DNA of 64,000 nt, taken from NCBI GenBank assembly GCA_964016885.1, contig OZ024745.1, forward strand, positions 58,714,001-58,778,000, in the 5' to 3' direction. A program made the translations under genes and the position numbers. Within the stretch, counting starts at the first letter, position 1; each line of letters starts with the position of its first letter. Source of the DNA: Eledone cirrhosa. Lineage: Eukaryota. This document shows, in pieces, positions 1 to 64,000 of this stretch. The notes below the pieces were generated by a model. It did no database searches and had not been told where the DNA came from. It saw only the letters and a list, made by a program, of their open reading frames with translations.

Positions 1-1162
1 CTTTCTGCTGAGGAACTGCTTCGCCGTGCCGAAGCTCCTCCATACACTCCGCAGCGCTCCGTGCTACACCCAGACATCTCTCCTCGTTGACCTCGATACT
101 TGTATCCGAACAGCAGCCGAGGAGATATGCAACGTCAAGTTTGACGACATAGGGTGGCAACAGGCCACTTTACCTGTCAGGTATGGCGGCCTAGGCCTCC
201 GGTCCCCGATCTCACTAGCTTTGCCGGCGTATCTCTCGTCGGTAACCTCGTGCCACGTTCTCGCCAGCAGGGTTCTTCAAAACACAACAGAACCCTCTGT
301 GTTCAGAGAACGCGAGGCCGCCTGTGAGACGTGGGACAGGCTGGGACTTAGCCCAGTAGACGTCCCTCCTCCTTCTCCTCTTGTTGACGTCAAGTCCCCC
401 CAACGCACTTGGGATGCCATCCAGTGCAGCCTGGCCTCAGACAGGCTCACGCGCCAGCTTGACCAGCACCGCCTTGCTTGTTTTCGTGCGGCCTCCAAAC
501 CCCACAGTGGTGCCTGGCTCCATGCCCTCTCCACTGGCACGCAGCTATACAAAAATAGCCTGCGCACCGGCGTTTCCCTGAGGCTAGGCCGCCGGATCTG
601 CCAGCCACACCAATGTCGCTGCGGTTCCACCGTGGACTCTTTCGGCCTCCACCCGCTTTCCTGTCGCCACAGTGCCGGCCGCATTCCACGCCATGTTGCA
701 CTCAACGAGGTCATTAAGCATGGCTTGGACGCTGCAGGCTTCCCTTCCCAGATCGAGCCGGTGGAGTTGGATCGAGGGGACGGCAAAAGGCCAGATGGCA
801 TGACCATCTTCCCGACCGCGGTGGCAAACCCCATCGACACTTTCTGCAGCCGCAACTTGGTGCAGTGTGTGACTGACCCGGGTTCTGCTGTACGTCGGGC
901 TGAGGGGACCAAACGCCTCAAATACCGGTTGCTCTCCGACAGGTTTGCGGTCCTACCCCTGGCAGTGGAGACTTCTGGTGTCCTCGGCTCCAGGGCTACC
1001 TCCTTTCTCACCACCATAGGCGCTGAGCTGGCCAGCCGCAGGTGTGAGCCCCGCGAGTTGGGGTGGCTATTCCAGCGCATCTCCCTCGCCGTCCCCCGGA
1101 GAAACGCCTTCTCCATTCTGTCCGCCGGGGCTGTGGGTGCGCCCCATCGCATACCGTTGTAG
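1..1162 (+). mobile_element. 3' part of a CRE-clade non-LTR retrotransposon ORF (post-RT region, zinc knuckle, restriction-like endonuclease); endonuclease damaged
   Basis: ORF 26-1162 contains LPVRYGGLGLR, SGAWL, CRCG..DSFGLHPLSC..GRIPRH, DGKRPDG, PLAVETSG and LFQRISLAV..RNA, all typical of CRE-like RLE elements. GC-rich against an AT-rich background, and runs off the window edge. Confidence 0.88.
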
Positions 1163-2682
1163 TTTTTGTAGAACAAACAGGAGGACTACAATATATATAT
1201 GTATACAATATATATACAATATATATATACTAAATTAAGTGATGCAGTCATCTTTTTTAAGATGGTTAGTGTGACTTTGGAGGTATTTGGCTGCTATTTA
1301 TTGCATATCTACTGATTACGTAAGGTCACTCGCGTTGGTTTAATGTATTAGATTTTTGACTTTGGTGGTAGTGGTGGCTTTAGTCAGAATAGTAGCTATA
1401 GTTTGTGGTGTGAAGCGTTGATTGATATTTTTGTTGTAATTTTCCTCTAGGTCAGCCATAATCGATTGAACGAACGATCAAATACGTACTAACCATAAAC
1501 ATTCCATCATTCGTTTTTCATTTAGGAGAAAATTATTGTGTGCATCCTTTTTATAAGAGAGGGCGTGAATTGAGGGAGATTTGGATGCTATTTCTAGTAT
1601 GTTTTGTGACTATATAGGAGTCTTCTTATTGATTGGAGGGGGTAGGTAGTATTAACAACTGGAAGTAGTTGAGTCACTAAAGATGGTAGTCGCTTTGGTA
1701 GTAGATTTGTGATGTTAGTATAAGTTATGAATAAACGTTAATACAATAGTTGTAATGCTGGACGTGGTACTACGAGTAAAATTGGTAAAGCATTAGACAA
1801 AATGTATTGCGGTATTTAGATACGGTTCTTTACGTACTGAGCTCAAATCACGCTTAGATCAATTTCGCTTTCGTCCTCCCGAGGTCGATAAAATAACATG
1901 TCAAACAATGGGATTAATATAATTGATTCTTCTCCTCCCTCAAAACGGAGTTTTCCTGTCTATGTTAGAACGGTGAACTCTTGTTGTTGTTGTTTAGAAG
2001 TAGTTCAACCCTGATTGAAGTGATTTTTTTTATCACAAGCATTCTGCCCGTTACCCCAGCTCTTGTTTTCAGACATCCTTTATCAAGCGTGTCCGGTTGT
2101 GGCCAGTTTTCTTTTTGTGACAGTGGTGGTAATTGTGGTGGTATATTATATTACTGCTAACGAGGGCTGTAGAAGCAACGAATTTTTAATGGGAGATATT
2201 TATTAGCGAACAAAAGTATAAAATAATGAAAGTATTAAAATAAAAAAAACATTGAATTGATAAACAGGAAGAGAAACAGAGAAAAATAGGCGAAGAAAGA
2301 AAAATTAAATAATTAAAAAAGGGAGGAAGGGAGAGAGAGGGAGAACACTCTACACACTTGGATGGGGGTATATCTCAACTGTGCCCCATGGACAAGATGG
2401 TGAAAGCATTGCCGTGGAGAACGGCCTACGACGATCACTGTGCAACAGCCATTATGGAGTTTTTCATCAGGCGGGATGCCTCTCTATTGATTTTGCTGAG
2501 GAAAACATTAATCCTGGGATTAAAAGTTAATTTATGTCAATAGGTTGCTGTTGTTGGAAGTTTAGCAAGATTTTACTAGAGTAGCTATGGATGGGAAATA
2601 GTAATTATGTGACGTTTAGTGATATAAATGTGTGTGTGTATGTATGTGTATATTTTTTGTATGTATTTATGTATGTATATGT

Positions 2683-2760
<78 letters not shown>

Positions 2761-3734
2761 TATCGGAGAAAGCTTTTAGCGATACTCCGGCCAAATTCCA
2801 ACTCACTCAACAAACATTAGGAAATAAGAGAGTATATTCCTAATTAAACGTTCGGGGTTCTAACTAAATGTATTGTGTGGAAAATTGGCTGTATTATTTC
2901 ATATGAGACATATCGAATATATCTCTTCCCAGACGGACGTCTCGTTTCTTTATAAGATTCCTACAATTTGGGTGAAATTATACCAATTTATGTAGGAGCT
3001 TGTATAAGATCAACAGATATATATATTCAAGTGGGCTCTTATAATTCATCAGTGGGTGCCCAATAATACTAATATTGATAATCTAACCAATATCAGTATT
3101 TAACGATAATCACCATCAGTGCCTGAGGTATCTGTTAGGTTGCTACTCCAACAGTTCTAAAGAAATACTCAAACTGATTCAAAAATGAGGAAGTATATTA
3201 CCGCATATATATATATATATGTTTGTATATGTATAATAAAGCCAAAACAATGCAGGTATGGACATAGAATAAAGAATACAAATGCAAAAGAATTTGTTGA
3301 CAATTAGTCTTTTACCTTAGATTTATTTAAATGTCCTTAATTTTCGAGATAATATCTCTTCTTCGGAGGGAAGTAAAGCGGTTCTAAATAGCTTGCCAAG
3401 TCATGCTGACAGGAAATGGTATAGAGTATCTGTTCTATCTCTAATGTCAAAGAGTTTAGGTTAGGTGGATAAAGAGTAGTCTCCCTTTAAAAGGGGTTTT
3501 ATTGTACACGCCTGTTTAAGAGTGTGGGAGAATGCGTGAAGGTGTAAGTATGTGTGAGTGAGTCTGAGAATATATGTCTATACGTAAATTATCTCCTGTT
3601 AGAACTTGTCTTTGTGTGTGTATGTGTGTGTGTATGTGTGTGTGTGAGAGGGAATAAGTGGAGGTGTAAGCGTGTGGGTGTGGGTGTGTGCGTGTGTGTG
3701 GGAGGGGGATGTAAATATGGGGCTAGATGCTCTA

Positions 3735-5880
3735 TCAAGTTATAAATTGGGTGTTGAGTTCTAGAATATTATTGATTGGTGGTTGTGTTTTGTCTATAAT
3801 TAGTCCTTCCTTAATTCTAAGATTGCCGAGGTTTCTTTCCTTAGTTTCTATCCTAACTGTTATGGTTTTGTCGGTGTTTTTGCATTTAACTAGGTGTTTC
3901 TTAAATGAGGAAGCGTTAGTATTGAGGTGTTATTTTATTCTTATGTGGAGTGGTCTGGTGGTGCTACCTACGTAGAAGTTGCTGCATTTGTCGCACTCTA
4001 GTCTGTATACGACGTAAGCCTGGTGGCATAGGTCTGTGTCGTTGATGGGGCAGTTGGCTAGCCTGCAGCGGTTTTCATGTCTGGTGGAGTGTCTTTTGGT
4101 TAGCTGTCCGCGTAGAGAAGGACCTGAGTGGGCCAGTTGGATATCTAGTCCCCCTCGTCTGATAGCTCTGCAGATGGCTGTTGTTGTTTCGTCACTGAAG
4201 TGTGGGAGCTTCAGGAAGCAAGTGTTAGTGCCTCGGGTGTGGTGTCCTCTGTTCTTTCTGGCACGGTTTGTGATGGATGTCGTGTATCCGTTCAGTTTGA
4301 GTACTTCCAGGAAATGTGTGGTGTGTGTGTCTCGGTCTCTAGCGTCGGTGCATTTGTACCGGGAACGTGTTAGTTCGTTCCTTATGTATCCGAACTTAGC
4401 GCCGGCTGGGAGGGCCGATCTGAAATGTACGAACAGGTCCCTGCTGGCGGCTTTTTTATAGAAGCAGGTGTGGATGTTGCCTTCCTCTGTTACCCTGAGT
4501 TGGAAGTCCAGTAGGGATAGGGATCCGCGGTCATCGGGGTGTTCCATGCTGAACTTTATACTGGCGTCTATGCTGGAGAATGTTGTGTATATTTTATCCG
4601 CCTCCTCACGGGATGATGTAAGGATGAGTATGTCATATACATATCGGGTGAAGAAGGTATGGGAATGGCAGGTGTTGAGGGCTCGGCATTCTAGCTGGTT
4701 CATATAGGTGATGGCCAGCAGGCCCGATAGGCTGGATCCCATGGGTAATCCTGTTGTCTGTCTGTATGTGTGGTTGTGGAAGGTGAAGTACGTGTTGTCC
4801 ACCGTGAAGGACAAAATCTGGTGTATGTCCGTCGGATGGAGGCCGTAGCAGTGGATGTCCTCTGCGACCACGCAGTCCGTCAATAAATCGACAGCTGGAT
4901 GAGCGGGGACTGTAGTGTAGAGGGAGACAACGTCGAGGCTAAAGGCGTATCTATTTAGTTTAAGTTGTTCTTGCTGGAGTTGGTGTAGTCTACGTATGAC
5001 TTCGTCGGAGCTACTGACATGCCCGGGAAAGGTGGAGAGTAGAGGCTTGAGGACCTGGGAGAGGAGCCAGGAAATTGTATAGGGGTCCTTCTATGCTAGA
5101 GACGATGGGTCTTATTTGTGTCTTAGTACTATTCTTGTGGGTCTTGTTGAGGTGGTAGAAAGTGGGCAGTCTTTTATTTCTAGTGGTGTAGTTGAGCTTA
5201 ACTTTATTTGGGAGTTGTCTTCTCTTACAGATGTCGAACCAGATGGAGTTGGTCTGTTTTTCGATCTGGGCTGCAGTCGTGTCCGGGATCTCTGTATATA
5301 GTTCATTGTCGCTTAGGTGTTCAAAGGCTAGGTTGTTGTATGTAGCTTGAGAGATGACGCAAAACTCTTTACCTTTGTCGGATGGTAAGTATATAAGTTC
5401 CCTATTCCGTAGGTTCTTCAGGGCGAGTTGTTGTGTCCTGGAGAGGTTTGGGGCTATCTTCTTCTGTTTCCGTAAGATGTTAAATACGGAATGTTTTAGC
5501 CTCGAGAGTTTTTCTTCAAGCTCGCGGTTGGCAGGCGGTGGGTAGAGTGGGCGATCCAGTTGGTATATCGGGAATCTGGGTTTGTTAGGTTCCGTGGTGT
5601 TGTTGCCGAGAGTCGATATCCATTTTAGTTGGTAGGCAGCCCGACAGAAATTCGTTTCTATGTCGAGCCATAATTTGACGTCCAGTCGCTGTTTCAATAT
5701 GAACTTGGGACCCAGGCTGAGGAGGTCTAATTCCTCTCGGGAGAGGGATCCTGTCAAGTCTGTGACGAGGTGTTTTGCGTCAGGTGTGTTGTTGGTCGGG
5801 GCACCGCTAGGTTCGGTGTTGGTACCGTCTTGTTCGCCTCTGTTGGTGCTTAGAGTTGGGTTGTTGTTAAGACGGTTAGC
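3735..5880 (-). pseudogene. PLE reverse transcriptase-GIY-YIG endonuclease ORF, inactivated
   Basis: Motifs LLSLGPKF, SDKG, RPIVS, SLDVVSLYT, QTTGLPMGSSLS, RYVYDI (YVDD mutated), LSLLD and VVYRLECDKCSNFYVGSTTRPLHIRIK. Frameshift near 5065 and in-frame TAA at 3930. Confidence 0.9.
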
Positions 5881-6063
5881 CGTGCTGAGTTTGAGAAATG
5901 TTTGCGTTAGGCATGTACAATAAAACCCCTTTTAAAGGGAGACTACTCTTTATCCACCTAACCTTAACTCTTTGACATTAGAGATAGAACAGATACTCTA
6001 TACCATTTCCTGTCAGCATGACTTGGCAAGCTATTTAGAACACTGGTTTAACCGCTTTACTTC

Positions 6064-6098
6064 CCTCCGAAGAAGAGATATTATCTCGAAAATTAAGG
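6064..6098 (+). ncRNA. Minimal hammerhead-like motif in pLTR of PLE A (mirror copy at about 3335-3370, minus strand)
   Basis: CCT-CCGAAGA-A-GAGATA-T-TATCTC-GAAA-AT-TA-AGG; U4 to C variant core, 6-bp stem II, 3-bp stem I. Confidence 0.55.
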
Positions 6099-6257
6099 AC
6101 ATTTAAATAAATCTAAATTAAAAGACTAATTGTCAACAAATTCTTTTGTATTTGCATTCCTTATTCTATGTCCATACCTGCATTGTTTTGGGTTTATTAT
6201 ACATATACAAACGTTTATACCTCATTACACAATGCTTCAAGTGAACTATAACTTCCT

Positions 6258-6311
<54 letters not shown>

Positions 6312-6319
<8 letters not shown>

Positions 6320-6922
6320 CAGATTAAAGTTTAAGCAAAGAATCGCTGCTTTCACTGCTTTCACCCTTAACGGGATCTTCTGAAACTAAAAATATCAATC
6401 TGTGAACGCAGAAGTAAATATTTCGAAAAACGATGCAACCGAAGGAAGACAGGAAGACGATACTTTGGTTCGTGGAAACGTTCCCTGGCAAAGAACGGAA
6501 AAAAACGATAATAATACGTCATTATTTGGAGCGGTGAAAACAATTACACGCAAAGACAAAACCACGTTTATGGTTTAAATGAAGTCATAGACTAATATTC
6601 TGTTATTGTTTTCACCGCTCCTAATTATGATGTATTATTTTCGTTTCTTTCCGTTCTTTGCCAGGGAACGTTTCGACGAACCAAAGTATCGTCTTCCTGT
6701 TTTTCTTCGGTTGCAACGTTTTTCGAAATATTTACTTCTGTGTTCACAGATTGATATTTTTAGTTTCAGAAGATCCCGTTAAGTGTGAAAGCAGCGATTC
6801 TTTGCTTAAACTTTACTCTGTTATTTTAATAAATATTTGCTCTATGGTTCTTATATATTTGATATATATTTATCCTTATCGAGCCCTCTTTGGATTTATT
6901 ATTATCACAATATTCAAATTTA

Positions 6923-6933
<11 letters not shown>
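6312..6933 (+). mobile_element. Fold-back PLE-pLTR-like element with tail
   Basis: Arms about 6313-6548 and 6601-6830, tail about 6836-6933, (TA)n on both sides. Related pieces at 37060-37135 (arm) and 32359-32439 (tail). Confidence 0.75.
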
Positions 6934-6957
<24 letters not shown>

Positions 6958-7524
6958 CACCGCTGCCACTACTACTAACCCCCATACGCTCACTCACCCA
7001 TTATATTTATTTCTCTACCCATTTATATACTTTTTATAAATCATATCGTATAACTTCACATTTCATAATATGTTATAGTATTTCATATCTTCTATAATCT
7101 CTATAATCTCTATATCGTATTTTATTTTATTTTGAGTATAAATCTATTTTTCAAAAAACATCTTTTCACTATAGTCATTCATATATTACATCACCACTCT
7201 ACACAATATTCCAATCCTCCTAGTCTCATATTATTCTGCCAATTTTACCAATTTTTCTCTTCTTCCCCTCCTACACGCCTACATCCACCATCATCGCCTA
7301 CTAGATTCTTATCATAGCTGTATTCTTTCCACCATCGCATTTTAACACTCTTCCTTTGACCCGGGCGTCTCCAACAGGTCTTATTCTTTTGTCCTTTGTT
7401 GAAGATAAAATATCTCTGCCCCACTTCCGGTTTTGCTATGTTCGTAAATGAAAAACGTGGTCTCTGGTAGGAAAGATGAACGGAAAACAAAATTGTAATT
7501 TCCGCCTGAATTAGAAATACACAC

Positions 7525-7605
<81 letters not shown>

Positions 7606-7913
7606 GGAACAGAATATTTCTTTAGATTCTTAATACTGAGACCCCAGAATGTGGAAAGAAGGCCCACGTATGAATTTGAGATAACTTCCCATAGTTACTG
7701 GCAGATGAAGTGGAGGAAGAAATGGGGAGAAAGAAGATGACGAAAAGAAGAAAGAATAGAAATTAATAATTGTTTCTACGTTTGGCACAAGGCCAGCAAT
7801 TACCCAGTGCATTACTGGTACTTTATTTTAGTAATTAGAAATAATTTTAGTAATTAGTAATTAGAAATAGAAATTAATAATGGAAATATTTTACTATCTC
7901 TCTCTCTGCCTCT

Positions 7914-8322
<409 letters not shown>

Positions 8323-9425
8323 ATATATATCTGTGTATATTAATATAAAGAATGATGTGCTCATGCACGGAGATGTTATAGAATTGCTCATAGAATAGTG
8401 TTTAAAGGTGAAAAGAACACCTGAAGGGCGTTAGACTCTAAGTAATATACTATACCTTTAAAACTGACCACAACATGACTCTGCCAAATATAAATACGGT
8501 TTTCATGTACTTCCAGAACAAAAAATATATTCTTCAGTCGATTATATAGTTCTCTAGTACCTCACTGAGACTATGTTATATACCTAGGAAGAATGTAAGG
8601 CAACATTGTTATTGTTTGGGATTCAAAACGATGCCTTAGACAATTGACTACAACTCTCACCATGCCAATACAGACTCTTATTTAGTTGAAGGGATGTTAT
8701 CTTCATTCTAGTCTTAACTTCTTAGTTGCTTTGTTTCTATATTTAACATGAATGCTGTGTATTTTCCTCAGCCATTCTCTTATCTTTGTACTTCCCCCGG
8801 ATAAATACCTGCCCGTAAGTATGTGCCAATGTTATCATAGAAATCAATTATATTCATGAAATAGTTTTCATAGTTGGTTAGGCAGGAACTCACCCGAGTT
8901 TTTATAAGCTGATTTGTACATGAAACGCAAAATGTGGTTGTTAATCTGCTTATATTACAAGAAATATCAGCGCCATAATATTTTTTTCTTTTTCAATCCT
9001 GACAGATTAAACAGTTCAATGGTGTTTGGCGGTGCATTTGTCAAACAGTAGTGATAAAAAATACTACCGCTTTACAACATTACGTTATAGTTACATTGTG
9101 TATTTGAATGTATCATCACAAAGTTACATTTATCGAACGAACTGATGTTCTCACAGAATGTTATTTTGATGTATCCACAAAGAGGGATATTTCTCCATAA
9201 CTGCTCACTGGAGATGAAAAGGAAATGATTATAAAAGCGATGATATATGTTATGTAACTGTGAATGTGTGAATAAGTGAGGATAAAACCCTTTCGCTGCT
9301 GCTAAATAACAAGCTTATGTGTTTGATATATGTTTAAAAATATATTTCAAATAGTTTCCAGTCATATTTTATTATTTTATTGCTTTCAGTATGTTAATAA
9401 TGAGAATTGACGTTACATAATGCAT

Positions 9426-9710
<285 letters not shown>

Positions 9711-10436
9711 CATACGCGCATGTATGTGTGTATTTTTTTGTTATTTCGTTACTTAATTTTTAAATACCTACTCGGGAGACAAGAGTTTAGGGTTCAAGGC
9801 GCAAGATCGTTAACGCATGTATATTTAATTCCCAAAATGTGTGATGTGTGGTGTGCTTAGACAAGCCTCTTCGTTTCATGCTACTTAAATTCACTAACCT
9901 GGCAGGTAAATTTGCGACTGACTTTGTACTGTTTGTTGTTTAAAATTATATGAAATCGGGATAAGCTCCGATCTGATTAACTTCGTGTCTTCAGAAAGAG
10001 ACTTTAATCTTTAAGTAGAGGAAGTTATAGCGTTGTCAGAGATAATTCCAGTTAATTTAATTCGAAGGATCGGATAAAAAAAAAAACTTCGAATTGTTTC
10101 TCTATTTAGGATGGCTTCAAAACAAAGCATGTTGGACAGCATTCCAACTAAAATATGTATCTTTAAATGCAACATAATTGGCATAATTGAATCACTACCC
10201 GATAAATTGTTAAAACTCCAATATCTGAGTAAGTTTTACACTACAAAAGAAATGCATTGTGTATTTGAACAATACATCTAAAGCTATAGGTTCAAGTTGG
10301 GTCAACGGTTGTAAAACGATTAACAGATATTATAGAAATGATACATGTATTCCATTGTCTTTTAACGACTGATTTATTTATGAGGGGTTAATAGCTTTAG
10401 TGACGTTTTTTAAAACTCTAATATAACTCGCCACAA

Positions 10437-10625
10437 AATAATTGTTTCTACTTTAGGCACAAGGCCAGCAATTATCCAGTGCATTACTGGTACTTTATTT
10501 TATCGACCCCGTAAGGATGAAAGGCAAAGTCAACCTCGGCGGGATTTGAACTCAGATCGTAAAGGGACGTAACTATGCTGGAAAGCATGGCGTCCGACCC
10601 TCTACCGATACTGCCAATCCACCGC
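10437..10625 (-). mobile_element. tRNA-derived SINE, major family, young short-tail variant
   Basis: A-box-like GGATTGGCAGTATCGGTAGAG and B-box GAGTTCAAATCCC on the minus strand, core GCCTTTCATCCTTACGGGGTCGATAAAATAAAGTACC, TSD CAAAATAAT. Confidence 0.9.
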
Positions 10626-10992
10626 AAAATAATAAACGTTAAAATAGATAGCTACTTATTTTTGAAAACTAACCATTTAGCTAAATCATATTATCCTCCC
10701 ACATGTCCTTGCAGTGATGACATTGCTAATTTCGTGTGACTCATTATTCGAGTTGTAGTAAAATTGACTCAATTACTCAATTACTGGCTTCTACGAATAT
10801 TTACTATCTAACGTTGAGCTACTAATCGGTTTGTCTACTTTCATTAGAAGACACCATAAAAACAAGCACGGTAAATGATCATCATATATCACTATACCGT
10901 AAAACTACACTCATACTCATACTCATACTCACACACAGATACATCCCTTGCACACGACTCCATGGAACTGTTATGGTCGCATACATATTCAC

Positions 10993-11037
<45 letters not shown>

Positions 11038-11214
11038 AACGTGTGTGTGTGTGTGTATATATGTGTATATGTATATATATATATATATATATACATATAC
11101 ACACACATATATATATACACACACACACGTTTGAGTGTGTATATATATACGTGAATATGTATATATATATATATTTATATACATCTATGTATATATAAAT
11201 ATATATATATATAC

Positions 11215-11295
<81 letters not shown>

Positions 11296-11358
11296 TATAG
11301 ATATATACGTGTATGCATATACGTATATATCTATATGCACCTGCATACACGCACACAG

Positions 11359-11389
<31 letters not shown>

Positions 11390-11391
11390 AA

Positions 11392-11448
<57 letters not shown>

Positions 11449-11692
11449 ATGTGCAGAGATTTGTGAAAGTTTTTGAAGGTATAAATCTGATTTGTTTTAG
11501 CGCTTTGGCAAAATATGGGCGAATATCCAAACTAAATTTACACCTGTTTGAGGAATATGATTCTATAAATATTAACGTTTTGGTAAATGTTAAAAATATC
11601 ACTCATGTTAATAAAAATAGCTTAAAACCTAGTCGTTGAAGGTCATGATATTATGTATTACACGTAGATATTCGTTACAAACACAAACACAC

Positions 11693-11791
<99 letters not shown>

Positions 11792-11833
11792 CACAGTACA
11801 TATATATATATATTTATATATATATATATATAC

Positions 11834-11939
<106 letters not shown>

Positions 11940-12257
11940 ATATGTGTGTCTGTGTGTGTGTGATTATATAAACAAAACAAACTAGTGAAAAGAATGAGGC
12001 TTCATAACTCTCTTTCGTGGCATTTAAAGGCACTTGAAGCGTTAGCCAAGATAAATAATTTCGGAAATAATGATTCTCTTAAAAGTTTTGGCACATGATC
12101 AGCTTGTAGTATAATTTAAATGGACAGAGTAAATCCCTGGTACATATTTTATCATTAACAAAGTAATGAAAGAGAAAATTATTCAGAACAAGTTTTGAAC
12201 TTGAAACCTAAATAGTATAGTATTTTCTATAACGTATGTTAGTCTGGATTTTACCGT

Positions 12258-12258
<1 letters not shown>

Positions 12259-12303
<45 letters not shown>

Positions 12304-12460
12304 GCTACTGCTTCTTCTTCTTCTTCTTCTTCTTCTTCTTCTTCTTCTTCTTCTTCTTCTTCTTCTTCTTCTTCTTCTTCTTCTTCTTCTTCTTCTTCTT
12401 CTTCTTTTTCTTCTTCTTCTTCTTCTTCTTCTTCTTCTTCTTCTTCTTCTTCTTCTTCTT
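12259..12460. repeat. (TAC)n(TTC)n trinucleotide microsatellite
   Basis: Directly visible; explains the poly-L and poly-E ORFs. Confidence 0.95.
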
Positions 12461-12462
12461 GT

Positions 12463-12666
12463 ATTGGCAGGGATGGTAAAGCGTCAGACACTATGCTTCG
12501 TGGCACAAAGTTACGTTCCTTTACGTTTCTGAATTCAAACCCCGCCGAAGTTAGCTTTCCCGTTCCTCCTTACACGGTCGATAAAATAAAGTACCAGTAA
12601 TGCACCAATAATGTACTTTCCCTTACCTTCAAATTGCTGGCTTTCTGTCAAAATTAGAAACAATTA
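12463..12666 (+). mobile_element. tRNA-derived SINE, major family, diverged
   Basis: Head, GAATTCAAACCCCGCCG B-box variant, core and 3' end are alignable to other copies. Confidence 0.8.
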
Positions 12667-13019
12667 TCTAACTAGGCTCAATACCTTCGAGTTTTTGGTG
12701 ATCAATTCAGTTCCTGGCACAATATTTATTCTATCAATCGCAGAAGGTAGAAAAGTTAACTTGTTGAATATTTAAAATCAGAAATAAACAGGACGTTGCT
12801 AACACCTCAAGGCATTTTGTTTAAAGCTCTATCAATTCTGCCAATTCGATGAATGGTTAGGATTAAGTTCAGAAAAAGGACGATGTATAGCAGAACCGGC
12901 AAAGCGCGCGACAAAATTACTTGATCTATTTAGTTACGTTCTCATTTCAAATCACATCATTGTTAATCTGACATGTTATCCTCCTTACATCAGTAAGACA
13001 GGTATGTATGTATCCGCAA

Positions 13020-13290
13020 CTCTCGACGGAGTTGAAAAGGCGCCATATTGAAATACAGCGAATTATAGGGCATTTTTAAAACCCAGCGGAGCTTATCTCC
13101 TCCCCAGGTCTGAATACTGCAGATTTCTCCCAGAAAAGGATAGAGAAAGAAAGAAAGGAAGTGAGAAAGAGATATAGATGTATTTTTATAGACCTTGAAT
13201 GGATGAAAAGCAAAGTTGACATCGGTGAGGTTTGAGAGCCGAAACGAATGCCGTAAAGTATTCTACCCGACGTTCTAACGATTCCGGTTA
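13020..13290 (-). mobile_element. SINE of major family with alternative 3' tail
   Basis: Head and core 13185-13290; tail 13020-13140 shared with copies near 25620, 35395, 45975 and 48090. Confidence 0.65.
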
Positions 13291-13929
13291 TCAATAGGAT
13301 AAATACATATCAAATACTAGTGTCCATTCTATTAACTGATTCCCTTTCTCTAATTCGCTATTCCATACTGACACTAAAAATCATTGTTAATCTCAATAGA
13401 AATGCAGTTACTGTTTAATGTTTTAATTGAAGTATGTAAATACAATAAGTTAATATCGTAGGAAGTATTGCCGACAATCTGCTGATCTAACTGATTATAA
13501 TATGTAGATCTTGTAGATGTGTCTGTTGTTATGAGAAAAGATTTTAATAGCATTAATAAACTTAATAATTAACAATAATGATTTCTTTATTATTTGTATA
13601 ACAACGGTAATTACACTAACATACGTGGAAGGAATTTGTAAACTTCCTTAATTGCTATTAATGATAAAATATACCTCCATTACTAAATCACTCACCACAT
13701 TCCAAGCCGGTGAAACTGATAGAAAATCCAAAAATATGGAGACATACAAACGTTATGGTATTGCTAGCTTGGTATTAATGGATACACTAGCGCTTGTAAA
13801 ATACATGCTTCAGCTCTAGTAATTAACGAGGAAATGAGCATGTGATCGCGTAGCGTATTAATAACATTCTGACATATCTATATAATTAATATTTACTGGA
13901 CAAAACATAAAGAATTCGAACTGGAAACG

Positions 13930-14021
13930 AAGAGAGGGAAAGAGAGAGAGAGAAAGAGAGAGAGGGAGAGAGAGAAAGAGAGAGAAAGAAAGAGAGAGGG
14001 AGTGTGTGTGTGTGTGTGTGT

Positions 14022-14062
<41 letters not shown>

Positions 14063-14214
14063 CGTGTGTATGTGTGTGTGTGTGTGTGCGTGTGTGTATG
14101 TGTGTGTATGTGTGTGTGTATGTGCGTGTGTGCGTGTGTGCGTGTGTGCGTGTGTGTGTGTATGTGTGTGCGCGCGCGCGTGTATGTGTATGTGTGTGTA
14201 TGTGTGTGTGTGTG
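13930..14214. repeat. (GA)n/(GT)n microsatellite
   Basis: Directly visible. Confidence 0.95.
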
Positions 14215-15547
14215 TTTTATGCTACAAAGAAATAATCATATCTAAAGTTTGAAATATAATACTATTCCTAAACATGCGCCAGCTATTCAGTTTTGACATA
14301 AGCATATGCATATTCATAGAAAGCAAGCATTTAATTAATCATATTCATGCCTGTTTTATAAATCGTTCAGCGCAGTTGACTTAACAACGAGAAGTACTCG
14401 AAAAACGTGACTTTTAATAACAGTGTTTTATTATAAGGATATTTCTGTTTTTAGATTTCACATATACATGGTTATTCTGGTGGGGCTGATTATGATTATA
14501 GACTAACTTCTTTAAATATATATTCTGCTGATAATTGTTACTTTAGATTTTGACATGACGTAATTATAACCAGTTACATCTTTGAGAGATTAAAAGTACT
14601 GAAGTTCAGCATTACATTTACATAGAACTATTCTTACCATAAATAGTGTTTCCATTGAAGTTCCATTTCAATTTTTGAAGCTAGACTAACATTGTTGCGA
14701 TATTAACAATAGTTATTACGAATTCGATCGTTAGAGTTTACAGTAAAGTGGAATATAGTATAAGATATACAAGAGAAAAAAAAATCTGACCCAGTTATCT
14801 TTCAGTGAGTTGCTTATAAATGTACTTTTGACGAGGTGCCACTGGATCCCAATATGTAAATGGTAGTATGACCAAATTAAATAAAAGAATTCCAAACGAC
14901 CACGTTACAAGAAAACCCAATTCAATAAAGATATTGTTTTTTCTATGGTCAATTTTCCATATCAAGACTAGGACCTTCCCCCAGAGAAAAACTGGACTAA
15001 ATCGACGACGTGACATAGGACAAAATTATCATTGGTTCTCTGCAACTGTCATCCGAGTTCAAATTGCATCGAAGTCAACTTTGCTTTTCATCCTTTTGAA
15101 ATCAATAAAATGAAGTCTAGTGTGGTGAATGGATGGGATTGGTAGAGCGTTGGACAATATGCTTTGCAGTTCCTATGTTTTGCATTCCGAGTTTAAATTA
15201 CGCTTTAGCTTACTTAGACAGTAAACTTAATTCATCACCTTCTTTCATTGACAGTAAACTTAATTCATCGCCGTCCGATCATTGAAAGCCTTTCGAACTT
15301 GATCTCTGATTTGAGGATATCCTCCTTTTTTCCTCCAACCTGTCTTGGGGGCCCTGAAATGCCTGAGAGACACTGCCCTTCTTTCCGCAACAGGATAGGA
15401 AAAATGTAAATTGACTTTTTCTCATTTAGAAGATGATTATTCCAGTTCTTCGGTCATTTGAACAACCTAATCATTGAATTATAAAGTGGTTGAGCATTTC
15501 TCGCACACGTGTACCACTAACGTAATCTCCTGGTAGACTGACTCTTA

Positions 15548-15643
15548 GAAATATATGATATTTACAGTGTATGAAATATATGATATTTACAGTGTATGAA
15601 ATATATGATATTTACAGTGTATGAAATATATGATATTTACAGT
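15548..15643. repeat. 25-bp tandem repeat x about 4, inside an old minus-strand SINE (about 15480-15790)
   Basis: Unit GAAATATATGATATTTACAGTGTAT; flanks resemble 24890-25175. Confidence 0.85.
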
Positions 15644-15830
15644 TTTCGTTTACCAAATTTCACTCTCAAGACTTAGTTCAACCGGAGTCATGGTAAAATA
15701 CAATTGCCTAAGATACCACACAACAGAATCGTATTCGATATTTTATAACTGCACATCAGACTTTTCAACTACTCAGACATGTCTGCCAAGATAGATTACT
15801 CTGTAATATTTCTATACTTAATAAAGATGG

Positions 15831-16147
<317 letters not shown>

Positions 16148-16153
16148 ATATAT

Positions 16154-16255
<102 letters not shown>

Positions 16256-16302
16256 ATATATTGTTATGCTTTGGGAGGGTCATGTTGCCAAATTCAGAAA
16301 CG

Positions 16303-16345
<43 letters not shown>

Positions 16346-16349
<4 letters not shown>

Positions 16350-16775
16350 ATGTATGTATACGTACATACATATATGTATACAGACGTACAGTAGCATGCA
16401 TATATATACATATATATATATATATATACATATATATACACATATACATACAGGTACACATACATATATGCACGCATTAGTTTAGCGGACGTTTATTACA
16501 ACGCCGCTTTGTTCGTTTGTTTGTCAACAAACCGAACAGCCTGAATTTATGCCATACGGTGTTAAGGCAACCACGTCACCTTTTTGTTCAACACTGACAC
16601 ATCGTTCCTGTGTCAGTGTTGAACAAAAAGGTGACGTGGTTGCCTTAACACCGTATGGCATAAATTCAGGCTGTTCGGTTTGTTGACAAACAAACGAACA
16701 AAGCGGCGTTGTAATAAACGTCCGCTAAACTGATGCGTGCATATATGTATGTGTACCTGTATGTATATGTGTATA

Positions 16776-16838
<63 letters not shown>

Positions 16839-16955
16839 GCATGCTACTGTACGTCTGTATACATATATGTATGTACGTATACATACATACTTACATTTAA
16901 GTAAGTGCCATACTAAGAGTGAGAAATGAAATTTCGTTTTCATTTTTTTCAACTT
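16346..16955 (+). mobile_element. Family B fold-back element, copy 1
   Basis: Near-perfect palindrome with arms 16346-16601 and 16609-16892, 7-nt loop, tail about 16893-16955, (TA)n on both sides. Homologous to 28493-29216. Confidence 0.9.
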
Positions 16956-16973
16956 ATATATATATATATATAT

Positions 16974-17480
16974 ATCAAAATGAAGATCCGAAGGCAAGGT
17001 ATAAATTTCCAATCATTTTAATCACGACACATGTTTCAATAAGAGATAGATCGATCGTGAAGCCATGGTCGATTATCACTGATCTCGTCAGGTGAAAATG
17101 AATTGTCTTCAAATCCTTGATATGAGGGAGAAAATTAGCGATGTTCACTCACAGAGTTTATTCCCTCATATGCGACTGAACATCGCTAATTTTCTCCCTC
17201 ATATCAAGGATTTGAAGACAATTCATTTTCACATGACGAGATCAGTGATAATCGACCATGGCTTCACGATCGATCTATCTCTTATTGAAACATGTGTCGT
17301 GATTAAAATGATTGGAAATTTATACCTTGCCTTCGGATCTTCATTTTGATACTAATACTCAGTTTTTACATCATCTAGCTGTTCCCATGAATGGAATTGG
17401 AGATATACAAAAGCGTGGAGAACTTAATATTGTTAACACAAATTTATTGTACCGTTTTACACAACCAATAATACATATAA

Positions 17481-17485
<5 letters not shown>
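16974..17485 (+). mobile_element. Family I fold-back element with hammerhead motif
   Basis: Arms 16974-17147 and 17177-17351, tail to about 17485, (TA)n on both sides. Confidence 0.85.
17022..17095 (-). ncRNA. Type I hammerhead-like ribozyme with enlarged stem II
   Basis: Minus strand reads TCAC-CTGACGA-[GATCAGTGA...TCACGATC.., 47 nt]-GAAAC-ATGT-GTC-GTGA. The plus-strand twin at about 17228-17302 has C3 to A. Confidence 0.6.
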
Positions 17486-17528
<43 letters not shown>

Positions 17529-18543
17529 CCTGTAGAATGTTAAGAAATGTCTGTGATAGGGAAAATGCGCACTACTTTTGTCATGTTTGCTTAGCGTTTG
17601 CATTGATGTAGCAGAGGGATACAAAGATTAGCTATATCTTCTTAGGAAGAAGCATAGCTGATATAATTACTCTCCGATATGTGTTTAGTTTGATAAGTTT
17701 AAATCGTACCTGGTGTGATATTACATGCCATTCTATTTGAGTAAATTTAATGTTTTAGATGGTTGATGATATAGGTAGACTTGATACACAGCATTAATTC
17801 ACTCGGAAGAGAAGTAAAAATCATAAATTTCATATACTTTCCCCATAGAATATAGAAGTTTGTTTTTTAGTTAAAATAAATTCATATTAATGGTCTGTAT
17901 TCTACTTCATCATTCATTCAACATTTTTATACTTTGGCAAAATACTTTGAAAGATAGCTCACAAAAACGATATTTGGCATGTGAAACAAATACAAACCGG
18001 AACCTAACTTTTTAAAGAAAAAAGTTATGCATATAAATATCGAGTATATTTCATCAATAAAGAATAAAGAAATAAGAGTATTGATGAATTTAAAGAAAAT
18101 ATTCAGTTAATTTAAATTGTATTTGTTTTGTTCATTTAGAAATATATAGAAAACAGACGAGAAGGGATGTAAAGAAAAATATTCTTTTAATCAGTGACTG
18201 ATAACTGTATTCAGTTTGCTTTATGAAACTGTATTGCATAATTAGATTTTCTCTTTGATTTTTCTAATTATAAATGTTATTGTCCAACATTGTTAATGAC
18301 GGACAAATGAAGGAGGCTCTCTGTGGTCACTCCAACCTGTTAGAAATAGCAGCCATATTTCTTTCAAATCGACTTAAAAGGAGTCACAATAGATAATGTG
18401 GTCATATCTGCACATTATTTGTAAAGACAAGATGGTCAAGGCGAGAACGTCTTTGATTACAGAATTTATAATCATGGCTGCTATAGATTTGAACATTATC
18501 AGTAATGGTTTATTGCAAGATAGATTGTAAGTATGTATTATAT

Positions 18544-18697
18544 CAGACCTGCCAACCTCTAAAAACGCAAAATGAGGTAAAATGTGAAGATTTTACATAA
18601 TAAAAGCTATACCCATTGTCACAAGAAAAGACATCTCTCTCCCACCTCAAAGCAGGTGGGAGATCGCCCCGTCGGACGGGGAGAGTTGACAGGTATG
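18544..18697. mobile_element. Short MITE with hAT-like TIRs
   Basis: Ends CAGACCTGCCAAC / GTTGACAGGTATG (11/13 complementary). TTATAT on both flanks, no clean 8-bp TSD. Confidence 0.55.
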
Positions 18698-19081
18698 TTA
18701 TATAATGATGAGTGTTAGAGAGTTAAAAGCAAATCCATCATCAATTTTATTCTGACATCACAAAATGTTTGTTTTCCTATCTATTTGAAATTAAATCGGG
18801 ATATAGTAGAAACTAACACGACTCTTTATTATATTTCAATGTAACACAAGTAGGCTTAAAGATTCAGTTTTGACGATGCAACTAGAATCATATTATGGAT
18901 ATGATTCTAGTAAGGATGTTTACATTGAGTGTTTTTTTCCCAAATATATGGTGTTTACGTGTTGTCATTGATTCTGGGGAGAGGAAAGTAATGGTGTCAC
19001 TGATTTTGAGCCAGTGCGGCGATGGACGAGATAAAATACCTTCCTTCCAACCCTCTACGATTCCAGATACTCCATTACTCT

Positions 19082-19905
19082 ATAATAATGGATTCTGATT
19101 TAGACACAAGGCCAACAATTTTGGGGGAGGGAAAGTCGATTAAATTTACTCTAGTACGTTACTGGTACTTTATTTTATCGACCCCTGTAAGGATGAAAAG
19201 CAAAGCTTATCTCGGTTGTTATTGCCCTATAATAATTGTTTCTACGTTTGGCACAAGACCAGCAATTTGAAGGGAAGGGGAAAGTCAATTAAATCGACCT
19301 CAGTACGTTACTGGTACTTTATTTTATCGACTCTGTAAGGATGAAAAGCAAAGCTAACCTCGGCGAAATTTGAACTCAGAATGAAAAAGACCGCAACTAT
19401 ATGCCGCAAAGCATGTTATCCGGCGCTCTACCGATATTGCCAACCCACCGCCTTCCATTGCCCTATAATAATTGTTTCTACTTTTGGCACAAGGCCAGCA
19501 ATTTTGGGAGAGGGGAAAGTCGATTAAATCGACCCCAGTGCGTGACTGGTACTTTATTTTATCGACCCTATAAGGATGAAAGGCAAAGTTAACCTCGGTG
19601 GGATTTGAACTCAGATCATAAAGGGCCGTAACTCTTTGCTGCAAAGCATGGCGTCCGACCCTCCACCGATACTGCAATTCCACCACCCTATAATAATAAT
19701 AATAATAATAATAATAATGGTTTCTGATTGAGGCACATGACCAACAATCTGCGGGGAGAGGTAAGTCGAATAAATCGACTCCTGTGCGTTACTGGTACTT
19801 TATTTTATCGATCCCGGAAGGATCAAAGGTAAAATTGACCTCGGGAATTGATCTAACTTAGGCACAAGGTCTGTACTTCACTAATACTTTATTTTATCAA
19901 ACCAG
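19082..19905 (-). mobile_element. Head-to-tail array of five major-family SINE copies (two full-length)
   Basis: Copies about 19085-19215, 19230-19452, 19466-19688, 19716-19845 and 19855-19905, separated by the repeated target (ATTGC)CCTATAATAAT. Confidence 0.9.
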
Positions 19906-20225
19906 GAAGGAAGAAATAACAATAATAATAATAATAATTTGAAAATATTTCGGTTATATTTCTAACAACTTTAGGAAAGGTATATTCATCACAATGTCTC
20001 ATTTTCTTTCTCTAAAGTTGTAGCGCTGTGCCTAGCTACAAAAATCAATATCTGATGTTGAAAATATCGTTCCGCTTTTTTTCTCCTTTCTTCTTTCTCT
20101 TTTGTCGGCTAGATGAGTCAGCATAAATTGTCATAGTGACGGAAAACAAATTACCAGCCGTCCAATATATTGATCAGACCATGACGCTCCAGTTTTGTAG
20201 GTATTATTATAAAGATGACGTTGAA

Positions 20226-20402
20226 AGCGGTAGATTGGCAGTATCGGTACGGCGACGAAAAACATGCTTTGTAGCATATAGTTACATCTCTTTATATTGT
20301 GAGTTCAAATCTCGGCGAGGTTAGCTTTGCCTTTCATACTTACGGGATCGATAAAATAAAGTACTAGTCACGCACTGGGGTCGATTTAATTGACTTTCCC
20401 CT
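20226..20402 (+). mobile_element. Major-family SINE, 3'-truncated
   Basis: GCGGTAGATTGGCAGTATCGG head, GAGTTCAAATCTC B-box, core. Confidence 0.85.
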
Positions 20403-21626
20403 CCATACTTTTAGATTTTTAATGAAGATATAACATTGCGCTTCAGAAAGAGGAAAGCATGGTCGAATTTAGAATCAGTAGAGCGCTGGATAAATTCCCT
20501 TTATACGTAGTAAATATCATATCTTTCATGCATACAAATCTGAGAGAATGAAGCTCCATTAATTATTAGGGGTCGATATAATCGACTACATCATTCCACT
20601 AAATATGAATACATGTGGCTACGTGAGAAATTAATATTAACATTAGAACTGTATATAGCTAAATCATTATGGCGGTGGAGGTGAGGGATACTTAATGCTA
20701 TTTAACTACTCTCTTTGAGATGAAATCACTTCTTGGAATTCTTTGACGTTTACCCTCTATAAATTAATAAGTATCAGTTAAATGATTGACTCAATGTAAT
20801 TGATTACTTTTCCCCCACGTAATCTTTGGTATTGTGCGCATGTTAAAAATTAATATTATTACTAGATTATCATATTTTTCAATGGATATTAACTGACATT
20901 AGTGATAGGGTAGTAAAAGTGATGAAGTTTCCATTAATGATAATAGTTGTGTTTAATGCGTGTGATTAGCGTGATCATTCCATTGATAGTTCTCTTTAAG
21001 AACGTAGTTGCTATAGTTGTGGTGATGGTGGTAGTAGTGGTGGTGGTGGTGGTGGTGGTGGTGGTGTTAGGGATCAGATGTTTGTGCTAGTGATTATGTT
21101 GGCAGTTGCTTTCAAAAGGGGAAAATATTGTCGATAATACAGCAAATATATTAGCAAGTAGTAAATTAAAAGTTATGATGCAATAAACCATAGTAACAGA
21201 ACAATCACTACATTGTTGCCGTGGGACTTTTCAGAAAGGCCAACCAGTCATCATAATATCAACTTACAAACACAGGAAGAGATTGTCGTTACATTAAATG
21301 AAAAGAATACATTAAAAAAAAACGAATAAACAAAAATAAAATAAAATAATGAATTATCTATAATAGCTGAAAATGAAAGAAACAAAAATCCATCTGTTCC
21401 TATACATGACAATAATGGTACCACATATAACGCAAATATCTAGTATATATATTCAATACAAATGAAACATGATCTTTTTGATGGAGAAGAAATGGTAAGT
21501 GAAGATGCTCATGCGTTTCCAAAAGGTTCAGTGAAATAAGTTAAATTTTTTTGCCTTCTCTCTTCGCAAGTCGGAACTAAGTTGTCTATTTAAAAAAAAA
21601 CATTTTCATTAATATCCTTAATATGA

Positions 21627-21846
21627 GGGCGGTGGATTGGCAGTATCGGTAGAGGGTCGGATGCCATGCTTTGCAGCATAGAGTTACGGCCCTTTATGAT
21701 CTGAGTTCAAACCCCGCCGAGGTTAACTTTGCCTTTCATCCTTACGGGGGTCGATAAAATAAAGTACCAGTCACGCACTGGGGTCGATTTAATCGACTTC
21801 CCCCTCTCCCAAAATTACTTGCCTTGTGCCTATATAAGAAACCATT
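21627..21846 (+). mobile_element. Full-length major-family SINE with 18-bp TSD
   Basis: TSD CATTAATATCCTTAATAT at 21607-21624 and 21843-21860. Confidence 0.93.
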
Positions 21847-22035
21847 AATATCCTTAATATCAGTTACTTCTGTTTATAATGAAGGAAACATAACGTTCTT
21901 AGAACCTCGACATAGTGAGTCTGTACAGTATCTTTTTTCTTATTTCCATGCAGTTCTCCAATTCTTGAATAATAAATCGCATAACAAAATTCAAGTAATC
22001 TAATTTAGAACCCAACTTGATCCTCGAGGTTTTGA

Positions 22036-22110
22036 ATATTTACTTTCTTCTAATTAAAACATATTTACTTTCTTCTAATTAAAACATATTTACTTTCTTC
22101 TAATTAAAAC
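22036..22110. repeat. 25-bp tandem repeat x3
   Basis: Unit ATATTTACTTTCTTCTAATTAAAAC. Confidence 0.9.
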
Positions 22111-24434
22111 TTCAACGATTCTATGGAGAGGCTGCAATATATTTGTATTTATTCCGTGTATATGTTGTAGAACTATAGCGAAGAACAGTTAAGGACATAA
22201 TTGATGGTGGAGAGTGAAATAGTGTCTGGACAAATGCAGATTGGTGACATTAGCTGGACAAGATTTACTTTCAGGAGGAATAAAACCTGTTGTTACAGAA
22301 AATAATGAAATTTATATATATCTTGGTTGTAAAATTGCTGTCGTTACGGCCCACACCTTCATAAGTTTGGCTGGCCGTTTAAGAGGCTGCATCTTATAGG
22401 GGAGATCTTGGGTGCTATATTATCATTTTTCTGCTATACGAAGGTGGTGTATGAACTCCAAACGCACAGATCTCAAAACAAAAAGATATCAAAATGTCTC
22501 ACGTTCTGGGATGGTTTGAAAGCATCACCTAGAGCGCAGGGAGTCAGTACAAATATTGGTAAACATTTAATCCAGAGGTCTAAGGATTCTGCCAGTTCAC
22601 TGCCTTGTGGACATAATGAAATGGTAGAAAAAGTAGTCACAATAGTCAGAATATAAATTTTTCAATGACACAAGACCAGCAACATGAGTTAAATCAACCC
22701 CAGTACTTTATTATAACGAACCCAGAAGAATGAAAGGCCAAGTTGACCTTAGTTGCATTTGAACTCAGTATGTAAAAGAGCCAGAATAAATACCGCAATG
22801 GTATTTTATCCGACTCTCTACCAATTCTGCCAATCTACAACCCTTGAGAATATTATTATATAATATCATTATAATATTAAAGGTATATTCATGGCAAAAT
22901 TTGGGTAAAACTAGAAGTAATTGATGGAAATAAAAACTGCTGTGATATAAATCAAGATGTGATGAAGGAATCATTATTGATATGACTTATTCCAGTGAGG
23001 TAAAAGGAAACATCTTGGGTAAGTAGAAAGAGAAACTTGTGCGACCAGCTAACGTTTTATATGGGCGATACAATGTAGAGGATACACAGTAAAGGTTGTG
23101 CTATGTGTGTTTGTTTGGAGAGTAATGCTGAAAGACAAATGAAAAAGTTAATTTACGGGTAATCATATTAACTTTATATTAGGATCTACGTTTTATGACA
23201 TTTAACAACGTAAATTTTATTTGAAACTCAGTCTTATTAGACAAATTAACCGAGTCATTACTAATTAATTAATTTCATACTTCAGTCTTTTTAGTACTTA
23301 TGTGTCACTTGTTTAAACAATACTTATTCATTTTCAACAAAGCGGTGTTATTTCAAACAACGTGTGATAAATTTAAATAAGTTGTTCTCTAGAGATCACG
23401 ACAACACAGAAATCAAATTACCAATACATATATTGCTTATTTGACCGTCTTTATTTCAATAAGTTTAAAAGCCATTAAGATTGACAATTTTTTTGTGCGC
23501 TAGCAGAACAGAGATGAAAATTCTTTTAAGTTTCGTATGTTTCATCGTAGCCAGAGAAAAAATTATTCAATGTAAAAGTACAACATCTAACGAAGAAGAA
23601 ATTACATAACTTTTTATTTATAAACTTTGTGTGAAGGTTTAGTCGATTAAATAACCCCCCCCCCCCCCCCCAGTGTTTGACTACTATTTCATGTAAGCGC
23701 CCCACAGAAGATAAAACGTGATGCTCACTACACTGGGATTTAAACTTAGTATAAGCATTAAAAATGTATATTGAAAAAATTACAAAATCTCGTTCTGCTA
23801 TTCATCTTAGTAATATAAAATTATGTTATTTATGCATCCTGTTTTTAACTTTTATTTTTCGTCGTAATATTTGCAGTTAAAAATAGTTTTCATATATGCG
23901 ATTGATTGACCTTGTGTTCAAAATCAAAATAAGATTCACCACAACTCATCATTTTCTTCAATCCATAATACATATTTGCTTCGGGGCAATATTCCCATGG
24001 AAAATATAACTGAAGTAGAATCCGTAGAGAATAATGTCGCATAGATTTTTGTAGTTATTGAAATACTATAACAGTACATTTTCTATTTGTTTCCTTTAGT
24101 TAAATTTTATTTTTACCGAATGGACACCTTGTCTATATATTACCTAGAGATGGTATTAATAGTAACCTTTATGGTCAACATATTGATAATAATCTTAGTA
24201 ACAACTCAAATCTACTGTCAACTTATCAGCCATTTTTTAGTAAAATTATTAAGCAACGTATACATATTCAGAGATTTTGCTTAAAAACAACGAAGCTTCT
24301 AGTTGGATCATATTAAGCGGCACTTTTAGTCAATTTTATTCCACTGTAGTCTCTTATCGACCACTGACATCTGAGCGAACTTTAGCAGAAAAAACACTGT
24401 GTAAGCACGAAGGATATATGTGTGTGTATGACGT

Positions 24435-24546
<112 letters not shown>

Positions 24547-24889
24547 GTGTGTGTGTATATATATAAGTTATCGTCTGGAACCATAAAGCTATCAACGCAT
24601 ATACTTAACTGTTTCAAAATCTTTAACTATTATACATCGTCTCTTACTATTTCTTTCCTGCGCCAAGAATACATACATAAACCAAGACATGAATATAAAA
24701 TTGATAAGTATTTAAATAGATATATTGTCTACGAAATGTTTATGATTTGTTTAGAACATCGGACGCTTGGTATGAAGCTGCATCATTGATTGTAATAAGA
24801 GATAGAATTAGAAATATGTATGATGAGCTTCCCCGCCTGGGACGACGGATGAGCATATAGTTGTTCGATCAAATAAACAAACTATTCAT

Positions 24890-25176
24890 TGAATTAATCT
24901 GCAAAGTGGTCAAGTGTTCCAAACACTGATGTAAACTTAATGTGATTTTCTCATGTGGAATCAGCGTGTCTCAGTATAACAAGGCTGCACCGTTGGATTA
25001 TATACACAACCCATCCTAGGGGCTTCTGTACAGTTGTTGTGTACCCAAATTCACTAGTTAGGCTTGTGTCGATCCAAAACTTTGGTAAACGATAGTCACC
25101 CAACATGCCACGTAGTGAGATTGAAACTGAAACTTCCTTGCAAAGTGAACATCTTAACCACGCAGTTACATCTGCA
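24890..25176 (-). mobile_element. Older tRNA-derived SINE, second family
   Basis: Minus strand starts ..GCGTGGTTAAGATGTTCAC..GTTTCAATCTCACTACGTGGCATGTTGGG. Similar diverged copies at about 15480-15790 and 45040-45290. Confidence 0.6.
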
Positions 25177-25619
25177 TAAACACACACGCGTGCGCGCGCG
25201 AGTGTATGCAGTTAGTATAATTTCTGGATAATTCTTTGGTGACATTCTTCAAATTTGGATTAACTTTTCTGTTCCACTTCGTTTGATTTGTCTTAAAGGA
25301 AGGTGAGAAGTGTGTTGTTCCCATGGCACTGCCAGTCGAAGCTCTGATATATTAGTGGAGGAGATCACATCATCCACAGTCTCAGATGTGAAGGATGCCA
25401 AAGCTACAGTACCATAACATTTGCAACGATGAGAAGTAAATAAAGTTTGGAGAGGAGTGGCATATTACAGGAGAATTGGGGGTGGGGAGAATACGAATCA
25501 GAAGTTCAACGACATAAGACAGACTGTGAATACAACACACGATAGGAACCCACTTCACAAGATGGCATGAAATTCATAATCATATGAATGGAATGTTATG
25601 GTCCCGTAACTCCTGATAA

Positions 25620-25885
25620 AGTTGTATGGACACCGTATTGACATACGGCGTTTTTTGTGTATTTTAAGTCTGGTGGAGCAAAACCTTCTCCAGACCTGAG
25701 TATAGCAGATTTCTTCTAGAGAGAGGACGAATCGACCCCCCAATACTAGACTGGTACTTTTTTTTATCGACTTCGAAAGGATGAAAGGCAAAGTTGACTT
25801 CGGCGGGATTTGAACGCAGAGAGTCGAAACGAATGCCATAAAGTATTCTCTCTGATGTTCTAACGACTCTACCAATTCACCGCCT
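25620..25885 (-). mobile_element. SINE of major family with alternative 3' tail
   Basis: Head GGCGGTGAATTGGTAGAGTCGTTAGA and core; tail matches 35395-35510. Confidence 0.75.
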
Positions 25886-26933
25886 ATGAACATCGGCTGA
25901 ACGTCTATAAAAGCTATAATGTTGAAAATGTGATTTATGATGTGAAAGACATACACTCTGTATACAGAAGAAAAAGGAAAAGATATGTTATTGCTAAAGA
26001 AAACACCAGTAATTTATTTACCAAAGCATGAAATAGAAACACCCAGGCACTGGTCTTTAACATGACCAACACGAAAAATGCTCATTGATACCTTTCGATG
26101 TAATCCGTTTTAGTTTTATGAGTGGAAGTAAGGGTAGTGAATTATCAGAATTGGTGTGTCAGCGGATAAAAGGTCATTGCTTATTTTTTCTGGCTCTTTA
26201 CATTCTGAGTTCAAATCCCGCCGAGGTCATCACAGCTTTTCATCTTTCTGAGATTGATAAAATAAAACCTTGGTCAAGTACTGGGGCTGATTTGATCAAC
26301 TTTGCCATTCCCGAAAATTTGCTGGCCTACATTAGAGATCAATATTATCAGTGGAAGTCTAGAAGTAATGCTAATTCTGACCTAATTAGGGGTGGGTCAG
26401 ATTTTTGTGTTTTCATTGTTTACATTATGTCTTGTTTTAATGATTATTTATATATAGTTTTATTCATATTCTGTATTATTGCAACTTTATCAAATGTTTC
26501 TTATTCTCATTGTGTAATGTTCTTATGCGCCTTCTATGCTGTAATGTAACTTGTTTTTGTGGGAAATAAATAAATAATTATTGTTATCATTGAGACATAA
26601 AGAAAACAAGGACATTTTAAAACAGAATTTGCTGAAGTGTATATTTATATGATCGTTAAATATATAGTTGTGTTCTTGAAGAAATTCCGGGAAAATACCC
26701 GAAGCCTTCAGCAGCATAAAGTCGCAATTAAACAAAGTAGTTCTGTTAGAAATCCATTAACCCCCATTTATTTTATGTCGTGAAGAAATAGCTCATAGCT
26801 ATATAGAAAAGAACACGGCTCCTTCCATCATAGTAATCTAAAATGTATATATTTAAACATGACAGCTGTTAGGAATCACTATAGAGTGAAGAATTGAAAA
26901 GAATGTTGGCAAACTAACCTCCATATACAAATT

Positions 26934-27640
26934 ATCTATCTATCTAGGGCGGGTAAAATTCCCGAGATCCATGGACGAGTTCTCTCCAGCGGTCTCTGTC
27001 CCTCATTATCGCTGCCATGTCCTGCGTCTCTAACAAACCAGTGTCTGTCCTTAGGGCATCAACATACGTTAACCTTGGTCTTCCTCTTCCAGTGTGTCCA
27101 TGTAGGGGCTCCCACGGGAGCACTGAGTGCAATGTCAACTCTGGATGTCGGTGAGCATGTCCAGCTAACCTCAGTCTCCTCTGTGTCACTTTTGAGCTGA
27201 CGTTTGGGAAGCTCCCATACAGCTCTGAGTTTTTCATCCTCAGTGTATACTGATTGATGTTCAGAGCCATCCTCAGCATTCTCGTGTAGCACCCATCCAC
27301 CATCTGAGTGAGTTTCTTGGTCAGTGTCCAAGTCTCAGACCCGTACAGCAGCACAGACTCCACTACAACAATGAAGAGGCGGATTTTCAGGTCTTTACGA
27401 GGGTCCGACTTCCACACCGATCTCAAGCTGTGGCACGCCGCCCAGGCTTTGCTCTTCCTCTCAGCCACATCATCTTCCGTATTCCCAATCTTTGCTCCCA
27501 AATACAGGAAGCCCTCAACCAAATCTAGCGGCTTCCCGCCTACATTAGTGATCCCCTCTGACTTCTCAACATTCTCTACCAGATATTTTGTTTTAGTCTC
27601 ATTCATTCTCAGCCCCACACTCATCATATAATTCACCCGT
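26934..27640 (-). mobile_element. 5'-truncated RTE-clade LINE 3' end
   Basis: ORF with GLRMNETKTK, FLYLG, VESVLLYGSETWTLTK, RRLRLAGH and GRGRPRLTYVD. (ATAG)n tail directly after the stop; possible TSD ATATACAA. Confidence 0.9.
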
Positions 27641-27907
27641 TATATATATACAATGCATGTTCCTTAGGGCTATAAGGTGATTCTTTGTGGCTCTATAGCG
27701 ACGGATAAGTAGAATTTAATGTTGGGGGAGACTTTTTAATTTTTACAAAATTAAGAAATTGTGATAATATTTCTACATATATCAACTGTTAGTTACTTGG
27801 TCCAACGTGGTCCCTTGAATATGAGATTTATCTCCCCGAGTTTAATTTCTTCAACAAATGAATATATGCCGGGATACCAAATTATATATATATATGTGTG
27901 TGTGTGT

Positions 27908-27943
<36 letters not shown>

Positions 27944-27963
27944 GCAAACACATATATGTATAT

Positions 27964-28020
<57 letters not shown>

Positions 28021-28022
<2 letters not shown>

Positions 28023-28156
28023 AACGAGTAGGACCCCGACGGCTGACCTCAAGCCGTTTCGACGGCTAATTCTGTTCGGCTAATTTCGACGGCTAAGTAT
28101 TGAGTACTTTGGTGCGTTATGGTCCACCTGGTTCCTTACCACATTCCCTTCGTTAT
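28021..28156 (+). mobile_element. Family C insertion: inverted 5' piece plus tail
   Basis: GGAACGAGTAGGACCCC.. (inverted) joined via a stuttered TTTCGACGGCTAA to the tail ..ACCACATTCCCTTCGTTAT. Followed by a SINE 3' half (28157-28258). Confidence 0.8.
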
Positions 28157-28256
28157 CGCCGAGGTTGACTTTGCCTTTCATCCTTACGGGGTCGATAAAA
28201 TAAAGTACCAGTAATGCACTGGGTAATTGCTGGCCTTGTGCCTAAAGTAGAAACAG

Positions 28257-28398
<142 letters not shown>

Positions 28399-28461
28399 TT
28401 ATTTATATATATATATATATATTTATATATACATATATATTTATATATATTTATATATATA

Positions 28462-28492
<31 letters not shown>

Positions 28493-28496
<4 letters not shown>

Positions 28497-29211
28497 TGAA
28501 ACAAAATGAAAACGAAATTTCATTTCTCACTCTTAGTATGGCACTTACTTAAATGTAAGTATGCATGTATACGTACATACATATATGTATACAGACGTAC
28601 AGTAGCATGCACATATATATATATATATACATATATATATACATATGCATACAGGTACACATACATATATGCACGTATCAGTTTAGCGGCGCTAACGTCG
28701 CTTTGTTCGTTTGTAAACAAACTGAACAGCCTGAATTTATGCCATACGGTGTTAAGGCAACCACGTCACCTTTTTGTTCAACACTGACACAGGAACGATG
28801 TACTAGTTTCAAGCTTGTTAGCTATCATCAGCACCGTTTACCCATCTGCCAGATAGTTGAACGTTCGAAAGTATATACTTTCCTTATGAAAATTAACGGC
28901 TGAGTTCAACTATCTGGCAGATGGGTAAACGGTGCTGATGATAGCTAACAAGCTTGAAACTAGTACATCGTTCCTGTGTCAGTGTTGAACAAAAAGGTGA
29001 CGTGGTTGCCTTAACACCGTATGGCATAAATTCAGGCTGTTCGGTTTGTTTACAAACGAACAAAGCGACGTTAGCGCCGCTAAACTGATACGTGCATATA
29101 TGTATGTGTACCTGTATGCATATGTATATATATATGTATATATATATATATATGTGCATGCTACTGTACGTCTGTATACATATATGTATGTACGTATACA
29201 TGCATACTTAC

Positions 29212-29216
<5 letters not shown>
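28493..29216 (-). mobile_element. Family B fold-back element, copy 2, with hammerheads in both arms
   Basis: Arms about 28550-28862 and 28904-29216, tail 28493-28549, (TA)n on both sides. Confidence 0.9.
28928..28972 (+). ncRNA. Minimal type I hammerhead ribozyme (mirror copy about 28794-28838, minus strand)
   Basis: AACGGTG-CTGATGA-T-AGCT-AACA-AGCT-T-GAAA-CTAG-TA|CATCGTT: 7-bp stem I, palindromic stem III ACTAGT, predicted cleavage after A28965. Confidence 0.85.
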
Positions 29217-29269
<53 letters not shown>

Positions 29270-29299
29270 ATAGATAGATAGATACATACATATATATAT

Positions 29300-29477
29300 A
29301 TCAGATAGGGTTTGGTAAAAACCATCTAGACCATAACCCACCAGAGTACTCGATACTTGGGGTACTAGATTGGGTAATATGAAAAGGTTCAGGACCCCGA
29401 TGGCTGAGGGCCGGCCGTGTCGACAGCTAGATCCGAACTAAGGCGGCTTTAGTTTGGATCTAGCTGTCGAAACGGCT
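29300..29477 (-). mobile_element. Diverged family C member ending in a long hairpin
   Basis: Tail homologous to 30551-30655; hairpin GACAGCTAGATCCGAACTAAGG/CTTTAGTTTGGATCTAGCTGTC followed by GAAACGGC. Confidence 0.7.
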
Positions 29478-30145
<668 letters not shown>

Positions 30146-30516
30146 TATATATATATATATATATGACTACAAGAATTTCTGCAACACGAATTGGCGCGAA
30201 ATTTATAGTACACATTCAACAACCAACCAAATCTTAATACCTCTGGAACCACTTTTTTCACATAAAACAGGAAGAATTTCCAAAACTGATCAGATTAGAG
30301 CAAACATCACGAGCGCTCTATCTCAAAATTATTTTTGAAAAGCATAAGAAATGCGCAACCGGTAAAAACTTAAAACTAAAACTGAATACTAACTAATACT
30401 TATTACTAATTTATACTTATTCCTAATTGAACTATTTTTCACTGGGAAAAATTTGTCAGCATTTTCTTTTCCTTTTACTAATATATCACAAATCGTGTGT
30501 TACACCTCTATTTTTT

Positions 30517-30548
<32 letters not shown>

Positions 30549-30551
<3 letters not shown>

Positions 30552-30745
30552 CGAAGGAAATGTGGTAAGGAACCAGGTGGACCATAACGCACCAAAGTAC
30601 TCATTACTTAGGGTAGTAGAGTGGGTAATAGGAACGAGTAGGACCCCGACGGCTGAGCTCAAGCCGTTTCGACGGCTAATTCTGGATAGTCCAGAATTAG
30701 CCGTCGAAACGGCTTGAGCTCAGCCGTCGGGGTCCTACTCGTTCC
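30549..30745 (-). mobile_element. Family C fold-back element
   Basis: Perfect palindrome 30631-30745 with 3-nt loop at 30687-30689, tail 30549-30630, (TA)n on both sides. Further family C pieces at 31163-31240 and 43062-43150. Confidence 0.88.
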
Positions 30746-30811
<66 letters not shown>

Positions 30812-31051
30812 GTTATCAGTTCGTATACAATAGGGAGAGACGATTATTGACATGTCTGCAATGTCTCTTCGTCTGAGACTGAGAAAATAAACGTTCTATG
30901 ATATATTCCTCATTTCCCCGCGGCATACCAACTCAAACAAACTCACGAACTTCAATGCATAAGTTTTGTCGTTGCGAACCCAGCTATCAATTGTTTCAGA
31001 CTTGGTATCCTCAACGTCTGTTTGCATGTAAATAAATAAATAAATGAATAA

Positions 31052-31165
<114 letters not shown>

Positions 31166-31306
31166 GAGTAGGACCCCGACGGCTGAGCTCAAGCCGTTTC
31201 GACGGATAATTATGGTTCCTTACCACATTTCCTTCGTTATATGTATATATATATATACATATATATACATATATATATATACATATATATATATACATAT
31301 GTATAT

Positions 31307-31341
<35 letters not shown>

Positions 31342-31354
31342 CATATATATATAC

Positions 31355-31387
<33 letters not shown>

Positions 31388-31388
<1 letters not shown>

Positions 31389-31750
31389 TTCGTTTCTGAA
31401 TTTGTTTAGCAAGATTCTTTATCTGAAATCGTGTGTTGAAACCGATATTGTTATACTTTGGGAGGGTCATGTTGCCAAAATGGCGTAGGATAGAAGAAAG
31501 GAAAGGCACAGAAACGAAGAAAGGATTCCCCAGTCACTGAAGAGGTCACAGAGTGTGTGACGAAAGGACTATGACTATATATATAAACAACTATCTGGTT
31601 GTGGAACCAACCAACCAACCAGAAATTTATAAGTTTGTAGATTTGTAAATTTGTAAATTTATAAATTTATAAATATATAATAAATTGAAGTGAAAGCAAC
31701 TGGTGCGTGTGTTTCTTATTGGCAACATGACCCTCCCAAAGTATAACAAT
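31388..31750 (+). mobile_element. Family D pLTR element, copy 1
   Basis: Minus-strand tail plus end (31388-31478) joined to a plus-strand pLTR (31477-31750). Near-identical to 49503-50050; mini copy at 16260-16304. Confidence 0.88.
31532..31576 (+). ncRNA. Minimal type I hammerhead ribozyme (intact copy also about 49734-49778, minus strand)
   Basis: AGTCA-CTGAAGA-G-GTCACA-GAGTG-TGTGAC-GAAA-GGAC-TA|TGACT: perfect 5-bp stem I, 6-bp stem II. Confidence 0.85.
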
Positions 31751-31816
31751 ATATATATATACATATATATATATACATATATATATATACATATATATAT
31801 ACATATATATGTATAC

Positions 31817-31865
<49 letters not shown>

Positions 31866-31906
31866 CATATATATATACATATATATATATACATATATAT
31901 ATATAC

Positions 31907-31937
<31 letters not shown>

Positions 31938-31945
31938 CATATATC

Positions 31946-31986
<41 letters not shown>

Positions 31987-32018
31987 CATATATATTACAT
32001 ATATATATATATATATAC

Positions 32019-32069
<51 letters not shown>

Positions 32070-32075
32070 TATATA

Positions 32076-32181
<106 letters not shown>

Positions 32182-33339
32182 ATATATATATTACTAAAAG
32201 AGTAAAAGAGTATATATATATATACCGAAAAAATGTTAAGACTCCCTTTCGGCTATTTCAAACGTTAAACTAATATATTTCTTCTATGTACTGTGCCGTT
32301 TGTTTTGTTATTTTTGTTACCTTTACACACACACACACACATATATATATAAGAACACGGTTCTTATACATTTGATATATATTTATCCTTATCGAGCCCT
32401 CTTTGGATTTTAGTCTTCAAATTTATTATTATTACTATATGAAAAATATGGGGAGAAGAATACTGCATGGTTGCACATGGATTACATGTTATAAAATGAG
32501 TCCCTCATATATATATATAATCATAACAGATGAAAATTACTTCTAAGTTTCGCCTTGCTTTCTTGTTCCTGCTGTGTTGAGTTCTGCATTAGAGAAAGTT
32601 TTACAGCTGTGTCATATATACTCATTTATATATTATATGATCAATCTTTGTTAATTATTTATAATCTGGACAACAACTTGTAAATTTTATGTTGTTATTT
32701 CTATTCAGTATTTTTACCATTGCTTAATCTCATAAATCTTTTGAAGAATCTTTAAATATTAACAATGTCAACTGTTGTTTCTACAGCTCTCTAGTAAAAA
32801 CAAACAAAAATGGATAATACTGTTTGATATGTAGAAGAAATTAGAATTATGTATTTAGCCACCTACACGTTGATTACTTATTGTGAATGCAGAGCGTCAG
32901 TACTTTCCTAGGACCCTACTTTCCCCTAAACTAAACATTCACCAATCCTATATTAGGAGTAAGCTAGCCAACCTACAGATAATATCGAACGGCAGACAAG
33001 TGGTATGGATTATATATCTACCTATAACAAGAAGGACAAAACATAGTCATTTTAGAAACAAGAAACAAAAAAAAACAACCGTCAGCCACATATTGATATC
33101 ACTTTGGGACGAAGCCTTTTCCATAGCAATGACCAGCTGATAACATTAAACATAATAGTGTGATAACCCCCAATTTTAATAATCATAACTGGCTGATGTC
33201 ATTGCTATTACCATAGTAAGCGACCTTCCACTGTATGCACTGTATTGGCAATCGTTATAGATATATACATGTATGTATGCATCCCTGTCTGTCTGTATGT
33301 ATCTCTCTCTCGCTCTCTCTCTCTCTCCCCCCTTCCCCC

Positions 33340-33404
<65 letters not shown>

Positions 33405-33406
<2 letters not shown>

Positions 33407-33514
33407 CACTTCGTATTTTATCTGATGAAAGCGTACCAAAGTTTTGGTACCCTTGAAATATATATAATAGAATAAATACGGTTTTATAAATATAGTTTCC
33501 ATTTATTTAATATC

Positions 33515-33518
<4 letters not shown>
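33405..33518 (+). mobile_element. Family G pLTR fragment with hammerhead-like core
   Basis: CTGATGA-AAG-C-GTACCAAA-GT-TTTGGTAC-C-CTT-GAAA; downstream sequence matches 41955-42013. Confidence 0.75.
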
Positions 33519-33603
<85 letters not shown>

Positions 33604-33849
33604 TTGTATCTATATATATATCATTCATTTAAATTATTGACGTATTGTTTTATTGATATTTTTTATCTGTTTGGCCCGAATCTTCCTTTATCGATTTTAA
33701 ATCGTATGGTTGATTGTAGACTTGTTCTATATGTGACGGTATTTTAACGATAGTTATAGCTCTGATTCATCTGAATCATTGAGCCCTCTGCCGCTCATAT
33801 CGAATTTCGTTTTTCGTGAACTCGTGCGCCGATTTTTCGATACTCGATC

Positions 33850-33976
<127 letters not shown>

Positions 33977-34084
33977 AGTGATAGAGAGATATGGTGATGC
34001 ATCCAACAAAATCATCACGAGAGAGTGAGAAAAACATGAAGAGAAAGGAATATATATGTGTGTGTGTGTGTATTTGTGTGTATG

Positions 34085-34148
<64 letters not shown>

Positions 34149-34189
34149 TTTATATATATATACATGTATATATATATATATACAATTAT

Positions 34190-34220
<31 letters not shown>

Positions 34221-35232
34221 CATATATATACATGTATATATATATATATACATATATATATATGTATATATGTATATATCTATATATGTATATATCTATA
34301 TATCTATATATCTATCTATCTATCTATCTATCTATATATATATAGATATATACGGGAGGAAGCAATGTATACAGAATCACACAACCACCATGCTGATTTA
34401 TTAGATATTGATATGCTTTGCTTGTCACAACCATCTGCGTTTATTAAAGCCACGTTACCACGCAGTAACATAATATTAATCATACGTATATTGCCAGACT
34501 GAGGAATGCTGTCACTAGCTTTTGCGTGGTTGTGTGTATAGTTCAATGTCTGTACACGAATATGTGTGTGTGTGATAAGTAGTGTACTTGGGTTCTTCTG
34601 TGTGCGTTCATGTATGTGCATTGTGATAGGAAAGCATACCATACGAAAGAACATGATGAACCATACTAATTTCTCAAGATTGTCGCCTCATATAATACCT
34701 TAATAGTAAACGTAACTACTGATATTTCGATATTACGATGCATTGAAGTTCTCTACGTTGTCGTCGTCCTGCAAAATGGTCGTAATAACAATCCAATCTT
34801 CTTCATGTCACACCCTATCAATAACGTGCTTTTAGACACACTAGGCATGACAAAATAACAAATAGGATAGTCAAATCTGGAATCATTTTGATCATTGTAT
34901 GTTTGAGTATGGTTGACCTGGATCTAAATAACAATAATCATTGATATTTCAACGGTCTCCTCCTGTCCTGCTGGTTCTGCCTTCTTCTCTCTTCCGCGTT
35001 CTTCTCTCTTTATCTTTAGTTTTCGTAAGACGGCGTTGGATGCACCTCGTTACGTTATGACTTCAAATGATGCCAACGTCGTTTTTGACTTTCGTCCTTC
35101 TGGGGTTCATAAAACGAAGACTCGGTTAAATACGCAGGTCGATTTAATCCACTAACATCATCTTTACCAAATCATCCGGAGAATGTGTTAGAAATTATAT
35201 TTTGGTCTTAACGTGGTGCTACCTGTGAAATA

Positions 35233-35510
35233 GGCGGTGAATTGGCAGAGTCGTTAGAACGACGGAAAGAATGTTTTATAGTATTCGTTCGGTCTCTCTT
35301 CTTTCTGAGTTCAAATCCCACCGAGGTCAACTTTGCCTTTCATCCTTTCGAGATCGATAAAAAAAAGTACCAGTCTAGTACTGGGGTCGAGTCTTCCTTC
35401 CTCTGGAATAAATTTGCTGTACTCATGCCTGGCGAGAGATGGCTAGAGAGGGATGGCCTAAAATGGCCAGGAAACGCCGTATGTCAATACGGCACCCCTA
35501 CTGGACCATA
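35233..35510 (+). mobile_element. SINE of major family with alternative 3' tail
   Basis: GGCGGTGAATTGGCAGAGTCGTTAGA head, GAGTTCAAATCCC B-box, core, then the alternative tail. Confidence 0.8.
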
Positions 35511-35889
35511 CATATGTTTAATAGATTATTTCTGTTTAATGTCATGATGTTAGTGAATCACGTAAACGATCTTAAGGTTCCTCTTCTTCATATTCGTTTA
35601 ACAATTACATGAAACACAGAGATATCATTTGTTAGTATATGATGTAAGTTAGGTACAAGACCAACAAATCTATTGGAAGGGCAAAGTTAATTAAATCAAG
35701 CCCAGTATTTGACTGATATTTAATCGACCCCCGGAGGAAGAAATGCAAAACTGACCATGGTGAGATTTGAACTCAGAATGTAATGAACTAGAATACATAC
35801 CGCAATGGCATTTTATTCGACGCTCTACCAATTTTGCCAATTCACCGCGTTATATATTAAGTGAAATGCGTTTTTTTTTTTTTTTAAGC

Positions 35890-36119
35890 TGATAATAATG
35901 GTGGAGGTGGGGATTGTGATGATTGTTGTGATGTGTTGAGAAGGTTATTGCTGCTTGTTAATATCGTCTGTTGACGTGCACGGGATGATGACGTCGACGA
36001 TGACGACAACAATGATGATGGTGATGTTGATGATGATGATAATGATAATGATGATGATGATGATGATGGTGGTGGTGATGACGACAACTGATGATGATAA
36101 TGATGATGATGATGACAAC

Positions 36120-36158
<39 letters not shown>

Positions 36159-36600
36159 CGACAACTGATGGTGATGATGACTGATGATGATGATGATGAT
36201 GATGATGATGACGACGACGACGACGACAACTGATGATAGTGATGATGACGATGATGATGATTATGGTGTCGTAATACTACTTGACGCTGTGACAATGGTT
36301 ATATTGATGATGGTGATGATGCGATATTTGTAATAGTGATATTGATGACAATAATTATAGCGAAAGTGATTATGGTTATGCTGATTGTGATGATGTGATG
36401 ATATATGTGATTGTGATATTGATAATGACAATCAAATTGATGACCGTGATGATATTGATGATGGTGATAATTCTGCTGCAGATGATAACATGATATTGGT
36501 CCTGTTGATAGCCATGCTAATGACAATGGAGGTAGAAGCGGTGATGGTGGCGATGATAATGATGACGATAATGATGATAATGACAATGAAGCTGACGAGA
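35890..36600. repeat. Degenerate (GAT)n/(GAC)n low-complexity tract
   Basis: Directly visible; explains the poly-S, poly-H and poly-I ORFs. Confidence 0.9.
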
Positions 36601-36891
36601 ATGTTTTAAATGACTGCTATATTTGCGGGGGTTGTTTACGTTAGAAGCTTCATGTTGTTGATGATGCTGTTGTGTTTGGGGCTAGGGAGGGAGGGGATAA
36701 GAAGCACACATAGTAAAATAGTGGCCAGATATTTTATTCCAAGGCAGGGAATGCGTAAATTCAATCCCAGCTGTGAGGAAATAATCGATGAAATAACAAT
36801 TTATTTAAGATGGAGTGGCGTCGTTGTCATAGAAAAAGAAAATGAAATCATGAAGGACATAAAATAAATAGCCAAATAATGATAATAACAA

Positions 36892-36957
<66 letters not shown>

Positions 36958-37251
36958 AAGTAGTAGTAGTATAGAAATGGCGAGAAAAGGATAAGATAAG
37001 ATGTGAAGGAGAAATTTTTTTTTAAATAGTAGAGAATGATATAATGTGTGTGTATTCTTTCTTTCAGAAGATCCCGTTAAGGGTGAAAGCAGCGATTCTT
37101 TGCTTAAACTTGAATCTGTTATTTTAATAAATAAATGTATATATATATATATATATATAATTGTTTCTACGTTAGGCACAAAGCCAGAAATTACCCAGTG
37201 CATTACTGGTATTTTATATATATAATAAAATGAGAAGAAGCACACGAGTTA

Positions 37252-37282
<31 letters not shown>

Positions 37283-37287
<5 letters not shown>

Positions 37288-39788
37288 ACGGAGAAAAAGA
37301 CGATTATTAGGAAGAAAAACATTTTTTTTCTCTTTTTATTTTTTTCTCTCTTTTTTCTGGGTTAGAAAATGATTAAAACGAAATATTTTACTTTGTGTCA
37401 AGTGTTAAGGTATTAGTTGATTTATTTATTAATTAACAATGGCATTTATTTATTTATTTATATATTTTATAATTGTCTATTACCGGTTTCAGCATTTTTA
37501 TGCATTATCAAATGATAATAATATGTATTGGTGTAGAATGGTGGTGTTGGACATGTTAAAGAAATCGTGTAGAAAGAATAATGTTATTTACAAACAAGGT
37601 TTATGAAGTGAAAAGAAAAAAGAAAAAAAACAGACGTAATAAGGCAATGTGAAAGAAAAAATAATGTTATTTACAGGCATAGTTCTTGAAGATAAGCAGA
37701 TCAAAATGTATTAATATAGCAAGAGTGCTTAGTTGATCCATGATGGATGCAAATGGTGGACTGGGGTTTGATATGATTTCCCTTTTTAGAGAGTTAATAT
37801 GCAGGAGGAGGTAATTCATGCTGGATGATATTTAATTTATTTAAGAAAAAGGATTAGGTAGGGTGTGAGGGAGGTAACTCTTTAGAGAGACATAGGTATT
37901 TGTAAATGTTTGATTGTTCGTTCCAGTTTTAGTTTAGTCCGAAGTTTAATGCATTAAGTAGAGATTGGAATTTGTTAATGAAATACGTTTCCTTATTGGT
38001 ACGATGGATGAAAGTAGCGTTGTCTATGAATTTGTAAATGGGGAAAATTTTAAAGTTTGGATGTTGATTTGTGTGTTTTTTAATTCTTCTAGTCGTGTGT
38101 AGCATGTGTATTTATCTGAAACTATTATGCAGATCCTTCTGGCTAGGTTATAAGGAATTGCCATTTTGGTGTGTGTCTAGGGTGGCACGAGTTGAATGGA
38201 AGGTATTGTTTGGAGTCTGTGGGTTTGTAGTATATGTCTGTTTCTATTTTGTTGTTTGTTTTCTTGATGAGTATGTCGAGGAAAAGGAGTTGTTCATAGC
38301 TGTAATCCATTGTGAATCGTAAGTTTGTGTTGAGTCCATTCAGAAGGGTTTTAAACTAAAGTTTCAGATAAATACACATGCTACACACGCCTAGAAGAAT
38401 TAAAAAACACACTTATCAGCAGAAACTACCCACCATCCCTAATCAACAATGGATTCCAACGTGCCCTAAAACTCGACATCCAGGAACTCAGACACCCCAA
38501 ACCCAGGAATGAACCACAACAGAAAACTCTACCATACATCTCCACACACAACCCCCTCAACAATGAGGCATTCGACACCATCCTCCAGAACATTCCTTTA
38601 CTAAAAAGAGACCCAAGAATGAACAAAATCCTCCAAACACACAACATCATAAAGAGCAAAAGACAACCCAAATCCATAAAAAACATCCTCACACAAGCCA
38701 AAATCCAACAAACCCTCACAATGAACCCTACAGTAACAAAATGCGGAAGGCCCAACTGTGGCATATGCATAAATCTAATAGAAGTTCAACATTCCATTTT
38801 AAACAAGGACATTTCACAGTTAAACACAACTTTACATGTGCATCTGAAAACCTAATCTATGTTTTACTTGCTCAGGTTGTTAGAGCACTACATAGGACAG
38901 ACAGAAACAGCCTCTGACAACGTATGACCGTCCATAAATCACAAATTAAAATACACGAATACAGAAAGATTGCGTTTAGTGAACACATCGCCAATTGTGC
39001 ACCCAACCAACATCCAAACTTTAAAATTTTCCCCATTTACAAATTCATAGACAACGCTACTTTCATCCATCGTACCAATACGGAAACATATTTCATTAAC
39101 AAATTCCAATCTCTACTTAATGCATTAAACTTCGGACTAAACTAAAACTGGAACGAACAATCAAACATTTACAAATACCTATGTCTCTCTAAAGAGTTAC
39201 CTCCCTCACACCCTACCTAATCCTTTTTCTTAAATAAATTAAATATCATCCAGCATGAATTACCTCCCCCTGCATATTAACTCTCTAAAAAGGGAAATCA
39301 TATCAAACCCCAGTCCACCATTTGCATCCATCATGGATCAACTAAGCACTCTTGCTATATTAATACATTTTGATCTGCTTATCTTCAAGAACTATGCCTG
39401 TAAATAACATTATTTTTTCTTTCACATTGCCTTATTACGTCTCTTTATTTCTTTTTTCTTTTCACTTCATAAACCTTGTTTGTAAATAACATTATTCTTT
39501 CTGCATCATTTCTTTAACATGTCCAACACCACCATTCTACATCAATACATATTATTATCATTTGATAATGCATAAAAATGCTGAAACCAGTAATAGACAA
39601 TTATTAAATATATAAATAAATAAATAAATAAATGCCATTGTTAATTAATAAATAAATCAACTAATACCTTAACACTTGACACAAAGTAAAATATTTCGTT
39701 TTAATCATTTTCTAACCCAGAAAAAAAGAGAGAAAAAATAAAAAGGGAAAAAATGTTTTTCTTCCTAATAATCGTCTTTTCTCCCTGT

Positions 39789-39794
<6 letters not shown>
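37283..39794 (+). mobile_element. Penelope-like element F (Neptune-like), rearranged, about 790-bp inverted arms
   Basis: 37283-38070 is the reverse complement of about 39005-39794. The plus strand encodes KSKRQPKSIKNIL, KCGRPNCGIC, NLIYV..CSGC..HYIGQT and RMTVHKSQI. Minus strand 38071-38345 encodes the RT thumb (FLDILI, DIYYKPTDSKQYL, SCHP.HTK.AIPY). Frameshifts and stops present. Confidence 0.9.
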
Positions 39795-39820
<26 letters not shown>

Positions 39821-39821
<1 letters not shown>

Positions 39822-42100
39822 CGATATTAAATAAATGGAAACTATATTTATAAAACCATATTTATTTCATTATATATATTTCAGGGATATCATATTAAAA
39901 ATATGTTATGCCTTCTTCAGACAAAATACAATATAAACAGTCTTATAAATAGATAGATTCGACATACCTTTCAACTTCGACTTCTATTTGAAAAGTTGAT
40001 TTGGTAGTGAAAAAATATTAGGGACAGTTATAAAAAGAAAGAAAGAAAAACGAAGAAAAAGAAGAAATGCATGCAACTAAATAGAGAGAGATAGATATAG
40101 AGAGATAGATATAGAGAAGAAATTCATGTAAAGAAACAGAGAGAGATATATAGAGAGAGGAAAAAAACACAGAGGGAGATAGATAGAGAGAGAGAGAGAG
40201 AAGAGAGGAGAGATGTTGGTTCCACCTCGACAGAATTTAAACTTCGCTATAATAACCACAAGAATTCTTTCACAGATCCAAGCAAAAAATCCTCAACATC
40301 ACTATCAGGCCTACTCTGGCAACTTAGGCATGATAACGTTGGATATTCAACGGCTTGGAATATAGTCTCAAGAGGGATTCCTTTTAATTCATCCTCTGAG
40401 ACATGTGACCTCTTCGCGGAGGAGATATTCTTTATACTAAAATCTAAAAATTCCCTTAATTTACGGACAAATTTATTCAGTTGCTTAAGACATAGATTGA
40501 ACTCAACTTTTAAATATAAATATAAATTTAAAATGTAGTATATTTAATTTGATTTATAATTATTTATGAAACTCGCCGATAAATCTTTCGATTCCTTTTT
40601 ATTTTAAACATTCTTCATGAATAATTAAACTACCCTAAAAGCTCCAAATATATCGAATAAATTTTACACCAGATAAACTTCTATATTAAATATAAGACCA
40701 TCTGTAGATCAAATGGGTATCCTAAACTTTTGGAATGTTTTCTGCTAGACAGGATTTGGTAAATAATTTTTGGTTTTGTTTGCTTTTGATTCTGATGCTT
40801 ATAACGAACCTGGCAATATATTGTCAATTAACTTTGAAGGGTTGATCTCTGTGGTTGATTTGCGGGGCATACTATGTTTTATTTTAATTTTAATATTTTT
40901 AATATTTTTAATATTTTTATTTTTAATATTTTTTGGATTTTTTGTTTTTTATTTACTTTTTGTTTCTGATATTTTTATTGATATATTGATATCTGTTCTC
41001 TATTTGTGCTTGAACGATAATCATGTAGAGTAAAGACATGAATAGTATTGTTAAAATTAATGTAGACTCCATATATATTTGTGTGTATGTACACATATAT
41101 GTATACTTAAATTTTTATAGCACAATGAGAATGTTTTCGTGTGAAATAGGAATTTGCAGAGCTGATCACGTAAATTCACATGGATGTATATAGTATAAAA
41201 TCTGGGATAACCTTCTATTTTATCTCAACTCTAATATAAACCTTGGAATTTTAAACTAGACATATGATCATTATTTTTCACACATTATTGATACGTGTCT
41301 CATTCATGAATACTGATATTTACATTATAATGCCTGTTTTATACGAATTGATATTTTTTACATTGATGAAATATTTTTTACATTGATGAAACATAGTGTT
41401 TTAATTCTGCCCCGTTTTTATCTGGATATTTTTCTTTTCTCTCTATGTAACGGCTGTTTTCTCTCTTAACCACATATATCTCTCTCTACATTAATACTAG
41501 AGCTAAATAAATAAATAAATAAATAAATAAATATATCATTGATACGTCATTCAACTTGTGCCCAACTACCTAGTTTCTTTCTCTCTATCTCTATCTATAT
41601 CTATCCCTCTATATTTTCTCTCTCTCTCTCCTCTCTTCTCTCTCTCTCTCTCTATCTATCTCCCTCTGTGTTTTTTTCCTCTCTCTATATATCTCTCTCT
41701 GTTTCTTTACATGAATTTCTTCTCTATATCTATCTCTCTATATCTATCTATCTCTATTTAGTTGCATGCATTTCTTCTTTTTCTTCGTTTTTCTTTCTTT
41801 CTTTTTATAACTGTCCCTAATATGTTTTCACTACCAAATCAACTTTTCAAATAGAAGTCGAAGTTGAAAGGTATGTCGAATCTATCTATTTATAAGACTG
41901 TTTATATTGTATTTTGTCTGAAGAAGGCATAACATTTTTAATATGATATCCCTGAAATATATATAATGAAATAAATATGGTTTTATAAATATAGTTTCCA
42001 TTTATTTAATATCGTAAATATACTCCAAATACTTGTTGAGTGCTTTTATATCAGTTATAAATATTTACTCGTTGTTAACCCAACAATTTAAATAAAACTT

Positions 42101-42103
<3 letters not shown>
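39821..42103 (+). mobile_element. Penelope-like element G (Nematis-like endonuclease), 5'-truncated, inverted pLTR plus tail
   Basis: 39821-40213 is the reverse complement of about 41622-42015; tail 42016-42103; (TA)n on both sides. Confidence 0.88.
40215..40538 (+). pseudogene. GIY-YIG endonuclease C-terminal half (absent from the ORF track, no start codon)
   Basis: Manual translation: VGSTSTEFKLRYNNHKNSFTDPSKKSSTSLSGLLWQLRHDNVGYSTAWNIVSRGIPFNSSSETCDLFAEEIFFILKSKNSLNLRTNLFSCLRHR..*. Confidence 0.85.
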
Positions 42104-42154
<51 letters not shown>

Positions 42155-42842
42155 GTATATATATATATATGGTTAAGATAATGGGTACTCAATACTATTG
42201 TGTATGTATGGACCCATGATGGCGTCTTAGGGACGCCGTTATGACACATAGCGTGTCTTGAACATTTTAAATCTGGCGGAGCTCATTCTCTCTCCAAGTC
42301 TAAACAGCCGTTTTCTTTCAGAGGGGGCGGGGGAGAAAGGAGAAGACAAAAAAAAGATATAGATGAGAAATCAACTCCATAACTGACTGGTTCTAATTTA
42401 TGGACCTTGAAATGATGAAAGACAACGTTTACCTCAGCGAGTTTTGAACTCAGAGCGCCGATGGGATGAATGCCACCAAGGATTCTCTCCAACCTTCTAA
42501 CAACTCTGTCAATACAACGCCATAGTAAAGGCTAATGTATATTTGTTTTATTAAGGTCAAGTTTGTGTCTCGTTATTCTGGAGTTTCACCTGTCTGCTCA
42601 CAGGTATATCGCTCTGAATGAACGCTCAAAACCCGTGAGTAGAGTATAAATTTCATTCTCTAAGTAGAAACGTGGCAGTCAGATTGAAGTTTCAGTTGGT
42701 AACTTTATCTAGCAGTCAGGTGAAGCGATTAAGCTGAAACACCGAAGACGCTGTAACATTTCTACTTAGTTAATAAAATAAAATTGAATTAGAAACTTTC
42801 GATGTACTTTTGTCTACTGCAGAAGATGGTCTAATAATAACA

Positions 42843-42881
<39 letters not shown>

Positions 42882-42914
42882 TATAAATATATATATATAT
42901 ATATAAATATAAAT

Positions 42915-42947
<33 letters not shown>

Positions 42948-42948
42948 A

Positions 42949-43064
<116 letters not shown>

Positions 43065-43148
43065 CGAAGGAAATGTGGTAAGGAACCAGATGGACCATAA
43101 CGCACCAAAGTACTCAATACTTAGGGTAGTAGAGGGGTCCTACTCGTT

Positions 43149-43322
<174 letters not shown>

Positions 43323-44285
43323 TGTTATTATTAGACCATCTTCTGCAGTAGACAAATATATATATATAGTTGAAAAATAAAATATATATATAGTTGAAAA
43401 TGAACGAACAAAACACAGGAGGCCATTGTATACAGTTATATAGGTTCACGCTTGATAGAAGTGGAGGAGGTTTCAACGTGTCGGACCGAAGGAAATTCGG
43501 ATAGGGAAAGAACAGAAACTCCGAGGAGGAGTAAGGAGAGAAGTTAAAAAGTTAAAAAAATAGAAAATGTAAAAATAGAAATTAAAAATAAAAATGGATA
43601 GGAGGGGGTCTATATGTCCAAGCTGGGGACAGAGGGGGTGGGGGAGATGGATTGATGGGTAACTAGCTAGCCAGCTAGCTAGATAGATATATAGATAGAT
43701 AGAGATATAGAGAGATAGATAGATAGTCAGGCATGCGAACATTTTCAGTCTACGGTATTCCACTCGCACGATCAACATAGAGCAGAAAACTCTATGTTTA
43801 ATCATGAATTAGTTAAATATAGACTGGTCTGCTGTGAATAGATTGCTTCACTGAACATTAGGATTGCTTCGCTTATAAGTATCTCTACGGAAGAGCAATG
43901 CAAATGTTGATCATGTGCGAAATATAATTATCACTAGTACTCAGAATATGCCGACATTTTTCAGTTTTCTGGCGGCCAGAAGTGTATTTTCTGTCTTTTT
44001 ATATTATTCTTTCTTCTCAAAAAAAGAAAATGAAATGTTCTTCCAATTAAATAGTTTCACTTTTTCCAGAGGGTCTATACCACGTTTCAATTGTTTTTTT
44101 TTCGTATTTTTTGTTGTTTTTTTTTCTATCATCATTTGCATTTTACGGGTCATAAAGAGGACTGGAAGAGGGAAATATAATTGGCATAACAAAGCGATAA
44201 TATAATAGCATTAAACGGCAACGTTTCCTTTCTTTCCTCACCTACTACGGTTAGCAGCAGCACCAACAGCAACTCAATACCCCCA

Positions 44286-44327
<42 letters not shown>

Positions 44328-45618
44328 TACCAACTTCCTCTTCTCTTTCCTGATCATCATCATCATCACCATTTTGACAGCAACAAATTCCGTTTAAACT
44401 AATTATAGGTGGTTTTCCATTAACAAATATTAGTTTGGCGTACAACTGACTCTATTTGACAGTGATATTTGAGAGATTTGTGACAGATGAAAAATATAAT
44501 TTATCTAATGAATAACTATCTTTTTTCATTAGTATTATTGAGTAAAGAACAAGATTTGAGTATAAGAAAACGTTTAGGTAACAGTAAAGTATCGCTTTCA
44601 ATAGTATTGCTCGCTGTTTTGTGAAATTAAACCCGCTTGAGAAATGTATCCAAAGTGATATTCTCTATAAATGATATTAATAGTAAAGAGAACTACAGTA
44701 ATGCTATACCAACGAAACACATTAACTTCAACGACTGGAAATATTCGAGAGGATAATCTACCTGGGATAAGAATCAAGAAATCGTTTTCATTCTAACTTT
44801 TCACTTACTGTAAGCCAATTGTCATTAGATAGATTATTGCCGTCACTTTTCTGGTTTCCTAAACAAACCAGTACATTTCCATAGCTTCCAAATTAAGAAT
44901 TCTGGAGGTGAAATCTTTTCTGTCAAATTATATAACAACTAAATAATATAGGCTGCACAACCACACACAAACAAGCGTATTCTGACGAATCCTGAGTTAA
45001 TCCCAACGAGTAGTGCTCTAGCTGTTCATTATGGTCGAAGTGTTTGAGTATTCCACTAACACATATCTTAAACGAAATCCTCAGTCAAAATGTGTGTGTA
45101 ACAAGGCTGGAGTTATATTACACTTATAGTGCAACTGATAGGCTTCTTCATAATGTATGTCTACTCAAAGTCAGACATGATGCCTTGTTCGATCCGAAGC
45201 TAGAAAGAAGGATATTTACTCAAAATGTAACGCAATCAAATCGAGCTTGAGATCTCAGGATTGCAAAGCGAACTTCATAATCTATGCATATATGAATGTA
45301 TACACATGCACATACAAATGACACATAGATATACATAGATATGGTAGGAAGCATTATGGTACGAAGATATGGTACGAAGCATTATCAATCAGAGGACTCA
45401 GAAAATTTATTTCTACCAATTCATTCTTCAAATTCGATTAATTCCATTGGCTTATCAATAAGATAATGCTTCCATCGATTAAAAGCAACATTTTTGGACA
45501 TTTGCTTGTGAAACACTCTTTACTTTATATATCAGCTCTGTAACTACGTTCATAAATTATCTGCAGTAGCAACCGACTATTAAATACTCCAAAGTAAATA
45601 TAAATAAATAAATAAATA

Positions 45619-45696
<78 letters not shown>

Positions 45697-46459
45697 GTTA
45701 TATATATCAGAGTAGTACAATATTCTAAACCAAAACGAAATATGACAAAAGTAAATATTAAAATGAATAAAAGAAGACATTTTTTTTCAAAACATCCTAC
45801 TGTGAGACCATTTGTGTTTCATGTTATACATAACAGCGTGGTACAACTCTTCTATACATTATCACACACTGAAACACGTAAATTAATAATACTAAGGTTG
45901 ATGACTAAATTGGCTACTTGATATCACGAACACAAATTTTGGCATCAGATTCCATAACCTGTTACTGGGGAATATTTCTAAACCTGATGGAGCCCTTCTC
46001 CTCTCCAGGTTTTAACACACTCGATTTGTTACAGACGAGGAAAGAAAGTAATAGAAGTAAACTGAGAAAGAGATATTAAAGAAGAATCTCGACCCTAGTT
46101 CTAGACTGGTACTCTATTTGTCGACCTCAGAAGGATGAAAGGCAAAGTTGATCTCCACATGCAGCAAAACGGAACGAATACCACAAAGTATTCTATCGAA
46201 TGTTCTAACGGGTCTGTCAATTCGCCTATATATATACATACCTACACATATATATGGGGTCTTCAGAAATAATTATTTCTGAAGACAGCATATATATGTG
46301 TAGGTATGTATATTCCCTCTGATAGTTTGTAAAATTTTTACATAGATCTATATGATATACATACCAACACACATATATATCCTAGAAACGATCGTAAAAT
46401 GATGACATTTTTAATATAAGGAACTGTTTCTTTGTTTTTATTCATTGTTTTTATTAATT

Positions 46460-46531
<72 letters not shown>

Positions 46532-48996
46532 TAGTAAAGCATGCATAGTGTACTCCTCCAATTTCTGGTCTCTCCGGTCTCATCACAGCAAAATTGCTTA
46601 GGATTATCTTGGGATGTGATTAGGAAGCTAAGCGTAGCCAATTAGTTTGAGTCGAGAACCTACACACAAAAACTCATACATATACACATATCTAGTCACA
46701 CTTACACAAACAAATTATATATCTTGATGAAAATAAATATATCTCTAAAGGTATATGCTTTCTTTATTGAGAATAGGTATGAGAAAAAAACGTATAGATG
46801 TCGGTTGAAGGTGATTCTATCAGGATTTGAACTGGTTATGAAAAATCACTAAAAACACGAAGGAATTAGTTGGCGGTTTTATATTTCCACAGGTTTTTTG
46901 AATGTAGATATTAATATTATTATTTATATAAAGTTGTTAGATTGGCAGTATCAGTATAGAGCCAAACAAAGTGATGTGTGTTATATAAATTAATTCTCTC
47001 CATATATATCTTAACGCATATAATATTTATCCTTACCTATACATAATTAGCATAAAATAATTTTGTTCCTCTGTTATGAATTCAAATCATTGTGGGATTA
47101 ATTTACCATTTATTCTGAGACGTAGCCAGTTTATAATGAAAGAGGCGGGGAGTGAGCACATAAAATGGCGCCAAGACAGATACCAAATAATTTTTTATTA
47201 ATTATATATTTATATTTTGAGTTTAAAATCAAAAGAAAAGGCAGATACAGTTTTAAAGACGTACATAATTATTGTTTTACTTGTTAAATAAAAGCACACA
47301 CTCAAAACAGTTTTACAGTAAGCTCATAAACCTCAAAATATAATAAAATCAAGTGGGTTATTTAATTATTTGTTTACATAATCTGCATTGTCAAAATGCT
47401 ACTAAATTTGGAAATCACATTTTTAAAATGCTTAAATCTTTACAAGAGCTCTAAGCAGGATTCAACCAAGAATTTCTTTCGAAATGGAAAGTAGGTGTCA
47501 TTTTGACGATTCTTTTTCTCGATTTGAAACTTCTGTCATCGTTTCTTTTTCTTGGTATTTTTCTCCGTGGTATTTCTTATGATCGTTTTTCTAGTCAGCC
47601 TTAATAATAGACATGATATAAAACACACGTAATAAAATGAAAAATCAACTTAAACTTGCCTTTGCAATATATAATTGACAGAAGCCTACGAAGAGATGAT
47701 CATACATTCTATGCGGAGATATTATGAAAATAGTTGTTCTAACGTGCTTAAATCTTTTATTTGTGGATTTATAACAATACAAGGGAACTAAGCAGGATTT
47801 GACCACACATTTCTTTAGAGCAGCAAATGGAAAGTACGTATCCAATTTTTGATATTTTGACGATTCTTTTTCTAGATTTGCAACTTTTGTCATAACAGAT
47901 AGTTTCAATGTGTCCCATGAATATATTATTATAAGTAGATATGAGGCAATGATCCTTAGTTCAGCCTTGATTTCTGATAGGATTGACATTTAGCTTTTTT
48001 TCCGAATTCGGTAAGACAAGGTACCAGTCTAATTCTATATACATTAAGACTACTAGAAAGAAAAGAAAAGGATAAAGATCCCATAACTCCTTGTGGAGTC
48101 ATACAGCGTGTTTATGGCACATTTAAACCTGACAGAGCTCAACCCTCTCCAGGTCTGAATACAGCCCATTTTTTTATATCGACACCACTACTGGACTGGT
48201 ACTTTTTTATCGACCTCGAAAGGATGAAATGCAATAGACTACTACTCTCTCTATAAAACGACCAAGTCGTACCTAAGCTACATGCACTAGAGTCGAGATA
48301 ATCGACTTTTCCCTCCCACAAATCTGTTGGCGTGTGGCTAAATCAGAAACCAATCTTTAAGATAAAAGAATCTTGCAAGTACGGGTGTCAAATTCATTTA
48401 CTATACACCTTCTCCCAAATTGTGGTAAGGGATCTTATTTGTATTAAAGCAATCGGGTAGAATGCTTTGCGGTATTTGACCCGGGTATTTGCGCTCCGAG
48501 TTCAAATACCAACATGATTTGAGTGCTCAAAGAAGGTAAGGAATTTTGTGACAGTCTTACTCGTTAGAAAATATCGTTAATATTTCATATTGTATATTAT
48601 GGCAGGGCAGCAAGTTCACAACGACTGCAAACCAAAGTACTTCATTAACATCGTTTATGTCCTTCGGAAAAACACAGAACTAATTACTTTTGTTTCCCTA
48701 CTTCTCAAAATTCTCATGCTTTATGTTTATTGTTTCCATATTAAATCAATTTTCAATTATTATATGCAATATTGCCTAACTTCATTATGTAAAAAGATTT
48801 CACGGGAACCTGTTTGTGCTTGCTATTGCAGTTTAATGTGTATTTCCCTTAATATATTTACACTTTCAACCTCACCAGAAGCAGGCCTGTCATTTTGCTG
48901 TCTTCGGTTACTTGAGTTAACTTAGAAGTAATTTTTAACTGGCAAAATTCTTCTCCGAAGAACTTCTCTAGTCCAGTTCTCCTGGGATTTTCTCAC

Positions 48997-49027
<31 letters not shown>

Positions 49028-49030
<3 letters not shown>

Positions 49031-49420
49031 AAATAATAGGAGGCTGGACTGGTGTAAATCCTTGAAAGGTTTATTATACTATGATCATTACAATGACCGG
49101 GTTCAGTATGAATCCGGTGACATCATATAGTCGATTGTCCTCTTGTCTCTGATTTTCAGCCCCATGGATTGTATCTGTTATATTTTGAATACCTGATGAT
49201 GTCACCGGATTCATACTGAACCCGGTCATTGAAATGATCATAGTATAATAAACCTTTCAAGGATTTACACCAGTCCAGCCTCCTGTTATTTTATAATAAT
49301 TAACTCCGTACTCGCACCACCAACTACACAAACGAAGACGGGTGAGTTGCTCTCCATAATATTACATCGAGATTGACCATACGGAATGACCAGTTCTATC
49401 CAGTGGTGAACCAACAAACT

Positions 49421-49424
<4 letters not shown>
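49028..49424 (+). mobile_element. Family H fold-back element with tail
   Basis: Arms about 49030-49115 and 49197-49292, tail to about 49424, (TA)n on both sides. Confidence 0.85.
49189..49246 (+). ncRNA. Minimal type I hammerhead ribozyme
   Basis: ATAC-CTGATGA-[..ACCGGATTCA-TAC-TGAACCCGGT..]-GAAA-TGATCA-TA|GTAT; palindromic stem III ATGATCAT. Confidence 0.8.
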
Positions 49425-49502
<78 letters not shown>

Positions 49503-49505
<3 letters not shown>

Positions 49506-50044
49506 CGTTTCTGAATTTGTTTAGCAAGATTCTTTATCTGAAATCGTGTGTTGAAACCGATATTGTTATACTTTGGGAGGGTCATGTTGCCAATAAGAAA
49601 CACACGCACCAGTTGCTTTCACTTCAATTTATTATATATTTATAAATTCATAAATTTACAAATCTACAAACTTATAAATTATAAATTTCTGGTTGGTTGG
49701 TTGGTTCCACAACCAGATAGTTGTTTATATATATAGTCATAGTCCTTTCGTCACACACTCTGTGACCTCTTCAGTGACTGGGGATTCCTTTCTTCGTTTC
49801 TGTGCCTTTTCTTTCTTCTATCCTACGCCATTTTTTTTTTTAGAGGTCACAGAGTGTGTGACGAAAGGACTATGACTATATATATAAACAACTATCTGGT
49901 TGTGGAACCAACCAACCAACCAGAAATTTATAATTTATAAGTTTGTAGATTTGTAAATTTATGAATTTATAAATATATAATAAATTGAAGTGAAAGCAAC
50001 TGGTGCGTGTGTTTCTTATTGGCAACATGACCCTCCCAAAGTAT

Positions 50045-50050
<6 letters not shown>
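49503..50050 (-). mobile_element. Family D fold-back element, copy 2
   Basis: Tail 49503-49560, minus-strand pLTR to 49834, T run, plus-strand arm 49842-50050. Confidence 0.9.
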
Positions 50051-50134
<84 letters not shown>

Positions 50135-50200
50135 GACGTAAAATAAGAAAATTTTAAAAATTAAAAATTAACTTACTTACTAAATATATATATATATATT

Positions 50201-52293
50201 ATTATACTTGGGGAGGGTCATATTTATGTAATAATATTGCCAGAATTAATAACAGAACACACTCACTGTTTGGTTGGTTTTCGCTTCTGTGTCCTTTATA
50301 TCGGTTAATTTAATTTATTCGGTCCTCAATGTTACCATTGACTGACCAACGGTCAAAAATACAGATACAATATAGACACAAACACATATATATAGTCTAC
50401 ACATATATATAGTCTATAACTACCCTAAAGGGCCACATATTCAAGTTCAACGAGAAGATCTACACCCAAAATGAGGGAGCAGCCATTGGCGTCAGCATAG
50501 CTGGTGACGTTGCCAACCTATTTATGGTATGGTGGGAAAGGAGACTTAAAGATCTCCTTGATGAGTGCTCCATAGACCTCATCATATACTCTCGTTACGT
50601 AGACGACATCAATATAGTAATAAGGACATCCTACAAGAGAGCACTAACAAGTTTGATTTAGAACGTAGCACAAAGGAAAGCATCCAGCAGATAGCTAATT
50701 CCATACACCAGAGTATAACTATAACTATCGACTACCCTTCCAAACACCCTAACAATAGACTACCTGTATTAGACACGGAACTCTAGATTAACACTATAGA
50801 CGAGAGAGCCCAAATTCTCCACTCACACTATGCTAAACCCATGGCCTCCAAATACCTGATACTCAAAAACTCAGCAATGTCCAGTAGTGCTAAGTTTAAT
50901 ATTCTGATCGCAGACTTGGTACGAGTGATGAAGAACGTGTCCCGCATGTGCGACCCAACAGAAATGGAAAGATACATCCAACACTTCATCAACCGCATGT
51001 AGTTCTCTGGCTATAACCAAAGAGACAGAATCAGAGTATACGAAGGAGCCACAGAGAAGTATAAGACCCTCATAGAACTGGACATGAAAGGAATCTGCCC
51101 ATTATACAGGCGCAAATCATGGAATAGCTTAGATAGGACTAGACATAAGATAGGGGAAGCCACCTCATGGTACGACAACCAGAGATACCAGAGTGTCATG
51201 TTTGTGGACGCTACCTCTGGAGGTAAATTAGCTAACCAGTGTAGAAAGGCCCTGAGAAAGACCCACTTAAAGATTAAGGTGGTAGAAAAGCCGGGAACCA
51301 CCATAAAATCCCTGATCAGCAAAACCTACCCTTTTAAGAAAACCCACTGTACTAATAGGAAATGTATCATATGTAAAGTAAACCCCCGGATAAACTGTAA
51401 AACTAGAAACGTAGTCTATAGCATAAGATGTACAGAGGGTACTTGCAAAAACATGACAACAACATACATAGGCGAGACAGCTCGTAGCATAGGTGAAAGG
51501 ATAGACCAACACTGGGGGGAACTAAAAGGACGAAAAAACGGTTCAGTACTATACGAACATGGCAGACAACAACACGACGGTAACATAGACAACATAGAAA
51601 TTAGAATAATATCTAAACATAGAAATGACCCAGCAGATAGGCAAATCAGAGAGGCCAGCGAAATAGAACTTAGAAGGCCAAGGCTAAACAGAAAAAATGA
51701 ATGGAACAACAACAACACCCAAACAAACAAGACTGACCTAAGAGAAGTATAAATAAATAAATAAATACATACACAAGCACAATAACAACAAACACATATA
51801 AACACACACGAGTAAACTAAGATAGAATACAATAACCAATACACAGTCACCCAAACACGAACACACATCAAACAAAACACTATACACACACGCAAACGCA
51901 TGCGCAGAGAAGACAAAAATATAAACAAATAAATAAATAAATAAATAAACTGACTAAATTAAGATGGCGTAGGCATACAATGCAACGGGAGGAAACATAA
52001 TAGCACCACTGACGATGATCCAGATGTGCAACGAAAGAACTTTGTTAGACTATATATATGTGTTTATGTCTATATTGTATCTGTATTTTTGACCGTTGGT
52101 CAGTCAATGGTAACATTGAAGACCGAATAAATTAAATTAACCGATATAAAGGACACAGAAGCGAAAACCAACCAAACAGTGAGTGTGTTCTGTTATTAAT
52201 TCTGGCAATATTATTACACAAATATGACCCTCCCCAAGTATAACAATATTTGTTTCGGCACAGGATTTCATATCAAAAACCTCGCAAAACTAA
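50201..52293 (+). mobile_element. Penelope-like element E copy 1 (possibly Naiad-like), 5'-truncated, inverted pLTR plus tail
   Basis: 50201-50399 is the reverse complement of about 52046-52243; tail about 52249-52293; RT/EN coding 50431-51752. Confidence 0.92.
50431..51752 (+). pseudogene. PLE RT (C-terminal half)-GIY-YIG ORF, disrupted
   Basis: YTQNEGAAIGVSIAGDVANLFMVWW, SRYVDDINI, DYPSKHPNNRLPVLD, HYAKPMAS, C-x4-CxxC linker, NVVYSIRC..C..YIGETARS..ERIDQH and RQIREA. One frameshift near 50630 and two TAG stops. Confidence 0.9.
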
Positions 52294-52334
52294 TATATAT
52301 ATATATATATGTGTTATTTTAATAAATATATCTG

Positions 52335-52522
<188 letters not shown>

Positions 52523-52551
52523 GGTATATATATATATATATGTGTGTTTGT

Positions 52552-52840
52552 GAAGGCGCATGGCTTAGTGGTTAGAGCAGTAGGCTTGCAATCGAAAGGT
52601 TATGAGTTCAATTCTCGGACCGGGTGATGTGTTGTTTCCTTGAGCAAGATACTTTATTTCACGTTGCTCCAGTTTACTCAGTTGAAAATGAGTACCAGCA
52701 ATAGCTGGAGGTTTAATCCTGCGATGGACTGGCGTCCTGTACAGGGGGGTAGTCTTGTACTCTCAGTCGCTTCACGTCATGAAACCGGGATAAGCACCGG
52801 CCAAATGAGCCTTCTGGCTTAAGACAGACTTTAGACTTAC
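52552..52840 (+). mobile_element. tRNA-derived SINE with CORE-like and V-like central domains
   Basis: A-box TGGCTTAGTGGTTAGAGC, B-box GAGTTCAATTCTC, CORE-like CCTTGAGCAAGATACTTTA..CTCAGTTGAAAATGAG, and V-like CCTGCGATGGACTGGCGTCCTGTACAGGG. Confidence 0.8.
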
Positions 52841-53031
52841 GGCCTGCGCGCCCAGCCAGAGGGATGGCGTCATCGCATGGCTAAAACAGCACGTGCTGTG
52901 ACCAGCGGCGTGAATGGCGCCCGACAGACTGGTCGGTCAAGGTGATCAAGGTGATATATGTAAAAGGCAAACATAAATAACAACACAATCGGTACATGGA
53001 CATATGTGTATGTGCATTTATTTATGTATTT

Positions 53032-53089
<58 letters not shown>

Positions 53090-53093
53090 GCAT

Positions 53094-53169
<76 letters not shown>

Positions 53170-53899
53170 TAGAGAAAGCGGGATGGAGGAGAGATTCTAA
53201 AAATGTATTACTATACATTATGACGTTAATTTGAATTGTTTTTCTACAAATCCATATCTTTCACCAAGATAAACATAATTTTTTTCAATTGGGTGCTACC
53301 TACAATTACTAGGGACTGAATAGACACGATTACTCTATATATATATATATAGTGACATAAGCGACATGTGACATTGTATTACTGTTCCAATAAAAATGTG
53401 ACTACGACATGATAACTGCAATCAAACATATTGATTGATTATTACTATCTCCGCCTGCTATTGTTAGTTTCCTGCACTCAACATCTCGTCACTACACACG
53501 TGGGCACGTACAGAAGCGCGTATGACCGTATTGTAGCCACGGTAAGAGGACAGACATATTTTCAAAGAACCGTATTGTCGATATGATCTTTAACCATAGC
53601 AACCAGTTGGGTATGATTATAGGTAACTTATAATTAAAACATGTAAAAAAAAAGCATTTAGTGTGTATGTCAGAAAACATATCATATTGAAATACATTGA
53701 TTGAATTGGAAACAGACCGTTGATTTCAATGTCTACGTGTTGTTTTACATATCGCAGCCATCTTATTTACTTATGCACTTATATCAGTTTACTAAAAGAC
53801 ACGTTTTCATTACACAAATGTATATATACATACTTACGAACACACACACGCACACACATACACACGCGCATACATATGTATATATATACATATATAAAT

Positions 53900-53955
<56 letters not shown>

Positions 53956-54086
53956 ATTTATGTATGTATGTATATACATAGGTATGCGCGTGTGTATGTG
54001 TGTGCGTGTGTGTGTGTTCGTAAGTATGTATATATACATTTGTGTAATGAAAACGTGTCCCTTAGTAGTATATAACGTGTCCCTTA

Positions 54087-54211
<125 letters not shown>

Positions 54212-54257
54212 GAAAGACGGAAAGTGAGAAAGAAAATAGTATTATTAGTGTATTTAA

Positions 54258-54448
54258 GGGCGGTGGATTTGCAGTATCGGTAGAGAGTCGGACGCCATGC
54301 TTTCCAGTATAGTTACGTCCCTTTACGGTCTGAGTTAAAATCCCGTCGAGGTTAACTTTGCCTTTCATCCTTACGGGGTCGATAAAATAAAGTACCAGTA
54401 ATGTACTGGGTAATTGCTGGCCTTGTGCCAGAAGTAGAAACAATTATT
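54258..54448 (+). mobile_element. Young major-family SINE with 16-bp TSD
   Basis: TSD ATTATTAGTGTATTTA at 54241-54256 and 54443-54458. Confidence 0.92.
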
Positions 54449-54496
54449 AGTGTATTTATGAAAGGAAAATGCCTACCATCATGTGTATTAATTATT

Positions 54497-54685
54497 AATT
54501 GTTTCTACTATTGGCACAAGGCCAGAAATTACCCAGTACATTACTGGTACTTTATTTTATCGACGCCGTAAGGATGAAAGGCAAAGTTAACCTCGGCGGG
54601 ATTTGAACTCAGAATGGCAAGGGCCGTAACTCTATGCGTCAAAGCATGGCGTCCGACCCTCTATCGATACTGCCAATCCACCGCC
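54497..54685 (-). mobile_element. Young major-family SINE
   Basis: Full head, core and tail; TSD AATTATTAAT. Confidence 0.9.
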
Positions 54686-54876
54686 AATTATTAATGTAAT
54701 GCATAGAGTAGAGGCTAAAATCTATTTAAAATTTATTCTGTACATCATCTGTAGTAGAAGTACGTTTCGATTACTTATATCACATCGCTACAGATCAGGG
54801 ACAATATATTATTTGTAAAGTTATATTAAAGATGGCTTTTTCAAAGTTATAGTTAAACCATTGATGTATAGGGGAA

Positions 54877-55295
54877 ATAATTGTTTCTACTTTAGGCACA
54901 AGGCCAGCAAGTACCCAGTGCATTACTGGTACTTTATTTTATCGACCCCGTAAGGATGAAAGGCAAAGTTAACCTCGGCGGGATTTGAACTCAGATTGTA
55001 AAGGGACGTAACTATGCTAGAAAGCATGGCGTCCAACACTCTACCGATACTGCCAATTCACCGCCCTTGATGTATAGGGGAAATAATGGTTTCTAATTTC
55101 GGCACAATGTTGGAAAATTCTGGGGAGGGGAAAGTCGATTATATCACCCCTAGTACTTTACTGGTATTTTATTTTATCGACTTCGGAAAGGCTAAGTTGA
55201 TCTCGATAGTAGTTGAACTCACAACGTAAAGAGCATGAACAAATACTGCTGCACATTTCTCCAATGCTCTAACAACTCTGCTAGTGCATCACGCT
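54877..55295 (-). mobile_element. Young SINE (54877-55066) inserted at the 3' end of an older SINE (55081-55295)
   Basis: 21-bp TSD TTGATGTATAGGGGAAATAAT at 54861 and 55067; degenerate third copy TGTATAGGGGGAATA at about 55295. Confidence 0.88.
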
Positions 55296-55849
55296 GTATA
55301 GGGGGAATATTGAAATGAAATAGAGTAACAAACAGGGTTACATTCATCCTACCAGGCTAAACATGTTCAGTAACATTTGAATGGTGGCGATTTGCTTGGT
55401 AAGAATGAATTCGACATTTGTTGCGCAGTAGAATTAATCTTCCGCATAGTTAGATCCCATCTTTAATATATCGAGTATAGTTTATTAGTATTAATGAAAA
55501 TATAGTTATATTGTCATTTATATTGGTCTTCAATAATTACAAGTTTCGAATTCTTACATAAAGCAATAAATATTAACACCTACGCCCCCACCCCACCACC
55601 ACTCCGAATAAAGAGAGAGATGATGAACTAGTCTTCTAACTGGAAAGCAGGCAGGACAGACATATTATATGAAATGTGAATGAGATGAGGTTAGTGATAT
55701 AAACAATGATGTTTCAGAGAAAGGGGAGCGGTCGAATATGTAGCAGGAAGAAGACTGAAACTGTTGCCTCCATAAAGCAATAAATCATACAAATCTTACA
55801 TGTGCATAATATATATAGATTTCAGAACTTACGACTTGTATATGCACAC

Positions 55850-56335
55850 TATCCTTACATCTCTTTGCCAGACACTTACCGTAGACTTTACCGGGAAGAC
55901 CTAACAAGGATATCCCTCTATAATTAAAGCGATCTTTCTTCTCTCCCTTTTTGAAAAATGGAATTATCACTCTCGATCGACATTGCTCAGGTGCTTTTCC
56001 AGAGATCTAGGTTCCCTGGCACACACGAGTCAGCCAGAAAATACCTTTCTATTTAAGGCTTTTAATACATCAAGCCGAATTTCATCCTCTCCAGAGGCTT
56101 TGCAGCATTTGAGCGCTTTAATTGCTCTGATGACTTCAACCTCGGAGAGTTTAGTTATCGCTCCCAGATGCACTTCATGTACATCAAATGTTGTTGTGAC
56201 TGGGTTTTGGGAAATCAGCAAAGTATTCTCTTTACCTGTCGAGGATGTACCTCTCTGTATGTGGTTATATATAGCAGTCATCTTCCATCGCTTGTGTCGA
56301 TACGACTTCATCTTGGAATAACAACATCGCATTTA
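55850..56335 (-). mobile_element. Decayed RTE-type LINE fragment (pre-RT and RT start)
   Basis: [20 protein letters not shown] and IIPFFKKGEKKDRFNYRGISLLGLPGKVYGKCL in different frames. Confidence 0.85.
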
Positions 56336-56382
56336 GTGCTGAACATGGTTTATACTTGCATTGATTTCAATCAATCTAACGT

Positions 56383-56477
<95 letters not shown>

Positions 56478-56490
56478 TTACATTATATAT

Positions 56491-56558
<68 letters not shown>

Positions 56559-56637
56559 GTATATATATATATGTATATATATATATGTATATATATATAT
56601 ATGTATATGTATATATATATATGTATATATATATATG

Positions 56638-57340
<703 letters not shown>

Positions 57341-58955
57341 ATATATATATATATATAATTTTTATGCGAATGTATATATGTGAAATTATTATCTATGTTT
57401 GTTTATATGTTTATACCAAAGTATGCATGTTTCTGTATATTCATGAATGAGTGACTTATTATTCTGCACCTTCTTTGTTTTCATGCTTTACTGCTTGTCT
57501 ATGACTACCGGTTTCTTGATGCAGCTATTCTATATCCTTGCCTACCATATGTGTACCATGTATGCAATGAATGATGGCGTTTGTTATCTTTCATCCGGCT
57601 GTCAATAAAATAATTGCAACAGTGACGTATGAAAACTGTTTATCTGTTATTATACATGCTGTTGGGTGTTGATTTAAGAAGTGATTACAAGCAAACAGGC
57701 AAATCGGTTGTAAAAAACAAACACTATAGATATGGTTGGTAACGTTATCTACGATGATACTTTTATTATTCACGATGCAGTTTTAGTTTCAATGGTGGTA
57801 GATTAATAGAATTGGTAGAAAGTCAAACAAAATGTTTAACGGCATTTAGTTACGACTTTCACCGTTTTGAGTTCAAATACTGCCGAAGTCAACTTTGCCT
57901 TTCACCCTTCCGAGGTTGATAAATTAACGTACATCGGCATAAATCTAAATCTGTCGGATTTATAGAGAATATAACAGAAACAACCTTGAAAAGTCGGAGA
58001 ATTAGTAGAAAATAGAGAGGATGACAAAACTGAAGAGGAATTGGACAGATGAAATCCACAGCAATATCATCGAAGGCGAAAGTTCTAGAATCCGAAAGAA
58101 ACACAAAATCAAAAGAGTTGAGTATAGGAAACAATTCAGCCACCTAACCAACAACCAGAGCAATAAAAACAAGAATAACAGCAACAACATCAAAAACAGC
58201 AGAAAACAACAACAAAAGGAGCTGCCTAACTCACAGCAGCCAGTCTTTCTGTTGACCACTAGCAGCTGGTCTCTCTCCTCTGAGGCATTTTTGCCCATCG
58301 CTGTCATTGACAGCATTTAGCTCTTTTAACGGTTGTTCTAGCGATAAGTTTTCTCATTTGTATATGTATTCAAATACACTTTCGCTTCGTCTTGATCAGA
58401 GACGACATTGTATTTTCATTTAACTTTATCATAACTATTATTAGCTTTCTATTTAGGACAGGCACCATAGCTTGAGGTCCACTATCCCATTATATTCTTA
58501 TCCTGGATAAGAACATTCCAAACCTTTCACATTAACGAAACTATATGTTGTCAGAACACAAAAATATACTTTCAAATAAACATTTATCGGATATGGTAAA
58601 TTTTGTGACACACGTAAAGATTACCTCCGACATTTTGGAACCCCTGTCTTAGATTTATTAAGCATTGTGCTACAGAGTAGTGTTCTCTATAGGAAAAATA
58701 AAACCGTCCCCGCCTCGCAAGAAATTCATTGTTACTTTTGTATGAATATACTTTTGCTGTGAATATATATAAAAGAAAACCTTATATATATATGAGGAAC
58801 ATCAGAAGGCTAAAAAACAATCTTTTCAATAAGAAGCAAGGAAACTGCATAGAAATTATAATCTCTTTATATTTACCTTACATAAGGTTAACGTAACATC
58901 ATACTACGCAGAAAAAATACAATGTACAATAGGTCCAACAACAATTAGAATAAAA

Positions 58956-59060
58956 ATAATTGTTTCTACTTTTGGCACAAGGCCAGCAATTATCCCAGTA
59001 CATTACTGGTACTTTATTTTATCGACCCCGTAAGGATGAAAGGCAAAGTAAACCTCGGCG
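58956..59060 (-). mobile_element. 5'-truncated major-family SINE
   Basis: Core and 3' end only; TSD GAATAAAAATAAT. Confidence 0.85.
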
Positions 59061-60103
59061 AATAAAAATAATGGAAGGTAACGTGTGTGTTTGTTTTGGT
59101 GTTAGAATTAATAAAGTTTGTAACGCAACGTTACTACGTAGAAAAGAAAATTATTAAGTAAATCCAATACTTTCTTTTATCAGCTACAGGTTGTATGAAT
59201 AATATTTAGATGCTATTTCTAGACGTCGATCGAACTACCACATAGAATCTCCTACATTGATTAAGACTCTCTCACTGAATTTGTTGTAATGATGAAGGTA
59301 GGATCTTTCTAGAGGTGTTATGGACAGAATAGGGAATTCTTTTAGTCTTCAGTGACTTCGGTTATTATAAAGTTGTCTGTTATTATGTTTTCACGAAATA
59401 AATCAAAGAGAGTGGCTGCTACATGCCTGCTCAATCTGCTAGAAATTGCAACCAGATTTCCCTCAAAGTACACCCCCCCCCCCCCACTGCTTTAAAAGGG
59501 AACGACGGGTCGAATAATTAATTCAGTCATAGATACATTATGTCTACCAAAATGACGGCATGATAATAGCTAGAATACCTTTCATCTTAGATCTGTTCAG
59601 TCAGGGACATCTTGTGGATAGACAGGAATATCAGAAACAACAACAACAACAACGTCACAAGACAAAAATTGTGATGACGTCATAAAAAGTCAAATTTGCT
59701 ATCAGCGACGTTACATTCTAGACAGGAAATATGTAGATTTGACGATTGTATTTATGTGTTCACATAATGATATCACCATATTGGTTGATGCTACTGTTGT
59801 TATCGATGCTATTGGTGTTACTTATGTTGTTGCTGTTACATAGCTTCGGTCAACTACCCTCGGTCAGATCTGTTACTGCACCTACACAAACGAACGCCTA
59901 GGAAGATTGTAGATTTGTCCTATATATATCTGAGAAAGGAGAGTAGCGCCTTTCTACCATTCCCAGTTGGGTAAAGTTTATGCAGTTAATCTTCTTTTAG
60001 ACGTTTTGATGATTAGCCGACTGGAAGAAATATATATGTCAAAGAAAATGTTATATATGTCATTTGCATATATATTTAATACGAATGTATGTATGTATGT
60101 ATG

Positions 60104-60624
60104 TTATCTCTTTCTCTTAATTTCGAGTATATTTTCTTTTGACCGGCCACCTTCCTGGTGGCAAGGTTGTAAAAGAAAAGAAATTGTCATCCCTTGAATC
60201 GCAAGAATGTTTTGCAAATTTTGAAGGTACCAGCTATCGCAGCCATTTGTAGACTATGTATTAGGGAGCTGCGCTCTTTGTCCGCAAATACAAGTTCAGT
60301 CATACTTTGGTCCAAGCGTATATAACCTGTAGCTCCAATAATGATGGGTATGAAGCTAAAGGTGTATCTTGGATACTGGATTTGTAAACTCCTCATCAAT
60401 GGTCCGTAGATGTCCTCCTTCTCCTGTATTTTTCTGACAACGTTTACATCAAGTTGGCAGCTGATCTCCACAACAGAACACGTTTTCAATGTGTGGTCCC
60501 AAACAACAATATCAGGCCGGTTGTGCTTTAATTTGGTGGCAGTTTTTATTTCCAGGTTCCACCAGTATTCCTTAGTGCCATCTGTCTCAATATATTCTTC
60601 CTCGTTTGTTGTTAATTTTGTTTT
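60104..60624 (-). mobile_element. 3' end of an R4/Dong-like RLE non-LTR retrotransposon within (TATG)n
   Basis: Frame extends upstream of the listed ORF: YWWNLEIKTATKLKHNRPDIVVWDHTLKTCSVVEISC..D.N..KIQEKEDIY..L..PIIIGATG. (TATG)n at 60087-60103 and 60625-60703. Confidence 0.8.
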
Positions 60625-60703
60625 ATGTATGTATGTATGTATGTATGTATGTATGTATGTATGTATGTATGTATGTATGTATGTATGTATGTATGTATGT
60701 ATG

Positions 60704-61384
60704 TCAGGTCACCAGTTGGTGCTACTGGTAACATGTCTCCCAGTACAACCTGTCTCATGGTCGGGTCGTTGGCGACTAAACTGGCAACCCCACCAAGGTT
60801 TCTTGGTGAGGAGGGTGACTTTGGACATCCTGCAGGACTAAAAACAAAACCTGTCAAAGGGCAAAGGAGCCCTTAAGAGTCAATGGCCATCCAAAATCCC
60901 CGGGAGAGATGACCCCTTAGCCTTTGTCAAGGCAGAATTCTAGGAGAAGGAAAACTGATATAACACCTGCAACCCTGATGGTATCCAATGATGTTGACTT
61001 GTTCTTCTTTTTGGTAAATATCATCTTGGTTAAGAGAGTGGGACTGGCTTTGTGCAGTGCCTTTGCTCACTATAAAAGCTTCACGGCACAGGCATTGCTT
61101 TATATCTGGAGATCTCTCTGCACTTGTCGTTACATGGTACCATGGGCCCAGCACTATGTGTCAATAAGTGTAGTGTTTGTACCAGAGTTTTCAAGTCGCT
61201 GGCTGGACTAAAAAGTCACACTCGTTCAGCGCATCAGTAAGGGTTCTCCTACATGGATATAAAGTAGTGGCCGTACTCGAAAACGACTTGGCAGCCACCA
61301 TGTATGTATGTATGTATGTATGTATGTATGTATGTATGTATGTATGTATGTATGTATGTATGTATGTATGTATGTATGTATGTA
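60704..61384 (+). mobile_element. Short internally deleted RTE derivative (5' UTR plus terminal C2H2 finger plus (TGTA)n tail)
   Basis: RTE 5'-UTR-like CTAGGAGAAGGAAAACT at about 60940. 61163-61240 translates NKCSVCTRVFKSLAGLKSHTRSAHQ*. 3' stem-loop, then (TGTA)n. Confidence 0.65.
60729..60784 (+). ncRNA. Degenerate HDV-like ribozyme
   Basis: P1 CATG/CATG(GTC), P2 CCAGT/ACTGG, P3 ACA/TCT (one mismatch), L3 ACCTG pairing with GG (P1.1), P4 TCG-TTGG-CGA, J4/2 CTAA. Confidence 0.5.
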
Positions 61385-61391
61385 TTATGTA

Positions 61392-61645
61392 TTACGATGT
61401 TCAGAGAATGGCATTGGCCCCGTGCAAAGCCTTTCCTCATTAAAAAAAAAGCTTCAAGTAACAATTGATATGTGACATTTTTTGGCGATGCATGGCATGG
61501 CTGGCCATAGGCAAGTCCTTAGCATGACTAAAATTCCACATCCGTGATGCACATGCTTAAGTATCAAGTGATGGAATTACTCGAAATCGAGATGTAGTCA
61601 TCATCATGTATGTATGTATGTATGTATGTATGTATGTATGTATGC
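61392..61645 (+). mobile_element. Second, more decayed RTE 3' end with (TGTA)n tail
   Basis: KSLA*LKFHIRDAHA* parallels the finger at 61163; 3' UTR CTCGAAATCGAG resembles CTCGAAAACGAC. Confidence 0.6.
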
Positions 61646-62307
61646 ATGTATGTATACATATATGAAGGCATGCATGCATGTATGTATATATGTATGTATA
61701 TATGTATGTGTATGTGTGTATGTATGCACGTATGTATGTATGTATGTATGTATGTATGTATATATGTGTGTCTGCATGTGTGTGTATATTATGCATGTAT
61801 GTATTATTTATTACATTACTGTAAGAATGTCATATTGGTTACAGATGTTTCACTAATCGATAAAATCAAGACATATAACTCTTAGATATTCAGACTCCAT
61901 CATTTGCAATTAGGTTCGTAAATGCAAATGGCGGTGGAGTTTAAAGACATGAGAGCTATATATCTTGATATCCCATCTAGTGAGACAATTTTAGCCAATA
62001 TGCCAATCTTGCAGCAGTGTAATAGATTATATATATTATAAGCACTTCTCATAGATTAAGTGCTTTCTCACTTTTGTGTATCCTATATACAAGTACAATA
62101 TACATATTTATATACACGAGACTCCGCTGAAAGGTTCATAGACTGGCTATGATGGAGTGATGCTAGAGCTGTGAAATCTTGCATGCATTAATATCAACGC
62201 TTCTTATTAATGACTGCATTGTTTGTTCCCAGAAACTATGTTGAAAAATAAACCTCATTTGGTCATTCCATGAAAGCATATGAATTTTTTTCAACCGACG
62301 CGCGCGC

Positions 62308-62384
<77 letters not shown>

Positions 62385-62524
62385 AATCCGTAGATGAATG
62401 ATCAGGAAAAAACGGTGCTCAATCTGTTGCAAGAGAACTTATTTAGTATAAACAAACTTTCATACACGTAACATATATATATATATATATATATGAGTGT
62501 GTATATATATATATATATATATAT

Positions 62525-62581
<57 letters not shown>

Positions 62582-62587
<6 letters not shown>

Positions 62588-62770
62588 TCACGAGTTGTGT
62601 CGGGGAGTTAAGCACACTTAAAATAGTACTCAATACATTGGTAGAGTATAGGCATTTTTTTTTATTTTATATAGAAATGACTTCTACAGGACTAGAACCG
62701 TACTAGAACCGTTTCCTGATAATTTCCTACAAATGAAACAGTTCTAGTTCTGTAGAAGACATTTCTATAA
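62582..62770 (-). mobile_element. Family K miniature fold-back element
   Basis: Arms about 62670-62715 and 62735-62769. The centre reads CTGATAA-TTT-CCTAC-AAAT-GAAA-CAG-TT (hammerhead remnant). Tail on the left. Confidence 0.6.
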
Positions 62771-62779
62771 TATATATAT

Positions 62780-64000
<1,221 letters not shown>

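Follow-up and report, generated by a model that had tools for sequence, protein, structure and literature searches.

The inverted family B repeat at one site of the window, termed copy 1, is best read as two separately primed cDNAs joined by a 3-nt microhomology, a reading to which we assign a probability of roughly one half and which needs no cleaved RNA end. The window is the whole stretch of Eledone cirrhosa DNA that was analyzed, 64,000 nucleotides in length. Under the two-cDNA reading, family B would be transcribed into a multimeric or circular, uncleaved RNA which would be bound in trans by a Penelope-type protein, and this protein, as a dimer, would nick both strands of a (TA)n target. 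Two reverse transcriptions would then be primed, one on each target strand and at start sites separated by about 63 nt, and the cDNAs would stop at scattered positions before being joined by short overlaps, in copy 1 via ACA. That the end of copy 1 came instead from a self-cleaved RNA, as the initial annotation had proposed, is a serious possibility which we hold at somewhat less than even odds.

Family B has a unit of about 470 nt with a G+C content of 0.36, and is present both as dispersed monomers and as tandem arrays with a spacing of 466-484 nt, unit lengths being mostly 420-520 nt. A 19-mer located 3' of the predicted hammerhead cut had 15,874 exact matches in the 3.0-Gb genome, the reversed control had 0, and the older subfamilies, which carry T at +11, are additional to these matches. 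Family B does not code for protein, each of its tandem units carries a hammerhead, and its insertions have the anatomy of the Penelope type; it is a non-LTR retrozyme of an already described kind. The features of the two copies in the window are presented in Table 1.

Table 1. Family B features in the window. Unit positions are numbered from +1, the first base 3' of the predicted hammerhead cut; negative positions lie upstream.
Feature	Position	Strand	Remarks
Copy 1, whole	16346-16955		pair of mirror arms inside (TA)n tract
Copy 1, left flank	16307..16345		(TA)n target
Copy 1, short arm	16346..16601	-	unit ~+10 to ~+250, without tail
ACA overlap, 3 nt	16599..16601		common to both copy 1 arms, spans predicted cut
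Copy 1, long arm	16599..16955	+	unit -1/+1 to ~+312, with tail
Copy 1, hairpin centre, 7 nt	16602..16608	+	unpaired
Copy 1, one-sided tail, 63 nt	16893..16955	+	between two fixed 3' end sites
Copy 1, right flank	16956..16975		(TA)n target
Copy 2, left arm	28493..28904	-	tail and intact hammerhead
Copy 2, hammerhead mirror copy	28794..28838	-	predicted cut after 28801
Copy 2, right arm	28904..29215	+	without tail
Copy 2, type I hammerhead	28928..28972	+	predicted cut after 28965

The fold-back described at copy 1 by the initial annotation was confirmed as a hairpin in which the left arm mirrors the right. Between the arms there is one substitution and a difference in AT-run length, and only the right arm carries the 63-nt tail. 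The tail-bearing arm had been said to begin precisely at the cut and to join its partner through a CA microhomology. While CATCGTTCC is indeed read from 16600 with no ribozyme sequence upstream, base 16599 also matches the A which precedes the cut in copy 2, and the match of the mirror arm extends to 16601. The shared bases are therefore three (ACA) rather than two, and the junction can be placed at four positions, of which the predicted cut is one. Contigs from four runs that were aligned to copy 1 gave no information on this junction. The junction of copy 2 itself precedes the cut by about 60 nt. The unit also contains a perfect palindrome of 16 nt (28867-28882), located some 80 nt before the cut, and one inversion elsewhere (L175) is centred there.

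An intact hammerhead with a predicted cut after 28965 had also been claimed for copy 2, and this was borne out by a strict scan of the window, which returned 2 matches in total, one in each arm of copy 2. The motif has the type I core, with CUGANGA, GAAA and UH placed around three helices, helix I being of 6-7 bp, helix II of 4 bp, and helix III a 2-bp stem inside a 6-nt palindrome. Conservation was assessed with 371 intact hammerhead copies taken from the fetched loci, a non-random sample in which the copies are related. Pair 3 of helix I was G-U in 240 copies, A-U in 55, U-G in 44 and U-A in 6, and was paired in 347 of 371 as compared with a shuffle maximum of 290, while helix II was nearly invariant. 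This covariation in stem I suggests that the helices are maintained by compensatory change, probably through few events given the relatedness of the copies. The position of the G10.1-C11.1 pair of canonical motifs was occupied by U-U in 359 of the 371 copies; this pair is described as typical, not invariant, in canonical hammerhead motifs (PMC4209133). An Rfam scan of the window gave no match at the gathering score, and the best predicted fold of the monomer was not the ribozyme fold. Animal hammerheads of such anatomy work as dimers according to Cervera and de la Pena (PMC4209133), who described it for non-LTR retrozymes as well (PMC7229834), and the palindromic helix III of family B points to dimer activity, with self-cleavage predicted at the site. 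In four copies (L075, L083 and two more) the helix III palindrome has been lost by a recurrent 6-nt deletion.

The anatomy of insertions was examined at the loci of the first 100 of the 15,874 19-mer matches, which amounted to 55 loci. A head-to-head junction was present in 33 of these. Paired arm 5' ends were at most 30 nt apart in 5 of the 33 junctions, about 4 being expected if the ends are independent, the median offset was 107 nt, and only 3 of 66 arm ends lay within 5 nt of the cut. Intact ribozyme sites were traversed by many arms, and even the cut-site arm of L164 crosses two. The 3' ends, on the other hand, fell at two sites, +242 to +254 (31/61) and +298 to +312 (30/61), and in all 16 head-to-head pairs with both 3' ends scorable there was one arm per site. 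The tail was one-sided in 16/16 scored pairs and was accompanied by an inverted 5'-truncated arm and an AT-rich target, as in Penelope-type insertion. In Penelope-like elements an inverted 5'-truncated copy and a one-sided tail are described as standard (PMC8557442, PMC3846280), and for a Penelope-like protein Frangieh et al. reported that two start sites bound the tail, that both target strands are cut and extended, that a dimer is predicted and that targets are AT-rich (PMC11167929). In their purified system, hammerhead cleavage was not required for insertion in vitro (PMC11167929). By analogy, the two arms of family B insertions would represent two cDNAs, one per 3' site, primed on opposite target strands.

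No autonomous partner of family B was identified in the window or in the 275 loci compared with it, a point against the two-cDNA reading. The window holds a broken Penelope-like element at 3221-6260 on the (-) strand, in which a reverse transcriptase (Pfam RVT_1) is followed by a GIY-YIG-like motif recognized by eye, with inverted terminal repeats at 3221-3513 and 5909-6212 and with some 47 nt extending into (TA)n on one side; this remnant had no family B match and no strict hammerhead match. When the Penelope-like fragments of the window were compared with 275 loci by tblastn, matches were obtained in two loci. ORF fragments resembling C-terminal parts of Penelope-like proteins by eye are present at 38355-38855, 51003-51752 and 63292-63708, and the two of these three which were tested gave no Pfam match. 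Long head-to-head hairpins of other families, several beside (TA)n, occur at 6320-6820, 16976-17348, 30631-30745, 46232-46378, 49038-49284 and 57014-57339, and are possibly further Penelope-driven non-autonomous elements. Fragments resembling non-LTR retrotransposon proteins by eye were seen at 26944-27639, 55905-56332 and 60187-60708. A presumably SINE-like repeat, about 150-220 nt long, abundant and dispersed, has >15 copies (10435-10635, 19071-19848, 54253-55245 and others).

With respect to 5' ends, arm starts were counted genome-wide in 3-position bins using patterns that require three upstream mismatches. The pattern for the cut bin excludes the junction type of the window, the 4 copies of which were added by hand, and passes only part of all junctions. 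Raw matches numbered 58 in the cut bin, 68 in the +5 to +7 bin and 44 in the -9 to -7 bin, and true junctions made up 19, 22 and 22 of the 30 loci inspected per bin, respectively, the remainder being internal indels (one locus of the -9 to -7 group was reassigned to indels by eye). Scaled, and with the 4 window-type copies included, the cut bin held 41 arm starts as compared with a control mean of 40, a rate ratio of about 1.0 (0.69-1.5). For the older subfamilies a hand tally of the first 100 of 526 matches, from which 22 were dropped as indels, was preferred because the script check miscalled substitutions and indels; 16 of 78 arm starts fell in the cut bin as against 13.8 expected, a ratio of 1.2 (0.65-2.1). 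A wider pattern with 535 matches showed no pile-up by eye in 100 of them, 30 of which were scored. The initial annotation had predicted that 5' ends would peak sharply at the cut across the genome; no such peak was present, the outcome which it had itself named as counting against its proposal, and the 5' ends of family B are not defined by the ribozyme in the manner of R2. The arm-start test is coarse, and 10-30 extra ends genome-wide would escape it.

A different result was obtained with tight hairpins, defined as arms at most 30 nt apart and collected with an anchor sequence at +13 or with control anchors at -11, -31 and +79. The +13 anchor yielded 38 tight hairpins (37 loci) versus 20, 21 and 19 for the respective controls, an excess around the cut of about 1.9-fold (p ~0.002) in a test which was picked after the general arm-start test had failed and whose count includes the window's own copy. 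Conservation, scored for the +13, -11 and +79 anchors, is about the same in all three; the -31 anchor has one degenerate position, and a +39 control anchor (6 sites) was left out of the comparison because it is absent from the older subfamilies. The excess consisted mostly of arms starting at the cut. The long arm started at -1 or -2 in 16 of the 37 hairpin loci, some assigned by eye, and in 12 of these the join was via ACA. The exact junction of copy 1 was present in 4 copies (L159, L164, L235 and the window) with differing flanks and sequence variants, while a sister junction via the next ACA was present in 8 copies, all in subfamilies without the nearer ACA; the overlap nearest the cut was used in each subfamily group (4/4 and 8/8). 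Identical junctions also recur 3-5 times at other overlaps of 3-8 nt far from the cut, and for this reason the 4 copies of the copy 1 junction lie within range. Compared with 16 control products (mean 1.7), P was ~0.15 for 4 copies, 0.016 for 8 and 0.013 for the sum of 12, the control list being rough and hand-grouped, with products of the -31 anchor grouped by eye as their automatic coordinates were overfitted. None of the 38 tight hairpins joined two cut ends bluntly or symmetrically. The copy 1 type of junction is more frequent among tight hairpins than chance would give, by a modest excess.

The excess at the +13 anchor, the use of the nearest overlap and the high sum of 12 (under a rough model) all count against joining by overlap alone. 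They would be accommodated by a rare cleaved template without snap-back, in which both reverse transcriptases reach and leave the RNA at one self-cleaved 5' end, one cDNA end is trimmed by 9-11 nt, and the two are then joined at the closest bases they have in common. Such a route is also consistent with identical junctions in differing flanks, with a conserved and covarying ribozyme, with tails found on either arm (6 vs 3, see below), and with an arm-start test too coarse to exclude the additional ends. We nevertheless consider it unlikely, as arm starts show no general peak at the cut, two cut ends were never joined symmetrically or bluntly, 4 copies are ordinary for a 3-nt overlap, and the hairpin test is post hoc with the window's own copy in the count. 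By rough extrapolation, self-cleaved RNA would be the template of well under 1% of insertions and, even if the route is real, would account for about 10-20 hairpins among many thousands. We put forward only tentatively, and with more doubt than belief, that rare insertions of family B record hammerhead cleavage in vivo, both enzyme subunits copying cleaved RNA to its end and the cDNAs joining at the nearest shared bases to give the most recurrent hairpin junction of the family, with nearly all other insertions coming from uncleaved or circular templates.

The initial annotation had combined self-cleavage with snap-back, whereby one cDNA runs off the cleaved end, folds back and copies itself into the second arm. 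In its favor, the cut-site arm of copy 1 is the longer and tailed one and differs little from its mirror, and self-priming has been proposed for Penelope inversions (PMC3846280). Both outer ends were visible in 9 of the 12 ACA junctions. While the cut-site arm was tailed in 6 of these (the window, L152, L159, L164, L165 and L226), in the other 3 (L232, L234 and L235) the cut-site arm was shorter and without tail and the second arm carried the tail. As a self-copy cannot gain a tail which its template lacks, snap-back is not the general route to the ACA junction, and the two different 3' sites in 16/16 inversions speak against it as well. It would moreover demand a second arm terminating precisely at the +250 site, most inversions have paired arm ends that bear no relation to each other, and a cDNA ending at +1 was predicted to fold weakly as DNA (-1.5 kcal/mol) and into a structure other than the required hairpin. 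Snap-back is quite improbable for copy 1 too, although the structure of this copy by itself would be compatible with it. Of the combined proposal, the cleavage part retains the hairpin excess and the conserved hammerhead in its favor, while the absent 5' peak stands against it and the tail reversals stand against the snap-back part.

Secondary rearrangement, in which a longer inverted repeat lost its centre by deletion or quasi-palindrome correction between shared bases, appears less probable still. Junctions do recur at overlaps and later deletions were found in several hairpin loci, but wide-centred long inverted arms persist in most sampled loci, and rearrangement leaves unexplained why the overlap nearest the cut was used. 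Near-perfect palindromes can be artefacts of assembly or of fold-back during library preparation; here neither the sequence nor the ends of the two arms are identical, unrelated flanks surround them and many loci have the same anatomy, so that this explanation can be dismissed for practical purposes.

The two-cDNA reading of copy 1 resembles the twin priming of LINE-1, in which two cDNAs are made from both target strands and joined by microhomology. In contrast to LINE-1, the internal priming sites of family B are fixed, with about 63 nt between them, and its two arms are copies of the same sequence. The closest relatives by unit structure are the non-LTR retrozymes of animals (Cervera and de la Pena 2020, PMC7229834; Li et al. 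2026 preprint, 10.64898/2026.07.22.740005), described like family B as low-G+C, non-coding tandem units with a type I hammerhead each and as dispersed in forms from monomers to multimers. The unit of family B is longer (about 470 nt vs the 170-400 nt reported), it has a fixed U-U beside the core where G-C is typical, and it differs from the retrozymes as described there in its frequent head-to-head arms and one-sided tail; the word "tail" had 0 matches in the main text of the Li et al. preprint. Li et al. linked retrozymes to Penelope-like elements by phylogeny (10.64898/2026.07.22.740005). Non-LTR retrozymes are expressed as monomer RNA in linear and circular form; for family B an RNA search listed no holder. 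With Penelope-like elements as described (PMC8557442, PMC3846280, PMC11167929), family B shares partial tandem organization, a 5'-truncated copy in inverted orientation, a tail confined to one end, AT-rich targets and two start sites of reverse transcription, while it is unlike them in having no ORF and a tail of about 63 nt rather than 30-40 nt.

In the largely open-access literature searched, no paper was found that places the 5' ends of genomic retrozyme or Penelope-like copies relative to the hammerhead cut. Since most 5' ends of family B ignore the cut, they support, genome-wide, the cleavage-free insertion reported for the purified system (PMC11167929), and they limit cleaved templates to a fraction of one percent. 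The strict rule that opposite arms end at different 3' sites provides mechanistic evidence that Penelope-type machinery mobilises a retrozyme on both target strands. With R2, as described by Eickbush et al. 2013 (PMC3774820), family B shares the idea that 5' junctions in the genome are determined by a ribozyme cut, the join involving chance microhomology; in R2, however, the cut of an HDV-like ribozyme is the 5' end of full-length copies, while nearly all arms of family B ignore theirs. If the hairpin excess holds, genomes would nevertheless contain a countable record of ribozyme cleavage in the germ line.
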